From Nitrospinota bacterium (lineage in GTDB: Bacteria; UBA8248): a stretch of 64,000 nt of DNA. The position numbers and the translations under genes are program-made. Below the pieces are notes generated by a model that saw only the letters and a program-made list of their open reading frames with translations, did not search any database and was not told the origin of the DNA. Positions within the stretch are counted from its first letter, which is position 1. Each line of letters opens with the position of its first letter. Shown piece by piece: positions 1-64,000 of this stretch. The stretch is taken from assembly GCA_030754595.1 (NCBI GenBank), contig JASLZZ010000056.1, positions 19,805 to 83,804 on the forward strand. Direction: 5' to 3'.

Positions 1-1
1 C

Positions 2-340
2 GAAACCCGGGGACTGATCGGAGCCAAAGAGTTCGCTCTGATGAAACCCTCCGCGTTTCTCATCAACGTTTCCCGGGGCGGTCACGTCGTAACGGACGAT
101 CTTGTCGTCGCGATCGGAGAGGGAAATGTCGCAGGGGCCGGCCTCGATGTAATCGAACCCGATCCGACTCCTGACGACCACCCGATTTTCTCACTGGACA
201 ATGTTGTGATATCGCCTCACTGCGCCGCGCAGACCGAAAGCACCCAGCGGGAGAGCTACGCCCTTCTCGCAGAGAGCATCCGCCTCGCGGTGGAAGGAAA
301 GCGCGTCGAGTCGCTCGTCAATCCAGAAATTTACGACTGA
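2..340 (+). CDS. D-isomer-specific 2-hydroxyacid dehydrogenase, C-terminal part (5' truncated by window edge)
   Basis: Frame is open from the window start (ETRGLIGAKEFALMKPSAFLINVSRG...AGLDV..PDP..SPH); ends SLVNPEIYD like the next gene. Confidence 0.85.
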   Translation, partial: ETRGLIGAKEFALMKPSAFLINVSRGGHVVTDDLVVAIGEGNVAGAGLDVIEPDPTPDDHPIFSLDNVVISPHCAAQTESTQRESYALLAESIRLAVEGKRVESLVNPEIYD

Positions 341-382
341 ACGGCAGGGAACCCGCCGAAGACGCCCTTGGAGTGAACCCAG

Positions 383-1339
383 ATGGCACACCGCGTACTA
401 AATGTGGATTACCGCATCCGTGAGCCGAACCGGCAGCGGTTCTTGCGCGAGTGCCTCCCCGAGGGGTACGAGCTCGTCATCCCCGAGTCGTTCGACACCG
501 AAACCATCCTGCGCGCGGCGAAGGGCGCCCGCGTGATCCTCACCAGCTTTGAGCCTCTCACCGGCGAAATGATGAGGGCGGCCGACGATTTGCGCGCCGT
601 CGGCAAGGGCGGAACCGGGGTAGACTCCATCGATGTCGCGACGGCCACCGCCCTGAAAATCCCGGTACTGAACACTCCCGGCCATCTCCGCTCGGACGCC
701 ATCGCCGAGCACGCGATTACGCTCATGCTCATGGTCTCCCGAAGGCCGTGGCTCTGGAAGGAAGGCCACACAACCATCCAGCACAACGAGTTGATGGGCG
801 CCACCCTCGGAATCGTCGGCCTTGGAAATATCGGCCGGGGCGTCGCCAAAAGGTGCGCCGCGTTCGGGATGGAAATTATCGCCTACACGCGCACGCCCGG
901 AAAATTCTGGCCCGAGGGCTTCACCGTCGAGGAAACCGCCACTCTCGAGGAACTCCTGCCCCGGGCGGATTACCTTCTGCTCTCCCTTCCGCTCACCGAA
1001 GAGAGCCGGGGCCTGATCGGCGCAAAAGAGATCGCCTTGATGAAAGACACGGCTTTCCTGATCAATATCGCCCGAGGAGCGCACGTGGATATCGACGCCA
1101 TGGCCGAAGCCATCGCCGGCGGAAAATTCGCCGGGGCTGGACTTGATGTGACCGCACCCGAGCCCCTGCCCGAGGGACATCCGATTCTCGGTCTGCCCAG
1201 CGTCGTCATATCCCCTCACAGCGCCTCGCACACCTCAGGCGTTCAGCAACGAAGCACCCAGCTTCTCTGCGACAACATCCGCCGCGCCGTCGAGGGCGAA
1301 CGGGCCACCTCGCTTGTAAATCCGGAGATTTACGACTAG
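383..1339 (+). CDS. D-isomer-specific 2-hydroxyacid dehydrogenase (SerA/GhrA-like)
   Basis: GLGNIG Rossmann motif, INIARG, GLDVTAPEP, SPH catalytic residues. Confidence 0.9.
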   Translation: MAHRVLNVDYRIREPNRQRFLRECLPEGYELVIPESFDTETILRAAKGARVILTSFEPLTGEMMRAADDLRAVGKGGTGVDSIDVATATALKIPVLNTPGHLRSDAIAEHAITLMLMVSRRPWLWKEGHTTIQHNELMGATLGIVGLGNIGRGVAKRCAAFGMEIIAYTRTPGKFWPEGFTVEETATLEELLPRADYLLLSLPLTEESRGLIGAKEIALMKDTAFLINIARGAHVDIDAMAEAIAGGKFAGAGLDVTAPEPLPEGHPILGLPSVVISPHSASHTSGVQQRSTQLLCDNIRRAVEGERATSLVNPEIYD

Positions 1340-1394
1340 CTTCTCTCTTCAAGGAGGGGTCCACGCCTCAACCAGGGCACGGACCCAAGGACCC

Positions 1395-2567
1395 ATGACA
1401 CAGCGAAAAATTCCAGCCGTTTTTTACCGGGGCGGAACGAGCCGCGCTATATTTTTCAACGCAAAAGACATCACCGGCGACCCGCGCATGAGGGACGAAA
1501 TTTTCCTTCGCGCCATCGGGAGCCCGGACCCCAACGGCCGCCAACTCGACGGCCTCGGCGGGGGCATCTCCTCTCTCAGCAAGGTCGCCGTCATCGGGCC
1601 CTCCTCCCGCCCCGACGCCGACGTGGACTACACCTTCGGACAGGTCTCCGTGGATGCCCCTCTGGTGGACTACGCGGGCAACTGCGGGAATATGTCGAGC
1701 GCGGTGGGCCACTTCGCGGTCGATGAAGGCCTTGTCCCCCCGCCTGCGGGCGATGAGGCAATTGTCCGCATTCACAACACGAACACGAACAAGATCATCA
1801 TCTCGAAATTCCGGGTCGAGGAAGGCCGTCCGGCCGTCGAGGGCGATTATGCCCTTCCCGGCGTCGCCGGTACGAGTTCGCTCATCACTCTGGAATTCAC
1901 CGATCCCGGCGGGGCCTCGACCGGAAAGCTGCTGCCCACCGGAAATACTATCGATATGTTCGACATCGAGGGAATCGGGCGGATCGAGGTCAGTCTTGTG
2001 GACGCGACAACCCCCGGCGTTTTCGTCCGGGCGGAGGACCTTGGCCTCACCCTGAAGGAAACGCCGGGCGTCATCGACGCGAATCATACGGCCGTGGTGA
2101 ATCTCGAACAGATCCGGGCGGAAGCGGCCGTCCGGATGGGAATATCGCCCAATCGCCGGGCTGCGTCGGAGTCCTCTCCCCTGGTTCCGAAGGTGGCCCT
2201 CGTCTCGCCGCCGAAAGAATATCTCGACCTCACCGGCGCGCCGGTCCCCGCCGACTCGTTCGACATTCTCAGCCGGATGATGTCGATGGGAAAAACCCAC
2301 CGCGCCTACCCGCTCACCGGTTCGATGTGCCTCGCCGTCGCAGCACGGATTTCGGGAACGATTCCCTACGAGGCGGCCCAAACCAAAACGGGCTCTCTCA
2401 TTCTCGGCCACGCCTCGGGGGTCCAGCCCGTCGGCGCCGAAGTGTCGGAGACGCCGGAAGGCCCCCGCGCCGAGAAAGTCATTGTCCATCGAACCGCCCG
2501 CCGTCTGATGGAGGGCTCTGTCCTCGTTCCCGCCAGCGTGTTCGAGACGGCCGGGACCAGGGCCTGA
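1395..2567 (+). CDS. prpF: PrpF family isomerase (2-methylaconitate isomerase / 4-oxalomesaconate tautomerase-like)
   Basis: RGGTSRA, QLDGLGGG.SSLSKV, GNCGNMSSAVG, RTARRLMEG motifs. Confidence 0.85.
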   Translation: MTQRKIPAVFYRGGTSRAIFFNAKDITGDPRMRDEIFLRAIGSPDPNGRQLDGLGGGISSLSKVAVIGPSSRPDADVDYTFGQVSVDAPLVDYAGNCGNMSSAVGHFAVDEGLVPPPAGDEAIVRIHNTNTNKIIISKFRVEEGRPAVEGDYALPGVAGTSSLITLEFTDPGGASTGKLLPTGNTIDMFDIEGIGRIEVSLVDATTPGVFVRAEDLGLTLKETPGVIDANHTAVVNLEQIRAEAAVRMGISPNRRAASESSPLVPKVALVSPPKEYLDLTGAPVPADSFDILSRMMSMGKTHRAYPLTGSMCLAVAARISGTIPYEAAQTKTGSLILGHASGVQPVGAEVSETPEGPRAEKVIVHRTARRLMEGSVLVPASVFETAGTRA

Positions 2568-2572
2568 CGAAT

Positions 2573-2938
2573 CTATTCCGAATCGCGGTGGACGTTCTCC
2601 ACCGAAAAAGCCGGAAGGCAGACGGCGATATACTCGGCCCCCACCTCTCCGGGGATCGAATAGCGCACCCACTCCCCCCGGCGGCAAACCACCGCCTGGC
2701 CGGCGGCCACTTACATCGCGCCGCTTTCGTGCTCGACGAGCAACTCTCCTTTCAGGACAATCGTGAATTCGTCGAATTCGGGCTTTTGCCCCGGCTCGAT
2801 CCATCCCCCCGGGCTGCGCATGCGGGCGATGCTCACGCGGTCGTCTCCCGAGTTCACGCGCCCGAAAAACTCGTCAATCAACTTGGGCTTGTTGCCCGCC
2901 GCCTCGATTCGCGTAGGACCATCAATCAACTTCGGCAT
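2573..2938 (-). pseudogene. Cupin-domain protein interrupted by an in-frame TAA at 2711-2713
   Basis: MPKLIDGPTRIEAAGNKPKLIDEFFGRVNS...EHESGAM*VAAGQAVVCRRGEWVRYSIPGEVGAEYIAVCLPAFSVENVHRDSE: the second cupin motif continues in frame past the stop. Confidence 0.8.
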
Positions 2939-2983
2939 ATAAACTCCTCCGACGAGAATAAAGGATTCAAATCGGCCCCGGCC

Positions 2984-3919
2984 CTACACTCTCCCCGAGC
3001 TTCTTCTCCCCCCGACCGTTACCAGCCAAACGCCCGTTATCGTCAACGCCGCGCCCGACAGTAGGTTCCAGCCCACCGCTTCGCCCAGCATGACCGCGCT
3101 GCCCGCGACGCCCACCGCCGGCGTCATGAACAGAAAGACCGAAACCCGGGCGGGCGAGTGCTTGAGCATCAGATGGGCCCATAGGACGAGAACGAGTCCG
3201 CTCGAGATCACCCCCATGTGAAATATCGCGTAGAACTCAGCAGGGCCAAACGCATACCGGCCCCCGCCCTCGGTCAACCAGGAAAGAGCCAGGTAGAGCG
3301 GGGCGCCGATAATCATGGCCCACCGCGTCACGGCGAACATATCGGAGCGGGCCAGATATTTCTTGAAGTGTATCGCCTGGAATGCCCAGATCAACGCCGA
3401 AATGACGATGAATAAATCCGCCCAGAGCGCGCTCTCGCCACCCATCCGTTGGGAGAAAATAACTATCGTCCCCGCCATTGCCGTACCGAAACCCAGGGAG
3501 CGGTGGGCGGTGATGCGCTCGCCCGGAAGAAGGGCGGCGGCGAACAGCATGACCCAGATGGGCTGGGTGTAGAAGAGCACTGAAGCGCGGGCAGCCTGGG
3601 TCCCCGTCATCCCGACATACAGGAACAGAATGTAGGCGTTGTGGAGGATGCCGTTAAGGATGCGGTGCGCCCTCTCCGCCGCCGGGGTGGGTAGCGTCGT
3701 TCGATCGGGCACCTTCATCAAAACCATCCACGCCGTCAGGGTCAGGGCTGAAACGGCGGCGCGGATCCAAATGAGCGCAAAAGGGCTCAGTCCATCATAC
3801 GAGGCCTTGATGACCGGCTGGGTCATTCCCCAGACCAACACCAACGCCAGGCTTCCCGCGGCCAATTCGACGGCCCCGCCCCGCCCCGCCGCCTCGGAAT
3901 CAGCGCCGGATTTGGTCAA
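2984..3919 (-). CDS. DMT/EamA family transporter
   Basis: About 10 hydrophobic segments in two EamA-like repeats (LPGERIT, LGEAVG). Confidence 0.85.
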   Translation of the reverse strand: MTKSGADSEAAGRGGAVELAAGSLALVLVWGMTQPVIKASYDGLSPFALIWIRAAVSALTLTAWMVLMKVPDRTTLPTPAAERAHRILNGILHNAYILFLYVGMTGTQAARASVLFYTQPIWVMLFAAALLPGERITAHRSLGFGTAMAGTIVIFSQRMGGESALWADLFIVISALIWAFQAIHFKKYLARSDMFAVTRWAMIIGAPLYLALSWLTEGGGRYAFGPAEFYAIFHMGVISSGLVLVLWAHLMLKHSPARVSVFLFMTPAVGVAGSAVMLGEAVGWNLLSGAALTITGVWLVTVGGRRSSGRV

Positions 3920-4326
3920 GTGTTCTCTCCGGCGGGCGGCACACGCTCGCAGATTTCGATACGAACATTTCCGGGCCCCCGGATGAAGGCGATCGCCCTT
4001 CCACCGATACCCGTCCGCTGGGGGGCCATCAGGATATCGGCTCCCCGCGACTCCAGCCAGGCGGTGGTGGCGTCAACGTCATCAACGGCGAAACCCACAT
4101 GGTCCAGGCCCTCGACGAGGCTGGGCGCCCGCGAGTCGGGTGAATCGTCCTCCCTCACGCCACGAGTCCTAAGCGTACCGCCCCCAAGGCGAAAAATAGC
4201 GTAGACCGCCCTCTTATGGTCATCGATGTACTCGACAGCCTTCATCCCGAATACGCGTTCGAAATAATCGGTCAGCGCGCGAGCGTCGCTGACGAGGAAA
4301 TGGACGTGATCAAAATCAAACTCCAC
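3916..4326 (-). CDS. VOC (glyoxalase/bleomycin resistance) family protein
   Basis: FDHVHF, GLDHVGFAVDD, AFIRGPGNVRIEICE motifs; overlaps the DMT start by 4 nt. Confidence 0.85.
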   Translation of the reverse strand: MEFDFDHVHFLVSDARALTDYFERVFGMKAVEYIDDHKRAVYAIFRLGGGTLRTRGVREDDSPDSRAPSLVEGLDHVGFAVDDVDATTAWLESRGADILMAPQRTGIGGRAIAFIRGPGNVRIEICERVPPAGENT

Positions 4327-4479
4327 GCTACCTCCGCCACAATTCGGGAAATGGGCCGCACGAATATCTCAGGGGCAATTCTCTTTTCGAGCCCGGCATA
4401 GTACGCTGATTGCTCGAATCACCCAAACGAACCCACTCGAACTCCTTCACTTTTTTCGACTCTATTGAAAGTAACCACC

Positions 4480-5394
4480 ATGGCGAAACCCAAGATCATC
4501 GGAACCAAACACTGGACCCATCACAATGGCGCCGACCTGTTCATATGGAGAAAGCGCCGCAAGGGGCTCCGAAAACCCGCCGGATCGGTCATCCTCGTGC
4601 ACGGCTCCTCGGTGGCCTCCACTCCCTCGTTCGACCTTCAAGTCCCGGGGCGGCCCGGTCACTCCCTGATGGATTACCTTGCCGAGCGCGGATACGACAC
4701 TTGGTGCATGGACCACGATGGCTACGGGCGGTCGACCAAGGACAGAAAGGTTCACGCCGGAATCAAGCGGGGAGCCGAAGATCTTTTGGCCACGGCGAAA
4801 TACATCCGCAAGACCTCGGGCGCGAAATCCTTTCTGATGTACGGGATTTCCTCGGGCGCTCTCCGCGCCGCCCTTTTCGCGCAGAAATATCCCCAGTTCG
4901 TCAAACGTGTCGTACTCGATGCTTTTGTGTGGACGGGAAAGGAGAGCCCCGCGCTGAAAGATAGAGCCAAGCGCTTCGCCAAGGCCAAGAGCACCGATCG
5001 GCGCCCCATTCACTCCAAATTCATCCGGACCATTTTCAGCCGCGACAAACACGCGAAAGCCGCATACCCGGACGTGGTCAAGGCGTTCGCCGAGGCTTGC
5101 TGCGAACTCGACGACTCGGTGCCGAACGGCACCTACATCGACATGACCCGTCGGCTGCCGGTGGTCAACCCGCGCAAGTTGACCGTTCCGGTTCTGATCA
5201 CGCGTGGGGAATGGGACGGCATCGCCTCCTACGAAGACCTGATGGAATTCTTCCACTTGCTCCCGAATCCGGACAAGCAATTCGCCGTCATTCCCGGCAT
5301 CTCGCACGCAAGTCTCCAGATGAAAAATTTCCAGATTATTTTCCATCTGATCGAGCGCTTTTTCAGCCAGCCGGAACCCATCTACAAAGGCTAG
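4480..5394 (+). CDS. Alpha/beta fold hydrolase
   Basis: LVHGS, DHDGYGRS, GISSG nucleophile elbow, GEWD, SH. Confidence 0.85.
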   Translation: MAKPKIIGTKHWTHHNGADLFIWRKRRKGLRKPAGSVILVHGSSVASTPSFDLQVPGRPGHSLMDYLAERGYDTWCMDHDGYGRSTKDRKVHAGIKRGAEDLLATAKYIRKTSGAKSFLMYGISSGALRAALFAQKYPQFVKRVVLDAFVWTGKESPALKDRAKRFAKAKSTDRRPIHSKFIRTIFSRDKHAKAAYPDVVKAFAEACCELDDSVPNGTYIDMTRRLPVVNPRKLTVPVLITRGEWDGIASYEDLMEFFHLLPNPDKQFAVIPGISHASLQMKNFQIIFHLIERFFSQPEPIYKG

Positions 5395-5567
5395 CGGATG
5401 AGCTATTTACTTCATTCGGGAGGCCAGTGGGGATAAATTAAAAACAAGCTCAACCGGGAAATACCACATGTCGAAGACGCGGATCCTGAGGGACGGCGGT
5501 GCGGGAGAGTTCGCCCGCCTCCGGGGTTACGCCATTTCGGGAATTTTTTTTCGATAAAGGAGATCAA

Positions 5568-6389
5568 ATGGACACTCAGGACTGGTATTCCGTCAAAGAA
5601 TTCGCGCCTGGTAGCTATCAGATCACGGAAGGCGGGCGGTTCAAAATGTTTTTGCTGGCGGGAGACGAGAAAGCCGTCTCCCTAGACAGCGGCATCGGCG
5701 TTGGTAACCTGCGCCGGCTCTGCGAGAGCATCACCGACCGGCCCATCGACCATATTCTCACCCATACGCACTGGGATCACATCGGCGCCTCTCATCTCTG
5801 GGACAAAGTGGGGGTTCATCCCGCCGGAAAAGACTGCCTCGCCTCGGACCTTTCCAAGAACACCCAGGGATTCGTGAAAATGTGGACCGCGAACGGAAAC
5901 TCTTTTCCGGACTGGTTCGATCCGGAGAAGTACGCCAACCCGCCGGCCACCTTCGGCTGGACCCTCCAGGAGGGCGATATGATCGACCTCGGCGATAGGA
6001 AACTCCGGATCTACGACACGCCGGGCCACTCTCCGTGCAGCATTTCCCTTTACGACGAGCGGGAGAAAATCCTGGTTTCGGGCGACCTCATCCGGTGCGA
6101 GGAGTATCTCTTCCTCCAGGTGCCCACCGCCGTGCTCTCCGACTATCCGCCCTCGCTCAGGAAGATGGAAAAGCTCGCGGCCGAAGTCGAGATCAGATGG
6201 ATCACCTCGGGCCACACCGAGCCCTACGGCGATCCTTCGATCATCGGGGAACTCGCCCAGCAGATGGAGGAGCTAGAGGCCGGAAAGCACGACCCGCCCA
6301 AGAAGGTGGACGGAGGAAACTGGGGCGAGGTGGACGAATATGAATTCCCGCGCGTCAAGGTCTGGATACAGGACCACGCCCGGAAATAG
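5568..6389 (+). CDS. MBL-fold metallo-hydrolase (paralog 1)
   Basis: THTHWDH (HxHxDH), TPGHSP, SGD, SGH; AAGGAG RBS before ATG 5568. Confidence 0.9.
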   Translation: MDTQDWYSVKEFAPGSYQITEGGRFKMFLLAGDEKAVSLDSGIGVGNLRRLCESITDRPIDHILTHTHWDHIGASHLWDKVGVHPAGKDCLASDLSKNTQGFVKMWTANGNSFPDWFDPEKYANPPATFGWTLQEGDMIDLGDRKLRIYDTPGHSPCSISLYDEREKILVSGDLIRCEEYLFLQVPTAVLSDYPPSLRKMEKLAAEVEIRWITSGHTEPYGDPSIIGELAQQMEELEAGKHDPPKKVDGGNWGEVDEYEFPRVKVWIQDHARK

Positions 6390-6428
6390 ACCGGCGGCAA
6401 GTCCCCATCTCTCACCGAGAGGAAGCGC

Positions 6429-7244
6429 ATGGATACGCAAAACTGGTACGACGTTCAGGAGTTCGCGCCGGACACCTACCAAGTCACCGAAGCCGGCCGG
6501 TGGAACATGTTCCTTTTCGTCGGCGAGGAGAAGGCCCTCGCCCTCGACGGCGGGATCGGGGTCGGTAGTTTTAAAAAATTATGCGAGAGCATCACCGACC
6601 TTCCGATCGATCACGTCCTCACGCACACCCATTGGGATCACGTCGGCGCGATACACGAATGGGATTCCGTCGGCGTCCACCCCAACGGCAAGGAAAAGCT
6701 CGCCAACGACTATTCGGCCGGGTGCAAGGATTTCGTGGAAAATTGGAAGGGAAAGTCCTTCCCCGAGGGTTTCGACCCCGTTTCGTTCACCATCCCGCCC
6801 GGCCGGTTCGGCCGGGAGGTCAAGGAGGGCGACGCGATCGACCTCGGCGGCCGCACCCTCCGCGTTTGGGACACACCGGGCCACTCCCCGTGCAGCATCT
6901 CCCTGTACGACGACCGTGAAGGCGTTCTCATCACGGGCGATCTGGTCAAACCGGGCCAGCCCCTCTTCATCCAGGTGCCGACGGCGGCTTTCTCCGACTA
7001 CGGCCCCTCGCTCCGCACCCTTGAGCGAATCGCCGCCGAAAATGAGGTGAAATGGGTTTGTTCGGGCCACACCGAACCGCACCCGGACCCCACCGTCATC
7101 GGCCGGATGGCCGCCTTCGTCGAGGAGGCCTGGGCCGGGAAACACGAGCCCCCGAAAAAGTTCGAGGCTGGTAAATGGGGTATCGTGGACGAGTACGAGG
7201 GATCGGGCGTCAAGGTGTGGACGAACGACAACGCGAGACGGTAA
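6429..7244 (+). CDS. MBL-fold metallo-hydrolase (paralog 2)
   Basis: THTHWDH, TPGHSP, TGD, SGH; collinear with paralog 1. Confidence 0.9.
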   Translation: MDTQNWYDVQEFAPDTYQVTEAGRWNMFLFVGEEKALALDGGIGVGSFKKLCESITDLPIDHVLTHTHWDHVGAIHEWDSVGVHPNGKEKLANDYSAGCKDFVENWKGKSFPEGFDPVSFTIPPGRFGREVKEGDAIDLGGRTLRVWDTPGHSPCSISLYDDREGVLITGDLVKPGQPLFIQVPTAAFSDYGPSLRTLERIAAENEVKWVCSGHTEPHPDPTVIGRMAAFVEEAWAGKHEPPKKFEAGKWGIVDEYEGSGVKVWTNDNARR

Positions 7245-7266
7245 TTCACCCAGGAAACGGAGCCGA

Positions 7267-9210
7267 ATGGCCACCCCCGATATCATCTGGCGGCCGGGCG
7301 AGGATTTTCTCGAAAACAGCCACGTCGCCCGGTTGATGAAGAAAGTAGGCGCGGCGGATTACAGGGAATTCCTCGCCTGGTCGGTCGAGGACATCCGCCG
7401 CTTTTGGGAGGTTGTCCTCGATGACATGAATTTCGAGTGGCAAAAGCCCTACGAAGAACTCCTGGACCTGAGCGGGGGCTTCCCCTGGCCGAAATGGTTC
7501 GTCGGCGGGGAGACGAACATCGCCCTCAACTGCATCGACCGTCATCTGGACAAAAGAAAAGATCAAACCGCCATCATCTGGGAGGGGGACGGCGGCGAGG
7601 TCCGCGAGTTCACCTACGCCGAGCTCTCCGCCGAGGTGAGCCGCCTGTCGAACGCCATGCGCGCGATGGGCCTCGAACCCGGCGACTCCGCTGGGGTGTT
7701 CCTGCCTCTGGTGCCCGAGGCGGTGATCGTCATGTACGCCTGCTTCAAGACGGGCGTCGCCGTGCTTCCCGTATTCTCGGGGTTCGGGCCCGAGGGATTG
7801 GCCGAGCGGCTGGCGCACGCGGAGGCAAAAATCCTCTTCACGGTGGACGGCGCGGTGCGGCGCGGCAAGACGATTCCGCTCAAGACCACCGCCGACGAGG
7901 CCTTGAAGAGAGAAACCTCGGTCGAGAAGGTCGTCGTCGTCCGGCGCTCGGGGCTCGAAGTTCCGATGAAAAGCGGGCGCGACGAAACATGGGAGGAATT
8001 CACCACCGGCCACCCCGATACGGCGGAGACGGCCCACCTTCCCGCAGGCGCCGTATCGATGATCATGTACACCTCGGGGACGACCGGAAAGCCCAAGGGA
8101 ACTATCTACACCCACGCCGGGCTGATGACCGGGCCCGGACGCGAGGTCCGCTACTGCTTCGATATGAGAGAGGGCGACGTCATGTACTGGGTGACGGACT
8201 TCGGCTGGGTGATGGCGCCCTACGAGCTCGTCGGCTCTCATTTCGGGGGACACACCTGTCTCCTCTACGAGAGCGTCCCGAACCACCCCGAGCCCGACCG
8301 CCTCTGGCGGATCGTCTCCGGCCACAAGGTCACCCACCTCGGTCTCTCTCCGACGGCGATTCGCGTCCTCAAGAGCGCCGGCGACGAGTGGGTCGAAAAA
8401 CACGATCTCTCCTCCCTCCGAGTGCTGGGCTCGACGGGAGAACCCTGGGACCCGGAGTCCTACATGTGGTATTTCGAGAGGGTCGGCGGCGGGCGCTGCC
8501 CGGTCATGAACATTTCGGGCGGCACCGAGATCGGCGGGTGCCTCCTTCAGCCCCTTCCCGTCATGGACCTGACGGTCGGCACACTGGGCGCCCCCGCGAT
8601 GGGGGTGGACACCGACGTTTTCGGCGAGGACGGCAAACCCATCCGGAACGAGGTGGGCCATCTCGTCCTCAAGCAGCCGATACCGTCCTTGACCGCCGGA
8701 TTTCTAAAAGAGCCGGAGCGCTACCTCGAGACCTATTTCTCGAAATGGGAGGGCGTCTGGTACCACGGCGACTGGGCCAAGTGCGACGAACGCGGGCTGT
8801 GGTACCTTTACGGCCGCTCGGACGACACCATCAAGGTCGCTGGAAAACGCGTCGGGCCCAGCGAGATTGAGGCCGAGCTCATCAAGCACCCCGGCGTCGT
8901 CGAGGCCGCCGTCGTCGGCACACCCCACCCCGTCAAGGGCGAGGGGATCACCTGTTTCGTCGTCATGACCGGAGATTATGAATACACCGACGCCCTCCGC
9001 GAGGAACTTAAAGATCAGACCGTCCAGTATCTGGGAAAAAGCCTCCGGCCCGACGAGGTGAAATTCGTCCAGGCGCTGCCCAAAACGCGCTCGGCCAAGA
9101 TCGTCCGCGGCGCGATCAAAAACGTGTATCTGGGCCAGGACGTCGGGCACATGGATTTGAGCTCGCTTGAGAATCCGGCGGTTTTGGATGCGATTAGAGA
9201 AGCGGTGTAG
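7267..9210 (+). CDS. Acetate/short-chain acyl-CoA synthetase (paralog 1)
   Basis: YTSGTTGKPKG AMP-binding loop, STGEPW, GRSDDTIK, LPKTRSAKI. Confidence 0.9.
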   Translation: MATPDIIWRPGEDFLENSHVARLMKKVGAADYREFLAWSVEDIRRFWEVVLDDMNFEWQKPYEELLDLSGGFPWPKWFVGGETNIALNCIDRHLDKRKDQTAIIWEGDGGEVREFTYAELSAEVSRLSNAMRAMGLEPGDSAGVFLPLVPEAVIVMYACFKTGVAVLPVFSGFGPEGLAERLAHAEAKILFTVDGAVRRGKTIPLKTTADEALKRETSVEKVVVVRRSGLEVPMKSGRDETWEEFTTGHPDTAETAHLPAGAVSMIMYTSGTTGKPKGTIYTHAGLMTGPGREVRYCFDMREGDVMYWVTDFGWVMAPYELVGSHFGGHTCLLYESVPNHPEPDRLWRIVSGHKVTHLGLSPTAIRVLKSAGDEWVEKHDLSSLRVLGSTGEPWDPESYMWYFERVGGGRCPVMNISGGTEIGGCLLQPLPVMDLTVGTLGAPAMGVDTDVFGEDGKPIRNEVGHLVLKQPIPSLTAGFLKEPERYLETYFSKWEGVWYHGDWAKCDERGLWYLYGRSDDTIKVAGKRVGPSEIEAELIKHPGVVEAAVVGTPHPVKGEGITCFVVMTGDYEYTDALREELKDQTVQYLGKSLRPDEVKFVQALPKTRSAKIVRGAIKNVYLGQDVGHMDLSSLENPAVLDAIREAV

Positions 9211-9288
9211 GGGGGCATGGGGTTACTCAAAAGCTGTCATTCTGAAACATTTTGTATCGACAGACGATATCGAGTAGCCGACATCGTT

Positions 9289-9323
9289 CCCTCACCCCGC
9301 CCCTCTCCCGAAGGGAGAGGGAG
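9289..9323. repeat. REP-like palindromic element CCCTCACCCC..CCCTCTCCC-GAA-GGGAGAGGG
   Basis: Perfect 9-bp inverted repeat 9301-9309/9313-9321 preceded by CCCTCACCCC, a pattern typical of a widespread intergenic repeat class. Confidence 0.6.
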
Positions 9324-9405
9324 GAGAAAAGTTCTTTGGAGGCATGGAACCTTTCTTTCAAGAAAGGTTCCATGAATTGAACGCCTTAAAAAGGAAATAT
9401 CCAAC

Positions 9406-11349
9406 ATGCCCACCCCATCCGTGATCTGGCGTCCCAGCGAGGATTTTCTCGAAAACTCGAACATCGCGCGGCTGATGAAAAAGAACGGCGTTGCGGGCTA
9501 CCGGGAGCTGCTCGAGTGGTCGGTGGCGGACACGCGCCGGTTCTGGCGGGCGGTCACGGAAGACATGGGGGTGGCGTGGCAGCGGCCCTTCGATGAGGTA
9601 TTGGACGACAGCGGGGGCTTTCCCTGGGCGAAATGGTTCGTGGGCGGGGAGACGAACATCGCCCTCAACTGCATCGACCGGCATCTGGAAAAAAGAAAAG
9701 ATCAAACCGCCATCATCTGGGAGGGAGACGGCGGCGAGGTCCGAAAATTCACCTACGGCGAGATGGCGGCGGAGGTGGCAAGGCTCTCGAACGCCATGCG
9801 CGGGATGGGCATCAAGCCCGGCGACGCGGCGGGAATCTTCATGCCGATGATCCCCGAGACGGTATTTGCCATGTTCGCCTGCTTCAAGGTCGGCGCGGTG
9901 GCGATCCCGATTTTTTCGGGCTTCGGGCACGAAGCGGTGGCCGAGCGACTGAACCACGGCGGAGCGCTGGTGGTATTCACCTCGAACGGAGGGATGCGCC
10001 GGGGCAAGGAGGTCCCTGTCAAGGCGACGCTCGACCGGGCGCTCGAACTCGAAACGAAGGTGGAGCGGGTGGTCGTCTTCCCGCGCACGAAATTGGACGC
10101 GCCCATGAAGGCGGGCCGCGACCTGATGTGGGAGGCGTTCACCGCAGGACAATCCACCGAAACCAAAACCGAGCGGCTACCCGCCGAGGCGCGGGCGCTC
10201 ATTCTCTACACCTCGGGGACGACGGGCCGCCCGAAGGGCACGATACACACCCACGCGGGCCTGCTCGCAACGATGGCCAAAGAGGTTGGCTACTGCATGG
10301 ACTACCGCGAAGGCGAGGTTTTCTTCTGGGTGACCGACATCGGCTGGATGATGGGCCCCTGGGAGTTCGTCGGGGTGCAGTTCTACGGCGGAACCTATTT
10401 CATCTTCGACGGTGCGCCGAATTGGCCCGAACCCGACCGGCTCTGGCGGATGATCGCAGATCACCGAATTAACACCTTCGGCGTCGCGCCCACCGCGATT
10501 CGCGTCCTCGCATCCGCCGGGGACGAGTGGGTCGGGAAACACGACCTTTCGTCGCTGCGGATGCTGGGCTCGACGGGAGAACCCTGGGACCCGGAATCAT
10601 ACACGTGGTATTTCGAGAAGGTCGGCGGCGGGCGCTGCCCGATCATGAACATCTCGGGCGGGACGGAAGTCGCGGGCTGCCTGCTTCAGCCCTATCCCGT
10701 CGCCGAGCTTACGCCCTGCTCCCTCGGGGGACCGGCGCTCGGTGTGGACACGGACGTGTTCAGCGAGGACGGAAAACCCGTCCGGAACGAAATCGGCCAC
10801 CTCGTCTGCAAGCAACCGATGCCCTCGATGACGAAAAGTTTTCTGAACGACGACGAACGCTACATCGAGACGTATTTCTCGCGCTGGAAGGGCATTTGGT
10901 ATCACGGCGACTGGGCGAAGGTGGACGAAAACGGGCAGTGGTATCTCTTCGGCCGTTCGGACGACACCATCAACGTCGCAGGAAAGCGTGTGGGACCCGC
11001 CGAGGTCGAGGCCGCCCTTATCGGGCACCCCGCCGTCGTCGAGGCGGCCACCATCGGCACACCCCACCCCATCAAGGGGGAGGGGCTCACCTGTTTCGCC
11101 GTACTCTCGCCGGGATTCGAGGCGACCGACGCCCTGCGCGATGAACTCAAGGACGAGGCCGTTAAGTATCTGGGCAAGAGCCTCCGGCCCGAGGAGGTGA
11201 AGTTCGTCGAGGCCCTGCCCAAGACACGCTCAGCCAAGATCGTCCGCGGCGCGATCAAAAAGATCTACCTGGGCGAAGACCCAAGCGCCATCGACACCAG
11301 TTCCATCGAAGTACCCGAATTTCTGCTGGCCATCACCAAGGCTATCTGA
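9406..11349 (+). CDS. Acetate/short-chain acyl-CoA synthetase (paralog 2)
   Basis: YTSGTTGRPKG, STGEPW, GRSDDTIN, LPKTRSAKI; same length (647 aa) as paralog 1. Confidence 0.9.
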   Translation: MPTPSVIWRPSEDFLENSNIARLMKKNGVAGYRELLEWSVADTRRFWRAVTEDMGVAWQRPFDEVLDDSGGFPWAKWFVGGETNIALNCIDRHLEKRKDQTAIIWEGDGGEVRKFTYGEMAAEVARLSNAMRGMGIKPGDAAGIFMPMIPETVFAMFACFKVGAVAIPIFSGFGHEAVAERLNHGGALVVFTSNGGMRRGKEVPVKATLDRALELETKVERVVVFPRTKLDAPMKAGRDLMWEAFTAGQSTETKTERLPAEARALILYTSGTTGRPKGTIHTHAGLLATMAKEVGYCMDYREGEVFFWVTDIGWMMGPWEFVGVQFYGGTYFIFDGAPNWPEPDRLWRMIADHRINTFGVAPTAIRVLASAGDEWVGKHDLSSLRMLGSTGEPWDPESYTWYFEKVGGGRCPIMNISGGTEVAGCLLQPYPVAELTPCSLGGPALGVDTDVFSEDGKPVRNEIGHLVCKQPMPSMTKSFLNDDERYIETYFSRWKGIWYHGDWAKVDENGQWYLFGRSDDTINVAGKRVGPAEVEAALIGHPAVVEAATIGTPHPIKGEGLTCFAVLSPGFEATDALRDELKDEAVKYLGKSLRPEEVKFVEALPKTRSAKIVRGAIKKIYLGEDPSAIDTSSIEVPEFLLAITKAI

Positions 11350-11589
11350 CGCTTCGGCCCGGCAATTGCCCTCGTCCGAGGTCCGGTAACGAGGAAGCCG
11401 GGTTGCTCCACTCCCCCGAAAAATACGGTTTCGCTTAAATCGAGTTTAATAATTTGTATCTTGCTCCTGAACTCCACCCCCCAAAAAGATTTTTTCATTT
11501 CCAAAATAATTTTCCTCAATCGCTGGTATCCTATGAATGTTCTCCACGCTCTATGTGTGTTCTCCACACTTGGTTAACGGGAGAGACGA

Positions 11590-12420
11590 ATGAAACCCAC
11601 CGAACTGAACCTGACTCAAGAAGTCCTCGGGCACTCTCGTTTTCATTTCATCACCTACCCGGCGAGCGAAAGCGACCCGTCTCTTATCGACGGTCTGGAA
11701 GCCATCGAGAGGCGAATGGAGAACATGCACGTCATGGACGGCAACCCTACGACGGAAGCCTATCGAAGAGGCCGGTATCAGTATCTTCGAGCGGAACCCG
11801 GCGAGGGGGGAGACCGGGACATTTCTCACCCTGAAATGTCAGGAGCCAATATTCTCATCCACACCGAATCCTCATCTTCCGACTCCCTCGTTTCCTACGA
11901 AGAGGGCCTCCGCGCACTCGTTGAGAACCGCGGCGGCTCCGTGGAGACCCTGGCCGGCATTCGAAAGCCTCGGAGCTATACGAGCTATGCCATGACCCAG
12001 TACTCCTACACCCGCGCCCTTCCGCCGGGTTCGGGCCTACGCTTACCCATCGGAGTTGTCACCCCCCAGAACAAAACCAGGGATTGGTGGAAGATGGACT
12101 GGATGCGGCGCGAGAGTTTCTTCCTCCCCCGCTACGACGCGGAGGGAAACATCACCGCTAAAGGCCACGCCCTGGCTTCCGAGGCCGGAATACCCTGCCT
12201 CAATCGCCGGCTCGTTCATCACCCCGACGGGTATGGGCAAAAAACCGGGTACGACTTCGTGGGCTACTTCGAATTCGCCGAAGAAGACGCGGATACGTTT
12301 CGTTCCGTCATGGCCGAACTCCGAAACAAATCGGTCAACCCCGAGTGGAATTATGTCCAGGAGGGCCCCGAATGGTGGGGGCGCCGCGTTGCGCGACCGC
12401 AGGATCTGTGGAGGAAATAA
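11590..12420 (+). CDS. Chlorite dismutase/HemQ (CDE superfamily)-like heme protein
   Basis: PQNKTRDWW ~ Cld PVKKxxEWW; His followed 13 residues later by Arg (GHALASEAGIPCLNRR); YDFVGYFE ~ DFITYFE. Confidence 0.6.
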   Translation: MKPTELNLTQEVLGHSRFHFITYPASESDPSLIDGLEAIERRMENMHVMDGNPTTEAYRRGRYQYLRAEPGEGGDRDISHPEMSGANILIHTESSSSDSLVSYEEGLRALVENRGGSVETLAGIRKPRSYTSYAMTQYSYTRALPPGSGLRLPIGVVTPQNKTRDWWKMDWMRRESFFLPRYDAEGNITAKGHALASEAGIPCLNRRLVHHPDGYGQKTGYDFVGYFEFAEEDADTFRSVMAELRNKSVNPEWNYVQEGPEWWGRRVARPQDLWRK

Positions 12421-12510
12421 TATAGATTTTGTGCTATTTATTGGAGGAGTCGAGGAGATGAAAATAAAAATTACTCAACCTCTTGAAAAATTGAACCATG
12501 GGATTTTCAA

Positions 12511-13059
12511 ATGGCTTTTAGAAGCAAAACCTATGTGACGTACAACAACGATTATACCCGGAAACCGAAATCCGACGATATCCAGTGCGTCAGACAACTG
12601 ATGGATTGGAAGGTTCGAGACGAGGCGCATATCAGTTTTATCAACGCCATGGAGAAGGCGGCCGCCACCGCCGACGAGAGCCAGCAACTTAAATTGGTCC
12701 ATGCGATCAAAAACCGGCTGGCGAATTCGACCAACTTCCTTTTGATCATGAGCTCCACGGACAAAGAGGAAACGCCCTGGGTGAGATTTGAAATCGAATG
12801 GGCGGTCGATCAGTGCAAGATTTCGATTATCGCGGCCTACCAAGGCTACGATTCTATCCTTTCAGCGGGAGAGCTCGAACACCACTGGCCCCCTTCTTTC
12901 GACATGAGAATCAGAAACGGTACCGCGCAGGCTGTCCATATCCCCTTCAAGGCCGAGCTTCTCCAGAGGGCGGTCGGCCAGTTCGACAAGGACAACCAAC
13001 CCAAGGGAGGCCTAAGCGCCTACACCAAGGGGGCGTATGAGCGCTGGGGGCTGGAATAG
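12511..13059 (+). CDS. TIR-domain protein, ThsB/DUF1863-like
   Basis: MAFRSKTYV N-terminus, IKNRLANS..LLIM, WVRFEIEWAVD with the TIR catalytic Glu, HIPFK. Confidence 0.7.
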   Translation: MAFRSKTYVTYNNDYTRKPKSDDIQCVRQLMDWKVRDEAHISFINAMEKAAATADESQQLKLVHAIKNRLANSTNFLLIMSSTDKEETPWVRFEIEWAVDQCKISIIAAYQGYDSILSAGELEHHWPPSFDMRIRNGTAQAVHIPFKAELLQRAVGQFDKDNQPKGGLSAYTKGAYERWGLE

Positions 13060-13134
13060 TCCGAGGGACCGCCTCTCCGTTCATCTCGTTTCGCCGGCTT
13101 CAGTTCAGATTAGAAACGATCTTGATTGTGCCAA

Positions 13135-13365
13135 TACACCACAAAACCTGCTCGACACTGAAGCCCGGGCCCATCGTCAACTAAAAACCCGTGTCTCCGT
13201 CCCTCGCTCGGCCGAAACGGAGAATTTCATCCAGGATCATCAAAACCGTCAATGAGGACATGTTTCCGCATTCCTCGAGGATTTTTTTAAAAAATAGAGG
13301 GCTTCGTCCGCCACGTTGACTTTGTCCCGGTAAACCTCGAGGATTCGCTTCCCTCCCAAGCCGCA
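13135..13365 (-). pseudogene. C-terminal relic of a type III polyketide synthase (chalcone-synthase-like)
   Basis: Across a frameshift and a TAG: GGKRILEVYRDKVNVADEALY / KKILEECGNMSSLTVLMILDEIL...GDTGF*LTMGPGFSVEQVL (GNMSS and GPGF motifs); boundaries approximate. Confidence 0.7.
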
Positions 13366-13663
13366 AGGAAATTTTTCTCAACCTCCATGAAGCGTGGAAA
13401 TGAGAATAGTGGAGCCAGTTCCTGCGTAGCAAATACCGGCAAGGAAACGGAAATAGAGAGGGTGTCAAAGCTCTCCCGAGGACACCTGCAGGGCTTGTAT
13501 CGCTCGCCGGGGGGCCTTATTCTTGCACCTTCGCTGAGGCAACTGCTCCGGCAAGCCAACGCTCTTTTGACCTGTTTTTCGGACCCGCGGTGAGCGGATA
13601 TCGAATCCGCCAGCCTCGCCTGGAATCCACAATCAAATCATCATTTTATTATCGGGATATTTC

Positions 13664-14404
13664 GTGAATATTTCTCTTTTCGACCTCGCCGCCATCGCCA
13701 TTGGGGCCTTCGGTGTCGGTTTCTTCAAGTCCACCTTCAGCATGGCCGTAGGGCTGGTGCTCGTTCCCGTGATGGTAATTTTCTGGCCGACACGATTTAT
13801 TATCGGAATTATCGCTATTCACATGTTCATTTCGGACTACGCCGTGATCCGCTTGTTCTGGAAACAGTGGGATTGGCGGCTCGCCAAACTCGTGATTCCT
13901 GGTGTTTGCATCGGAATCGTCGCTGGGACGGCCACGTTGGTGAACCTGCCCGACTACTGGATTCGAAAATTCATCGGAATCGGTTGCCTCATTTTCATTT
14001 CCATTCAGGGTTGGTCCGAGATCAAGGGCGGGCTTCCGACTCCGCGAATTGGGCGAAGGGCCGGGTTTGCCATCGGTGTCATCGGGGGGATCATAAGCGC
14101 CATGACCCACACGGGCGGAACCGTATTTACGCTTTACCTGCTCAGCCAAGGAGTAAAGAAGGTCAACCTGGTCGCAACGATTATCGTCATCTGGATCTTC
14201 GTCAATCCGCTCAAGGTTAGCTCGTACTACGTCGGCGGGCTGGTGGGCAACAAAATACTCATCGCCGGGATGGCTTCTATCCCCCTCGCCTTCCTGGGTG
14301 GTTGGATCGGACGCGGGCTGCTCGACCGGATGTCCCAACGATTTTTCAACACGGCGATACTTTTTTTTGCGCTGGCGGCAGCCGCGCGTCTCCTCTGGGA
14401 GTAA
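13664..14404 (+). CDS. TauE/SafE family exporter (paralog 1)
   Basis: Hydrophobic ~8-TM protein with GFFKSTFSMAVG and THTGG in TauE-like pattern. Confidence 0.75.
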   Translation: MNISLFDLAAIAIGAFGVGFFKSTFSMAVGLVLVPVMVIFWPTRFIIGIIAIHMFISDYAVIRLFWKQWDWRLAKLVIPGVCIGIVAGTATLVNLPDYWIRKFIGIGCLIFISIQGWSEIKGGLPTPRIGRRAGFAIGVIGGIISAMTHTGGTVFTLYLLSQGVKKVNLVATIIVIWIFVNPLKVSSYYVGGLVGNKILIAGMASIPLAFLGGWIGRGLLDRMSQRFFNTAILFFALAAAARLLWE

Positions 14405-14408
14405 GAAG

Positions 14409-15158
14409 ATGCCCGACTTCTCTCCCGCCCAATGGGTTTTGATATGCATCGGCGCTTTCGGAAACGGTTTTCTCAAGCGAGTCTTCGGCGCAGGCGTCGG
14501 CATCACGTTGATGCCCATCCTCGCCATCTCCTTTCCCGCCAAATTCTCACTTGTTTTTCTTGCGCTATGCACTACCTGGGTGGACATAGGGATTTCCCGC
14601 TCGATGTGGGACCACTGGGACCGCCGGACAACTTTTCTTTTCCTTCCCGGAATGATCGCCGGGATCGTTTTCGGCGGCTGGGTGCTAACCTGGGTCCCCG
14701 AATATGAACTTCGATTGTTCATCGGCGGTCTATGCGGGTTAATCGCCGGATATCAAATTTTTATCGAACTCAAGGGAAGGCCGCCGAAAATTCCGACGAT
14801 TCCTGTTTGGGCGGGAGTTGGCATCGGTTCAATCAGCGGAATAAATTCCACCATCGCCAATGCCGGCGCCACCCTCCTTGTCCCTATCATGATCAGCCAG
14901 AGTATCGCTCCTCGAATGATCGTCGGAACCATCTGGGCGATATTCCTGCTCTTGAATCCTCTGAGAGCCATGGCTTACTGGAATGCGGGTATCCTCACCC
15001 GCTCGGTAATAACCGCCACGGTATTAGCGATTCCGCTGCTCTGGGCAGGGGTCCGAACAGGCGCCTGGCTCCAGCCCAGACTCCCTCGCAGGGCATTTAA
15101 TCTGATTGTGCTCTCAATCGCACTGGCAGGTTCGATTTACATCGTTGTCAACAACTAA
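14409..15158 (+). CDS. TauE/SafE family exporter (paralog 2)
   Basis: GFLKRVFGAGVG, ANAG, C-terminal PRRAFNLIVL; ATG 4 nt after the upstream stop. Confidence 0.75.
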   Translation: MPDFSPAQWVLICIGAFGNGFLKRVFGAGVGITLMPILAISFPAKFSLVFLALCTTWVDIGISRSMWDHWDRRTTFLFLPGMIAGIVFGGWVLTWVPEYELRLFIGGLCGLIAGYQIFIELKGRPPKIPTIPVWAGVGIGSISGINSTIANAGATLLVPIMISQSIAPRMIVGTIWAIFLLLNPLRAMAYWNAGILTRSVITATVLAIPLLWAGVRTGAWLQPRLPRRAFNLIVLSIALAGSIYIVVNN

Positions 15159-15230
15159 CGAGGGTGTCCGAAAATCCCGAGACATCCCCCCCCCTTCACC
15201 AAAAAAAACACCAGGCGGCGGAATCCGCTT

Positions 15231-16383
15231 TTACGTCCATGGCTCGGCGGAAATAACGTAGGCGGTCAATTCCGCGTGAAGCGCCTCGGGCTCAATGGGA
15301 AGGACGACGGGTTTTTTCCGCTTGGCGGAAAGATCGCAGGCCATCGTGAGGAGAAGGTTGCGCTGACCTTCGGCCCCGGTCGCGTGCGGGGTCTTGATGC
15401 CGGTATAGATGTGCGCCAGCCAGGCGTTCGACTCCTCCCGCATGGGCCCCCAAAACTGCCCGTCGGAAATATCCCCCGCCGGGTAACTCCAGAGCAGATG
15501 AACATTGCGCTTGTCCCCCTCCCCTCGGTGGGAGGGCAACGGTTTCTCGGTCGCCATGATCGTATCGGCGTGCGTATCGTCGATTGTCAGCGCTCCCTCG
15601 GTGCCGATGATACCCACCGTCAGGGAGTAGGTCGAGGCGGGCCAATTGATCGGCATCCCCCAGCTACAGTCCATACTCCAGATGCTTCCGTCGTCGAAGG
15701 TGAAGATGTTGAAGGTGGCATCCTGGGTACCAAGGCCCACCATCGTCCTTGTCACCGAACGTGAGGTGACCTCGACCAGTTGTTTCGAGTTTCCAAGGAT
15801 GAACAGCGATGCGTCGAGGGCGTGTGTTCCCGATATCACCATCGGGCTCAGCAGTGAACGGTCCTCGTTTCTCCCGAGGCGGACGACGCCGACCATCTGG
15901 TTAACAAACGCGCGGGTCGCGGCCGAGGTGATATCCCCGAGGCGGCCTTGAGCGACATGCTCTCTTGCGGTAAACCACCGCCGCCGGAAACGCTGGGTGT
16001 AGCCCACCAAAAGCTCGGCCCCGGCCTCCTCGTCGGCCGCCACCACCTTGGCGGATTCGACGACATTGGTCGCCAGGGGTTTTTCGACGAGTATCCTGTG
16101 TCCGCCCTCGATTGAGGCAAGGAGGTTCCTGGCATGCCACTCTTCGTCGGTGGCGATAATCGAGGCGTTCACATCGGAACGTTTCAATAGCTCCTTGTAG
16201 TCCGTCGTAAAAAAAATCCGCATCAAAATCCTCGGCGAGTTTCTTTCCTTTTTTTTCGTCGATGTCGCAGAGACCGATCCGTTCCGTGCCCGGGTACTCG
16301 CGCGCACATCTGCCCCGAATGGCCCCTATTTTTCCGCAACCCACGATCGCCAGATCAATCGGATTTTTTTCAAGTTTACTCAT
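15231..16383 (-). pseudogene. Gfo/Idh/MocA family oxidoreductase with a +1 frameshift in a T8 run (16209-16216)
   Basis: N-terminal IVGCGKIG in ORF 15901-16383 and LVEKPLA, GYTQRF, GTHALD in ORF 15231-16307; removing one T joins DADFF to TTDYKELL. Confidence 0.8.
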
Positions 16384-16461
16384 CGCCGGCTCCCATGAAA
16401 AATAAGGCCATATGAAAAAAACTCTCTAATGAATAAAATTTGTTTTGAATTTATGAAATCG

Positions 16462-18231
16462 CTACCACCCCGCAGCGCAGGACGCCCTGCGGGCATCCGC
16501 CCCGCCGAGGAGAACACCCTCCTTCGGGTCCCGCACGATGCAGCAGACACTCCCGAGTTGGCGGCTGTAGTCGGGAAGCTCTTCCGGCTTGTAGCCGCGC
16601 TCTTTGAGAATATCGCCCGATTCCCGGCCGATGCGATCTTCGATTATCAAGCGGCCCGGGTTGTAGGTGTGCGGCCAGAACGAGTTCGGAAAGTTATAGG
16701 TCGCAATTCGCTGGGCCTCGACCGCCACCTGGGGGAGCATCCCGAACTCGACAACATTTAAAAACACCTGAATCATCGCCTGGGGTTGGACGTCCCCGCC
16801 CGGAGTCCCGAAAGTCATGAAAATCTCGCCATCCTTGAGCGCAAGGGCCGGGCTGGGCGTGAGGCGGGGTCGTTTCCAAGGGGCAACTACACTGGGGTGG
16901 CCCTCCTCGAGCCAGCTCTGAGAACCCCTCGAGGAAACCGTGCAACCCACTCCCGGAATGATGGGCGTATCGGCGGAGGAGTCCGAAGGCGTAGCGGAAA
17001 AAGCGTTCCCATCGGAGTCGATAACCGTGCAATAAGAAGTGTCCTGGACCGGCTCGGCGGCTTCTGCCGCGGCCACGGGCTGCCCGGGAGCTCCGTTTTG
17101 AGGCTCCATTTTTCCACTCTGAAACGCCCAGGGGTCTCCGGCCGGCGCCAATCCCTCAAAAGCCACCCGTCGTTCGAGGAGTTTCTCCCGCGTCGCCGCA
17201 TAGTCTTTCGAGATAATCCCCTCGATGGGCACCCGAAGGAACTCCGGGTCGCCGTAATAGCGGTCCCGATCGGCAAAGGAAAGCTCAAGAGCTGTAATCA
17301 GGCGATGGAGATAATCGGGATAATTATGCCCCAGCGAGACCAAATCGGCGGATTCGAGCAGATTGAGCGTCGCCGGGAGGATTGGCCCCTGACACCAGGG
17401 GCCGCATCCATACACCTCATAACCCCTGAAATCCGTCATGACGGGCTCTTCCTCTTTCACCGCGCAGTCGGCCATGTCCTCCATCGTCAGCCGCCCGCCG
17501 CCCGCCTGAACGAAATCGACGACACGCCTCGCCGTCTCCCCCTTGAAAATTTCTTCGCGGGCCGCGCGGAGGCCGCCGCTTCTTCCGCCCGGGGCCTTTT
17601 CCTCGGCGCGGACCATTCGCTTCATCGTTTCGGCGAGGTCAGGCATGACGACCTTGCCACCCGGCGGGATGACCTCCCCGTCCCGGAAAAAGATTTTCCG
17701 GGTCTCCTCGAACTGGCCATATGCCTCGCGTAGCGCGAACAGGTGCTCGTAGAGGACCGGGTACATCGAAAAACCGCTCTCGGCCAATGCGATGGCGTCC
17801 CCGGCGGCCTCGGCGAATGTCTTCGTGCCGTAGCGATCTAGAGCCGAAATCCACGCGTCAACCGCCGCCGGAGTGACCGTCCTCCGGACCCCAATGGGAA
17901 TCTCGCCCCCGCAGTTTTTTTCGAACCATTCCCGGGTCACCGCCTTGGGCCAGCGGCCCAGGCCGTCGATTGAAACAACGCGGTTTTCTTTCTTGAGGCA
18001 GATGATTATCGGCGCCACCCCGAGGAACGACGTGAAATCAGCCAGGAGCACATTGAGGCAGATACCGGCGGCGACCCCGGCATCGATAGCATTGCCTCCT
18101 TTTTCGAGAATGCGGAGCGACGCCCGGGTGGCCAAGGGGTGGCCCGAGGAGGCCATGACCTGGCGGCCCATGGCCTGGGAGCGATGGGCGACGTATTCTT
18201 TTCCGTCCGAGGTAATGTGGCGAAACGACAT
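16462..18231 (-). CDS. Gamma-glutamyltransferase family protein
   Basis: GGNAIDAGVAA, QDTSY (nucleophile Thr), KRPRLTPSP, GTPGGDVQPQ, GGADARR. Confidence 0.9.
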   Translation of the reverse strand: MSFRHITSDGKEYVAHRSQAMGRQVMASSGHPLATRASLRILEKGGNAIDAGVAAGICLNVLLADFTSFLGVAPIIICLKKENRVVSIDGLGRWPKAVTREWFEKNCGGEIPIGVRRTVTPAAVDAWISALDRYGTKTFAEAAGDAIALAESGFSMYPVLYEHLFALREAYGQFEETRKIFFRDGEVIPPGGKVVMPDLAETMKRMVRAEEKAPGGRSGGLRAAREEIFKGETARRVVDFVQAGGGRLTMEDMADCAVKEEEPVMTDFRGYEVYGCGPWCQGPILPATLNLLESADLVSLGHNYPDYLHRLITALELSFADRDRYYGDPEFLRVPIEGIISKDYAATREKLLERRVAFEGLAPAGDPWAFQSGKMEPQNGAPGQPVAAAEAAEPVQDTSYCTVIDSDGNAFSATPSDSSADTPIIPGVGCTVSSRGSQSWLEEGHPSVVAPWKRPRLTPSPALALKDGEIFMTFGTPGGDVQPQAMIQVFLNVVEFGMLPQVAVEAQRIATYNFPNSFWPHTYNPGRLIIEDRIGRESGDILKERGYKPEELPDYSRQLGSVCCIVRDPKEGVLLGGADARRASCAAGW

Positions 18232-18275
18232 GTCGGCCCCTCAGATGAGTTGATGGGTGGATGAAAAATAATCTA

Positions 18276-19157
18276 TCAGGATCCCCGCCTCTTGTCCGCA
18301 TTGACCAGGAAAATACCCGCGGCGACCAGAGCCGCGCCACCCAACATAAAAGCGGTCAACGGCTCCGCAAGAATCAACCCGCTCAGAAAAACACCGAAAA
18401 CGGGAGTCAAGAACATGAACGCGCTAACCCGGCTGGGTGGGTAATCGGCGAGCAGTTTGACCCATAGCACCATGACGAATCCGGTACCCACCAAGCCGTT
18501 ATAGGCGACGTTCATGCTTATAAGCGGATTGCCGAAGTCAGGAATTTGAATTCCCCGAAATGACGCAAGAACGAGGAACATCGGAACAGCGATGAGCTGG
18601 GTCCAGGCCGTAATTCGAAAGGGATCGATTCCCTGAAGATTGACCCTGAGGTAGAGAGACTGCACCCCCCAGAAAAAAGCGCCGATCAAAACGAGCCCGT
18701 CCCCGAGAACGCTGTAGTCTCCGCCGCCAGTCATTTTTTCGCTAAATAGAACGATAATTCCGCCAAAGGCGGCGGCGAAGCCCAATAGCGAGCGCAAGCC
18801 GAGCCGCTCGCCGGGGATGAAATAGGCGGCCAGTGCGGTATAGATAAGCGGCTGGGTGTAAACGAAAACAGATGTTCGCCCCGAGGTCGTCAATGCGGCG
18901 CCGGGATAGACAAAAACAAACAGAAGGTTGTGCAGGATCGTGTTCCACCAGAAAGCAGGACGGCCGCGGGGAGGCCGCCACGGAGTTCCTTTGTAGGCGA
19001 TTAGGGCAAAGATCAACGAGGCGGAAATGATGCTTCTGATCCACAAGAAGTTAAATGGATCGATGAGCCCGAGACCCACCTTGATTGAGGGGAAACTCAG
19101 ACCCCATAGAAACGTAACCGCCCCGATAAGCACATAAAACATCAAAGCGAAAAACAC
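18276..19157 (-). CDS. DMT/EamA family transporter
   Basis: About 10 TM; YTQP, PGERL and SAFMFLTPVFGV are similar to the DMT at 2984. Confidence 0.85.
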   Translation of the reverse strand: MFFALMFYVLIGAVTFLWGLSFPSIKVGLGLIDPFNFLWIRSIISASLIFALIAYKGTPWRPPRGRPAFWWNTILHNLLFVFVYPGAALTTSGRTSVFVYTQPLIYTALAAYFIPGERLGLRSLLGFAAAFGGIIVLFSEKMTGGGDYSVLGDGLVLIGAFFWGVQSLYLRVNLQGIDPFRITAWTQLIAVPMFLVLASFRGIQIPDFGNPLISMNVAYNGLVGTGFVMVLWVKLLADYPPSRVSAFMFLTPVFGVFLSGLILAEPLTAFMLGGAALVAAGIFLVNADKRRGS

Positions 19158-19201
19158 CCTTCCCGGAAACGCGGGAAACTCACCCCCGGATTTCTCAACG
19201 A

Positions 19202-19861
19202 TTATCGGTAAAAAAAATCCGGCAAAACCGCAGCATCGATCCCGGCCAGCCTTAATTTTTTCTTATCCGGGAGATTTCCCCCGACGCGCACTTTTTGCTC
19301 CAACTTGTTATGGCAATGATCGCATCGCGGCTGGGCCGTCCGGGGAACAACAAACCGCTTCGCGGATCTCCCCCCCGCAAGGTGGCCGTTGTGGCACTGC
19401 ACACACGAAAAAGGAAGCGTGGCATGATCGAGAATGGCGTGAAAATCCTCTTCCTCGAGTTTCAAAATTCTCTCGTCCGCATGACATTTCAGGCAATCCT
19501 TATCCGCTATTGGGTGGAACACACGAGATGGGTGCTCGTAGTCGCCCAGGACAAATTTAACCGTATCCTTCGCCGCCAGAAAGGTGGTCCGCGCCATTCC
19601 AACGATTCCTTCTTCGCCATGACAGGATATGCACTTCGCTTTTTCGCCCGTGAGGTGCCAACCGGCAAGGGAGCGGATTGATTTGGCGGGGCGGGCGCCG
19701 TCATCTAAATATTCCTGATGATCCTGCAAATGGCATGAAGTACAGAAAGGATCATAGGATTCGACGGCCCGGATACCATATAAGCCGCCAACCCCCAAAA
19801 CGAGCAACAGGAGAGCGGCCAAAGGGAGCGCAACCTCCAGACGAAGCGGGAAATACCGCAT
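19202..19861 (-). CDS. Membrane-anchored pentaheme c-type cytochrome (NapC/NirT-like)
   Basis: N-terminal TM helix and five CxxCH (CTSCH, CISCH, CLKCH, CVQCH, CDHCH); GGAG RBS before ATG 19861. Confidence 0.8.
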   Translation of the reverse strand: MRYFPLRLEVALPLAALLLLVLGVGGLYGIRAVESYDPFCTSCHLQDHQEYLDDGARPAKSIRSLAGWHLTGEKAKCISCHGEEGIVGMARTTFLAAKDTVKFVLGDYEHPSRVFHPIADKDCLKCHADERILKLEEEDFHAILDHATLPFSCVQCHNGHLAGGRSAKRFVVPRTAQPRCDHCHNKLEQKVRVGGNLPDKKKLRLAGIDAAVLPDFFYR

Positions 19862-20002
19862 AAATTCTCCATCGGACGAGCAGTGTAATGCTATCACCCG
19901 CCCGCTGAGGCGGGCAACGAACCGCTCCCGGACAGCTCGCCTTGCCTTCTTCCCCGTCTGCAGGCCATTTGATAGGATATTTAGCGAAAAGGAGAAGCTT
20001 AT

Positions 20003-20365
20003 ATGGCCCGCACCCGGTTCGGCCCGCGCCGGAGTCCTGGAATCAGGCCCCGGCCGAAAAAAACCAGCGAAAGCTCGAACGAGAGCGCCAAGGATGTCGC
20101 CAACCGACTGAAAAATGCGGCGCCCGTCGGGAAAAACGCGGCCGACTACCGCCGCAAATCACTCGATATCCACGGTTGGCTCTGCGCCAAGTGCGGAGTG
20201 GATTTCAACGAAAGTAACCTTCACCTTCTAACCGTTCATCATCGGGACGGGAACCACAAAAACAACCCACCCGACGGGAGCAACTGGGAGAATCTCTGCA
20301 CCCATTGCCACGACGACGAACACTCGCGGGGCATGCTTGGCAATTATTTGAGTGGCAAGAGATAA
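20003..20365 (+). CDS. YajD-family HNH nuclease
   Basis: CAKC, LTVHHRDGNHKNNPPDGSNWENLCTHCHDDEH. Confidence 0.85.
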   Translation: MARTRFGPRRSPGIRPRPKKTSESSNESAKDVANRLKNAAPVGKNAADYRRKSLDIHGWLCAKCGVDFNESNLHLLTVHHRDGNHKNNPPDGSNWENLCTHCHDDEHSRGMLGNYLSGKR

Positions 20366-20393
20366 TTTTCCATAACCTATTGTTGGCATTCCT

Positions 20394-21665
20394 ATGATAC
20401 TCCGAATATTGCCATCCCCGGCCCAGGGCAAAATCAGCGTTCCGGCGTCGAAGTCTCACACAATTCGTGCGATTGCCTTTGGCTCCCTGGCATCGGGCGA
20501 GAGCATCATTCGAAACCCTCTCGATTCGGAAGACGCACATTCCGCCGCGGCCGTCTACGAGGCGTTGGGCGCCAATATAACGAAACAAGAGGGGGAATGG
20601 AGGGTGGAGGGCTTCGGAGGCCTCCCCTCGCCTCCAAGCAGACAAATCGATGTCGGGAATTCGGGCACGACCTGCCGCATGGGGCTGGGAACAGCCGCGC
20701 TTTTGCCCGAGGGAGAAGCGCGATTCGATGGCGATCCACAAACCCGCCGCCGCCCGATGGGCCCTTTGCTCGACGCTCTTTCCGACCTGGGGGCGAGGGC
20801 TGTTTCGGAAAACGACGACGGGAGACTTCCCGCCAAGGTCTCTGGGCCCTGGCTGGGCGGAGAGACGCAGGTAGACGGCACTACGAGTCAATATACCTCC
20901 AGCCTCATCTTGAACGCCCCGTTCGGCGGAGGAGACTCAATCATCGATCCTGTCGATCTCAACGAGCGCCCTTATGTGGACATGACCCTCTGGTGGCTCG
21001 GGAAGCTGGGGCTCTCATTTGAACGGGAAGGCTATGAGCATTTTTGCGTGCCGGGCAATCAGGCGCTTTCCTCTTTCGATATGGAAGTTCCCGCCGACTT
21101 CAGTTCGGCCGCATTCATGGTTGCCGCCGCCGCACTTCCCAGCGGAGATGTTCTTCTCGAGGGCCTCGATATGGACGACCCGCAGGGAGACAAAGCCATC
21201 CTCGGCATGGTGGCCGGGATGGGTGCCGAAGTGCGTGAGGAGAACGGCTCGATTCGTATCCGGGGGGTTTCGCTCGAGGGCGGTGAATTTGACCTAAATT
21301 CCACACCCGACCTGTTGCCGGTTATGGCCGTCCTGGGCGCCTTTGCCGATGGAGAAACCCGGCTCGTCAATGTTCCTCAGGCGCGAATAAAAGAAACCGA
21401 CCGAATCACCGCCATGCGAGAAGTCATAGAATCACTGGGCGGCTCGGCCACCGAACTGCCGGACGCTCTCATTGTCCGGGGAGGAGGCCTCAAGGGCGGC
21501 AAGGCCCATGGTTTCGGCGACCACCGGGTGGTCATGGCCGCCGCCGTTGCCGGGCTCGCCGCTCCCCTGGGGGTGGAGGTCGACACGGCCGAGGCAATGG
21601 CGATAACCTTTCCTGACTTTTGCGAGCGCATGCGCCGGCTTGGCGCGCGGATGGAGAAAGAATAA
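20394..21665 (+). CDS. aroA: 3-phosphoshikimate 1-carboxyvinyltransferase
   Basis: SKSHT.R, GNSGTT.R, RRRPM, TSQY, RIKETDRI, DHRVVM. Confidence 0.95.
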   Translation: MILRILPSPAQGKISVPASKSHTIRAIAFGSLASGESIIRNPLDSEDAHSAAAVYEALGANITKQEGEWRVEGFGGLPSPPSRQIDVGNSGTTCRMGLGTAALLPEGEARFDGDPQTRRRPMGPLLDALSDLGARAVSENDDGRLPAKVSGPWLGGETQVDGTTSQYTSSLILNAPFGGGDSIIDPVDLNERPYVDMTLWWLGKLGLSFEREGYEHFCVPGNQALSSFDMEVPADFSSAAFMVAAAALPSGDVLLEGLDMDDPQGDKAILGMVAGMGAEVREENGSIRIRGVSLEGGEFDLNSTPDLLPVMAVLGAFADGETRLVNVPQARIKETDRITAMREVIESLGGSATELPDALIVRGGGLKGGKAHGFGDHRVVMAAAVAGLAAPLGVEVDTAEAMAITFPDFCERMRRLGARMEKE

Positions 21666-21998
21666 ATGCCGATTTTCGAATACGAATGCAAAGATTGCGG
21701 TTTTATTTCGGGCCATCTGGTGATGAAACCCTCGGACCGCCGGAAACTTGCCTGCCGGGACTGCGGCGGAAAAAAAATTCGCAAGATCATGTCACGGTTC
21801 GCTTCGCACAAATCCGAGGGCCAGCGCCTTGACGAATTCAAGCCCTCCGACGCCCGGGGCGACACCTTCTACAAGGACGACCGCAATATCGGGCTTTGGG
21901 CCCAAAAACGCGCTCAGCAAATGGGCCTCGACCTGGGGGACTCCTTCAAGGAAACCCTCGAGAAGGGACGGTCCAGAAAAATCCTGGACAATCTTTAG
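21666..21998 (+). CDS. FmdB-family zinc ribbon protein
   Basis: MPIFEYECKDC...CRDCGG. Confidence 0.85.
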   Translation: MPIFEYECKDCGFISGHLVMKPSDRRKLACRDCGGKKIRKIMSRFASHKSEGQRLDEFKPSDARGDTFYKDDRNIGLWAQKRAQQMGLDLGDSFKETLEKGRSRKILDNL

Positions 21999-22078
21999 GC
22001 CGGAATGGACCTGAAATTCAACATATCGCCGCCGCATAATTCTTTCCCGGCCACCAAGTTCTCTGGCTGGACCGCGCG

Positions 22079-22630
22079 ATGACGGCTAAGACAAATCCCG
22101 TTCGAGAGGATATTCCGCGTTGTGCCTGGACCGGAACGGACCCGTTGCTGGTGAAATATCATGATGAGGAATGGGGAGTCCCCGTAAGCACCGATGCCGC
22201 CCATTTCGAGCGACTTTCGCTCGAAGCGTTTCAGGCCGGCCTCTCCTGGCGAACCATCCTATATAAGCGGACAGCCTTCCGGAGGGCATTCGCCCGGTTC
22301 TCACCGCGCAAAGTGGCCGCCTTTACCGAAAAGGATATCCGCCGCCTGCTGAGTGATGCGGGAATCGTCCGCCACCGGGGAAAGATAGAGGCGACCATTG
22401 AAAACGCCCGGCGCTTTCTTGTCCTCTCGAAAGAGAACGGCGGTTTTTCCCGTTATATCGATTCACTCCCCGCCAATCTTGAGGAACTTCGCCGTTTGTT
22501 CCGGACCGAATTCAGGTTCATGGGGCCGAAAATCGCGGAAAGCTACTTTGAGAGCGTGGGCAAGATTCCCCCGAAACACGACCGGCGGTGCTGGATGGCC
22601 GGAAGCACCCCCCGGAGAAAGAGGACTTGA
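22079..22630 (+). CDS. tag: DNA-3-methyladenine glycosylase I
   Basis: RCAW, YHDEEWG, LEAFQAGLSW.TIL, GIVRHRGKI, C-terminal H..C Zn ligands. Confidence 0.9.
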   Translation: MTAKTNPVREDIPRCAWTGTDPLLVKYHDEEWGVPVSTDAAHFERLSLEAFQAGLSWRTILYKRTAFRRAFARFSPRKVAAFTEKDIRRLLSDAGIVRHRGKIEATIENARRFLVLSKENGGFSRYIDSLPANLEELRRLFRTEFRFMGPKIAESYFESVGKIPPKHDRRCWMAGSTPRRKRT

Positions 22631-22746
22631 GCGTATGGCCCCCAAGCGATATCTTGTGGGCGTTGAAGCGTGAATATTCTCCTGCCCGGGCCAGGGAGGT
22701 CGAGGCTCCCGGGGAGATCCAGACTCAATGAGCGTGAGAACAAGCC

Positions 22747-23022
22747 GTGTTCATATTTAGGGAATTTCAAGCATTTATGGGAGCCACGCTCCCTCTCATG
22801 GTCAAGGTGGGCATCATCTACCTGATCCTGAGGTTTACTTTCGCCGTTTCGAATGTCGTCGTTCGCCTTTCCACGCTCCACGCTCCGAAAAGGGCGCCTG
22901 CCGAGGACCAGCCGGAGAGTTCCACTACCCCGGCGGCCCAAATCCCCGAAACGGTTGAAGGCGAAGACGGAGCGGAAGAAGGCGAACCGGCCGCGCTCCC
23001 CGAATCAACAACCGAAGACTAG
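22747..23022 (+). CDS. Small hypothetical membrane protein with acidic tail
   Basis: One hydrophobic segment followed by an E/P/A-rich tail; start uncertain. Confidence 0.45.
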   Translation: MFIFREFQAFMGATLPLMVKVGIIYLILRFTFAVSNVVVRLSTLHAPKRAPAEDQPESSTTPAAQIPETVEGEDGAEEGEPAALPESTTED

Positions 23023-23103
23023 CCACCCCGCCCGCCTGTTTCGGTTTTTCTGGTCATTATCAAGACACTGCCGATTGAGCCAAGAGCGCATCGATAGCGC
23101 CTT

Positions 23104-23669
23104 TTAGTCCTTGACGCTTTCGGGGGCTGAGGAACCGCTCGATGAGATGACCGCTCTCTTGATCATATCGACCTGCGCGCTCAGATCCAGGACCGAAATC
23201 CGCTGGACGAGCCATCCGGCATGACGAACGAATGGCATCACACGCTCGGACTCGCGCTCCTGTGGAATAAACGAGGGTGCGAGTCCCAGGAGTACGGCGT
23301 AAACCGTCGCGATGACAAAAAATCCCTTCCCCAAACCGATAAAGCCGCCGCCGACGCGATTGGCGTACCCTTTCGGCTTTTTTTCCATTAACCGCAGGAG
23401 AACTTTCCCCGACAGACTCACTCCCAGCCATACGATCACGAAAACTCCCGTGAAAGCCACGCTTCTGGGAATTGAAGAGCCACCCACCCAAGGTCGCAGG
23501 GCGACCCCCAGGGCGGGGCCGAATTGAAAGAGGCCACATACCCCGCCAGAATCGAAGAAAGGGAGACAACTTCCTTCAAGGCGCCCTGGAAAAAGCTCCT
23601 GAGAAAAAATGCAGTCAGGACAACTAAAACCACGCTATCGGCTAAGGAGATATTAATCATGGGTTCCAT
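23104..23669 (-). pseudogene. cvpA: CvpA (colicin V production) family protein with a -1 frameshift near 23527-23530
   Basis: N-half DSVVLVVL..RSFFQGALKEVVSL and C-half NRVGGGFIGLGKG are in different frames; adding one T (TCT TTT CAA) gives YVASFQFGPALGVALRPWVGG. Confidence 0.75.
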
Positions 23670-23729
23670 GGAGGAGTAGGCGCGTCATTTCGAATGGAAA
23701 GGCCAGCGCCCGGAGGTGTACTCCGAGAA

Positions 23730-24332
23730 TCAGACGCCCCCTCCGTCAGGGGAAAATTCCATCAACATCACCAGGGCGTCCTCCCCGTTGTCGGGGTAAT
23801 AGCCCTTCCGCATCGCCACCGGGGAGAAGCCGAACCCCTCGTAAAGGGAAACCGCCGCCCCATTGCTGTTCCGGGCCTCCAGCGTCGCCCGCACGGCGTC
23901 GCGGCGGCGGGCGTCCTTGAGAATCTCCCTCATCAGGAACTTACCGACCCCCCGCCGGCGCGCCTCGGGCGATACCGTGACGTTCGTGATATGACACTCG
24001 TCCTTCACCTCCCACCAACAGGCGTAGCCGACGATGGCGAGGCCACCCGCGGCGGGGCCACCCGTGGCGGAGCCGCCAACGGCGGGACCGGCCCGGCCGT
24101 TCCGCCCCTCCACCTCCTCGGCGACCAAAGGCCGGGAAAAGGGAATCTTCTCTATCTCGCGGACGAAGGCATCCTCCGTCCAGGGAAGGGAGAAAGAGCG
24201 CACCTCGATCTTCATCACCTCGGGGATGTCGCCCACCCGCATCGGGCGCAGGCGCAGGCGCATCGGGCCGCCCCCTCCATAGGCGAAAATCTCGATCTTC
24301 CCCCGGTCAGGCCCGACAGCCCCTTCGCTCAC
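23730..24332 (-). CDS. rimI: Ribosomal protein S18 alanine N-acetyltransferase
   Basis: IEVRSFSLPW, ECHITNVTV..RRRGVG, LEARNSN..A..LY, RKGYY..NGEDALVM; GTG 24332 after GGAGAG. Confidence 0.85.
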   Translation of the reverse strand: MSEGAVGPDRGKIEIFAYGGGGPMRLRLRPMRVGDIPEVMKIEVRSFSLPWTEDAFVREIEKIPFSRPLVAEEVEGRNGRAGPAVGGSATGGPAAGGLAIVGYACWWEVKDECHITNVTVSPEARRRGVGKFLMREILKDARRRDAVRATLEARNSNGAAVSLYEGFGFSPVAMRKGYYPDNGEDALVMLMEFSPDGGGV

Positions 24333-24350
24333 AGCCTCTCTCCCGCGACA

Positions 24351-24433
24351 GGAATTTCGCGCAACCCGTCCGGATTTTCGCGCAACCCGCCCCAAACTTC
24401 ACCCGCCCGGCCGGGAATTTCGCGCCAGGCGCC
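24351..24433. repeat. Degenerate 21-nt tandem repeat (GGAATTTCGCGCAACCCGTCC-like, about 4 units)
   Basis: Units start at 24351, 24372, 24393 (degenerate) and 24414. Confidence 0.65.
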
Positions 24434-24485
24434 AAAAACCTCATACCTCGGACCGAACCATAAACCGGACCGAACCCTGGAAACA

Positions 24486-24519
24486 CCCTCCGCCGGGGGA
24501 GTCCGCCTCCGGCGGAGGG
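24486..24519. repeat. GC-rich inverted repeat (CCCTCCGCCGG / CCGGCGGAGGG)
   Basis: Perfect 11-bp arms at 24486-24496 and 24509-24519. Confidence 0.7.
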
Positions 24520-24631
24520 CTTCCAGCCGGGGCTTCCGCCCGGGGCCGCGTACCCCGTCTTTCGCTCAGCCCCCAGGGTGACTATAATCCCAATCATTCA
24601 GATTCACCATTCGGGTTTTAAGCACAAACCA

Positions 24632-24854
24632 GGGCCGGACACCCTTGGGGTGAAAGCCCCCCCGGCTGGGATACCCCGGGCTGGAAAGCCTTGAACTGGA
24701 AGCGCCGGACCTTACGCCACTAACGGAAACAAAGGCCGAGGCAAAAGCCCCCGTGCCGGAAGCACCGGGCAGAAAGCCTCGGGGTTTAACCCCCTCGGGC
24801 CGGACACCCTTGGGGTGAAAGGCCCCACCCGGGCCGAACACCCTTGGGGTGAAA
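24632..24854. repeat. Three direct copies of GGGCCGGACACCCTTGGGGTGAAA within a degenerate GGCCGGAAGCCC-like tract
   Basis: Copies at 24632-24655, 24797-24820 (identical) and 24831-24854 (1 mismatch). Confidence 0.8.
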
Positions 24855-24905
24855 ACCACCCCACGGGCCGGAAGCCCCTTTCCTTAATACTTCGGAGGAC
24901 GAAAA

Positions 24906-25613
24906 ATGGGAGCCACCCTCACCCTTCTGGGCCACTCGAGCTTTCTCGTTAAAACCGGCGGCGGGAAGACCATCTACATCGACCCCTGGCTCGGCTGCCC
25001 GACCTGCCCCGAGAGCCTCCAAACCCCCGAAAAGGCCGACCTCATCTGCGTCACCCACGGCCACTTCGACCACACCGCCAGCGTCGTCGATATCTACAAA
25101 CTAAACCCCTGCCCGGTGGCGGGCCCCTACGAACTCGTCCACCTCCTCGCCGCCGACGGCGATATGCCCGACGAACACAAGGGCCTCATGGGCAAGGGCG
25201 GCACCGTCGCCTTCGGAGACGTCTCCGTCACCCTCACCCACGCCATGCACAGCTCGAGCTACGGCGAGCCCGGCATCTACGCCGGCGAGCCCGCCGGGAT
25301 GATCCTCACCCTCGAGGACGGAAAGCGCGTCTACCACGCCGGCGACACCGCCGTATTCGGCGACATGGCCCTCATCGCCGAGCTCTACGCGCCCGACCTG
25401 TGCCTGCTGCCCATCGGCAGCCGCTTCACCATGGACCCGGCCGAGGCCGCCAAGGCCTGCGAGATCCTCGGGGCAGGGCGCGCCGTCCCGATCCACCATT
25501 CCACCTTCCCGCCCCTGACGGGAACCCCGGCCCAGTTCTCAGAAGAGGTGAAAAAACGCGGCCTCGCGACGGAGGTCACCGTCCTCGCCCCCGGCGAGTC
25601 CGTCGAGGTGTAG
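24906..25613 (+). CDS. UPF0173-like metal-dependent hydrolase (MBL fold)
   Basis: LGHSSF, IDPW, THGHFDH, AMHSS, YHAGDT, LLPIG, PIH. Confidence 0.9.
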   Translation: MGATLTLLGHSSFLVKTGGGKTIYIDPWLGCPTCPESLQTPEKADLICVTHGHFDHTASVVDIYKLNPCPVAGPYELVHLLAADGDMPDEHKGLMGKGGTVAFGDVSVTLTHAMHSSSYGEPGIYAGEPAGMILTLEDGKRVYHAGDTAVFGDMALIAELYAPDLCLLPIGSRFTMDPAEAAKACEILGAGRAVPIHHSTFPPLTGTPAQFSEEVKKRGLATEVTVLAPGESVEV

Positions 25614-25615
25614 GG

Positions 25616-25668
25616 CCCGGAGGGGCCTACGTACCCGAAGGGGCCTACGGTCCGAAGGGACCTACGGG
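25616..25668. repeat. Three 17-18-nt tandem units CCGAAGGGGCCTACG(G/T)
   Basis: cccggaggggcctacgta / cccgaaggggcctacgg / tccgaagggacctacgg directly after the hydrolase stop. Confidence 0.7.
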
Positions 25669-25709
25669 CTGCGGGGGCCGGTGGCCCCCTTTTAAAATCC
25701 CCCCAGGCT

Positions 25710-26229
25710 GGAAGCGGCTTCGCCTTGCCATCGGCAAGGGCTACCAAGAGGGAGCAAGCTAGTCTATGCTCATGCGACTGAAGAGCGAGGGTCTCGGCAA
25801 CGAGTGTGGGCTCAAGGCGCTGGACGGCGCACTTCGGCCCTCCACCGACGCTTTACTGAGGAAGATGGACAGGTGGCAGATGAATCGACATTGACTCCTC
25901 CGAGGACCCGGCCCACGGCGGCCAGGGTCTCCTATCATGCCAAGAAGTGGCACGTTCACGTGGCCTCGGCCTTCCCGCTAGCCCATTACTACCGGGCTGT
26001 GCTCGGCTACGGGTGACGCGGGGCTGCAAGCGGTGTTGGTCCCGGAGGAGAAAGGAGCATTGCGCCCCAAAATGGAGAAAACCCTTTACTCACGGTGGAT
26101 TTAGATGGAAGGGGCGTCCAAGAGGGTATCTTTTTGCGGACTTTATGGACTTCTTGGCGGGAGACACCACCCGAGGAAGGACAAATTGGCCGGATTTTGC
26201 TAGATTAAGGGTGTTGCGCATAATTCCGG
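25710..26229 (+). mobile_element. Internally deleted IS1380-family transposase relic with a probable right end
   Basis: RLAIGK...GAS*SMLMRL...GLKALD..., then IDIDSSEDPAHG fused directly to C-terminal AARVSYHAKKWHVHVASAFPLAHYYRAVLG*; candidate end ...GCATAATTCCGG at ~26229. Confidence 0.65.
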
Positions 26230-26296
26230 ACTAAACACTAGAATGGCTTCAGCCAAGGGACGAAATGGGAAATCCGGGTTTAGAGGAGGTATTCGA

Positions 26297-26650
26297 ATGA
26301 AGTATGACAAAGAGAAAATTCAGGTGGGTTTGTGGAGTGCTATTGGTGGTGCAATCGTATTGGCCATCATCGGATTCAATTGGGGTGGATGGGTCCTGGG
26401 GAGTACTTCCCAGAAAATGGGTGAGGAAATGGCCGAAGAAGCTGTCGTCAGCCGCTTGGCACCCATTTGTGTCGAGCAGTTTCGCCAGGATTCAGAGAAA
26501 GTTTATAAGCTCAAGGAAATGAAGGCAAAAGATGACTGGAAGAGAGGCGACTACGTGGAAGAACAGGGTTGGGCGACCATGCCCGGCGAAAAGAAACCCA
26601 ACAGCGAGGTTGCGGGAAAGTGCGCGGAAAAGCTCATGAAACTCACGTAG
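26297..26650 (+). CDS. Conserved-looking hypothetical membrane-anchored protein
   Basis: GAGGAGG RBS; N-terminal TM, IGFNWGGWV, LAPICVEQF, GWATMPG, KCA. Confidence 0.75.
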   Translation: MKYDKEKIQVGLWSAIGGAIVLAIIGFNWGGWVLGSTSQKMGEEMAEEAVVSRLAPICVEQFRQDSEKVYKLKEMKAKDDWKRGDYVEEQGWATMPGEKKPNSEVAGKCAEKLMKLT

Positions 26651-26991
26651 CGCCCTTTGCTGGCCGGGGTTTTGACTGGAGGAAGCACCTCGGATTGCGT
26701 CATCGGCGGGGGTAGGGGGCAGAGCCCCCCTTCCGCGCGGGCGGCGGGAACGGCTCCCGAGCGCGAAGAGATTTTTGCGATTAATAGATTTTGTTGAAAA
26801 CGGCAGAGGAAAATTTCGACAGTTTTTGTTTTTGCATTGCGTTTCACCTGTGATGAACGAATGGATTGACATAAACAGGTCTTATTTTTTTGATTTAGTG
26901 GCTAGGGGTGAAAATGTTCAGCCTTGCGTAAAAAAATGTTCTTTGTGGACCACGAGAAATGGCCCCACTAACTTAAAATTAGAGTAAATGG

Positions 26992-27280
26992 TTAGTTGGA
27001 TACCAACTCCCGATATTCCAACTTCTTCGCCCCAATGAGCTTCGCCAGCGTGTCACGGAATAGGTATAGGTTCTTTCGGTTATTATGCTGCCACTCGATT
27101 TCGCCCAAATAGACGTCCAGATACTTCGCGCTGATCTTATGAAAAGTCCCGGCAATGGATCGACTCAGGAGGCTCTAGACAGATTCAAACGAGTTGGTGT
27201 GGATGTCGCCGTCTCGGATTCATTCTTTCTCACTATGGTTGACCGTTTCGTGCCTTGTATTTTTGTCACCGGCCTCGGAG
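26992..27280 (-). mobile_element. IS1595-family transposase C-terminal relic with nonsense codons
   Basis: HETVNHSEKE*IRDGDIHTNSFESV*SLLSRSIAGTFHKISAKYLDVYLGEIEWQHNNRKNLYLFRDTL...LEYRELVSN*; both stops fall where Trp is expected. Confidence 0.8.
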
Positions 27281-27314
27281 GCGGCTTCGCCCACCGCCCG
27301 CGAGAGGCCCCCAG

Positions 27315-28661
27315 ATGCTGAAACCCGCTCAGGACACCCTGCCCGGTCCGGCCCCCTCTCGGGGCCCGGCCACACCTCGGGGGGCCATCCCGCAGGGGTT
27401 TCATATGATGCTCAAGCCCCGCGGGGCGATCTGCAATCTCGATTGCGGCTACTGCTACTTTCTCACTAAAGAAGCGCTCTACCCCGGAAGCGGCTTCCGG
27501 ATGAGCAGTGAATCACTCGAAACCTTCACCCGACAATATTTTGAAGCCCAAAGCGTCCCCGAGGTGGATTTCGGCTGGCAGGGCGGGGAGCCCATGCTCA
27601 TGGGCCTCGATTTTTTCCGCCTCACGGTGGAACTTCAGGAAAAATACCGCCCGGCTGGAATGACCGTCCACAACTCCCTCCAGACCAACGGAACGCTCAT
27701 CGACGAGGAATGGAGTGAATTCTTCCGGGAAAACGATTTCCTCGTCGGAATCAGCCTCGACGGCCCCCGCGCGCTTCACGACGCCTACCGCGTCGACAAA
27801 TCGGGCGCGGCGAGCTTTGATCGGGTGATGGCGGGCCTCGCGCTTTTGAAAAAAACCGGCGTCCCGTTCAACGTCCTCACCACCGTCAACGCCGCCAATG
27901 TAAATTACCCCGCCGAGGTCTACCGGTTTCTGCGCGATGAGGCCGGGGCCCGCTACATTCAGTTCATCCCCATCGTCGAGCGAGAAAACGGCACCGGCTT
28001 TCAGGAGGGTCACCATGTGACTGATCGCTCGGTTGGAGGGCGCCAGTACGGCGAGTTTCTCGCCGCCGTGTTCGACGAATGGGTCCGGCGGGATGTGGGA
28101 GAAATTTTCGTCCAGATCTTCGACGTGGCGCTGAACAGTTGGTCAGGAGAGCGGCCAGGGCTTTGCATTTTCGACGAAACCTGCGGCGGAGCCCTCGCCG
28201 CCGAGCACAACGGAGATGTCTATTCGTGCGATCACTACGTCGAACCGCGCTATCTACTGGGCAATTTAAAAAAAACGCCCCTGCTCGAAATCGTGAACTC
28301 GGACCGCCAGCGGGCGTTCGGCCTCGCCAAGCGGGAGGCCCTCCCCCGCTACTGCCGGGAGTGCGAGGTCCGCTTCGCCTGTGGCGGCGGGTGCCCGAAG
28401 GACCGATTCATCAAGACGCCCGGCGGGGAGCCCGGCCTGAATTATCTTTGCGAGGGTTTTCGGGATTTTTTTAACCACATCGACGGGCCGATGCGCTTCA
28501 TGGCGGGCGAGCTCGCGGCCCGCAGGCCGCCAGCCAACATCATCCGTAAAATCCGGCTAGAGGACGAAGCGCGCCTGGAGCGGGAATTCGCCCGCGCCGG
28601 GCGAAACGACGCCTGCCCCTGCGGAAGCGGGAAGAAATTCAAGCACTGCCACGGGGGCTGA
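27315..28661 (+). CDS. Anaerobic sulfatase-maturating radical SAM enzyme (anSME/AslB) with C-terminal SEC-C motif
   Basis: CNLDCGYC, WQGGEP, SPASM cysteines (CDH, CREC, CGGGCPK) and GRNDACPCGSGKKFKHCH; start uncertain. Confidence 0.9.
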   Translation: MLKPAQDTLPGPAPSRGPATPRGAIPQGFHMMLKPRGAICNLDCGYCYFLTKEALYPGSGFRMSSESLETFTRQYFEAQSVPEVDFGWQGGEPMLMGLDFFRLTVELQEKYRPAGMTVHNSLQTNGTLIDEEWSEFFRENDFLVGISLDGPRALHDAYRVDKSGAASFDRVMAGLALLKKTGVPFNVLTTVNAANVNYPAEVYRFLRDEAGARYIQFIPIVERENGTGFQEGHHVTDRSVGGRQYGEFLAAVFDEWVRRDVGEIFVQIFDVALNSWSGERPGLCIFDETCGGALAAEHNGDVYSCDHYVEPRYLLGNLKKTPLLEIVNSDRQRAFGLAKREALPRYCRECEVRFACGGGCPKDRFIKTPGGEPGLNYLCEGFRDFFNHIDGPMRFMAGELAARRPPANIIRKIRLEDEARLEREFARAGRNDACPCGSGKKFKHCHGG

Positions 28662-29426
28662 TTAACAGCCCGCGCTTCTTCCGCCGTCCACGATGATGTG
28701 CTGTCCGGTGAGATAATCCGAGGCCGACGAGCACAGGAACACCGCCGCCCCGGCGACATCCTCGGGCTCCCCCGCCCTTCCCGCCGGCGTGCGCGAGATG
28801 ACCCCCGCCATCTTTTCCGGATCGGCGTAGAGCCCCTCGGTCAGCGGGGTGCGGGTGAGCTGAGGGCCCAGCGCGTTCACCTGGATTCCGTGGGGGCCCC
28901 ATTCGACCGCCATCGCCCGCGACATCGCGACGATTCCGCCCTTGGCGGCGATGTAGGCCGATTGGTTGGGTACGGCGAGCTCGGCCAGGATCGAGGTGAT
29001 AAAAAGGATTTTTCCGCCCTCCCCCCGGCCGATCATCGCCCGCGCCGCCGCCTGGGCGCAGGCGTAGGCCCCCCGCACATGAACCCCGAGGAGTTCGTCC
29101 AGCTCGCCGGGCGTCGTTTCGAGGGCGGGCTTCACCACGAGGCGGCCAGCGCAGGTCACCATCGCGTCGAGACGGCCGCAATCCTCAACTGCCTTCTCCA
29201 CCAGTCCGTTCACCTCATCCGGCGAGGTGACATCGCAGGGCATGAACCGCGCATCGAGCCCTTCGTCCTTCAACAGGTCCGCCGCCGCCTCACCCCTCTC
29301 CCGCGAGCGGCTGGAGAGAATCACACGCGCCCCGGCGGCCGCCAGCGCCCGCCCGATCGTGAGCCCGATCCCGGTGGCGCCGCCCGTGACGGCGGCCACC
29401 CGGCCATCCATCGAAAACGGCGTCAT
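28662..29426 (-). CDS. SDR family oxidoreductase
   Basis: TGGATGIG, YIAAK, VNALGP, TGQHIIVDGG; start chosen at MTPF after GAGGA. Confidence 0.9.
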   Translation of the reverse strand: MTPFSMDGRVAAVTGGATGIGLTIGRALAAAGARVILSSRSRERGEAAADLLKDEGLDARFMPCDVTSPDEVNGLVEKAVEDCGRLDAMVTCAGRLVVKPALETTPGELDELLGVHVRGAYACAQAAARAMIGRGEGGKILFITSILAELAVPNQSAYIAAKGGIVAMSRAMAVEWGPHGIQVNALGPQLTRTPLTEGLYADPEKMAGVISRTPAGRAGEPEDVAGAAVFLCSSASDYLTGQHIIVDGGRSAGC

Positions 29427-29533
29427 GCCGGATTCCTCTTTCACAATTTCGGCCATCGATGGGTCTCCGCTTGTTGCCGCGACTCCGGAATTCGCCAAAC
29501 CGGCAGTTCCGAAATTTCCAGGTCCCGAGCTTT

Positions 29534-30844
29534 CTAAAGAATTTGCGATGCGTCCCACGTGTAGCGCTCGAGGCGGCTCCGGGTCTCGGGGCCAAAGCCC
29601 TCGAACATCTTCACCGTGGCCTTTTTGCTCCCCTCGACGGCGGGCTGGTCGAACGGGTTCACCTCCCGGAGGAGGCCGCCGTAGACCGCCGCCCACTGCC
29701 AGAGCGCGATGGCCGAGGCCACATCCTCGGCGCAAAGGGCGTCGAGGGTGAGAACCATGTGGGGCACTCCCCGCCGCTCCGCCTCGGCGGCGACCCCGGC
29801 GTGCTCAAGATCGAGGAATTCCCCCGCGCTCACCCCGCCGCCCAGGGTGAAATCCTCCTCGCTCGTGCGCACCCGGAGGCTCAGGCCCGCGATATTCTCC
29901 CGCCCGCCGAAGTAGCGCTGGTTGGTGTGGTGCTGGCTCTCGGGCCCCTCGGCGAAGAGCAGGGTCTGCCCGCGCCCCTCCTTGCAGTAGCTCTCGTGAA
30001 CGAGCTGAACGGCGAGCGCTCCCACACCGGAGAGCGCCCGGCGGTAGATCGGGAAAAATATCTCGGTGCGCCCGGCGAGTTCGGCCCGCCAAAGTCTGAG
30101 GGCGAGCGCCTTGGCCATGTTCTCTCCGGGCGGCGTCTCGGAGGCGAGCCGCCCATGAGCGGCCCCGAAGGCGGCATCGAGCGCACGAGGCACCTCCGCG
30201 CCGCCCAGGGCGAGGGCGAGAGGAAGCAGCGCGTTGTTCTGCCCCGCCGTGAACCGCCCGCCCACCTCGGCCGGATGGAGAAAGCTCTCGAGTCCTTTCC
30301 CGTCGATTAGGGCAGCGAGTTTGCTCGGTCCCGGGGATATCACCGCCAGGGCCGGATAGCCCGCGTTCACGAGAAGTTTCGTCTCCTGGACCACGTTTTC
30401 CGTCTCGCCCGATTTGCTCACCGGCACGAGGAGGGTGTTCGTCTGGGTGAACCGCCCCCGGGCGGAGACCAACTCGCCCAGCAGCCCGCCCGGGTCGGTC
30501 CCGTCGAGGAGGTGAAGCCCACGGACCGCGCCGCCCACAGCTCCAGAAAGCGCCTCATAAAGCGCCCAGACGTTCCTGATCGAGCCGCCGTTGCCGATGA
30601 CGACGATATGGTCTTTTTTTCTCGCCAGGGAGATTTTAGCCTCGATGCCGTCGAGATCGGGCCACTCCCTCGCGAAGACGGGGACCGGCTCGCCGCCCTG
30701 ATAGCGGGCGATGGCTTCGGCGCAGGCGCCGGGGTCGGAGAGAAGCGCCTCGCCGCGATCTCCAGTTGTGGCGGCGTCCGCGTCGCTATCGCGATCCGCT
30801 CGGGCCGCCTCGTCCCAGATTTTTGTGTAGAGATAGAGTCCCAT
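29534..30844 (-). CDS. pgi: Glucose-6-phosphate isomerase-like (divergent)
   Basis: IGNGGS, SKSGETE, VGGRF, QLVHES, NPFDQPAVEGSK. Confidence 0.75.
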   Translation of the reverse strand: MGLYLYTKIWDEAARADRDSDADAATTGDRGEALLSDPGACAEAIARYQGGEPVPVFAREWPDLDGIEAKISLARKKDHIVVIGNGGSIRNVWALYEALSGAVGGAVRGLHLLDGTDPGGLLGELVSARGRFTQTNTLLVPVSKSGETENVVQETKLLVNAGYPALAVISPGPSKLAALIDGKGLESFLHPAEVGGRFTAGQNNALLPLALALGGAEVPRALDAAFGAAHGRLASETPPGENMAKALALRLWRAELAGRTEIFFPIYRRALSGVGALAVQLVHESYCKEGRGQTLLFAEGPESQHHTNQRYFGGRENIAGLSLRVRTSEEDFTLGGGVSAGEFLDLEHAGVAAEAERRGVPHMVLTLDALCAEDVASAIALWQWAAVYGGLLREVNPFDQPAVEGSKKATVKMFEGFGPETRSRLERYTWDASQIL

Positions 30845-30850
30845 TGTAGG

Positions 30851-31207
30851 TCACTCCCCTGAGAAATCCACGATTGGCAAAACCCGCGCGACGATCTCTT
30901 TCGCCGTGGCACTCTCGCCGAGATCGAACTTGTCGCCTTTTTCTGAAACGCCGTCCATCTTCACCGGCCCCGATGTGTTTTTCGCGCGTATGTTGCCGAC
31001 CGGGCGGATTCGTACCTGATAGTCGAGGTTTTCGATGATCGCCCTTTCTTCAGGGTGCTCGAAAAAGCGAGGGGCCGCCCTTTCGGCGATGATGCCGCTG
31101 ACGCCGACACGATCGAAGTGTCCGTGCGCGTGGATGACGAGTTCGAAATCCTCGGGGCGGCGTCTCGCCGCGCCGTCCGCCGTTTGGATTTTGAGCGACA
31201 GGGTCAT
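30851..31207 (-). CDS. Hypothetical protein
   Basis: 118-aa ORF ending 6 nt before the pgi start, same strand. Confidence 0.55.
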   Translation of the reverse strand: MTLSLKIQTADGAARRRPEDFELVIHAHGHFDRVGVSGIIAERAAPRFFEHPEERAIIENLDYQVRIRPVGNIRAKNTSGPVKMDGVSEKGDKFDLGESATAKEIVARVLPIVDFSGE

Positions 31208-31655
31208 GAAAGACTCGCTGTGAAGGGAGGGGCTCCCGGCGGGCGGCCCGCAACCATATAACCCTCACAATAAAGAATTTACGCCCCCGTCTCAATCCCC
31301 TCCCGGCCGCGCCCCGAGGCCCTCGGAGCCGAGACCCGGAGCGATGAATTCCGGCGGAAACGACTGTTGAATCTTTCAACAAAAAAACCTAAACGAACAA
31401 ATCGCGGCCCGGCGCGGCGCGTATTTTCTTGGCGCCTTTCTTCAAATACAAGTCGTGTTTTCGTAAACAAAAAAACTTCGGCGATAAACCGGCAATTCAT
31501 TTTTTCATAAAAATCAAACAAAGATCATCTCTAAAAAAAATTTACTTTTCGGTTTTTACGATTCCATTCGCAACGATTTTCTCATTTCTTGCGCAAAACA
31601 TTCATTTTTAAAAAAAATTAAAAACAAAAAACTTTGCTTTTAATCAAAATAACGC

Positions 31656-31683
31656 TTGACCTAACGGATAAATTTGATAAATT
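31656..31683 (+). promoter_or_regulatory. Candidate sigma70-type promoter for the histone-like gene
   Basis: TTGACC-16 nt-TAAATT with TG extension, downstream of a long A/T-rich tract. Confidence 0.4.
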
Positions 31684-31819
31684 TCTTCATATAAATGTGT
31701 TTCATGTGATCGTATGTAAATGAAATACATTTTTCATCGTCGGCTTCAAGTTGTCGCTTGCTCCGCCGATGTAAAGCGCTTTCATCGCGCGCCTGACCGC
31801 CCGGCCGGGAGAACGTTGC

Positions 31820-32098
31820 ATGGCAACGAAGAAGAAGGCAAAGAAGAAGGCAGCCAAGAGGAAAGCTCCAAAGCGTAAGGCCACGAAGAAAAAGGCCACG
31901 AAGAAAAAGGCCACGAAGAAAAAGGCCACGAAGAAAAAAGCCAAGAAGAAGGCCAGGAAAAAAACCAAGAAAAAGGCCACGAAGAAAAAGGCCAGGAAAA
32001 AAACCAAGAAAAAGGCCACGAAGAAAAAAGCCAAGAAAAGGCCAGCCAAAAAGAAGGCCAGGAAAAAAGCCAAGAAAAAGGCGAAAAGGAAGCGGTAG
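31820..32098 (+). CDS. Histone H1-like Lys/Arg/Ala-rich nucleoid protein
   Basis: 92 aa of K/R/A/T/P with ATKKK pentapeptide (15-nt) repeats; GGAGA RBS and downstream terminator. Confidence 0.75.
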
Positions 32099-32137
32099 TC
32101 CCCTTTAAACGATCTTAAGAGCAAGCGACCTGGCAAA

Positions 32138-32169
32138 GGGGCCCTGCCGAAAGGCGGGGCCTCTTTTTT
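32138..32169 (+). terminator. Rho-independent terminator
   Basis: GGGGCCCTGCC-GAAA-GGCGGGGCCTC followed by T6. Confidence 0.85.
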
Positions 32170-32395
32170 CAGCTATTCTCCTTGAAAAGAACCTCCTCCG
32201 CCCCGCCGCCCTCTCCGAGCCGTCCCCTTTCCCTGCCCTCGGGGCTGGGGTATAAATCCGTCCCGAGAGCGATAAGCCGCCCGGAGCCAAGCGGAATCAC
32301 ACATGAACCTCCCCGCCTCCAACCAAGAGGCTTCCGGCCTAGAAGCTTCCGGCCGGGGGCGTCGGCGCGGGGCATAACTAACGGGAGGATAGGGC

Positions 32396-32815
32396 ATGGA
32401 CGCGCGGACGCTGGCCTACACGGGTATTTCAATCCTGGGCTTTGGAATCTGGGGCTTCATGATGAAACTGGGCCAGGAGCGCCTGGGAGCGATTCCCCAT
32501 TTAACCGCCATGGGCGTCTTCGTCGCTCTCATTGTAATGCTCGGGCTCGCCAGCCGTACGCTTCCGGTCCCGGAATTAAGCTCCAACCTCTGGCTCCCGC
32601 TGGCCGCTGCCCTAGCCACCCTGGTGGCCATGCTGTTTCTCACCCTGGCGCTGGGCGCTTCGAGTGGAAACACCGCCGCCGTCATCGCCCTCTCGGCCGT
32701 CTATCCGGGTGTCACCGCTGTTCTGGCCGCACTGTTTTTGGGCGAGGCGTTCACCCTCGCCAAGGTGGGCGGCCTTCTCTGCGCCGCTGCCGCGGCTTTC
32801 CTCTTCGCTCGTTAA
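32396..32815 (+). CDS. Single-domain EamA family membrane protein
   Basis: About 5 TM, WGFMMK, YPGVT..LAALFLGE. Confidence 0.8.
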   Translation: MDARTLAYTGISILGFGIWGFMMKLGQERLGAIPHLTAMGVFVALIVMLGLASRTLPVPELSSNLWLPLAAALATLVAMLFLTLALGASSGNTAAVIALSAVYPGVTAVLAALFLGEAFTLAKVGGLLCAAAAAFLFAR

Positions 32816-32827
32816 GGACCCGTTCAT

Positions 32828-34984
32828 ATGGCGGCGCAACGCGGCTACCGCATCGGCATCGACACGGGCGGAACCTTCACTGACGTGGTCTGCGTGCGGT
32901 CCGACACCGGCGAAGTCTTCACCACCAAAACCCCGACCACGCCCTCGGACTACAGCGAGGGGCTTCTCGAGGGCATCCGCAAGATCATGTCCGAGGTGAA
33001 AATCAGGCCCCGGCAGATCATCGGCGTCTATCACGGAACCACCGTGGCCACGAACGCCATCCTCGAGCGGCGGTTCGAAAACCTGGGCCTGATTCTCACC
33101 CGCGGCTTCCGCCACATGCTCGAGATTGGCCGCGTGTCCCAGTTCGCCGGCGGCCGCAACGGAGGTCATTTCGCCTCCGCCCTTTTGAACCGCCCGCCCG
33201 AGGCGCTCGTCCCCCCCGAGCGGGTGTGCGAGGTCGAGGAGCGCCTCTCGGCCTCGGGCGATGTCCTTCGCCCGCTCGATAGAGAAGAAGCCGCCGAGAA
33301 GGCCAGATGGTTCCGGGACCGGGGCATCGGCTCGGTGGGCATCTGCCTCCTCCACGCCTACACCAATCCGGTCCACGAAAAAATCCTGCTTGATGCCTTC
33401 TTCCGGGAATTTCCCGAATGCTTCGTGAGCATATCGAGCGAGGTGATCCCCGAACCGGGTGAATATGAACGCGCCGTGACCACCCTTCTCGACGCTTCCA
33501 TCAAGCCGAGGATCATGGTTTATCTCGAAAAAAGCTCGGGGCGCATCGAGGAGTCCGTCGGCGAGGTCCCTTTCCTCGTCATGAAGAGCAACGGCGGGGT
33601 CTCCACCGCCCGCGAGGTGGCGAAAAAGCCGATCAGCACTGTCCTATCGGGGCCGGCGGCGGGCGCCCTCTCGGCCGCCTATCTGGGAAGCATCTCCGGC
33701 CACGAACGTCTCATTACCCTCGACGGAGGGGGGACATCGAGCGATATCGCCGTGATCGAGAGCGGCGAGGCCAAGCGCGGCACACGGCACCAGCTCGACG
33801 AGTTCACCCTCAGGCTCCCCATGATTGATGTCGTCACCACGGGAACCGGGGGGGGGTCGATCGCCTGGCAGAGCCCGGAAGGAAGGCTCCGCGTCGGCCC
33901 CCGGAGCGCGGGCGCCGACCCCGGCCCCGTTTGCTACGGCCTTGGCGGCGAGGAGCCCACCCTGACGGACGCCAATCTCGTTCTGGCGCGCAGCCCGCTC
34001 CACCTGGCCGGCGGCGAGGTCAAGCTCAACAAGGCCTACGCCATGCGCGCCATGCGCCAGCTCTCGCGCCCTTTCGGCCTCGACCCGTTCGAGATGGCTT
34101 CGGGCGTCGTCGAAATCGCCGCCTGGAACCAGGCCCACGCCATTCGCCGCGCCACCGTTCAGCGGGGAATCTCTCCCCGAGAGTTCGCCCTGATGGCCTT
34201 CGGAGGCTCGGGACCCCTCACCGCCGGCCTCGTGGCCGATCTTTTGGGGATCGGAACCGTCATCGTCCCTCCCTTCGCGGGGATGACCAGCGCCTTCGGC
34301 CTCGAGGTGGTGGACCTGGTGAACGACCACTCCGCCCCCCACTACCAAAGCGAGGAAAACCCGGACACCGAATCGCTGAGCGAGGCTTTCGGGCGGCTGG
34401 AGAGGCTGGCCGACGAAGGCCTCTCGCTCGAAGGGGTTCCCCCCCACCGGCGAATGCTCCGGCGGGCGGTGGACATCTGCTACCAGGGCGAGGCCCACGA
34501 ACTCGAGATCGATTTCCCCTCGGGCTACCTCTCTCCCCAGTCGCTGTCTACGGTGATGGAGCGGTTCCATCTTCTCTACCGCCAGAGTTTCACCCACAAC
34601 TACAAGGGGAAGCGCCCGGCCAAGATTGTGCATCTGAGAGTCACGGGGGTCGGTCTGACCGAACCGCCCAACCTTCCCCTTCTTCCGGTGGGCGACGAGA
34701 GCCCCGAGGATGCATATAAAGGCGCGCGCCTTGTCTGGTTTCCCGAAACCGGCGGTTTCATCGATACGCCCGTCTACTACCGGGAACGGTTGAAGGAGGG
34801 CAATTACATTCCGGGCCCGGCCGTGGTGGAGAGTTTCGGCAGCACCGCCGTGATCTTTCCCAAACAGGAGGCGCGGGTGGACCGCTACGGAAACCTCGTG
34901 ATGGGCTACCGCACCGAGATGGCCGAGCGCACCGAGCGGGCCGGACGCGCTACCGGACTGCACGGCGTGGGGACCCGGTACTGA
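32828..34984 (+). CDS. Hydantoinase A/5-oxoprolinase ATP-binding subunit
   Basis: GIDTGGTFTD, HGTTVATNA, SGPAAG, SAGADPGPVCY, PTLTDAN. Confidence 0.9.
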   Translation: MAAQRGYRIGIDTGGTFTDVVCVRSDTGEVFTTKTPTTPSDYSEGLLEGIRKIMSEVKIRPRQIIGVYHGTTVATNAILERRFENLGLILTRGFRHMLEIGRVSQFAGGRNGGHFASALLNRPPEALVPPERVCEVEERLSASGDVLRPLDREEAAEKARWFRDRGIGSVGICLLHAYTNPVHEKILLDAFFREFPECFVSISSEVIPEPGEYERAVTTLLDASIKPRIMVYLEKSSGRIEESVGEVPFLVMKSNGGVSTAREVAKKPISTVLSGPAAGALSAAYLGSISGHERLITLDGGGTSSDIAVIESGEAKRGTRHQLDEFTLRLPMIDVVTTGTGGGSIAWQSPEGRLRVGPRSAGADPGPVCYGLGGEEPTLTDANLVLARSPLHLAGGEVKLNKAYAMRAMRQLSRPFGLDPFEMASGVVEIAAWNQAHAIRRATVQRGISPREFALMAFGGSGPLTAGLVADLLGIGTVIVPPFAGMTSAFGLEVVDLVNDHSAPHYQSEENPDTESLSEAFGRLERLADEGLSLEGVPPHRRMLRRAVDICYQGEAHELEIDFPSGYLSPQSLSTVMERFHLLYRQSFTHNYKGKRPAKIVHLRVTGVGLTEPPNLPLLPVGDESPEDAYKGARLVWFPETGGFIDTPVYYRERLKEGNYIPGPAVVESFGSTAVIFPKQEARVDRYGNLVMGYRTEMAERTERAGRATGLHGVGTRY

Positions 34985-36729
34985 TGAACGTCAATCCCGT
35001 TGTCAGCGAAATTGTCTCGGGCGCCCTCCGCTCCCTCGAGGAGGAGGTGGAGGACCTTCTTGCCCGGATATGGCGAAGCCCCGCCCTGAGGGACGCCAGG
35101 GACTTTTCCGTCTCGCTCTACGACCGGTTCGGGAGGGCTTTGACGGGCAGGAGCCTCGGCGCGGGGCCCGGCCCCATCCTCGCCTCCTTCGGAGCCGAGG
35201 AGATGAACCCGGGCGACATCTTCCTACACAACGACCCCTACCTGCCCCCCGCCGGGCTGGGCGAGGTGGCCGAAATATGCTTGACGCGCCCTCTATATGA
35301 CGAAAACCGCCTCATCGCCTTCCTCCAGGTGCGCGGGCGCCACGACGACCTGGGAGGCGTGCGGCCGGGAGGCGGAGCGGCCGGAGCCTCCGAGAGCTAC
35401 CACGAGGGCCTTCTCATCCCGCCCGTCCGGATCGCCCTCGGCGGCGAGCGCGTACGGGACATCCAGGCGCTCCTCCTCCGGAACAGCCGCTTCCCCGATT
35501 TGCTCAGCGACGATATCGACGCCCAGGCCGGTGCGCTCCAGGTGGGCGCGCTCCGAATCCGGGAACTCCTCGAGCGCTACGGCTCCGAGCAACTGACGGC
35601 CTGTTTCGCCGACTTGCTGCGCGAGTGCGAGGTGGCATTTAAAGAAGAGCTTTTGCCGAAAATATCGGAGGAAAAGCTGGTGGTCGACGCCCGTGTGGAG
35701 ACGGACGGCTTCGGCGGCCCGCACCCCTTGAGGGTGACAATCTTCCGGGAGGGCGATCGTCTGGTCATCGACCTCGAAGGGGCCGCCCCCCAGGCCAAGG
35801 GCCCGATCAATTGCCCGCTCGAGGGCGAGGGCGCGACCTCGCTGGCCCGGCTCATCTCTCCCCTGCTCCTCTATCTGGCCGATGATCAAACGCGGGCGGC
35901 GGGAATCCTTGTGAACGACGGGGCGTGCCGCGCCATCGAGGTCCGTCTGCCGGGTCCGGGTACGATACTGACCCCCCGGTTTCCCGCGCCCACGGGCCTT
36001 CGCGCACTGACGATGGGCCGCCTGCTATCGGCCTTCGCCGAGGCGCTTTTTCTCTCGGCCAGGGGGAATATCCCGGCGGGATTCGACAACCTGCGCTCGT
36101 TTAGTCTCTGGGGCAGGAACGGCGATGAGTCCTCGTTTCTTTTCCGGGAGGCGATCGGCGCGGGAGGCGGGGCCGCTCCTCGTCTTGACGGAATTTCGGG
36201 AATCCCCCCCATCGGCGGAAGCGGCGGAATGTCCGTCGAGGTCGTCGAGGCGCGCTACCCGATCCGAATCGAATCGGCGGGGTTGGTGCCGGACTCGGGC
36301 GGCGCCGGGGAGCGCCGGGGAGGTCTCGGAACTTTCAGGGAATACCGCCTGCTCGCCAGCGGCCACGCCTCGAGCGCGGCCGAATCGGGGGGCCCCGGGC
36401 CCTTCGGCGGAAACGGCGGCGCGCCCGGCGGCGCCTACCGGATCAGCGTGGCCGGAAATTCGGGGAAAACCCGGAAAATTCCCGCCGTCACGGCGGCCCA
36501 TCCTTTCGAACCTGGCGATTTGGTCCGGGTGGAGACGCCGGGCGGCGGCGGTTGGGGGGACCCCAAAAAAAGGGTCCCCGAGGCCGTTCGCATGGACGCG
36601 GTGCGCGGGCTGATATCGAGAGAAGCGGCGAGAAAAATATACGCCGTCGCGCTGGGACACTCGCCCGAGTACCCCGTGAACGAGAACGAAACCGCGAATC
36701 TGCGGGACGAGCAGCCGAAAAAAGGCTGA
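34984..36729 (+). CDS. Hydantoinase B/5-oxoprolinase subunit (divergent metal site)
   Basis: PGDIFLHNDPY, EGLLIPP, DSGGAGERRGG, TPGGGGWGDP. Confidence 0.85.
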   Translation: MNVNPVVSEIVSGALRSLEEEVEDLLARIWRSPALRDARDFSVSLYDRFGRALTGRSLGAGPGPILASFGAEEMNPGDIFLHNDPYLPPAGLGEVAEICLTRPLYDENRLIAFLQVRGRHDDLGGVRPGGGAAGASESYHEGLLIPPVRIALGGERVRDIQALLLRNSRFPDLLSDDIDAQAGALQVGALRIRELLERYGSEQLTACFADLLRECEVAFKEELLPKISEEKLVVDARVETDGFGGPHPLRVTIFREGDRLVIDLEGAAPQAKGPINCPLEGEGATSLARLISPLLLYLADDQTRAAGILVNDGACRAIEVRLPGPGTILTPRFPAPTGLRALTMGRLLSAFAEALFLSARGNIPAGFDNLRSFSLWGRNGDESSFLFREAIGAGGGAAPRLDGISGIPPIGGSGGMSVEVVEARYPIRIESAGLVPDSGGAGERRGGLGTFREYRLLASGHASSAAESGGPGPFGGNGGAPGGAYRISVAGNSGKTRKIPAVTAAHPFEPGDLVRVETPGGGGWGDPKKRVPEAVRMDAVRGLISREAARKIYAVALGHSPEYPVNENETANLRDEQPKKG

Positions 36730-36831
36730 CCGGAGCCCATTGCCGGCGCCGGCATTCCTCCATCTCTTGACGCCCCCGGGGAGAGATAGTATCCCCGTTC
36801 TCGAAGCGGACTAGCGCCGGGAGGCCTCGCG

Positions 36832-37467
36832 ATGAATTTCGGGAAATTATTGACAGCCCTCATCTCCCTTTTCATCATTGGGGGATGCGGCGCGGGGGCC
36901 GTGAGGGAGGTGCCGATCTCCCTTCGCTATCTCCCGTCGAAGGAGGCCAAATTCGCCCCCCTGGCCGGCCTGAACACGGTGGGGCTCGGCCTGATCGAGG
37001 ACGTCAGAAGAAAACGGCCCGCCGGCGCGGTGGGCGAGCGCGTCCGCTTCACCGCCGAAATCGATCGCTTTCATCCGGAAAAAGGGGTCTCCGGCGCGGT
37101 GGAGAAAATCATCCGCGGTTATTTCACCAAGCGAAGCGTACGCGTCCTCAAATCGGCCTGGAACGGCAACCCCGACAATATCTGGGGGAAAAAGGGGGAT
37201 CTGGTCCTTTCGGTCCGCGTGTTGGCGCTCTGGTTCTCGGGCAGCGATTCCGTCGCTCTCGCCCGGGCCTCGAGCACCTTCCGAATCGAGTTGAAGGTGG
37301 GCTCACCCAGGACCGGGACGGTTATCATCAAAACCATCCAGATCGATCCTTCGGCGAGAAGGAATATCTTCTGGGAGTCCCGGGACGTTGAATTATGGCT
37401 CAGCCGCTCCATCTCGGAGGCCTTCGACCGAATCCTGCCCGGCCTCGGAAGGCGGCTGGTCGGATGA
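36832..37467 (+). CDS. Putative lipoprotein (YajG-like)
   Basis: Signal peptide with IGGC lipobox; alternating beta-strand pattern. Confidence 0.6.
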   Translation: MNFGKLLTALISLFIIGGCGAGAVREVPISLRYLPSKEAKFAPLAGLNTVGLGLIEDVRRKRPAGAVGERVRFTAEIDRFHPEKGVSGAVEKIIRGYFTKRSVRVLKSAWNGNPDNIWGKKGDLVLSVRVLALWFSGSDSVALARASSTFRIELKVGSPRTGTVIIKTIQIDPSARRNIFWESRDVELWLSRSISEAFDRILPGLGRRLVG

Positions 37468-37608
37468 GGACCCACCCCCCTCCCTTAGGCGCGATGCGGC
37501 TTCCGAGAGGCGGGCGAAAGGATTGACGCTCAGGGCGGTTCCTGTAAAAATCGGGGATTATTGGCCCTTCTTAAACATATCCCACGCTTGTGCGCCGGCT
37601 TCCATTAA

Positions 37609-38664
<1,056 letters not shown>

Positions 38665-38695
38665 GGCCGCCGCCACAGGGGGAAACGGACCGAAA

Positions 38696-39919
38696 ATGGG
38701 AAACCTCACCAGCTCTATCGAGAACGGGACGCCGAAACTCGACATCGAGGAAATCGATGTCGCGGGCAAGCGCGTATTCCTCAGGGTCGATTTCAACGTT
38801 CCCCTCGACGATCAATTCATAATCACCGACGACACCCGGATCCGGGCGGTCCTGCCGACCATCAATTTTCTTCTCGACGAGGGGGCGCGCGTCATCGTCG
38901 GCTCCCACCTCGGTCGGCCCAAGGGCAAGAAAGTCGACAAATTCTCTCTTGCCCCGGCGGCGAAGCGGCTCAGCCGCCTCCTCGAGAAGGAGTGCCCCCT
39001 CGCGCCCGACTGCAAGGGAAGCGAGGTCGCGGCCATGGCCGATTCCATGCAGGGGGGGGAGATTCTCATTCTCGAGAACCTCCGCTTCCAAGAGGGCGAG
39101 GGAGCCAACTCGGATAAATTCGCCAAGGAGCTTGCCTCGCTGGCGGACATATACGTCAGCGACGCATTCGGAAACGCCCACCGCGAGCACGCCTCCATGT
39201 CGGCCATCACAAAATACCTCCAGCCCGCCGTCGCCGGCTTCCTGATGCTCAAGGAGGTGAATTATCTCTCCCGCGCCGTGAACAGCCCGATGCGGCCCGT
39301 AGTGGCGATTATCGGAGGCGCCAAGGCGAGCACCAAGATCGGCATCATCGAGCGCCTGCTCGGCAAGATGGACAAGATCATCATCGGCGGAGGGATGGCG
39401 GGGACCTTTCACGCCGCCCAGGGCTTCGAGATGGGACATAGTCTCGTCGAGGAGGACATGATCGACACGGCGGCCTCGATCATACAAAAAGCCAGGGAAC
39501 TCGGCGTGAACTTCTACCTCCCCTGCGACTACGTCGTCGCCGATAAATTCGAGGCCTCCGCCGAAACCAAGGTGGTCCCCGCCCAGGAGGTACCCAGGGA
39601 GTGGCACGCCCTCGACATCGGTCCGGCGAGCACCACCCTCTTCGCCGAGGCCCTTCAGGACGCGAAAACCATCATATGGAACGGCCCGATGGGCGTCTTC
39701 GAGGCGGACGCCTTCAGCCGGGGAACCTATGCGATGGTCAACCACGTGGCCAACTCTTACGCCCTCACCATCGTGGGCGGGGGCGACACCGATGTGGCCG
39801 TGCATAAGGCCGGCGAATCGCGGAGAATCTCTTACATCTCCACTGGCGGAGGCGCATTCCTCGAGTTGCTCGAAGGGAAGGAGCTCCCCGGCCTTACCTC
39901 GCTAACCGACCAGAAATAA
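38696..39919 (+). CDS. pgk: Phosphoglycerate kinase
   Basis: RVDFNVP, SHLGRP, WNGPMGVFE, STGGGA. Confidence 0.98.
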   Translation: MGNLTSSIENGTPKLDIEEIDVAGKRVFLRVDFNVPLDDQFIITDDTRIRAVLPTINFLLDEGARVIVGSHLGRPKGKKVDKFSLAPAAKRLSRLLEKECPLAPDCKGSEVAAMADSMQGGEILILENLRFQEGEGANSDKFAKELASLADIYVSDAFGNAHREHASMSAITKYLQPAVAGFLMLKEVNYLSRAVNSPMRPVVAIIGGAKASTKIGIIERLLGKMDKIIIGGGMAGTFHAAQGFEMGHSLVEEDMIDTAASIIQKARELGVNFYLPCDYVVADKFEASAETKVVPAQEVPREWHALDIGPASTTLFAEALQDAKTIIWNGPMGVFEADAFSRGTYAMVNHVANSYALTIVGGGDTDVAVHKAGESRRISYISTGGGAFLELLEGKELPGLTSLTDQK

Positions 39920-39956
39920 CGGACCGCTATCCCCTGTTTACGAAACGGGAGCCTTG

Positions 39957-40739
<783 letters not shown>

Positions 40740-40783
40740 CCTTTGCGTATTTAAATAATAATCAAGGAGTTAATAGCGATAAC

Positions 40784-41134
40784 ATGAGCATATTTCTCAC
40801 TGTCGTCCATATCCTCGCCGCCGTTTCTCTGATCCTTTTCGTACTCCTTCAGGCCGGAAAAGGCGGCGGCATCGGCGCCGCCTTCGGCGGGGGATCGAGC
40901 GACACCCTTTTCGGTTCGAGCGGCCCCGCCGGAATACTGGGGAAACTGACCACCGGCGCGGCTATCCTTTTCATGGCGACCTCGTTGCTGCTCTCCTTTT
41001 TCGGAGCGCGCAGCCAGACCGGCTCTCTCGTCCCGGACGCGCCCGTCCGTCCACTGACCCAAAGCAGCGCTCCCGCCAAACCGGGCGCCGCCGCCCCCCA
41101 GCAGAGCCCAGAGACCGGAAAACCAGGCTCCTGA
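40784..41134 (+). CDS. secG: Preprotein translocase subunit SecG
   Basis: VLLQAGKGGGIGAAFGG, two TM, canonical position after tpiA. Confidence 0.95.
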   Translation: MSIFLTVVHILAAVSLILFVLLQAGKGGGIGAAFGGGSSDTLFGSSGPAGILGKLTTGAAILFMATSLLLSFFGARSQTGSLVPDAPVRPLTQSSAPAKPGAAAPQQSPETGKPGS

Positions 41135-41165
41135 CAGCCACATCTTCGCCTCACGGGGGCAATGG

Positions 41166-43241
41166 ATGACCATTAAACGGCTCCTCGTTTTTCTTCCCCT
41201 TCTCGTCACCGTGATTCTTCTCCAGTCCTACTTCTGGGTCCCCACCTTCAGCGACCAGGTGAAGGGAAGCGACCGGCGGCTCTCCCAGTACATCTCGGGC
41301 TCGATCGGCGACGCCCAGATTCTAAACCCCATCCTTCATGCGGATACCACGAGCGGCGCCATCGTGGACCAAGTTTTCGATGGCCTCATCGACCGGGACA
41401 AAAACCTCAGGTTCAGGGGTAGGCTGGCCACCTCATGGCGAATCTACGAGGAGACCTTTTTCGCCCCGCGGCCGGACGGGCCCACGGCCGAGGCGCTCCG
41501 GGACCTTATCCGGGCGGCGGTCTCGGCCAAAAGCGTCCCCTGGGCGAATGAGGTCACCGGGGTTGAAATCGCCGCCGCCGCCAGTGAGAAAGTCTCGATT
41601 TTCCTCCCCCCCGCCAAAAAGGGCCAGAAACCCCGGCGCGAGGCCGTGACCCTCGCCTACCCGGCGAGGGTGAAGGTGACGCTCAAGAGCGTGGATCAGG
41701 ATTTCTTCAAGAAATTAATAATCCTGCTGGGGCAGGACGCCTTCGCGGACGACCCCGCGCCTTATCTCCCCGAGGGGCTGGACGAGCGCGTAAAAAAAGC
41801 CGCGCTCGGGCGGGTCAACCTCACCGAGCACAACCCGGTCATCATTTTTAAACTCCGGCAGGACGTCCGTTTCCATGACGGCCACGAGTTCGACTCGGGC
41901 GACGTGCGCTTCACCTACGAGTCAATCATGAACCCGCGCAATCTTTCGCCCCGCGTCCCCGATTTCGAGCCCATTAAAACCGTAGAGACGCCCGCTCGCT
42001 TCACCGTGAAAGTCACCTACAAGCGGCTCTACTCACCCGCCTTCGGCACCTGGGGAATGCAAATACTTCCCGAGCACCTGCTCAACAAAAAGGCGCTTGA
42101 GGCCGAAGCCCGCAGCCTCGGCCGCGACCTTAAGAAATTTACCATGCGCGACAGCGGCTTCAACCGGAGTCCGCTCGGCACCGGAGCGTTCAAATTCAAG
42201 GAGTGGCAGTCGGACGAGCTCATCCACCTCGTGCGCAACGACGACTACTGGGAGGGCCCTGCGAAATACAACGAATACATCATGCGGATCATTCCCGACC
42301 CTCTCACGCAGGAGATGGCCTTCTACGCGGGCACGGTGGACAGCTACGGCGCCGGTACGCATCAAGTCGAGCGTCTGAGAAATGACCCGCGCTTTCAGGT
42401 CTTCTCGGGTCTCTCGTTCGGCTTCACTTACATCGGCTACAATCTGCGCCGGGAACCCTTCAAGGACGTGCGCGTGCGCCGGGCGCTGAGCATGGCGGTG
42501 GACACCCGGAAAATCCATAAATTTGTTTTATACGGCGAGGCCGAGAACATCACCGGCCCCTTCGTAAAGCAGAGCGAGCACTACAACAAACTGGTCAAGC
42601 CTCTGCCCCACGACCCGAAAGGGGCCGAGCGCCTCCTGCACGAAGCCGGATGGAAAAAAGCGGGCGGGAAATTGGTCAAGGACGGCAAGCAACTCGCCTT
42701 CAAGCTCGTCACCAACAACGGCAACGAGTCCCGAAAAGCCATCTCCCAGGTGGTCCAGGACGCTTGGAAGCGCATCGGCGTCAAGGTAAGCCTCGACCGG
42801 GTCGAATGGGCCGTTTTTCTTCAAAAATACATCAACGCCCTCAACTTCGATGCGGTTATTCTCGGCTGGCGGTTGGGGCTCGATCCGGATTTGTATCAAA
42901 TCTGGCACTCGAGCCAGACCAACCCACACCAACTTAATTTCGTCGGCTACAAGAATTCAAAAGCGGACGACCTCATCATCAAAATCCGCCAGGAGTACGA
43001 TCTGAAAAAACAGGTCGGCTTCGCCCACCGGCTCCACGAGATCATCTACCGCGACCAGCCCTACACGTTTTTATACGTGGGCAAATGGACGGCCCTTCTC
43101 GACAAGAAAATCGTCGTCGCCGAGAAAGGCGCCGGCGGCAAGAGCAGCTACCGAAAAATACATCCCACCCCGACGGGAAACTACACCTACGATTTTCGCA
43201 AGTGGCTCAAACTCCCCGTCAACCCCCGGTTCGAGGGCTAA
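41166..43241 (+). CDS. Peptide ABC transporter substrate-binding protein (family 5)
   Basis: LNPIL, LRQDVRFHDG, GTGAFKF, DVRVRRALS. Confidence 0.9.
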   Translation: MTIKRLLVFLPLLVTVILLQSYFWVPTFSDQVKGSDRRLSQYISGSIGDAQILNPILHADTTSGAIVDQVFDGLIDRDKNLRFRGRLATSWRIYEETFFAPRPDGPTAEALRDLIRAAVSAKSVPWANEVTGVEIAAAASEKVSIFLPPAKKGQKPRREAVTLAYPARVKVTLKSVDQDFFKKLIILLGQDAFADDPAPYLPEGLDERVKKAALGRVNLTEHNPVIIFKLRQDVRFHDGHEFDSGDVRFTYESIMNPRNLSPRVPDFEPIKTVETPARFTVKVTYKRLYSPAFGTWGMQILPEHLLNKKALEAEARSLGRDLKKFTMRDSGFNRSPLGTGAFKFKEWQSDELIHLVRNDDYWEGPAKYNEYIMRIIPDPLTQEMAFYAGTVDSYGAGTHQVERLRNDPRFQVFSGLSFGFTYIGYNLRREPFKDVRVRRALSMAVDTRKIHKFVLYGEAENITGPFVKQSEHYNKLVKPLPHDPKGAERLLHEAGWKKAGGKLVKDGKQLAFKLVTNNGNESRKAISQVVQDAWKRIGVKVSLDRVEWAVFLQKYINALNFDAVILGWRLGLDPDLYQIWHSSQTNPHQLNFVGYKNSKADDLIIKIRQEYDLKKQVGFAHRLHEIIYRDQPYTFLYVGKWTALLDKKIVVAEKGAGGKSSYRKIHPTPTGNYTYDFRKWLKLPVNPRFEG

Positions 43242-43244
43242 GCG

Positions 43245-44204
43245 ATGACCGCATATATCATCCGCACAGCCTTCTTCAAAATTATTACGCTCGTGATCAT
43301 TTCGATCATCAGCTTCCTGATCATCCACCTCGCGCCGGGCCAACCGAGCCAAATCGACCCGCTCAACCCGCGCTTCAGGAAAGAAGACATCGCCCGCTAC
43401 CGCGCCGCCTTCGACCTCGACAAACCGCTGTGGAAGCAATATTACCTCTTCTATAAAAAACTCGGCTCGGGCGAGCTCAAGAGTTTCAAGGACAATCAAC
43501 CCGTTCTGGGAAAAATATGGCGGCGGTTCATGAACAGCCTGCCCCTCTTCGTCGTCGGCACCATCCTCACCTGGTGCCTCTCGTTCCCGATGGGCATACC
43601 AGCGGCCTTGAACCGGGGAGGCATCTACGATCGAACGACCACATTTCTCTCGTATTTCTTCATTTCCTTCCCCGGTTTTGTTCTGGCATATCTGCTCATT
43701 CTCGGAGTCGCCGGTATGTTCGAGGTGCCCGTGCTGGGCATGCGGACTTTCGGGCAGGAAACCGCGCCCACCCTCTACTGGCTCAACGACCGCGTTTGGC
43801 ACCTGGTTCTGCCGAGCCTGCTGGGCGCAATCGGAGGCATTGCCTTTCTCTCGCGCTATGTGCGCGTGCAAATGATAGAAGTCATCGACTCGGATTTCGT
43901 GCGCACCGCCCACTCAAAGGGCCTTGACGAGAACACCGTCTATTATGTTCATGCGCTCCGGAACGCGGCGCTCCCCTTCGTCACCATGTTCGGTCTTCTT
44001 ATACCCGCCCTCATCGGCGGCTCGGTCATTATCGAAAATATATTCGCCTGGCCTGGCATGGGCCGGATGGCCTTCGAGGCGATTCTCGCGCGCGATTACC
44101 CGATAGTCATCAGCCTGAATTTCTTCGCCGCCATTCTCGTACTGATCGGCACCTTCTTCTCCGACATCCTCCTCGTCATCGTCGATCCTAGGATTCGCCT
44201 ATGA
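43245..44204 (+). CDS. Peptide ABC transporter permease (OppB/DppB-like)
   Basis: HLAPG, DFVRTAHSKGL, HALRNA, ENIFAWPGMG, RDYP. Confidence 0.92.
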   Translation: MTAYIIRTAFFKIITLVIISIISFLIIHLAPGQPSQIDPLNPRFRKEDIARYRAAFDLDKPLWKQYYLFYKKLGSGELKSFKDNQPVLGKIWRRFMNSLPLFVVGTILTWCLSFPMGIPAALNRGGIYDRTTTFLSYFFISFPGFVLAYLLILGVAGMFEVPVLGMRTFGQETAPTLYWLNDRVWHLVLPSLLGAIGGIAFLSRYVRVQMIEVIDSDFVRTAHSKGLDENTVYYVHALRNAALPFVTMFGLLIPALIGGSVIIENIFAWPGMGRMAFEAILARDYPIVISLNFFAAILVLIGTFFSDILLVIVDPRIRL

Positions 44205-45346
44205 CGACCGGGACGGATGCACTTCAAGGGGACGAGTTCGCCGAAGAAATTCTCAAACCCTGGCAGCGCATCGGGCGCAGCCTCCTCCAGGATCGCTTCG
44301 CCATGTGGGGCGCTGTAGTCCTCGTCTTTTTCTTCGCTCTGGCGATTGTCGGATGGTGGGTAACCTCAGGAGATGACCCCTATTTCAGCCCGAGCACCAT
44401 CCGGCTACCCGACCGCCTTAAACCACCCATGGCAAAGCCGAATCTAGAGGACGTCGCTCCCGATAAGCTTCCGCCGTTGGGCATCTACCCATTCGGAACC
44501 GACGAGCTGGGGCGCGACGTTTTCGCGCGCATGTTGGAAGGATCGAAAATCGCCATGGCGGTCGGATTCGTCGCCGTGGGAATTTCGATGATCCTCGGGG
44601 TCTTCCTAGGGGGCATAGCGGGCTTCCACGGAAACAAACACATCGGACCGGCCTCCCTCCTGGGCGCCATCCTCTTTCCCGTTGCCGGTGGATTTTTATT
44701 CAGCGAAATTTCCTGGTGGATACTATTTCCGCTCGAGGGCGCGCTCTTGTTCATCGGGGTCGTTCTGGGCATGTGGGTCGAATCCTTGCCCGCGTTCGGC
44801 TTTCTCAAACGGCATCCCATCGTCAACGTAGACACTATTTTTATCGTCCTCGTGGACGTCCAGCTTTCTTTTCCGACCTTTTTCCTCATCCTCACGGCCA
44901 TCGCCGTTTTACCGCCCAGCATCTGGAACATCATGGTCGTCATCGGCATCACGGGCTGGGTGGGCCCGGCCAGGTTCGTGCGCGCCGAGATTCTCTCGCT
45001 CAAAGAGCGCCCCTTTATCGAGGCTGCCCGGGCCATTGGCGCAAAAGATATGCGCCTCATCATTATCCACCTTGTGCCGAACTCGCTGGCCGCCGTTCTC
45101 GTTTCGGTCACCATCGGCGTTCCCTTGGCCATTCTCTCCGAGGCGGGTCTGAGCTTCCTGGGCTTCGGGGTGCCGCCGCCCGACGCTTCATGGGGGAACA
45201 TCCTCTCGGACGGGCGAAAATTTCTCTTCGACGCCCCCTGGCTGATGTTCATACCGGGCTTTGCCATCCTCATCGTCGTCCTCGCCTTCAACCTCTTCGG
45301 CGAGGGACTGCGCGACGCCCTGAACCCGCGCACCCGGCCCGAATAG
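44201..45346 (+). CDS. Peptide ABC transporter permease (OppC/DppC-like)
   Basis: FGTDELGRD, FIEAARAIGA, EAGLSFLGFG, GEGLRDALNP. Confidence 0.92.
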   Translation: MTTGTDALQGDEFAEEILKPWQRIGRSLLQDRFAMWGAVVLVFFFALAIVGWWVTSGDDPYFSPSTIRLPDRLKPPMAKPNLEDVAPDKLPPLGIYPFGTDELGRDVFARMLEGSKIAMAVGFVAVGISMILGVFLGGIAGFHGNKHIGPASLLGAILFPVAGGFLFSEISWWILFPLEGALLFIGVVLGMWVESLPAFGFLKRHPIVNVDTIFIVLVDVQLSFPTFFLILTAIAVLPPSIWNIMVVIGITGWVGPARFVRAEILSLKERPFIEAARAIGAKDMRLIIIHLVPNSLAAVLVSVTIGVPLAILSEAGLSFLGFGVPPPDASWGNILSDGRKFLFDAPWLMFIPGFAILIVVLAFNLFGEGLRDALNPRTRPE

Positions 45347-45463
45347 GTCTTCCCAGACCGGGGCCTTGCGGACCGCGCAAAACCATCTCCCCGTACCCGG
45401 CGGGCCCCGCCCTGTGCACGACACCCGGCTGGCCGGTTTCTGGCGAACCAGTCCCGGTGAAAA

Positions 45464-45493
45464 TTGACATCCCCGGAGGCAAGGGGCTATAAG
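45464..45493 (+). promoter_or_regulatory. Candidate sigma70 promoter for tRNA-Leu
   Basis: TTGACA-18 nt-TATAAG about 20 nt upstream of the tRNA. Confidence 0.55.
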
Positions 45494-45512
45494 ACGGGGT
45501 CGAAAGACACCG

Positions 45513-45599
45513 GCCCAAGTGGTGGAACTGGTAGACACGCAGGCTTGAGGTGCCTGTGGGGGAAACCCTGTGGAGGTTCGAGTCCTCTCTTGGGCACCA
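45513..45599 (+). tRNA. tRNA-Leu (anticodon GAG)
   Basis: Acceptor GCCCAAG/CTTGGGC+ACCA, anticodon stem CAGGC-TTGAGGT-GCCTG, long variable arm, GGTTCGAGTCC T arm. Confidence 0.97.
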
Positions 45600-45606
45600 G
45601 GAAAAC

Positions 45607-45649
45607 AAAAGGCCGCGGAGGAGACATCCCTCGCGGCCTTTTTTCTTTT
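45607..45649. terminator. Probable bidirectional rho-independent terminator
   Basis: AAAAGGCCGCG...CGCGGCCTTTT with T tract, between the tRNA and a convergent small ORF. Confidence 0.8.
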
Positions 45650-45718
45650 GAAAAGAAACTTATTTCAGGTACGCAATAACCGAATCGGCGCCACGCGCGC
45701 CGCACCGGAGGTGCCGAC

Positions 45719-45913
45719 CTAGACGGCGATGTCGATTCCGTTCGGACTTTGAATCTCGTTCGCGGCGGAGAGGACGGCCAAAAGTCTCTCGTCCGCCAAT
45801 TGATGTCTGGCCGTGAGCTGAGCCACGTTGGATCGCGCGTTCGCTATGGCCCCTACGGTCTGCGGGGGCCTCTGGTGTTTTGCGACGGCAAGAATGAGGT
45901 TTGCATCGGCCAC
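45719..45913 (-). CDS. Small hypothetical protein (64 aa)
   Basis: Strong GGAGGAGGAG RBS before GTG; upstream A/T-rich promoter-like region. Confidence 0.5.
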   Translation of the reverse strand: MADANLILAVAKHQRPPQTVGAIANARSNVAQLTARHQLADERLLAVLSAANEIQSPNGIDIAV

Positions 45914-46134
45914 GGCAACTCCTCCTCCCTGAGGAGATGACCTTTTTTTGTGCGTAATTTCATAATTTCGCGCCCCTCGGTCGCATAAGCGTTAGCCCAC
46001 TTATAGTCTTATCGGAAGCCCTCCCAAAAAAATGAGTTCAAATTTCAGATAACCGTTTGAAATCTATACAAAAACCGCGGGGGATGAATAATCCTCCGCG
46101 ACTATTTTTTCTTATTGGATGAGTGCGGACCAGC

Positions 46135-46719
46135 CTAACCTTCCCCTTCCTCCGGCGCCTCGGCGCCCTTGGGGTCTTCGCCTTCCTCGCTCTCCTCGGG
46201 CTTGGGCCGGGGGGCGTGGTAGCGGCGCCACTCCTGCCCGTAGGCGAGGGTCGTGAGATTGGTCATCCGGTCGATGAAAAGAACGCCATCGAGGTGGTCA
46301 CCCTCATGCTGGGCAACGCGGGCGGGGAAGTCCTCGAACTCGACAGCGTATTTTTTCCCGTCCCGGTCATGAGCGTCGAGGCGGATTTTCACGTGGCGCG
46401 GCACCATGCCGTGGATGTCGGGGACGGATAGGCAGCCCTCCCAGCCCTCACTCATCTCCTCGGAAAGCGGGGTGATCACCGGGTTCACCGCCACGCGCAG
46501 ACTCTCCTCGTCCGCCGGGTCGGGCCGTATGATGAAGATGCGCAGGCCGAAGTGGACCTGGGGAGCGGCAAGACCGATTCCGGCATACTCGTCCATGGTC
46601 TCGAGCATTTCGTCCACCAACGACTTGAGCTCGGCGCTCCGGAGCGCGTTTTGAGGAATCTCCTCGGCGAGCTGGCGCAGGACCGGATGCCCCATCCGCG
46701 CGACTTTTAAAATAGCCAT
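46135..46719 (-). CDS. def: Peptide deformylase
   Basis: GIGLAAPQ, EGCLS, QHEGDHLDG. Confidence 0.95.
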   Translation of the reverse strand: MAILKVARMGHPVLRQLAEEIPQNALRSAELKSLVDEMLETMDEYAGIGLAAPQVHFGLRIFIIRPDPADEESLRVAVNPVITPLSEEMSEGWEGCLSVPDIHGMVPRHVKIRLDAHDRDGKKYAVEFEDFPARVAQHEGDHLDGVLFIDRMTNLTTLAYGQEWRRYHAPRPKPEESEEGEDPKGAEAPEEGEG

Positions 46720-46765
46720 CGAACAAAATCCTTATAAATAACTGAATATTATGATGAAATCCGAA

Positions 46766-47482
46766 TCATCCCAGTTCCCGGAACCAGGCCGCCAGGGCGT
46801 CAGTGTCCGCAATTTCCTCGAGCGAGTCCACCACCCGGTCGGCCCCGGAGAGCGCTTCCCGGGGAAAGCTGTTCGTCACTGCCAGAACGCGCATCCCCGC
46901 CGCCCGTCCCGAGCCGACGCCCGCCACCGAGTCCTCTAAAACAAGGCAGGCCTCCGGCAAGACCAAGCCACCGCTGGGCCGGATTTTCACGGAGAGCGCT
47001 TCGTTGATTCGGCCCAGCGCCGTGAGAAAACTTTCGGGGTCCGGCTTTCCCCGCCCGACCATCTCGGCCGACACGATGGGCCCGAAACAATCGAGCAGCC
47101 CTGCCCCCTCGAGAACGGGCCGAATCTCCCCCTCCAGCGCCCCGCTCGCGACGGCCATCGGCCAGCGCGCCGAGGCGGCGCGGATCAACTCCGCCGCTCC
47201 GGGCAGGATCCGGGGGCTAGCCCCGAGGGCCTCGTAGTGCGCCTCCTTCACCTCGAGCAAGCGCTCGAAGCGAGCGGGCTCCACCTCCGCCCCCCGGTCG
47301 GCCAGGAACGCCCGGACCATCGTACGGTCGTCGAAGGCCAGATATCGATCCCTGTACTGCGCTTCGGTGAGTTCGAGGCCCAGTTCTTCCGAGAAAGTCC
47401 GCTGAAACGCGGCCAGGTGGAACGGTTCGCTGTCCGCAATCGTTCCGTCGAAGTCGAATATGAGAGCCTCGAGATCGGCCAC
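46766..47482 (-). CDS. HAD family phosphatase
   Basis: IFDFDGTI, GKPDP, LEDS..G. Confidence 0.9.
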   Translation of the reverse strand: MADLEALIFDFDGTIADSEPFHLAAFQRTFSEELGLELTEAQYRDRYLAFDDRTMVRAFLADRGAEVEPARFERLLEVKEAHYEALGASPRILPGAAELIRAASARWPMAVASGALEGEIRPVLEGAGLLDCFGPIVSAEMVGRGKPDPESFLTALGRINEALSVKIRPSGGLVLPEACLVLEDSVAGVGSGRAAGMRVLAVTNSFPREALSGADRVVDSLEEIADTDALAAWFRELG

Positions 47483-47486
47483 GACG

Positions 47487-48251
47487 CTAGACCCAGCCGC
47501 CTCCGTCCTCGAAAACGTTCACGCCGGTGATGTAGTCCGAGGCGTCCGAGGCCAGAAAAACGCAAAGGCCCGCGATATCCTCGGGCTCACCCATCCGGCC
47601 GAGAACGATTTTCTCCTTCAGCCAGTCCTCGGTTCCGGGTTTCTCGAGGCCGGGCGCCATCATGGGGGTGCGGTGGACGCCGGGCGAGATACAGTTCACC
47701 CGAACCCCGAGGGAGCCCCACTCGACCGATAGGGAGCGCGTGAGGGAGGCGACCCCGGCCTTGCTCGCGTTATAGGCGGCCCGGGCGGGGCGCTGGGCGC
47801 GATCGCCGAGGAAAGTGGCCACGTTGACGATGCTTCCCTTCCCCCGGGCGGTCATGCCCTCGCCCGCCGCCTGGCAGCAGAGGAAGGTCCCTGTCAGATT
47901 GATGTCGATGATGCGCCGCCATTCCTCCTCGGCGAGCTTGAGGGTTTCATCCCCGCTGAATACGCCGGCGCCATTCACGAGCACACCGATGGGCCCTAGG
48001 GCGCTCTCGGTTTCACCGACCGCTCTTTTAACGTCACCGGCCTTCGAAACGTCGGCCGGAACGGCGAGGGCCTTTCGGCCCGCGCCGGCTATCAGCTTTT
48101 CGGTCTCGGCGAGGGCATCCGCCCGCCGGCCGGCGAGGGCGACATCCGCGCCCGCCTCGGCGAGAGCCACCGCCATGGCCCGGCCCAGACCCGACCCGGC
48201 GCCCGTCACCAGGGCCACTTTGCCGTCCAGTCTCATTTTGTCCAGAATCAT
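47487..48251 (-). CDS. SDR family oxidoreductase
   Basis: TGAGSGLG, NGAG, YNASK, VNCISPG. Confidence 0.9.
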   Translation of the reverse strand: MILDKMRLDGKVALVTGAGSGLGRAMAVALAEAGADVALAGRRADALAETEKLIAGAGRKALAVPADVSKAGDVKRAVGETESALGPIGVLVNGAGVFSGDETLKLAEEEWRRIIDINLTGTFLCCQAAGEGMTARGKGSIVNVATFLGDRAQRPARAAYNASKAGVASLTRSLSVEWGSLGVRVNCISPGVHRTPMMAPGLEKPGTEDWLKEKIVLGRMGEPEDIAGLCVFLASDASDYITGVNVFEDGGGWV

Positions 48252-48445
48252 TCGATTCCCTCTGCTTTTTTTCGAAAACTAAATTAATGGGATTATTTTT
48301 TTGGAATTAAGCGCCTTAAGCTAGGGGATATACTGGAGAAGTGTCAACCACGGGCGGGGACGGACACCCCCGGCGGGGACGCAGCCACGTCGGAGATGCA
48401 GCCTCATCGGGGGCGTACGCTCCAAAAAAGGAAGACCGCGGAATA

Positions 48446-49156
48446 ATGAGCGAACCGAGTCCAGAAGGAGATTTCCACCTGACCCCTTCACCCGATCCTC
48501 CTTCGCACCTTTCACCTTCGCCCCGTCCCCCCTGCCCCCTCTGCGGAGAGGAAGCGGCCGAGCCCTTCGATGCGGCCGACGGACGCGAGTATCTCCACTG
48601 CCCCGCCTGCCGGTTGATATTCGTTCCCCAGAAATTCTGGCCCTCCCCATCCGAGGAGCGCGCCCGCTACGACATGCATCAAAACGCGCCGGACGATGAG
48701 GGCTATATCTCATTCCTGGAGACGATCGCCGCTCCCCTCGCCGACCGGCTTGCCGCCGGGGCCAGTGGCCTCGATTACGGCTGCGGACCCGAGCCCGTCC
48801 TATGCCGCCTCCTCGGGCAAAGAGGATTCAAGATCCGCCCCTACGATCCCCACTACTTTTCCGAGCCGCCCGAGGGGCCCTTCGATTTCATCGTCTCGAC
48901 CGAAACCTTCGAGCACTTTCGCCGCCCTCGCCGCGAAATCGAGCGCATCCGCGCCCTGCTCCGGCCGGGGGGGGTGCTCGGGCTGATGACGGCCTTCTGG
49001 AGCGAAGAGGTCTTTCGGGCGAACTGGCACTACCGGCGGGACTTCACCCATCTTTGTTTCTACCGGCGGGAGACAATCGAGTGGATCTGCGGCGCCTTCG
49101 GATTCGAAACGATCTGGTGCGACGAAAAGCGGGCCGCTATCCTCCGTCTTCTCTAG
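48446..49156 (+). CDS. Class I SAM-dependent methyltransferase with N-terminal Zn ribbon
   Basis: CPLC, CPAC, LDYGCG, ETFEHF, WHYRRDFTH. Confidence 0.85.
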   Translation: MSEPSPEGDFHLTPSPDPPSHLSPSPRPPCPLCGEEAAEPFDAADGREYLHCPACRLIFVPQKFWPSPSEERARYDMHQNAPDDEGYISFLETIAAPLADRLAAGASGLDYGCGPEPVLCRLLGQRGFKIRPYDPHYFSEPPEGPFDFIVSTETFEHFRRPRREIERIRALLRPGGVLGLMTAFWSEEVFRANWHYRRDFTHLCFYRRETIEWICGAFGFETIWCDEKRAAILRLL

Positions 49157-49280
49157 GCCGCCCGGATAGCGATCTCCGGGGGTCTGTGGCATCCTCGGTG
49201 AAACGGAGCCATTCTCGGCGCGAAGCCGCACCCGGCACGGAGTCCATCATTTCAGCGAATTTATTTTAGGGAGATACCCA

Positions 49281-50288
49281 GTGGCGAACGGCGTTGCGTG
49301 GATCACTACGACATGGCTCGGCATGCTCGATGACCCGATGCGCATCCTCCGCCCGCTCGAAGAGAAAGCGGGCCTTGAGATCAGGATCGAAACCTCGGGC
49401 ATTCATCTGGATGAGGAGGAATTGCTCGCGGGGCTTCCGGGCGTCGTGGCCACCTTGCCGAGCAACGACACCTACACGGCCCGCGTGCTCGCCTCCGCCC
49501 CCGACCTCAAGATCATCTCCCGGACCGGTGTGGGGCTGAACACCATCGACCTCGCCGCCGCCGCCGAGAACGGCATCGTCGTCACCCACGCCGCGGGCCA
49601 GAACCGCGACTCGGTGGCGGAGCACACCTTCGGCCTGATGCTCGGCATCGCAAGGAAAATCCCCTGGAAGGACCAAGCCCTCCGCGAGGGCGAATGGGCC
49701 GCGCTCCGGACTCCCTCGACTCCCCTCAAGGGGAAAACGCTGGGCATCCTCGGGCTCGGGAACGTCGGAAAACAGGTCGCCCTTCGCGCCTCGGCCTTCG
49801 GCATGGAGATCATCGCCTGCGACATCGTGCCGGACGAGCGCTTCGCCGCCGAGGTGGGCGTTTATTTCCACTCGCTCGAGGAGATAGCGGGCCGGGCCGA
49901 TTTTCTTTCGTGTCACGTTCCCCTGACCCCCGAGACACGGGGAATGGTCAGCCGCGATCTGCTCAAGCTCATGAAGCCGGGCGCGTTTTTGATCAACATC
50001 GCGCGCGGCCCGGTGGTGGACATCGACGCCCTGGCCGATGCACTGGCCTCGGGACAAATCCGCGGGGCCGGAATCGACGTATTCCCCCAAGAGCCCCCCG
50101 ATATCTCACACCCCCTGTTCAGCCTCGATAATGTCATCGTGACACCCCACGCGGGCGGGGTGGCCGAGGACGCCTGCGAGAACTGCCTCAGCCACGGCGT
50201 CCGGGCGGTGGTCGATTATATGGCCGGGCGGCTCCCCTCGGACATTGCCAACCCCGAGGTTTTGGAAAAAGTGGGGCTAACGGCATAA
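49281..50288 (+). CDS. Phosphoglycerate dehydrogenase-like 2-hydroxyacid dehydrogenase
   Basis: SRTGVG, GLGNVG, INIARG, DVFPQEP, TPH. Confidence 0.9.
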   Translation: MANGVAWITTTWLGMLDDPMRILRPLEEKAGLEIRIETSGIHLDEEELLAGLPGVVATLPSNDTYTARVLASAPDLKIISRTGVGLNTIDLAAAAENGIVVTHAAGQNRDSVAEHTFGLMLGIARKIPWKDQALREGEWAALRTPSTPLKGKTLGILGLGNVGKQVALRASAFGMEIIACDIVPDERFAAEVGVYFHSLEEIAGRADFLSCHVPLTPETRGMVSRDLLKLMKPGAFLINIARGPVVDIDALADALASGQIRGAGIDVFPQEPPDISHPLFSLDNVIVTPHAGGVAEDACENCLSHGVRAVVDYMAGRLPSDIANPEVLEKVGLTA

Positions 50289-50490
50289 TCCTAGCTTCGG
50301 GGGCATAATCCGTTTTGGGAGCTTAATTCAAACTTCGGCGACTGGGAGTGGAATCCCGGGCTCCGCGGTAGCCGTTTTTTTCGCATAGCCATTTTTAACG
50401 CATAGTTGTTTTTACGAAAAATAAACGGGATGAAAATCCGCCCCGCCGCCGTTATACCGAATGCCGTCACTTCAAAACGAAGGATAACTC

Positions 50491-51918
50491 ATGCGACGAA
50501 TCGCCCTGACGCTCATCGCCGCCCTGCTGGCCGCCTATCCTGTCTCGATTGCGGTGGGCGGGGGCGAAATTCCGGGAGGCACGGTGGACTCCTCCGGCCT
50601 TCTTCAGGTGCCCTGGAGGGTGGCCGAACACCGCCTCTCGAACGGGATGCGGGCCCTCATGCTCCAGGACCGGAGGGCGCCCTCGATCGTTTTTCAGGTC
50701 TGGTACGGCGTGGGCAGCCGCGACGAGCCCAAGGGCAAGACCGGGGTCGCCCATATGCTTGAGCACATGATGTTCCGGGGGACCGAAAAATACGGCCCAA
50801 AGGAATTTAGTAACATCGTCATGCGAAACGGGGGCTCCCACAACGCCTTCACGAGCTTCGACTACACGGCCTATTTCGAGCGCATCGCTTCGGACCGCCT
50901 CGGCCTGGTGATGGAACTCGAGGCCGACCGCATGGTGAACCTCGTACTCAAGCAAGAGGAACTCACCCCCGAGCAGAAGGTCGTCATGGAGGAGCGCCGC
51001 TCGCGCACCGAGGACAGCCCCACCGGCGCGCTGTTCGAGAAACTCAGGGCCGCCTCCTACACGAAACACGCCTACCGCAATCCCATCATCGGATGGGCAG
51101 AGGACATCGACGGCTACTCGCTCGAGGACCTCGAAGCCTTCTACAAGCGATACTACACCCCGAACAACGCGACCGCCGTCATCGTAGGGGATTTCGATGT
51201 GAGCGAGGCCATCCGGCTGCTCGAGAAGCACTTCGGTCCGATTCCCTCGCTCCCCTTCGAGGGCAGGCCCCGGATGACGGAGCCCGAACAGACGACCTCG
51301 CGCCGGCTGGTCGTCCGGAAGGAGGCGCAGCTTCCCTACGTCGCCATGGCCCACCATGCGCCGAACTGGAAGCACGATGACGGCCCGGCGCTCATCATGC
51401 TCGAAAACATCCTGGGCGGCGGCGAGACGAGCCGCCTCTATCAGCGCCTCGTCCGAAAGGACGCCATCGCCCTCGGAGCCGGCGCCGACTACACCTACGT
51501 ATCCCTCGACCCGATGCTTTTCTACCTCTACGGGCAACCGGCTCCGGGCAAGGAAGCAATCGACGTCGAAAAAACCATCCTCGACGAGGTGGACCGCCTC
51601 ATCCGCAAAGGCGTCTCCAAGGAGGAGCTCGAGCGCAACCTGCGCAGCATCGAGGCCCAGACCATCTTCTCGATGGACAGCCACTTTTACCGCGCCATGC
51701 AGCTCGGGCGGGCGATGATCGCGGGCGACTGGCAGCTGGTGAACGGCTACCTGCCCTCCCTCGCCAAGGTCACCTCGGCGGACATCGTCCGGGTCGCGAA
51801 AAAATTTCTCCGCGCCCAAAACCGGACGACGGCGACGCTCGTCCCGATTCCGCTCGACAAAAAACAGCCCCGGCCCAAGAACGCCAAGGGCGGACAGACT
51901 CACGGAGGAAGCCGGTGA
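50491..51918 (+). CDS. M16B zinc peptidase, catalytic subunit
   Basis: Signal peptide, HMLEH (HxxEH), NAFTS.D.T. Confidence 0.92.
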   Translation: MRRIALTLIAALLAAYPVSIAVGGGEIPGGTVDSSGLLQVPWRVAEHRLSNGMRALMLQDRRAPSIVFQVWYGVGSRDEPKGKTGVAHMLEHMMFRGTEKYGPKEFSNIVMRNGGSHNAFTSFDYTAYFERIASDRLGLVMELEADRMVNLVLKQEELTPEQKVVMEERRSRTEDSPTGALFEKLRAASYTKHAYRNPIIGWAEDIDGYSLEDLEAFYKRYYTPNNATAVIVGDFDVSEAIRLLEKHFGPIPSLPFEGRPRMTEPEQTTSRRLVVRKEAQLPYVAMAHHAPNWKHDDGPALIMLENILGGGETSRLYQRLVRKDAIALGAGADYTYVSLDPMLFYLYGQPAPGKEAIDVEKTILDEVDRLIRKGVSKEELERNLRSIEAQTIFSMDSHFYRAMQLGRAMIAGDWQLVNGYLPSLAKVTSADIVRVAKKFLRAQNRTTATLVPIPLDKKQPRPKNAKGGQTHGGSR

Positions 51919-53261
51919 ATCCCCTGCGATCGATTTTCCTCGCCGCGGGCGCGATCGTAATCAGCCTCGCCGTCTCTCTTCCCGCCTCGGCGGCGGTCCT
52001 CACCTACGACCGCGAGGAGCTTCCGGGCGGAGCCGTCCTTCTCGTCAAGGAGTCGCACGAGCTCCCGATCGTCACCATACGGGTTTCCTTTCCGGGCGGG
52101 ACGCGCTACGAGCCTCTGGACAAGCAGGGCCTGGCCAGCCTGACGGCCGGTATGCTCACCAGGGGGACCCGGAGGCGGAACGCCTCGACCATCGAGAAAC
52201 TAAACGACCGGACCGGCGGCGGGGCGGGGGCGAGCGCGGGCCGCGATTTCTCGACCGCCTCGATCCGCCTGCTCACCCGGGACCTCGAGCGGGGTATGGA
52301 TCTTCTCGCCGACATCCTCAGAAGACCGACCTTTCCTCGAAAAGAGTTGGGGAAGATGAAGACCAGAACGCTGGGCGGCCTTCAGCGCAAGAAAGACAGG
52401 CCGGGCCATCTCGCCGACCGCGCCTTCCGCGGCCGCCTCTTCGGCTCCCATCCCTACGGGCGGCAAGTGGAGGGCACTCCCGAGACCATCAAAAAAATCA
52501 GAAGAAGAGATCTGCTTAAATTCCACCGGCAGCGCTACGGGATGAAGGGTGCGATCTTCATTTTCGTGGGCGACATCTCACTCGCCCGGGCCCGGGGGAT
52601 CGTCATGGGTCATTTCGGAGGGTGGCGGTCGCGGCCGGGGCCCTCCCCGGCGGAGCCCGCCGGATCGGGCGAGGCCAAGGACAAGATGGCCATCATCAAG
52701 ATCGACCGGCCCTTCAAGCAGGCGACCGTCCTGCTCGGGAACCGATCCATCTCCCGGCGCCATAAGGACTTCTACGCCGCTCGCGTGATGAACTACATCC
52801 TCGGCGGAGGGAGCTTCGAAAGCCGGATCACGAGAAACATCCGCGAGGAAAAAGGCCTCGTCTACTCGGCCTATTGCTACTTCGCCGCCGGGATGGACAC
52901 GGGGCACTGGCGCCTTTCGCTTCAGACGAAGAATGCCAGCGCCAATCAGGCCATCGCCGAATCGATCGTCGAAATCCGAAAGATGCAGGACGAAGGGGTG
53001 AGTGACCGCGAGCTCTCCGAGGCGAAGGCCTTCATCACCGGGAATTTCGCCACTCGTTTTCAGTCCTCCTCGCGCATCGCCGAATACATCCTCGCCGTCG
53101 AGCGCCTCGGCTTCGGCCCCGGCTACGCGGACGAGTATCTCGACCTCATCCGCGCGGTGACGAAAGAGCAGGTGCATGAGGCGGCGAAAAAACACATTCG
53201 CCTCGACGAGGCTGTCCTCACCGTCGTCGGAAACCTGGACGAGGCGAAGCTGGAATACTAG
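51915..53261 (+). CDS. M16B peptidase, non-catalytic partner subunit
   Basis: M16 pattern without HxxEH; IREEKGLVY (R/Y pair); 4-nt overlap with the catalytic subunit. Confidence 0.9.
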   Translation: MNPLRSIFLAAGAIVISLAVSLPASAAVLTYDREELPGGAVLLVKESHELPIVTIRVSFPGGTRYEPLDKQGLASLTAGMLTRGTRRRNASTIEKLNDRTGGGAGASAGRDFSTASIRLLTRDLERGMDLLADILRRPTFPRKELGKMKTRTLGGLQRKKDRPGHLADRAFRGRLFGSHPYGRQVEGTPETIKKIRRRDLLKFHRQRYGMKGAIFIFVGDISLARARGIVMGHFGGWRSRPGPSPAEPAGSGEAKDKMAIIKIDRPFKQATVLLGNRSISRRHKDFYAARVMNYILGGGSFESRITRNIREEKGLVYSAYCYFAAGMDTGHWRLSLQTKNASANQAIAESIVEIRKMQDEGVSDRELSEAKAFITGNFATRFQSSSRIAEYILAVERLGFGPGYADEYLDLIRAVTKEQVHEAAKKHIRLDEAVLTVVGNLDEAKLEY

Positions 53262-53414
53262 GGCCGCCCCCGCCCTTCATCCGCCCCCGGCTGTTATGCA
53301 CTCAGGGAGATTCCGCCATGCGGAAGGAATTTTTCGGGACCGATCCGCCCGCCAATACGTTTCTGGTGATATCGAGCCTCGCCGAGCCCGGTTTTCCGGT
53401 GGAAATCGAGGCCA

Positions 53415-53828
53415 TTGCCTCCCTCCCCTGACGCCGGATTGTTGTCCCCGGGCCGGCGCTGGGCGCTCGCACTCGTCTATCTCGGACTGGTTCACATCAC
53501 CTCGTCCTTCGCCCCCGGGCCGACCGGCTTCATCCCCCTCGCGGGGGTGGACAAACTCGTCCACCTCTGCGAGTTTGGGGCCCTGGCGCTAGTCTTTTGG
53601 CGCCCGCTTCGCGAGACAGCCCCCCGCCACCCGGAGTTGAGGGTGGCCGCCGTTCTGTTCCTGTTCGTCGCGGTTAACGGCGTTCTCGATGAATTTCATC
53701 AATCGTTCGTTCCAGGTCGGCACGCCTCCTGGGCGGACGCGGCGGCGGACGCGCTGGGAGCCGGAGCGGCCCTTTTCTGGCTTCTTCACCGGGAAAAGGC
53801 CAGGGTTTCGGGGTCTTCCGGGATTTGA
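53415..53828 (+). CDS. VanZ family protein
   Basis: DKLVHLCEF, DEFHQSFVPGR..S..D...D. Confidence 0.85.
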   Translation: MPPSPDAGLLSPGRRWALALVYLGLVHITSSFAPGPTGFIPLAGVDKLVHLCEFGALALVFWRPLRETAPRHPELRVAAVLFLFVAVNGVLDEFHQSFVPGRHASWADAAADALGAGAALFWLLHREKARVSGSSGI

Positions 53829-53838
53829 GGAAATAAAC

Positions 53839-54288
53839 ATGCCCGACATCCGCGAACAGTTGGCTGAGGATATGAAAACGGCCATGCGCGAGAAGGCGGC
53901 CGACCGCCTCTCGACGATTCGGCTGATGCGCTCCGAGATCCTGAACAAGGACAAGGAAAAGGGCGACGAAACTTCCGAGGAGGATATTCTCAAACTCCTC
54001 CAAAGCATGATAAAAAAACGTGAGGAGGCGGCCGAGCAGTTCGACAAGGGTGAGCGCTCCGAACTCGCCGCCAAGGAGCGCGCGGAAATTCTCGTGGTCC
54101 AGGGCTATCTTCCCGCCCAGATGGATGACGATGCCGTCCGACTAGCCGCCAAAGCCGCCATCGAGGAGACGGGGGCCGCCTCCATCAAAGAGATGGGCAA
54201 GGTAATGGGCGTTTTATCGAAACAGCTTGCCGGTCAGGCGACCGGCGCCCGAATCAGCCAAATCGTCAAAGAACTTCTCAGCGCCTAG
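53839..54288 (+). CDS. GatB/YqeY domain protein
   Basis: DMKTAMR, KKREEAAEQF, YLPAQM, MGKVMG. Confidence 0.92.
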   Translation: MPDIREQLAEDMKTAMREKAADRLSTIRLMRSEILNKDKEKGDETSEEDILKLLQSMIKKREEAAEQFDKGERSELAAKERAEILVVQGYLPAQMDDDAVRLAAKAAIEETGAASIKEMGKVMGVLSKQLAGQATGARISQIVKELLSA

Positions 54289-54308
54289 ATTTTACGGGGA
54301 ACCCGAAA

Positions 54309-54701
54309 ATGCCGAAGCCATTCTACACCGTCGAAGAAGTGACCAAGGCCTTCAGTTGCGAGCCCGTGCAGGACGAAATCGTCTCCGCGCTGGCCGAGCG
54401 CGACTTCCGCATCTTCGAGGTCGAGCAGCCCAAGGACGCGATGGTTCCCTACCACACCCACGACGAGGAGGAGAAGCTCATCGTCCTCAAAGGGCGGATG
54501 CAATTCAACGTGGAGGAGGAACTCGTCCTGATCGAGAAGGGCGAGGTTATCACCATCCGCGAGGGAGCGATCCACTCCGCCGCACCGGTGGGCAGCAAGC
54601 CGGCCAAGCTGCTCATCGCCTTCGGCGGGGGCGAGGAGGCCGAGCCCGACAAGGAAGGGTGGGACGATGAGGAGGGTGAGGATCTCGGCCGAGCCACCTG
54701 A
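54309..54701 (+). CDS. Cupin domain protein
   Basis: HTHDEEE..IVLKG, GEVITI..GAIHS; acidic tail. Confidence 0.8.
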   Translation: MPKPFYTVEEVTKAFSCEPVQDEIVSALAERDFRIFEVEQPKDAMVPYHTHDEEEKLIVLKGRMQFNVEEELVLIEKGEVITIREGAIHSAAPVGSKPAKLLIAFGGGEEAEPDKEGWDDEEGEDLGRAT

Positions 54702-55146
54702 ACGCCTGATTCTCTATTTCGCCTACGGCGCGAACCTTCACCACGACGGAATGCGCCTCAGATGCCCCCGCAGCCGTCCGCTCCGGCTCGCCCGTCTGAT
54801 GGGCCACGCCCTTCGAATCGCACTTCCCCAAAAAATATCCAGCGCCCACGGCTGGGCTACCGTCGTGCCCGAAGCGGGCGCCCAGGTACCAGGCGTGCTC
54901 TATCTCCTCATCGAACGAGACATCGACACCCTCGACAGCTACGAGGACTACCCCGATATTTACGGCCGCGAGAAGATTTCGGTGGAATCCGATATCGGCA
55001 ACGAAGAGGCGCTTATCTACATGATGGTCGGCCCGATCCAGGAAGCGCGGCCCTCGCCCGAGTACGCCGCCACCCTAAGACACGGCTACCGGGAGAACGG
55101 ACTGCCGATGGAGGTGCTCGAAGCCGCCTTGGGACAAAAGGATTAG
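54667..55146 (+). CDS. Gamma-glutamylcyclotransferase family protein
   Basis: YFAYGANL, GVLY, LDSYE, PSPEY. Confidence 0.85.
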   Translation: MRRVRISAEPPERLILYFAYGANLHHDGMRLRCPRSRPLRLARLMGHALRIALPQKISSAHGWATVVPEAGAQVPGVLYLLIERDIDTLDSYEDYPDIYGREKISVESDIGNEEALIYMMVGPIQEARPSPEYAATLRHGYRENGLPMEVLEAALGQKD

Positions 55147-55634
55147 GGGGGGTAGTCGCCTTCTTTTTGAAGAAAGGGGATCAGCCCCCCGGCGGCGATT
55201 ATGTTCAGGAGCGAAGGGGGATAGGGGGAGAAGCGAATCTCCACGCCCCCGGTTTGAGCGACGCCCGCCCCCGGGTCCACCTCCACCTCATCGCCCGCCG
55301 AAATCGAGCCTGTGTCGCACTCAATGACCGGAAGCCCCATGTTGATGGCGTTTCGGTAGAACATGTGGCCGAAACTCTTCGCCAGAACGCAACTGACGCC
55401 CAGCTCCCGAAGGACGACCGCGGCGTCGGCGCGACTGCTGACGAGACCGAAATTCTCCCCCGCCACCACCAGGTCGCCCCGCCGCACCGAGGCCGAAAAC
55501 GCCGGATCGATATCCTTGAAGGCGTCCCTCGTGAGGTCCGTCAGCGTCGTGTTGGGCGGGCGGTACTTGACCGAAAGATGAACGTCGGTGCTCACGTTGT
55601 CCCCGAAGCGGAACGCCCTTCCCGCCAAAATCAT
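55143..55634 (-). CDS. 3-isopropylmalate dehydratase/homoaconitase-like small subunit
   Basis: GDNVSTD, AGENFG..SSR, AKSFGHMFYRNAINMG, AGGLI. Confidence 0.88.
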   Translation of the reverse strand: MILAGRAFRFGDNVSTDVHLSVKYRPPNTTLTDLTRDAFKDIDPAFSASVRRGDLVVAGENFGLVSSRADAAVVLRELGVSCVLAKSFGHMFYRNAINMGLPVIECDTGSISAGDEVEVDPGAGVAQTGGVEIRFSPYPPSLLNIIAAGGLIPFLQKEGDYPP

Positions 55635-56911
55635 TGCGCCGCTCCCGCCATCTCGGCCAGGATTTCGCGCGGGTCGGCGATCCGGCCCGCAAGGGCGCTG
55701 GCCGCCGCCGTCGCGGGCGAGCCCAGATAGATTTCCGCCTTCCTGCTCCCCAGGCGGCCGGGAAAATTCCGGTTCGCCGTGGAGACGACGCGCTCACCGT
55801 CGCCCACGATGCCATTTCCCGTCATCGATACGCAGGGGCCGCACGAGGGAGGGAGGAAGACGGCCCCCGCCTCGTTGAGGGCGCGGATCGCCCCGCTCCG
55901 CTCCGCCGAGTCCTGGACCCGCCGGCTGGCGGGAGCGATATAAAACCGGACCCCGGGGGCGATTTTTCTGCCGCGCAAAATGCGCGCAGCGATTTCGATG
56001 TCCTCGAGGCGGCCGTTCGTGCAGGTGCCCACATAGACCTGGTGCACCGGGAGTCCGGTGAATTCCCCCACCGGGAACACGTTGTCGGTCGTGGGGGTGG
56101 GGGCCGCTATCGCCGGTTCCAGCGAGGTGACAGCGAGGCGGATGGTGCGGTCGTAGGCGACGTCCGGGTCCGGTGAGACGGGAGTTCCCTCGCGCCCCGC
56201 GGCCCTTGCCCATTCGATTGTTTTCGAATCGGCCTCCATGATCCCCGTCTTCGCCCCCGTGTCCACCGCCATATTCGCGATGGTGAACCGGCTCTCCACC
56301 GAGAGGGCTGCGAGGGCCGGACCGCCGTACTCGATGGCGCGGTAGTTGCCCCCGTTCAGGCCGATCTCCTCGGCGAGATAGAGGGCCAGGTCCTTGGCGA
56401 ACACACCCTCGGGGAGGCTCCCCTCGAAATCGACCCGAATCGTTTGCGGCACCTTGAACCAAAGCCTGCCGGTGGCGAACACCGAGGCCGTCTCTCCGCT
56501 TTCCACGGCGACCGCCATGGTGTTCAAGGCGCCGTAGGTGCAGACGTGACTGTCGCCGCCCACGGCCAAATCCCCCGGCCCGACTCTTCCCTCCTCGGTC
56601 ACGATGGTGTGACAGACCCCTGACCCCGCGTCGAACAGGTTCACGCCGCGCTCCGAAGCGAACTCGCGAAGTTTCACATGGTCGTTCGCCCAGCGAACGT
56701 CGAACGCCGGCACAAAATGATCGATAATGATGTCGGTCTTTTTCGGATCGAGACGAAAGGGTAGATTCGCCTCTTTGAAAATATCCAGCGCCTTGGGACC
56801 CTTGGCGTCGCCCGCCATGAGATAGTCGATCTTGGCCACAACGAGGTCGCCAGCGCGGGCCTCGGTCCCCGAGTGGGCGGAGAGAATTTTTTCCACGATA
56901 GTCTGGCCCAA
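55631..56911 (-). CDS. 3-isopropylmalate dehydratase/homoaconitase-like large subunit
   Basis: DH, GVCH, DSH, GTCTNGR, CGPC, STANRNFPGR. Confidence 0.9.
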   Translation of the reverse strand: MGQTIVEKILSAHSGTEARAGDLVVAKIDYLMAGDAKGPKALDIFKEANLPFRLDPKKTDIIIDHFVPAFDVRWANDHVKLREFASERGVNLFDAGSGVCHTIVTEEGRVGPGDLAVGGDSHVCTYGALNTMAVAVESGETASVFATGRLWFKVPQTIRVDFEGSLPEGVFAKDLALYLAEEIGLNGGNYRAIEYGGPALAALSVESRFTIANMAVDTGAKTGIMEADSKTIEWARAAGREGTPVSPDPDVAYDRTIRLAVTSLEPAIAAPTPTTDNVFPVGEFTGLPVHQVYVGTCTNGRLEDIEIAARILRGRKIAPGVRFYIAPASRRVQDSAERSGAIRALNEAGAVFLPPSCGPCVSMTGNGIVGDGERVVSTANRNFPGRLGSRKAEIYLGSPATAAASALAGRIADPREILAEMAGAAQ

Positions 56912-57116
56912 GAGGGATCTCCTTTACCGAGTGTGGAAGGCTCCGAACGCGGAAAGCGTCAACAAAAAATTTCTTTATGCACCATACGCTTCGGATCAGG
57001 CCCGGTCACCACCGAGGATCAGTCAACACAAAACCCCGGCGTTGCCGGCGGCTAGATTGCGGACTAGGATAAAGACCAAAGTTCACCCGCCGTCAATTCA
57101 CCTTGGCAGGATTCCC

Positions 57117-57782
57117 ATGAGCCGGACCGACATCCACCCCCATAAGGACGCGCGGATTTTTCGGTTTCTGCCCCTGCTCCTGTTGGCGCTGGCCGCCGGA
57201 TGCGGGTCGGTCGAAACCGTGAAGGGCGATGTCGTCCGCCTCGACCGCCGGACGCTCAAGGCGGACTCTGAGAGCTATCGCCTCGCCGGAAAAGGCCCCG
57301 GCCTCGCCGCCCTCCGCAGGGTGGCGCTCTGCCCGGTGCAGGAACGGCGGATTTTCCGGGAGGTCGAGGTCTCGAAGCAGTCCGCCGCCGCCGCCGTCCC
57401 GCAGGGCGTGGGTTGCGGGCTCACGAAATTCGCCGAGCTCGGGAACGTCCTTTCCGGAAGCCCCGGCAACCCCGCCTCGAACTGCGGAAGCTATAGCGCG
57501 ACAAACCGCCACCCGACGGGCCGACAAATTACCGGGAACTGGAGAACCGCCGAACGAAAAGTCTGCGGTCCGGACAAAGCCGCCCCGGCGGGCGGTGAGG
57601 TGCACATCACCTTTCTCAAAAACCGCGCCTCGAAATCATATCCGGTCGGCGAGGGCGGAACCGTCCGCTTCAGCCGGGAAGACCTCGCCCGCCTCCGGAT
57701 CTACTTCACCATACTCCGCGACATGGAGATCGAAGCGCGCTACGGCGGGCAGTCCTGGCTGCAAAAACTCACCATCGAGTAA
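57117..57782 (+). CDS. Hypothetical lipoprotein
   Basis: Hydrophobic stretch with LAAGC lipobox; several additional Cys. Confidence 0.6.
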   Translation: MSRTDIHPHKDARIFRFLPLLLLALAAGCGSVETVKGDVVRLDRRTLKADSESYRLAGKGPGLAALRRVALCPVQERRIFREVEVSKQSAAAAVPQGVGCGLTKFAELGNVLSGSPGNPASNCGSYSATNRHPTGRQITGNWRTAERKVCGPDKAAPAGGEVHITFLKNRASKSYPVGEGGTVRFSREDLARLRIYFTILRDMEIEARYGGQSWLQKLTIE

Positions 57783-57845
57783 GGGCCAGCCCGTCTATAA
57801 AACCCACCCGACCGAAAGACCTGCCAGCCGGGAGGGCAGTCAACA

Positions 57846-58232
57846 TTAACCCTCGATCATCGCCACCGCCTCGATTTCGACCAGGAACTTCGGGTTGGCG
57901 AGGGCCGCCTGGACCGTCGTCCGGGCCGGCTTATCGTTTCCAAAAAATTCGGCGTAGGCCTCGTTCATCCCGGCGAATTCGCCGATATCTGAAAGATAGA
58001 CCGTCGTCTTCATCACGTCGGCGACGGTGGCGCTCCCCTCCTCCAGAACGGCCTTAAGATTACGGAGCACCTGCCGCGTCTGGGCGGCAACGTCTCCCTC
58101 GCCGACGAGATTTCCCTCACCGTCCATCCCGACCTGGCCAGCGGTGAAAACGAAAGGTCCCCGCTTCGTTCCCGGGACATAGGGCGGCGAGGGCACACGC
58201 ATCGATGAGGGCTGAAGATTAATCTTGGGCAT
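57846..58232 (-). CDS. RidA family protein
   Basis: AGQV, KTTVYL, NEAYAEFF, PARTTV, VEIEA. Confidence 0.92.
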   Translation of the reverse strand: MPKINLQPSSMRVPSPPYVPGTKRGPFVFTAGQVGMDGEGNLVGEGDVAAQTRQVLRNLKAVLEEGSATVADVMKTTVYLSDIGEFAGMNEAYAEFFGNDKPARTTVQAALANPKFLVEIEAVAMIEG

Positions 58233-58277
58233 TTTGGATTCTCCCCTGGAAGATGGAAAGGAAAACGGCATCGCAAC

Positions 58278-58308
58278 AAAAAACCTCCGGCCTCCGGGAG
58301 GCCGGAGG
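58278..58308 (-). terminator. Rho-independent terminator closing the UGA-containing unit
   Basis: On the minus strand CCTCCGGCCTC-CCG-GAGGCCGGAGG followed by T6. Confidence 0.85.
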
Positions 58309-58324
58309 GGTATGTCTCAACCGC

Positions 58325-58498
58325 TCAAACCCTGACCAGTTTCCTCCGGACCCACCTGAAACCCTTCTGAACCAGAAGGAAGAGGAGTCCGCTCAGTCAG
58401 GTCGGACAATACTCCGGCTCGCTCCGGGGAGCGTTGGCCCGCTCCTCGGCCTGCTCCTCCCTCGCGGTTTCAGCTTTCTCTGCCGCCTGGGATTTCAC
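58325..58498 (-). CDS. Putative 57-aa selenopeptide (C-P-T-U), not in ORF track
   Basis: GGAGAG RBS and GTG; MKSQAAEKAETAREEQAEERANAPRSEPEYCPT-UGA(58397-58399)-LSGLLFLLVQKGFRWVRRKLVRV*; fills the gap between DUF971 and the terminator. Confidence 0.6.
58363..58379 (-). promoter_or_regulatory. Candidate bacterial SECIS hairpin
   Basis: CCUUCUG-GUU-CAGAAGG starting 17 nt after the UGA; G-U at the start of the loop. Confidence 0.55.
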
Positions 58499-58510
58499 GC
58501 GCGTCTCTCC

Positions 58511-58858
58511 CTAAACCTCTTCCCCGGCCTCGTACCGGTTTCCGGGATCGATGGACCTGAGGTAATCGAACGAGTAGATGCCGTCCGCGCAGCCCGCCTG
58601 CCAGGTGATGCTCAGGGCGTAGCGGCCCACCATCGAAGCGTCCCCAAGTTCGGCGGGCCCCAGCTCGCCCGATACGACGCGGAGCGAATTGTTCTCCATC
58701 TCGGCCCGCTTCTCACGGCAGTTGGCGCAGGGGCACATGGCCGCCAGATAATCGAAACCGTAAACGCTCTTGCCGCCCCCCGCCCACTCGATCCGAAGCT
58801 CGCGGGCGGTCTTGTCCATCGTTAAATCGACGGGGCGGCGCCCCTCGGCGGTCGTCAT
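58511..58858 (-). CDS. DUF971 (gamma-butyrobetaine hydroxylase N-terminal-like) protein
   Basis: LRIEW, CPCANC, VGRYAL.ITW, GIYSFDYL. Confidence 0.85.
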   Translation of the reverse strand: MTTAEGRRPVDLTMDKTARELRIEWAGGGKSVYGFDYLAAMCPCANCREKRAEMENNSLRVVSGELGPAELGDASMVGRYALSITWQAGCADGIYSFDYLRSIDPGNRYEAGEEV

Positions 58859-58891
58859 TATTCCCCACTCTACTAAGGACGGAAAAAAGAT

Positions 58892-59545
58892 TTATTTCCC
58901 GCCGTATTGTTTATATTTCACCGATGCGGCGGTGCCCCGCTTCGCGGACTCGGGCGTTTTCAGCTCGAGCACATAGGGGCGATCGACCGAGGCGGCGCGG
59001 ACGGCATCGAGGAGTCCCTCGTCGTCCTGCCCCTCCCAATCTCCTTCCTCGAGCTTCACGAAAACCGGATTGCCGCTCTCGAAGAGCAGGGTCGGCACCC
59101 CGAAAACGCCGTATTCGCCCTCGGCCTCTTCGTGATCCGCGGCGAGGAGCGGAATGCCCGCGCCGTTTTTCATGTCCTCCTCCCAGCGCTCCACGTCGAG
59201 CCCCACCTCGATAGCAACGTCCCGGAGGACGAGCTGGTTGGTGATGTCCTTTCCATCCCGATGCTTCGCCCGGTGGAGGACGACATGATATTTGGCGAAC
59301 TGGCCTTCGCCCTGGAGGGCGGCGCATTTCGAGGCCTCGAGCGAGGGGATGTCGCGGCTGGCCATGCGCTTATCTTCCCATGCCTTCCAGTCCTCACCGC
59401 GCGCGCTGGCGAAATTCACCTGCTCAAGTACAAACGACTTGTAGTCCACGCTGAGATCCTTGTTCTTTTCCTGAAGACGAGTGAGCCACTCCGTGGCCCG
59501 GTATGCGTAGGGTCAGACGTAGCAATTCCACATCGTGATATTCAT
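58892..59545 (-). CDS. Putative selenoprotein, DsbA/FrnE-like thioredoxin fold (217 aa, UGA at codon 11)
   Basis: AGGGG RBS, ATG 59545: MNITMWNCYV-UGA(59513-59515)-PYAYRATEWL... in frame with ORF 58892-59449; cis-Pro motif GVFGVPT. Confidence 0.8.
59483..59499 (-). promoter_or_regulatory. Candidate bacterial SECIS hairpin
   Basis: GGGCCAC-GGA-GUGGCUC starting 13 nt after the UGA; G at the start of the loop. Confidence 0.6.
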
Positions 59546-59639
59546 GAAATGTCCCCTTTAATTGGCTGAATCCTGGATAACATGGCGTCTCCATGAATTA
59601 TCGCACAACCGCTTTCCCGCAAGAAACGAAACATCCCGC

Positions 59640-59668
59640 ATATACATAAATAATTTACTTATGTATAT
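59640..59668. promoter_or_regulatory. Perfect inverted repeat ATATACATAA-N9-TTATGTATAT (candidate operator) next to TTGACA at 59681
   Basis: 10-bp perfect arms in the A/T-rich divergent intergenic region. Confidence 0.55.
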
Positions 59669-59758
59669 TAAATTTTATACTTGACAGACTGTATCTTATT
59701 TGCAATATATATGAACGTACCAGTCAGGTTAAAATCATTATTTTGCAGGGGCAATGAC

Positions 59759-59971
59759 ATGAGCAAACTACAGGCAGTCGAATGCACGGAATGCGGTGAA
59801 TTCTCCCCCACGGACCATATAGGCCCCTTCGGCCCGGTTTGCGACAGGTGCCGTGACTGGGAGTTCCTGGCGGGAGGTCAATTACTCTCGATTCCTTCCC
59901 AACACATTGAAATAAAAAAGGAAATTCAATCCGCCACGCATCAAAAGCGTATTCTCGTTGCCCAGTCTTGA
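59759..59971 (+). CDS. Small CxxC...CxxC (Zn/Fe finger) protein
   Basis: MSKLQAVECTEC...VCDRC; AGGGG RBS; overlaps the hemD-like start. Confidence 0.55.
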   Translation: MSKLQAVECTECGEFSPTDHIGPFGPVCDRCRDWEFLAGGQLLSIPSQHIEIKKEIQSATHQKRILVAQS

Positions 59972-60791
59972 CGGCCGCATCATCGTCATCACTGGCCAGC
60001 GGCGCGCCGGCGAGATGTCGGAGCTGGTTCGCCGCTTGGGAGGAGAGCCCTATATCGCCTCAACGGTGAGCCTTCGCTTCGAGGATTCAGCCCAAGAGGC
60101 CGAGCGTCTGGCCAAGGAAGTTATCGAGGGAGTGGACTGGGCGGTTTTCTATACCGGGGTGGGTGTCCGGGCCCTATTCGATGCCGCCGAAAGTGGCGGC
60201 TGTGCCGGGGCCTATCTTGAGAGCCTCAAGGCCGCCAAGGTCCTCTCTCGGGGAAGAAAAGCCCTCCGGGCGCTCAGGGAGGGCGGCCGGCCGCCCGACT
60301 TCCAGGCCGAGCCGGGAACCACCGAGGGCGTCATCTCGTCTCTAACCGAAGCCGGGGTAATAACCGAAGCCGGGGGGAACGGCGCCTCGGTATTCATCCA
60401 AACGCCCGGAGCGATGCCAAGCGCCCTTCCCCGGGCCCTCGCTCCCTACGAAGTGCGGCTGATTCACGGCTCCCCCTACCGGATCCTCCCGTCCGAGGAC
60501 CCCGGGGCCGTCTCCCGACTTATCGGCCGCCTCCTCGATGGCGGAATCGACGCCATCACGTTCACCAGCCCCCCGGCGGTGAATAATCTTTTCGTCGCGG
60601 CGGACGAGATGGGCCAGGCCGAGGAGCTGGCCGCCGCCCTGAACGAAAGTGTCGCCACTGCCTCGATCGGTCCGGTGACGAGCGATGCGATCCGCGAGAA
60701 CGGGGTCGAGCCCGCCCTCGAGACCGAAAGCCAGCGGATGGGCGGTTTGCTCCAGGATCTCGCGCAGGTGTTCGCGGTCGAAAAAAGTTGA
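59958..60791 (+). CDS. hemD: Uroporphyrinogen-III synthase-like
   Basis: ITGQRRA.E, FYTGVG, SRG.K, DAITFTSPPAV, SIGPVT. Confidence 0.8.
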   Translation: MPSLDGRIIVITGQRRAGEMSELVRRLGGEPYIASTVSLRFEDSAQEAERLAKEVIEGVDWAVFYTGVGVRALFDAAESGGCAGAYLESLKAAKVLSRGRKALRALREGGRPPDFQAEPGTTEGVISSLTEAGVITEAGGNGASVFIQTPGAMPSALPRALAPYEVRLIHGSPYRILPSEDPGAVSRLIGRLLDGGIDAITFTSPPAVNNLFVAADEMGQAEELAAALNESVATASIGPVTSDAIRENGVEPALETESQRMGGLLQDLAQVFAVEKS

Positions 60792-60856
60792 CTCTGAAAA
60801 TGAGAAGAATTTTATTCCGGTTTCTTTAGAAAGCCGATAACCACCAGGAGAAAGAA

Positions 60857-62659
60857 ATGAGCCCGAAATCCACGCCATACGCCGATGAGACCAAGGCCCG
60901 GTCGGTGATTCCGATACTGCCCGAGGAGTTCGACGACTTCGAGACCGAGGCGGCGAGGTTCCGCGGCGGCGCCCTCGACGAAAAAGAGTTCATGGGCTAC
61001 CGCCTCAAGCGCGGGGTCTACGGCCAACGGCAATCGGACGCCCAGATGGTCCGGGTGAAACTTCCCTTCGGCGGGGTCACGGCGGACCAGCTCGAGGCCC
61101 TGGGGCAAGTCGCCCGGGACTTCGCGCCGCTGAACAAGGGCCACGTCACCACCCGAGAAAATGTTCAGTACCATTTCATTCCCCTCGAGCAGGCATCGGA
61201 GATTCTAAGAACCCTGGGGGCGGCCGGCCTTTCCTCTCGGGAGGCCTGTGGCAACTGCGTGCGCAACGTGACCGGCTCGCCCTACGCCGGCGTCGACAAG
61301 GACGAGGTCTTCGACCCCACTCCCTACGCCGGAGCCTACGTGCGCTACTTCGTCCGCAAGCCCTTGGTCCAGGATCTCCCCCGGAAATGGAAGGTGGCCT
61401 TCTCGAGCACCGCCGCGGACGACGTTATCGCCGGAATCCACGACCTCGGCTTCATCCCCGTTATCCGAGAGGTGGCGGGTGAGCGGGTCAAGGGTTTCCG
61501 CCTTCTTGTGGGAGGAGGCCTGGCCACCCTGCCCCGGCCGGCCATGGTGCTTTACGATTTTGTCCCGGTCGCCGATTTTCTGCGGGTCAGCGAGGCGATC
61601 CTCCGGGTCTTCAACGACTCCAAGGATCTCCGCAAGACCCGGTTCAAGGCGCGCATCAAATTCCTCGTCTCCTGGATCGGCATCGACGGGCTCAAGGAAC
61701 GCGTCGAGAACGAACTCAAGGAAGAATGGGCGAGCTCGCCCATCGATCCCACCCCCTATCTCTGGGTGGACGATGAAGAGGCGGACCTCCCAGCGGCGGC
61801 GCTACCGATGAACGGCAACGCCGCGAGCCCGAACGGCGACTCGTGGGCTTTTTCGGTGTGGAGGAGCAAGAACGTCAGGGAGCAGCGCCAGCCCGGCTAC
61901 CATGCCGTAGAGGTAGGCCTGCACCTCGGCGACATCCAGGCGGACCAGTTCTTCCGCCTCGCCGATATCAGCCGGCGCTACTCGCGCGGCCGCGCCCGGA
62001 CGAGCTTTGAGCAAAATATCGTCTTTCGCTGGGTCCGGGACGAGGATCTTTACGCCCTCTGGCGCGACCTCGGCCGGGCCGGGCTCGGCGAGGCGGGGGC
62101 GCACGAGATCACCGACATCGTCTCCTGCCCGGGGACCGACTCGTGCAAGCTCGGAATCACCGCCTCCATGGGCCTGGGCGAGGAACTCATCCAGACCCTC
62201 AAGGAGATGAACATCGACGACCCGCTCATCCGCGAGATGCACATCAAGATAAGCGGTTGCCCGAATTCGTGCGGCCAGCACCATCTCGCCAACATCGGCT
62301 TCCACGGCGGAACGCTCCGGGCGGAGGGGAAAATGCTTCCGGCCTACGAAATTTTCCTCGGCGGACAATACGAGAACACCGGGGGAAACACGCGCCTCGG
62401 CGACCGGATTTACATCCGTCTGCCTGCGAAGCGCGTTCCCGAGGGGCTCCAGAAAATTCTCGCCCTCTACCTGAGAGAGCGGCTGGCCGGAGAGCGCTTC
62501 AACGAGTTTTATGCGCGCGCCGGAAAGGGGCCTTTCGAGGAAACCCTCCAAGATCTCCATGTCGGCGGCCAGTTCGGGGACGACCCCGACCTGTTCGTCG
62601 ACTGGAACCGCTCGGAGCCCTATGTGCTCGAACGAGGGGAAGGCGAGTGCATGTCCTGA
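60857..62659 (+). CDS. Siroheme nitrite/sulfite reductase hemoprotein
   Basis: GVYGQRQ, HVTTREN, LPRKWK, SCPGTDSC and SGCPNSCGQH cluster/siroheme cysteines. Confidence 0.92.
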   Translation: MSPKSTPYADETKARSVIPILPEEFDDFETEAARFRGGALDEKEFMGYRLKRGVYGQRQSDAQMVRVKLPFGGVTADQLEALGQVARDFAPLNKGHVTTRENVQYHFIPLEQASEILRTLGAAGLSSREACGNCVRNVTGSPYAGVDKDEVFDPTPYAGAYVRYFVRKPLVQDLPRKWKVAFSSTAADDVIAGIHDLGFIPVIREVAGERVKGFRLLVGGGLATLPRPAMVLYDFVPVADFLRVSEAILRVFNDSKDLRKTRFKARIKFLVSWIGIDGLKERVENELKEEWASSPIDPTPYLWVDDEEADLPAAALPMNGNAASPNGDSWAFSVWRSKNVREQRQPGYHAVEVGLHLGDIQADQFFRLADISRRYSRGRARTSFEQNIVFRWVRDEDLYALWRDLGRAGLGEAGAHEITDIVSCPGTDSCKLGITASMGLGEELIQTLKEMNIDDPLIREMHIKISGCPNSCGQHHLANIGFHGGTLRAEGKMLPAYEIFLGGQYENTGGNTRLGDRIYIRLPAKRVPEGLQKILALYLRERLAGERFNEFYARAGKGPFEETLQDLHVGGQFGDDPDLFVDWNRSEPYVLERGEGECMS

Positions 62660-63105
62660 GCGACGGCCCGGAGGGTTCGGGGCATACGGCCGGCCTCCTC
62701 CTCGGCCACGGAAGCCGCGCGGAGGCGGCCAACGGGGCCATGTACGAGATCGTCCACCGTCTCCAGATCAAATGGCCCGCCTATCGGTTCAGCGCGGCCT
62801 TCCTCGAGATCAACGTCCCATCGATCCCCGAGGGGATCGATTTTCACGCCGAGGCCGGCGCGGATCGAATCATTCTCCTGCCCTACTTCCTGCACCTGGG
62901 CAATCATGTTCGGAAGGACCTGCCCCGCTTCATGGAAGAGGGCCGCCGCCGACATCCCACTGTCGAGATTCAACTCGGCGGGCACCTGGGCTTTCACCCC
63001 AAACTGGTCGAGATCGTCGAGGAGCGCCTTCTGGAGTCCCTCGAACCGGTTCCCTCCGCTTTTTCTTTCCAGGAAAAGGCGCATAGAATAGCCGCATCGC
63101 CCTAG
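62647..63105 (+). CDS. CbiX/SirB-family sirohydrochlorin chelatase
   Basis: LGHGSR, AFLE, LPYFLHLGNHVRKDLP, HLGFHP; exact start uncertain. Confidence 0.85.
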   Translation: MHVLSDGPEGSGHTAGLLLGHGSRAEAANGAMYEIVHRLQIKWPAYRFSAAFLEINVPSIPEGIDFHAEAGADRIILLPYFLHLGNHVRKDLPRFMEEGRRRHPTVEIQLGGHLGFHPKLVEIVEERLLESLEPVPSAFSFQEKAHRIAASP

Positions 63106-63162
63106 TCCTCACCGGCACGGGCGCGCCCGTACGCGCCCGAACTCGCCCGTACGTGCCAGAAT

Positions 63163-63877
63163 GTGAGGATTATTCCGCCCAGCGTATCCTCTGTGCCTCA
63201 TGTACCGGAGATGCCGGATTTGTACACGGCAGCGGCTGTTTTCGCCCTGAGCGCGGCTTTTTTGCTGGCGCTCCGAGACACTGTCGGCCGCCTGGCGGTG
63301 CGGGGAATCGATCCCGTCCTCGGCTCCTCGGTAACGGTAGTTGTAAGCCTCATCGTGTTGACCTCGGTTTCCGCCGCGATGGGGGACTTTCGGACTCCGC
63401 TGCCCGCCTCCGGGCGGCCGGCGGTCTATATCGTCCCGAAACAATTTTAAGGGAATAGGCCTCGCCCTGATGAGCGCGCTCGCACTCGGGGTCTCGACCG
63501 TCCTCGCCCGCAAGGGGATTCCGGCTTTCGCCTCCGCCAACCAGGCGAACCTCTACGCCACCGCCGCCGGGGCCATCGCTTTTCTGCCGTTCCTCTCGGG
63601 AAAACTCTCTAAAGCCGAATTAGGCTCGTGGCCGGCGAAAACGTGGGGGCTCCTATGCCTGACCGGCGCGGTGGCGAGCCTGGGCGTGACGTTTCTTTAC
63701 CTGGCCCTCGCCCGGGCGCCCGTGGTGTTCGCTTTCCCGATCGCGCAGTCGCGCCCGCTTTTCGTCATCGCGATCGCCTGGATTTTTTTCCAGATGCACG
63801 AACGGATAAACCTGCGCGTGGTGGCGGGAGCGGCGGCCATTATCACCGGAGCGGTGACTCTAGAAGTCATTTCATAA
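63163..63877 (+). pseudogene. EamA/DMT transporter with internal deletion and frameshift
   Basis: Two hydrophobic ORFs in different frames (63163-63450, 63470-63877); second EamA repeat complete (PIAQSRPLF, HERIN), first truncated. Confidence 0.6.
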
Positions 63878-64000
63878 CCCTCATGAGTTTTCTCGTCGTG
63901 ATCAGGGCACAAGCCATATGAAAGAATCCACCGTAGGTTTCCATCAGGCGGTCCCATCGCACGGTCAGCCTGCGGAAGTTGCCAAACCAGGCAATCGTCC

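Follow-up and report, generated by a model that had tools for sequence, protein, structure and literature searches.

A Nitrospinaceae operon in which a DUF971 gene lies between a hidden DsbA-like selenoprotein and a probable second, small selenoprotein

The window analysed here, a 64,000-nucleotide stretch of a Nitrospinota genome, carries on its minus strand a three-gene operon of the Nitrospinaceae that we read, with a probability of about 0.6, as two UGA-decoded selenoproteins flanking a metal-binding DUF971 protein. That genes 1 to 3 form one unit, and that gene 1 uses selenocysteine (Sec), is close to certain. An earlier note on this DNA had proposed that both outer genes encode selenoproteins. 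This stands for gene 1, which has a conserved TGA and a Sec/Cys pair among its relatives, and is reduced to probable for gene 3, whose TGA is kept by all 33 strong matches but which has no Cys homologue.

The operon runs from 59545 to 58325, with genes 1, 2 and 3 at 58892..59545, 58511..58858 and 58325..58498 (all minus strand), gaps of 33 nt between genes 1 and 2 and 12 nt between genes 2 and 3, and a closing intrinsic terminator at 58275..58308 (minus strand; 11-bp stem with 9 G-C pairs, 3-nt loop, T-run). The earlier description of three tightly spaced minus-strand genes before a strong terminator is thereby borne out, as are an in-frame TGA three codons past a Cys in the first and last gene (C-Y-V-TGA and C-P-T-TGA) and the failure of the ORF track, which shortens gene 1 and misses gene 3, translation table 11 giving a 185-aa GTG-start ORF and a 33-aa ORF. 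Upstream of gene 1, the AT-rich divergent intergenic region holds a weakly indicated promoter-like site, TTAACC-17-TATATT, at 59704..59732 (minus strand); the consensus scan found 3 such sites against 0.7 expected, and an RNA-library contig extends to 59623. Among the RNA-library contigs, none covers gene 3 and none bridges a gene junction by at least 31 nt on both sides. Concerning the neighbourhood, loci of genera g1, g2, g5 and g8 (genera and families are numbered g and f here) have a siroheme/4Fe-4S NirA-type reductase gene in divergent orientation upstream of the operon; an aconitase-family (LeuC) gene follows on the downstream side.

The window itself holds no selA, selB, selC or selD, as had been stated, and a tRNA-Leu is the sole tRNA seen in it; all the sel genes lie elsewhere in the genome. 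A genome-wide search for the Sec machinery, suggested in the earlier note, recovered tRNA-Sec (73.6 bits, anticodon tca), selA (552 bits), selB (364 bits) and selD (345 bits), all above curated cut-offs, and selD itself has one in-frame TGA. Across the phylum, 48 of 51 genomes carry selB; the three genomes lacking a match are 67-91% complete, and the 51 offer no usable natural case of Sec loss.

Gene 1 (217 codons) encodes a DsbA/FrnE/Rv2466c-like oxidoreductase (PF01323, E 1.9e-17; PDB 7dk9, E 3e-28) without a signal peptide, and its codon 11 is the TGA at 59513..59515 (minus strand), set in W-N-C-Y-V-TGA-P-Y-A-Y (C8, U11). Judged from comparative sequence, it is almost certainly a genuine hidden selenoprotein, because the TGA is conserved, a Sec/Cys pair exists and the Sec machinery is complete. 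Full-length orthologues with exactly one in-frame TGA occur in 32 of 41 genomes (49-100% identity), and in these 32 the homology spans both sides of the TGA, from residues 1-2 to 212-217. The motif C-Y-[VI]-U-P recurs at this site in all 26 fetched loci, and two RNA-library contigs, each from a different study, show the same TGA. The proposed alignment of Cys against UGA was also obtained: among 80 loci of wider relatives, the Sec column holds Cys in 53 and TGA in 23 and is uncovered in 4, the Cys forms reading D-F-L-C-P-W-A-Y. Position -3 is a Cys in all Nitrospinota loci and an Asp in all other relatives examined, including the 5 Sec forms of other phyla; family f4 shows C-Y-V-C-Y-V-U-P. C74 is likewise invariant in Nitrospinota. 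In the alignment, Sec stands where canonical C-P-x-C sites have their first Cys, Ala replaces the usual second Cys, and all 26 loci read U-P-[YF]-A rather than the U-x-x-C of DsbA form 1.

Gene 2 encodes a 115-aa DUF971 (GBBH-like_N) protein that matches PF06155 at E 3.1e-17 (63.5 bits, gathering cut-off 22.8), contains the CxCxxC metal motif and is the sole DUF971 gene of the genome. Its cysteines are invariant in 14 sequences (C42-P-C44-A-N-C47 and C90). Gene 1 and DUF971 are adjacent in 18 of 26 loci, which are all the f1 and f2 loci, from at least nine genera, with the 33-nt or a similar spacing; they are unlinked in the other 8 (f3 and f4), where DUF971 has a separate genomic location. 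Beyond Nitrospinaceae, none of 66 loci (L064-L129, of f4 type or from other phyla) has a DUF971 gene within 2.5 kb. In the accessible text of bioRxiv 10.1101/072470, DUF971 is named 'FeS cluster maintenance protein' because of its cofitness with Mrp, BolA and YggX.

We infer a redox or metal-cluster function for the operon from its domain families and the order of its genes. Gene 1 would be a cytoplasmic thioredoxin-fold oxidoreductase with Sec as nucleophile, C8 (in C-x-x-U) and the invariant C74 being the likely resolving residues. Gene 2 would bring in a four-Cys site, from a family whose mutant cofitness points to Fe-S cluster maintenance, and gene 3 a C-P-T-U redox motif together with a cationic amphipathic helix that might bind a partner or the membrane surface. 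We suggest tentatively that the CxxU centres of genes 1 and 3 might swap selenenylsulfide/selenol equivalents as a relay. It is doubtful that such a relay would hold the DUF971 site, or the Fe-S/metal sites of client proteins, in a reduced, loaded state during oxidative or nitrosative stress, and slightly more doubtful that gene 3 founds a Sec-only family confined to Nitrospinaceae and working in relay with gene 1 and DUF971 for Fe-S/metal centres.

The closest solved or characterised relatives of gene 1 are DsbA folds of the FrnE, Rv2466c and HCCA isomerase type, which favours a different account: both selenoproteins are real, and they form a general thiol-stress or electrophile reductase like FrnE/Rv2466c, recycled by a low-molecular-weight thiol or thioredoxin, with gene 3 as a dedicated partner and with DUF971 and NirA/LeuC as incidental synteny. 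We consider this unlikely, though it is the strongest of the alternatives. The loci in which gene 1 lacks DUF971 speak for it, as do the relatives beyond Nitrospinaceae without such a neighbour and the single-copy, housekeeping-type character of DUF971, found elsewhere in the genome in f4; against it stands the adjacency without exception in f1 and f2. Moreover, gene 3 of g8 starts at the second codon past the DUF971 stop, one codon off it, which suggests that its translation may be coupled to that of DUF971 and thus also argues against incidental synteny.

Gene 3 (57 codons) starts with the GTG at 58498 behind the SD motif GGGAGAG, bears its candidate Sec codon, the TGA of codon 34, at 58397..58399 (minus strand) directly after E-Y-C-P-T, and terminates at a second TGA at 58327-58325. 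It is composed of a variable acidic N-part, C31-P-T-U34 and a 23-residue cationic amphipathic tail, and the ORF measures 46-71 aa across genomes. Of the 51 Nitrospinota genomes, a profile built from 19 sequences detects a single copy in each of 33 (g1 4/4, g9 4/4, g8 21/23, g5 1/1, g2 1/1 and g10 1/1), and every one of these strong matches, from six genera, has exactly one in-frame TGA at the Sec site. It is absent from g4 (0/4), from g7 (0/2) and from two g8 genomes in which genes 1 and 2 are retained, and is therefore dispensable.

Gene 3 is quite probably a real selenoprotein in which Sec is read through at this TGA. The improbable alternative is that gene 1 is the only selenoprotein of the operon, the gene 3 TGA being an ordinary stop that leaves a 23-37 aa peptide ending in C-P-T, followed by an untranslated 3' UTR structure. 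TGA is indeed a common stop here (gene 2: 11 of 20 loci), but the true stops of the operon turn over (gene 3 terminal stop: TAG 10, TGA 9, TAA 3; gene 1: TAA 15, TGA 4, TAG 3) while the internal TGA is fixed throughout. The conservation peak of gene 3 also falls right at it, C31 and the TGA being invariant and T33 present in at least 90%, and the neighbouring gene 1 uses Sec.

Regarding the tail, an open reading frame past the TGA tells little, since frame +2 is equally open (23 of 23), a point in favour of an ordinary stop. Tail pN/pS is lowest in frame at 0.59-0.68, only modestly under the 0.70-0.88 of frame +1, and the frame +2 ORF at 58317..58409 was rejected on its values of 1.56-1.64. 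An HMM of the tails of one subtype places those of the other first among 1403 six-frame pieces, with E of only about 2-7, so that this likeness is insignificant on its own (E ~2). The tail is cationic and amphipathic in all 19 sequences (net charge between +3 and +7, hydrophobic moment 0.42-0.74), even though identity ranges from 23 to 89%. A transmembrane anchor was also considered for the tail and rejected, the 15-residue Kyte-Doolittle maximum being 0.86-1.59, the hydrophobic run too short and the moment high.

Known selenoproteins nearly all have Cys homologues, according to the part of PMC13188914 consulted. For gene 3 no Cys form turned up in the 51 genomes, in 5.8 billion clusters (word search) or in 1.84 billion representatives (profile search), which is a further point for the ordinary stop. 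The last of these searches gave a single true relative, 46 aa long and showing W in place of the TGA because it was called under a code with TGA=W; its three other matches are repetitive, unrelated proteins. Since a Cys homologue is lacking and the evidence that the tail would be translated is moderate, the second selenoprotein is rated as only probable.

Both TGAs are followed by 7-bp hairpins with 3-nt loops beginning in G, as had been noticed. The bSECIS model (PMC13188914) requires a loop of 3-9 nt, a stem of 4-16 bp, a G within loop positions 1-2, a UGA-to-loop distance of 16-37 nt and an MFE of -7.5 or lower. The gene 1 hairpin, GGGCCAC-GGA-GUGGCUC at 59483..59499 (minus strand; 7 bp, -9.2 kcal/mol), lies 13 nt past the TGA, its loop GGA begins 20 nt past the UGA, and it agrees with the model. 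Among 25 distinct sequences, 97.7% of cells are paired and the closing pair is CG in 14, UG in 8 and UA in 3; the hairpin is located within conserved coding sequence, so that its covariation signal is weak and is equalled by 35 of 500 shuffles. The gene 3 hairpin, CCUUCUG-GUU-CAGAAGG at 58379-58363 (58362..58380, minus strand, with an added U-G pair; 7 bp without it, -7.5 kcal/mol), lies 17 nt past the TGA with its loop GUU beginning 24 nt past the UGA, and agrees with the model in the subtype of the window. Here 95.8% of cells are paired (9 sequences), two pairs have changed on both sides, and the covariation score is 0.326 against 0.237 in shuffles, being reached by 3 of 500. The g8-subtype hairpin is weaker, with 6 bp, an internal mismatch, loop CGUG and no covariation. 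The fold energy of the 42-44 nt past each TGA is no better than that of dinucleotide shuffles (z -0.30 and +0.62); hairpins of such strength are therefore unexceptional here, as an ordinary stop in gene 3 would allow, and the weight lies in their conservation at a fixed distance. For gene 3, compensatory changes at SECIS distance argue against that stop.

Very improbable, finally, is that gene 3 is no protein gene and instead a conserved small RNA or attenuator, or a RiPP precursor or regulatory leader: the weak Rfam sRNA-like matches lie over the terminator (E 1.3-4.1), with nothing near threshold, Pfam gives no match at E <= 1 and the best NCBIfam model, a RiPP-precursor one, only a chance-level E of 0.29, whereas a start codon accompanied by an SD-like motif is present in 21 of 21 gene 3 loci, the N-part has a pN/pS of 0.53 in g8, the operon has no maturase-type gene, and the ORF is the last one before the terminator.

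In the ocean, nitrite oxidation is dominated by Nitrospinaceae. The two apparent stops most likely encode Sec, and databases therefore show genes 1 and 3 truncated or missing: the public entries closer to gene 1 have 128-204 aa, fewer than its 217 codons, the four aligned ones starting past the TGA, and gene 3 appears in public proteins only once, under the wrong genetic code. With gene 1 entries incomplete and gene 3 nearly absent, comparative and metaproteomic studies miss both. A small selenoprotein without a Cys counterpart would, if real, be an unusual addition to the roughly 119 families, and one that escapes standard Sec/Cys-pair discovery methods by construction. The fixed pairing of gene 1 with the sole DUF971 gene offers a concrete starting point for finding out what DUF971 does. 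Should the reading as a Sec-only relay hold, part of ocean nitrite oxidation would be tied to selenium supply.

Knowledge of DsbA-like selenoproteins goes back to 2005. Form 1 (UxxC, Sargasso Sea), as far as the text available of PMC1088965 describes it, resembles gene 1 in its DsbA fold, its Sec nucleophile and its common mis-annotation as a truncated protein; it keeps a second Cys (U-x-x-C) where gene 1 has U-P-Y-A. Form 2 (PF01323, DxxUP), in the portion of PMC13188914 at hand, shares with gene 1 a Sec-Pro at the first-Cys position and no second Cys; it differs by an Asp at -3, where gene 1 has Cys (C-Y-V-U-P) together with the invariant C74, and the likeness rests on the motif only. Gene 1 shares 30-34% identity with Sec forms from Dehalococcoidia/SAR202 that read D-F-R-U-P. 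By sequence, the fold family of gene 1 includes 7dk9 (E 3.1e-28), FrnE (6.9e-07) and Rv2466c (3.6e-06), with PDB 5xur and 5cnw as the entries for the Rv2466c / FrnE pair. The 7dk9 entry, a 'DSBA domain-containing protein', aligns its single-Cys D-F-L-C-P-Y-A-W to the C-Y-V-U-P-Y-A-Y of gene 1, and 7dka differs from it by a Ser at the aligned active-site Cys; no publication on the protein itself was found in the literature searched. All three relatives use Cys where gene 1 has Sec, the sites of Rv2466c and FrnE being CxxC.

DUF971 (PF06155; PDB 3luu, 2l6n) also forms the C-terminal domain of HCF101, an Fe-S carrier. Gene 2 matches this family over its whole length and keeps C-P-C-A-x-C; compared with 3luu (E 4.9e-13), it has C90 at the fourth ligand position, where 3luu has His. 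A pairing of DUF971 with selenoproteins is not reported in the available portions of the literature that mentions it. Gene 3 resembles the small CxxU selenoproteins (SelW-like; CC/Se, NF041239; dual-CXXC, NF041197) in being short and having the CxxU motif, and differs from them in matching none of the models, in falling below the length of a thioredoxin-like fold and in its cationic amphipathic tail past Sec. The view that no system of this composition has been described was upheld, as none turned up in NCBIfam, Pfam, the 119-family table of PMC13188914 or the literature, within the parts of these sources that were accessible. Gene 1 is thus a new CxxUP variant of the already known DsbA-like selenoproteins and not a new kind, and gene 3 is a previously undescribed, new part of the operon.

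The operon is real: three closely spaced ORFs run along the minus strand from 59545 to 58278. Gene 1 (59545..58892), which is DsbA-like, has 217 codons with read-through of the TGA at codon 11 (59515-59513); the product then begins M-N-I-T-M-W-N-C-Y-V-U-P-Y-A-Y, with U for selenocysteine (Sec). Gene 2 (58858..58511, 115 aa) begins 33 nt past the end of gene 1, and gene 3 (58498..58325) follows 12 nt past gene 2, with a GTG start at 58498 preceded by GGGAGAG. Codon 34 of gene 3 is a TGA (58399-58397) directly behind E-Y-C-P-T, after which the frame stays open for 23 further codons up to a second TGA (58327-58325); 16 nt on lies a terminator (58308-58284) with an 11-bp stem, 9 pairs being GC, and a T-run. 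Hairpins stand 13 nt past the gene 1 TGA (GGGCCAC-GGA-GUGGCUC) and 17 nt past the first gene 3 TGA (CCUUCUG-GUU-CAGAAGG), exactly where an earlier note, made from the sequence alone, had placed them. The ORF coordinates and the GC-rich stem bear out its reading of three tight minus-strand genes closed by a strong terminator, and the ORF track does truncate gene 1 and miss gene 3, as it had said, since a table-11 listing gives only a 185-aa GTG-start fragment and a 33-aa ORF, respectively.

UGA is decodable as Sec in the host organism. The genome (138 contigs, 96.9% complete) was searched, as the earlier note had proposed, for tRNA-Sec (73.6 bits, the cut-off being 47; SeC with anticodon tca according to ARAGORN), selA (552 bits), selB (364 bits) and selD (345 bits), and all are present. 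Across the phylum selB is above the cut-off in 48 of 51 genomes, the three negative ones being 67-91% complete. The host's selD (genome G000, contig C16:24543-25505, locus L019) has one in-frame TGA, and selenophosphate synthetase is therefore itself a selenoprotein in this genome.

Gene 1 matches the Pfam family DSBA (PF01323, E 1.9e-17). A search reading through stops found full-length orthologues in 32 of 41 genomes (49-100% identity) and a fragment at a contig edge in one more; each of the 32 has exactly one in-frame TGA with homology on both sides, and C-Y-[VI]-U-P-[YF]-A-Y is present in all 26 loci compared. The closer public protein entries are 128-204 aa long, and the four aligned begin at Met18, past the TGA. 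Of 80 wider related loci, 4 do not cover the site, 23 carry TGA in the Sec column (18 Nitrospinota and class-level relatives, 1 Thermodesulfobacteriota, 3 Dehalococcoidia/SAR202, 1 Actinomycetes) and 53 carry Cys (Dormiibacterota, Chloroflexota, Actinomycetota and others; motif D-F-L-C-P-W-A-Y), a classical Sec/Cys pair; for this gene the Cys/UGA alignment on which the earlier note had made its reading depend is found. Within the canonical C-P-x-C the nucleophilic first position is taken by the Sec and the second by Ala, and the Cys at -3 stands where Asp is found in 53/53 Cys forms and also in 5/5 Sec forms of other phyla. An alignment of 19 Nitrospinota sequences shows C74 to be invariant too. 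Judged by these alignments, gene 1 almost certainly encodes a true selenoprotein, and one of a type already known.

The seven class-level loci (family-level group f4, L037-L043) read C-Y-V-C-Y-V-U, which puts another Cys at -6 of the Sec. In place of DUF971 and the peptide, L037 and L038 have a downstream ORF that is small and hydrophobic (M-D-[ML]-D-F-L-F...), one membrane span in length and ending at a TGA. Two distant DsbA-like paralogues (29-31% identity) with one in-frame TGA each occur in a genome of another phylum (G039, contigs C517 and C515), and further TGA-containing ones in genomes G032, G031, G029 and G011.

Bacterial SECIS limits are set out in the accessible text of PMC13188914, and the gene 1 hairpin falls within them as given there (7 bp, loop GGA, UGA-to-loop 20 nt, -9.2 kcal/mol). 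Over 25 distinct sequences 97.7% of cells are paired, the closing pair being CG in 14, UG in 8 and UA in 3. Its covariation score was matched by 35 of 500 shuffles, a weakness due to its position inside the conserved R-A-T/M-E-W-L coding stretch; neither this region nor that of the gene 3 hairpin folds better than shuffles. The start codon and TGA of gene 1 are unchanged in two RNA-library contigs from two studies, in which DNA carry-over is possible. At the nucleotide level, conservation within gene 1 is highest in the TGA-plus-hairpin stretch; two contigs of RNA library X18 match the 42 nt at 59483-59525 alone (4 differences) and then diverge, and from their sequence look like relatives' transcripts or DNA with this stretch in common.

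Gene 2 belongs to PF06155 (DUF971/GBBH-like_N, E 3.1e-17). All 14 sequences compared share C42-P-C44-A-N-C47 and C90; PDB 3luu has His at the position of C90. It is the sole DUF971 gene of the host genome, as in two other family members checked. Of 26 loci, the 18 of family-level groups f1 and f2 all have DUF971 directly behind gene 1; the 8 of f3 and f4 do not, and their genomes carry it elsewhere.

Gene 3 matches no family in Pfam or NCBIfam. Of the 18 loci with DUF971 behind gene 1, 13 have an ORF of its build after DUF971, 4 do not, and one is broken by a contig end. Locus L046 (genome G015) and genome G056, both complete and of genus-level group g8, keep genes 1 and 2 and lack the peptide; a restriction/methylase-like ORF behind DUF971 in L046 suggests a recent replacement. 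A profile built from 19 sequences and run on 51 genomes of the phylum finds a single copy in 33: g1 4/4, g9 4/4, g8 21/23, and g5, g2 and g10 1/1 each, against g4 0/4, g7 0/2, g3 0/1, f3 0/1 and f4 0/7, and g6 0/1 at a contig end. The site is covered in all 33 strong matches, each with a single in-frame TGA; Cys, TAA and TAG are never seen at this codon. By contrast, the true stops of the operon vary (gene 3, 22 distinct peptides: TAG 10, TGA 9, TAA 3; gene 1: TAA 15, TGA 4, TAG 3; gene 2: TGA 11, TAG 5, TAA 4). An SD-like motif accompanies the start codon (ATG, GTG or TTG) in 21/21 loci examined, the g8 start being the second codon past the DUF971 stop. M1, C31 and the TGA are invariant, T33, V43 and W49 conserved to at least 90%, and the N-terminal part varies and is acidic for the most part. 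In 19/19 sequences the tail carries a net charge of +3 to +7, its hydrophobic moment being 0.42-0.74; a membrane span was rejected, the hydrophobic run being too short. The hairpin of the window's subtype comprises 8 pairs (95.8% paired), two of them changed on both sides; its covariation score, 0.326 vs 0.237, is equalled in 3 of 500 shuffles, and slid controls stay at or below 75% paired. This hairpin lies within the SECIS model as given in PMC13188914's accessible text (loop GUU, 24 nt, -7.5 kcal/mol).

Several results count against Sec in gene 3 and would suit a plain stop. A word search gave no Cys homologue, and the profile, run against 1.84 billion representatives, retrieved one true relative and three repetitive unrelated proteins. 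That relative, protein P0047 (46 aa) and the sole database entry for gene 3, has W at the TGA and was evidently called under a TGA=W code. For the tail, the in-frame pN/pS (0.59 and 0.68) is the lowest, frame +1 being not far above (0.70 and 0.88) and frame +2 at 1.56 and 1.64; in 23/23 sequences the post-TGA frame runs open for 21 codons or more, but frame +2 is likewise open. An HMM from one subtype's tails ranks the other's at the top of 1403 pieces, yet with E 2-7. The g8 hairpin is weaker, without covariation, and none of the RNA-library contigs lies over gene 3. Weighing both sides, we favour reading the gene 3 TGA as Sec, at odds of roughly three to one. The two-selenoprotein claim of the earlier note thus stands for gene 1, with its conserved TGA and Sec/Cys pair; it is probable for gene 3, where the TGA is invariant and no Cys homologue was found.

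Divergently upstream (59958-63105, plus strand) lies a siroheme/assimilatory reductase cluster of HemD, a 600-aa NirA/Sir-type siroheme 4Fe-4S reductase and a CbiX-domain protein, the NirA gene standing upstream of gene 1 in g1, g2, g5 and g8 loci; downstream are RidA and an aconitase-family (LeuC-like) gene. The divergent gap holds a zinc-ribbon-like 70-aa ORF with two CxxC pairs (59759-59971, plus strand; no Pfam match), which runs 14 nt into the start of HemD and is kept in the genus at 41-89% identity (loci L025-L027, L050, L051).

Beyond the gene structures and conservation observed, the most economical model would be a cytoplasmic selenol/thiol relay, in which U11 of gene 1 may attack an oxidised substrate, with C8 or C74 resolving. 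The C-P-T-U of gene 3 could be partner or substrate of gene 1, positioned by the amphipathic helix, and the beneficiary might be the DUF971 four-Cys site or Fe-S/metal sites of DUF971 clients.

Gene 3 probably represents a new family of small, Sec-only selenoproteins restricted to Nitrospinaceae. The earlier note knew of no system of such composition, and we found none: neither small protein nor trio is described in NCBIfam, Pfam or the 119-family table in the accessible text of PMC13188914, nor in the main texts, Haft and Tolstoy 2025 excepted, on DsbA-like selenoproteins, DUF971-selenocysteine, small CxxU proteins and Nitrospina-selenocysteine. The nearest solved structure to gene 1 is 7dk9 (E 3e-28), which has D-F-L-C-P-Y-A-W (Ser at that Cys in the sister entry 7dka); FrnE, Rv2466c and HCCA isomerase are more distant. 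The 2026 review PMC13188914, in its accessible text, divides DsbA-like selenoproteins into form 1 (UxxC), to which gene 1 does not conform, and form 2 (DxxUP), which it resembles but for its own Cys in place of the Asp; on its motif, we file gene 1 as a putative new CxxUP variant among DsbA-like selenoproteins.

Follow-up and report, generated by a model that had tools for sequence, protein, structure and literature searches.

A conserved candidate micro-selenoprotein with a Cys-Pro-Thr-Sec motif encoded behind DsbA-like and DUF971 genes in the phylum UBA8248

The minus-strand ORF at 58498-58325 is, in our judgement, probably a real protein-coding cistron, the third gene of its operon, whose internal UGA is decoded as selenocysteine (Sec); we put the probability of this reading at about 0.8, on the strength of comparative sequence evidence. 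Here and below, the window is the whole 64,000-nucleotide stretch of Nitrospinota DNA that was analysed, and all coordinates refer to it. The initial annotation had described a ribosome-binding site, a GTG, 33 codons, a UGA, 23 further codons, a stop and a terminator, and all of these are present on the minus strand, with Cys-Pro-Thr directly preceding the internal TGA. The features on which the argument draws are the following.

59704..59732, minus strand: sigma-70-like promoter match within an AT-rich spacer, 5' of the DsbA-like gene; a consensus match only
58892..59545, minus strand: DsbA-like thioredoxin-fold selenoprotein gene, 217 residues, first gene of the operon (Pfam PF01323, 1.9e-17)
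59515-59513, minus strand: Sec-UGA of the DsbA-like gene, motif C-Y-V-Sec-P
58511..58858, minus strand: DUF971 / GBBH-like_N gene (Pfam PF06155, 3.1e-17), TAG stop at 58513-58511
58512-58505, minus strand: Shine-Dalgarno-like AGGGAGAG, 6 nt 5' of the GTG, overlapping the DUF971 stop codon
58325..58498, minus strand: candidate micro-selenoprotein ORF, 57 residues (GTG, 33 codons, Sec-UGA, 23 codons, TGA)
58498-58496, minus strand: GTG start, 12 nt 3' of the DUF971 stop
58399-58397, minus strand: in-frame UGA, proposed Sec codon (residue 34), motif Cys-Pro-Thr-Sec
58328..58396, minus strand: putative post-UGA coding tail of 23 codons, a 9-residue hydrophobic patch followed by a cationic stretch with Trp, net charge +6
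58379-58363, minus strand: SECIS-like hairpin with GUU loop (58380-58362 with a closing U-G, 8-bp stem), starting 16-17 nt after the UGA
58327-58325, minus strand: final stop, a second TGA
58308-58284, minus strand: intrinsic-terminator-like stem-loop with an 11-bp stem including 9 G-C pairs, 16 nt after the ORF stop, with T tail (58274..58308); operon end

The genome that carries this ORF has the equipment to read UGA as Sec. Its tRNA-Sec reaches 73.6 bits where the cut-off is 47 and is typed by ARAGORN as SeC, anticodon tca, and selB (364 bits), selA (552 bits) and selD (345 bits) all lie above their curated cut-offs; the selD gene has an in-frame TGA of its own, and selA and selB are free of internal stops. 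Across the phylum, selB exceeds its cut-off in 48 of 51 genomes. A global reassignment of TGA was considered and is ruled out by the intact selA and selB and by the ordinary use of TGA as a stop, which ends 37 of the 99 long open frames in the window.

The phylum examined is GTDB UBA8248, whose MAGs mostly bear the title "Nitrospinota", and 51 of its genomes were included. Searching 60 genomes with this one peptide gave matches that run across one in-frame TGA in 25 other genomes; rows L050-L053 and everything weaker (E >= 0.06), with neither motif nor synteny, were dropped. One of the dropped rows, G051, does have a TGA in a sequence that is otherwise unrelated. A profile built from 25 members matched 33 of the 51 genomes at E = 1.4e-11 to 2.6e-20, each with a single copy that contains exactly one in-frame TGA; eight of these genomes had not contributed to the profile. 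In the alignments, both of which exclude L030 because its contig breaks off within the tail, Sec and one Val occupy invariant columns, and conservation reaches 90% or more at Cys, Pro, Thr and Trp. The product, 57 residues here, ranges from 46 to 71 residues in relatives and shares with them a variable, mostly acidic N-terminal part, a C-P-T-Sec motif where a short hydrophobic stretch begins and a Trp-containing cationic tail beyond it. The gene is missing from two g8 genomes and from genera g7 and g4, all of which keep both neighbours, so the micro-ORF is dispensable for some genomes. Outside the phylum, none of 39 DUF971 loci had a DsbA-like neighbour or a match to the peptide profile; CxxU strings that turn up at such loci are scattered chance matches.

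Protein databases hold almost nothing of this family. Pfam returned no match for the peptide at E up to 10, and at the same limit the sole NCBIfam match was a RiPP peptide model at E 0.29, whose 11.9 bits against a cut-off of 40 are noise; the family thus very probably has no existing model and is previously undescribed. Searches of ~5.8 billion clusters and 1.84 billion representatives, which stand for ~15 billion proteins, gave a single full-length entry, P0002, in which the TGA has been read as W; a metagenome contig that is identical elsewhere has TGA at that position. This scarcity is explained by gene callers ending at the UGA, which leaves a 33-codon stub too short to be kept. The initial annotation had suggested looking for CPTC or CPTU homologues downstream of DUF971 genes; the CPTU copies are there, and in the same protein searches no CPTC or other Cys form appeared. 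Since no Cys-form homologue was found, the usual test by Sec/Cys pairing is inapplicable.

The order DsbA-like selenoprotein (CYVU), DUF971, micro-ORF is found in 32 of 32 loci, always with DUF971 directly upstream, and full-length matches to the DsbA-like gene, each with one TGA, occur in 49 of the 51 genomes. The micro-ORF starts between -35 and +30 nt from the DUF971 stop, with a 4-nt ATGA or GTGA overlap in six loci, and purine-rich runs lie 5' of the starts in relatives also. Because its frame differs from that of DUF971 in 10 of 32 loci, the micro-ORF is not a read-through extension of the DUF971 gene. The DUF971 protein itself has a C-x-C-x-x-C motif plus a distal Cys and relatives in the PDB (3LUU, 2L6N); a preprint assigned DUF971 to Fe-S cluster maintenance on the basis of cofitness data (bioRxiv 10.1101/072470). 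Other neighbours, namely the divergent HemD-like and sulfite-reductase-like genes, RidA and LeuC, vary, and a conserved link to them was rejected for that reason.

Taking the ORF as a selenoprotein gene, we propose the following course of events. Initiation at the GTG would be coupled to termination of DUF971 translation; SelB carrying Sec-tRNA(Sec) would then bind the hairpin 16-17 nt beyond the UGA, with the G and U of its loop exposed, and Sec would be inserted; the ribosome would proceed for 23 codons, and the second UGA, lacking such a hairpin, would act as a stop ahead of the terminator. In the finished peptide, C-x-x-U perhaps cycles between selenol/thiol and selenylsulfide states as a minimal redox or chalcogen-transfer centre. 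Likely partners would be the cytoplasmic DsbA-like C-x-x-U selenoprotein and the Cys-rich DUF971 protein, and the tail might tether the peptide either to the membrane's inner face or to one of these two. This functional part of the proposal derives from the motif and the neighbours.

The initial annotation had taken the tail for a membrane anchor, and this part of it is not supported: the hydrophobic core spans only 9-11 residues and the best 19-residue Kyte-Doolittle mean is 0.99, too short and too low in hydropathy for a standard transmembrane helix, which needs a segment of ~18 or more residues. The features kept among relatives are a short hydrophobic patch, in most cases a Trp, and a net charge between +3 and +7. 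Amphipathicity of the tail exceeds that of shuffled sequences in g1 and g9 and does not in most g8 members, and the tail fits an interfacial helix and a partner-binding helix equally well; it may bind the membrane peripherally. No signal peptide was found by sequence in the peptide, the DsbA-like protein or the DUF971 protein.

An alternative reading is a genuine selenopeptide that does something else, such as a natural-product precursor or exported peptide, or one that binds or hands off soft metals (Hg, Cu, Cd), rather than a redox partner of its neighbours. A Cys-x-x-Sec pair is a strong soft-metal ligand, and the small size and the variable, leader-like N-terminal part preceding a conserved core would suit a natural-product precursor; the subthreshold RiPP match points the same way. 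Both kinds of role occur among the known families in Table 1 of PMC13188914, which includes selenium-containing RiPP precursors and C/SxxU mercury-transport selenoproteins. We nevertheless regard such a role as unlikely: no conserved maturase, protease or exporter adjoins the gene, the only constant neighbours being the DsbA-like and DUF971 genes; neither the peptide nor either partner has a signal peptide; no Pfam or NCBIfam model for MerT, selenobacteriocins or others matches; and a single Cys with a single Sec does not make a Cys-rich core.

The selenium-dependent localisation switch that the initial annotation suggested is speculative. One may also ask whether the UGA could serve as a selenium gauge with two outputs, the 57-residue form when Sec-tRNA is available and, when selenium is lacking, a 33-residue acidic peptide that lacks tail and Sec and has another location or activity. 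The cationic hydrophobic tail would then dock C-P-T-Sec at the membrane surface or on the DsbA-like or DUF971 partner. Such a gauge would explain the absence of a Cys version from the databases searched, since a Cys codon would keep the chemistry and destroy the switch, and it would make the module a system for Fe-S or redox maintenance tuned by selenium, in a marine phylum that is rich in selenoproteins and includes putative nitrite oxidisers. We consider this elaboration distinctly unlikely.

Another alternative is that the UGA is a plain stop, so that a 33-residue peptide ends in Cys-Pro-Thr and the sequence beyond is a 3' UTR RNA element, such as a hairpin ahead of the terminator with a stabilising or regulatory role. 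TGA does normally terminate in this genome, a conserved hairpin does sit 3' of the UGA, and the invariant Val codon GUN coincides with the loop of that hairpin. One may add that no RNA-library contig lies over the region; the contigs from four runs placed on 57800-59700 cover only stretches of RidA, DUF971 and the DsbA-like gene and have no bearing on the ORF. Against these points stands the behaviour of the DNA after the UGA. The codon preceding the tail is always TGA (32 of 32 genome loci and 11 of 11 metagenome copies, the latter from a scan with a DUF971 alignment as query) and never TAA or TAG, whereas the final stop uses all three (TAG 16, TGA 10, TAA 5). The frame beyond it is open for 21-34 codons in all 31 complete copies, and within genera the stop stays in place at 21 or 23 codons. 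Admittedly, at 61% G+C frames that stay open for 21 codons are not unusual. Inside the post-UGA DNA alignment every gap measures either 3 or 6 columns, a multiple of three, and conservation continues beyond the hairpin into the Trp and the Lys/Arg cluster, where the codons vary (AAG, AGG, CGG, CGA, AAA) and the charge is kept.

The pattern of substitution likewise singles out frame 0. The synonymous share of differing codons is 54/131 in this frame against 25/119 and 7/124 in the other two for one group of sequences, 32/70 against 20/70 and 1/65 for another, and 308/875 against 181/935 and 90/832 for the third, and the between-genus BLOSUM62 score after the UGA is 25.6 in frame 0 against 18.0 and 13.3. 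Before the UGA the corresponding values are 17.7 against 10.8 and 13.1, so that frame 0 is highest on both sides of the UGA, in line with the codon-level conservation that had been put forward as a check on the ORF. The advantage of frame 0 by both measures is clear but moderate. Altogether we give the plain stop little credence, and the micro-selenoprotein inferred in the initial annotation survives the refuting condition named there, the relatives keeping the post-UGA frame and the host possessing the full Sec machinery.

Turning to the hairpin on which Sec insertion would depend, the perfect CCUUCUG/CAGAAGG stem with its GUU loop described before is found at 58379-58363 on the minus strand. 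Taken singly, it would not attract attention: the window's own fold of -22.4 kcal/mol has z = -0.26, with 80 of 200 shuffles at least as stable. As the single-sequence hairpin is thus not above chance, its support rests on relatives. In 22 of 32 loci the best simple hairpin begins 13-17 nt past the UGA, and the mean hairpin energy is -9.5 kcal/mol against -5.6 kcal/mol for shuffles. RNAalifold gives five consensus pairs, only two of which show compensatory changes on both sides (CG 20/UA 10; GC 16/UA 5); 91.3% of cells are paired against 80.3% after shuffling (0 of 500 as high), a control that overstates significance since the sequences are related, and against 37-76% when partners are slid. 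Loop G and T are invariant across the alignment, and in the same genome both selD and the DsbA-like gene have hairpins of 5-7 bp, with small loops that begin with G, 12-13 nt beyond the UGA of each. In the remaining 10 loci, all of genus g8, another simple hairpin is the most stable, starting 2-3 nt after the UGA in nine and 7 nt in one; in those nine it overlaps the 5' arm of the hairpin at the conserved position, which there has only 5 bp (~-6.5 kcal/mol). The additional lower stem CUGAG/UUCAG once suggested can form in the window, L025 and L026 and is impossible in L027, L028 and the other genera, and we do not retain it. Conservation of the tail is partly imposed by the embedded SECIS hairpin, the invariant loop Val codon GUN included.

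That there is no gene at all, the conservation stemming from a non-coding RNA or from the antisense plus-strand ORF at 58253-58825, is a very remote prospect: a 190-codon plus-strand frame does span the region and chance ORFs are many in high-G+C DNA, but that ORF runs antisense to the Pfam-confirmed DUF971 gene, its translation over the matched stretch has stops in 3 of 26 relatives (L032, L037, L041), all 32 loci keep a start codon and a purine-rich run beside the DUF971 stop, with the overlaps noted above in six, and Rfam matches only one tRNA in the window.

If the micro-selenoprotein reading is correct, it adds a family to the 2026 inventory of 119 selenoprotein families, one that is represented by a single misread entry among the proteins searched and whose members, at 46 residues in one genus, would be among the smallest bacterial selenoproteins, with no Cys counterpart. 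The ORF would also illustrate well how the demands of a peptide's function and of an embedded SECIS can together shape one coding sequence. Its strict linkage to the DsbA-like selenoprotein and the DUF971 protein would define a three-gene module with two Sec centres, and the module may offer a handle on the biochemistry of DUF971, and also on how low-oxygen marine bacteria that may be capable of oxidising nitrite achieve redox or Fe-S protection. In BSepDB, MAGs titled in the same way have selenoproteomes of 48-54 genes, among the largest reported for bacteria (PMC13326102).

Among the closest known systems are the CxxU/UxxC redox selenoproteins, for which Table 1 of PMC13188914 gives Trx-, Grx-, DsbA-, AhpD- and SelW-like families. 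Like the SelB/SECIS-dependent members of this class, the candidate has a Cys three residues before Sec, a small hairpin within ~15 nt of the UGA inside the coding sequence and a host with selA, selB, selC and selD, and it even shares its operon with another CxxU selenoprotein. It differs from them in its length of 46-71 residues, in having no Pfam or NCBIfam model and no Cys form in the clusters searched, and in the hydrophobic and cationic tail that directly follows Sec. A thioredoxin fold (Trx, Grx, DsbA) takes ~80 or more residues, with the motif at the start of helix 1; the peptide is too small for it and shares only the type of motif. NF041239, a CC/Se motif family, and the small families that the review calls 'hypothetical' resemble it in being small, uncharacterised, known from computation only and equipped with a CxxU-type motif; unlike them, it matches no NCBIfam model, theirs included, at E up to 10 apart from the unrelated RiPP model at E 0.29, and it sits in another neighbourhood and another taxon.

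Precursors of selenobacteriocins or selenobiotics (TIGR04081) are, like the candidate, short ribosomal peptides with Sec, and their genes adjoin a radical-SAM maturase; the candidate has one Sec in C-P-T-U, no maturase beside it and no match to the model. The table in PMC13188914 gives these precursors an SGUG motif and 2 Sec. MerT-type mercuric transport selenoproteins (PF02411) differ from the peptide, which has no Pfam match and reaches a 19-residue hydropathy mean of only 0.99. As for the hairpin, a SECIS of the E. coli fdhF type lies shortly after the UGA and exposes a G and a U in a small apical loop. The predicted SelB site differs from it in a spacing ~5 nt longer, stems of 5-9 bp and no evident bulged U, and resembles it in the GGUC loops of two loci (L027, L037) and in several other loops that start with GGUC. 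Lastly, the eukaryotic SELENOK and SELENOS are small proteins with one redox-active Sec near the C-terminus, an N-terminal transmembrane helix far from it, a disordered region and a SECIS in the 3' UTR. They are unrelated to the peptide in sequence, and its Sec abuts a hydrophobic stretch too short for a transmembrane helix; the likeness lies in very small size and in the eukaryotic proteins' combination of a single redox Sec with a membrane-binding segment.

The 57-codon ORF at 58498-58325 on the minus strand appears to be a genuine gene, and we consider it very probable, with a rough probability of 0.8, that it represents a new micro-selenoprotein family, Sec-only and confined to one phylum. 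All parts of the layout described in the initial annotation, from the ribosome-binding site and GTG through 33 codons, UGA and 23 further codons to the hairpin and terminator, are present in the minus-strand sequence:

59545 to 58892 (-), DsbA-like gene starting with ATG at 59545 (PF01323, 1.9e-17; thioredoxin fold)
58858-58511 (-), DUF971 gene (Pfam PF06155), with its TAG stop at 58513-58511
58512-58505 (-), AGGGAGAG, overlapping the DUF971 stop and preceding the GTG
58498-58496 (-), GTG start of the peptide, 12 nt past the DUF971 stop
58399-58397 (-), in-frame TGA after 33 codons, preceded by Cys-Pro-Thr
58379-58363 (-), hairpin CCUUCUG / GUU / CAGAAGG, read from the sequence
58327-58325 (-), second TGA, ending the ORF after 23 further sense codons
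58308-58284 (-), terminator-like 11-bp hairpin with a T tail, from a sequence scan

A six-frame search with the translated ORF gave matches crossing exactly one in-frame TGA in 25 of 60 other genomes; lower-scoring matches that lack the motif (L050-L053 and all weaker ones) were set aside after inspection. Of the phylum's 51 genomes, 33 gave a single hit (E 1.4e-11 to 2.6e-20) with the profile alignment of 25 members (A1), from which locus L030 was omitted, its contig ending in the tail; every copy has exactly one TGA, and eight of the 33 genomes lie outside the profile membership. Apart from the window's own genome, the copies belong to genera g1 (4/4), g9 (4/4), g8 (21/23), g5 (1/1) and g2 (1/1), and to g10 (1/1) of a second family, and the profile search had no match in g4 (0/4), g7 (0/2), g3, g6, g11 or the seven genomes of family f4. 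In g4 leuC directly follows DUF971, in g7 nothing recognisable lies 3' of it, in g6 the contig ends ~120 nt past it with an N-part-like fragment visible there, and families f3 and f4 have the DsbA-like gene with no adjoining DUF971. The two peptide-less g8 genomes (loci L094 and L095) carry another gene 3' of DUF971, the same unrelated one in both, starting M-R-L-S-W-N-E-M-R, which suggests that an insertion replaced the peptide. Among metagenomes, 11 of the 80 loci retrieved with a DUF971 alignment contain the peptide, all 11 with TGA at the Sec position. The proposed search for CPTU homologues 3' of DUF971 genes is positive within the phylum, and among 39 DUF971 loci of other phyla none has the peptide or a DsbA-like neighbour. 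The related genome records bear Nitrospinota, Nitrospinaceae or 'Tectomicrobia' MAG titles; the one titled ODZ_NOB7a has 96% DUF971 identity, and NOB7-10 have been placed in UBA8248, a phylum of its own recently split from Nitrospinota (PMC11373643). Nitrospinota-titled MAGs under GTDB UBA8248 are given 48-54 selenoprotein genes in BSepDB and rank there among the ten richest bacteria (PMC13326102).

Across relatives, a variable, mainly acidic or Pro-rich N-part of 16-42 codons precedes the motif (A/F)-C-P-T-U, with variants C-S-T-U, C-H-F-U and a single W-P-T-U, and the tail of 21-34 codons that follows has a hydrophobic patch, a cluster of Lys/Arg and, in most cases, a Trp. The frame past the UGA, on whose conservation the initial proposal turned, is kept in relatives. 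Within the alignment of post-UGA DNA, internal gaps are 3 or 6 columns long, and among the differing codon pairs past the UGA the synonymous share peaks in frame 0 in all three groups (54/131 vs 25/119 and 7/124; 32/70 vs 20/70 and 1/65; 308/875 vs 181/935 and 90/832). Between groups, BLOSUM62 scores are also highest in frame 0, both after the UGA (25.6 vs 18.0 and 13.3) and before it (17.7 vs 10.8 and 13.1). The final stops are TAG 16, TGA 10 and TAA 5 times; the internal codon is TGA without exception. Starts (ATG 12, GTG 12, TTG 8) lie -35 to +30 nt relative to the DUF971 stop, and six loci show the 4-nt overlap that coupled cistrons typically have. Ten of 32 loci have the ORF in another frame than DUF971, which rules out a read-through extension. 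A 190-codon open frame (58253-58825, +) runs antisense to both genes; it looks like a high-G+C shadow ORF, and the equivalent frame is interrupted by stops in 3 of 26 relatives.

Judging from its gene content, the host is equipped for selenoprotein synthesis: its 3.55-Mb assembly of 138 contigs encodes the full Sec machinery, with a tRNA-Sec (73.6 bits vs a cut-off of 47; called SeC, anticodon tca, by ARAGORN), selB (364.5 bits), selA (551.8) and selD (345), the last with one in-frame TGA in the motif G-G-U-G-S-K (locus L019, contig C16). Elsewhere TGA serves as a normal stop, terminating 37 of the 99 open frames of at least 200 codons in the window. Together with the TGA-spanning copies and the frame-0 conservation, this machinery bears out the original call of a micro-selenoprotein gene.

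A conserved SECIS is very probably embedded in the coding sequence, as comparison among loci indicates. Taken alone, the sequence here folds no more stably than its shuffles (z = -0.26; 80/200 at least as stable), and the lower stem CUGAG/UUCAG initially suggested is kept no further than in the two closest relatives. In 22 of the 32 loci the best simple hairpin starts 13-17 nt past the UGA, and best hairpins have 5-9-bp stems, loops of 3-6 nt (GUU, GGUC, GGUCU, CGUG and CGUGGC among them) and a mean energy of -9.5 vs -5.6 kcal/mol in shuffles. Stem sequences vary by genus (UCCUUCUG/CAGAAGGG, CUCCUUCC/GGAAGGGG, UCUUCGCGC/GCGCGGGGG and UCCGCGC/GCGUGGG). The RNAalifold consensus has 5 bp, two pairs with changes on both sides, and 91.3% of cells are paired vs 80.3 ± 1.6% in shuffles (0/500 as high; 37-76% on sliding partners), a control that is generous because the compared sequences are kin. 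The loop G and T are invariant across the alignment; in E. coli and Moorella, SelB makes contact with a G-U in the loop. Within the window's own genome, hairpins of 5-7 bp with a GGA loop also follow the UGAs of selD (GGUCC/GGA/GGACC, 12 nt downstream of its TGA) and of the DsbA-like gene, at a distance of 12-13 nt. In 10 g8 loci another hairpin outranks the one at the conserved position in stability, starting 7 nt past the UGA in L068 and 2-3 nt past it, overlapping the conserved hairpin's 5' arm, in the other nine (L036, L039-L041, L045-L048, L076); in these nine it reads GGCGGG / 6-nt loop / UCCGCC, and the two structures compete for the same UCCGC arm. The peptide's invariant Val is the GUN codon inside the loop, so the RNA imposes part of the tail conservation. 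Past the hairpin come the Trp and the Lys/Arg cluster, where codons vary while charge stays constant.

The peptide has no match in Pfam and a noise match only (E 0.29) in NCBIfam release 20. Among 5.77 billion clustered proteins P0002 was the sole match, and running HMMER in full against 1.84 billion representatives recovered it again together with six long repetitive proteins that align only in 5-10 short stretches; neither search found a Cys-form homologue. P0002 and the translated metagenome locus L204 differ at one position alone, W in the protein against TGA in the DNA; P0002 most probably stems from gene calling in which TGA was translated as Trp. A 2026 review of the selenoproteins of prokaryotes tabulates 119 families (PMC13188914, Table 1), none of them a peptide of this kind; according to that table, the families of the Haft new-family papers have NCBIfam models, none of which the peptide matches. 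Literature searches found no work joining a selenoprotein with DUF971 or CPTU with selenocysteine, and for Nitrospina with selenoprotein returned BSepDB alone, which was constructed from known families (PMC13326102).

The family sits in a fixed two-selenoprotein operon. The DsbA-like gene had been listed at 58892-59449 with 185 residues; its true start is the upstream ATG, and with a TGA at 59515-59513 (-) in the motif W-N-C-Y-V-U-P-Y its product is itself a predicted selenoprotein; a full-length match with one TGA occurs in 49 of 51 phylum genomes, a fiftieth having a contig-end fragment only. The order DsbA-like, DUF971, peptide holds in 26/26 loci (a contig end truncates one of them), with DUF971 directly upstream of the peptide in 32/32; RidA, LeuC, a HemD-like gene and a sulfite-reductase-like gene are variable neighbours. 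Between the divergent DsbA-like and HemD-like genes lies an AT-rich spacer of ~410 nt (59546-59957) with sigma-70-like matches on each strand, 3 in all against 0.5 expected. One g8 genome has, ~900 nt downstream of the operon, a further incomplete DUF971-like stretch split in two (L044, ~2387-2577, also L122; 61-70% identity). DUF971 here has C-P-C-A-N-C plus a distal Cys, replaced by His in family f2, and its structural relatives are PDB 3LUU, 2L6N and the N-domain of gamma-butyrobetaine dioxygenase; a mutant-fitness study assigned DUF971 to the maintenance of Fe-S clusters (10.1101/072470). Since neither partner has a signal peptide, the module would be cytoplasmic.

The N-part has a net charge of -3 (relatives -6 to +1) and the tail +6 (+3 to +7), with amphipathicity above shuffles in g1 and g9 and not in most g8 members. 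The hydrophobic core of 9-11 residues (best 19-residue hydropathy mean 0.99) does not fit a standard transmembrane helix; the membrane anchoring and selenium-dependent localisation switch first envisaged may be entertained as hypotheses. The tail perhaps keeps the peptide on the membrane surface or on a partner. The Cys-x-x-Sec heading a helix-prone stretch presumably resembles the active-site geometry of thioredoxin-fold proteins, and the peptide might act as a minimal selenylsulfide redox or transfer centre serving the DsbA-like/DUF971 module. For DsbA-like selenoproteins the review's table gives the forms UxxC and DxxUP (PMC13188914); the DsbA-like partner here has CxxU followed by P, matching neither.
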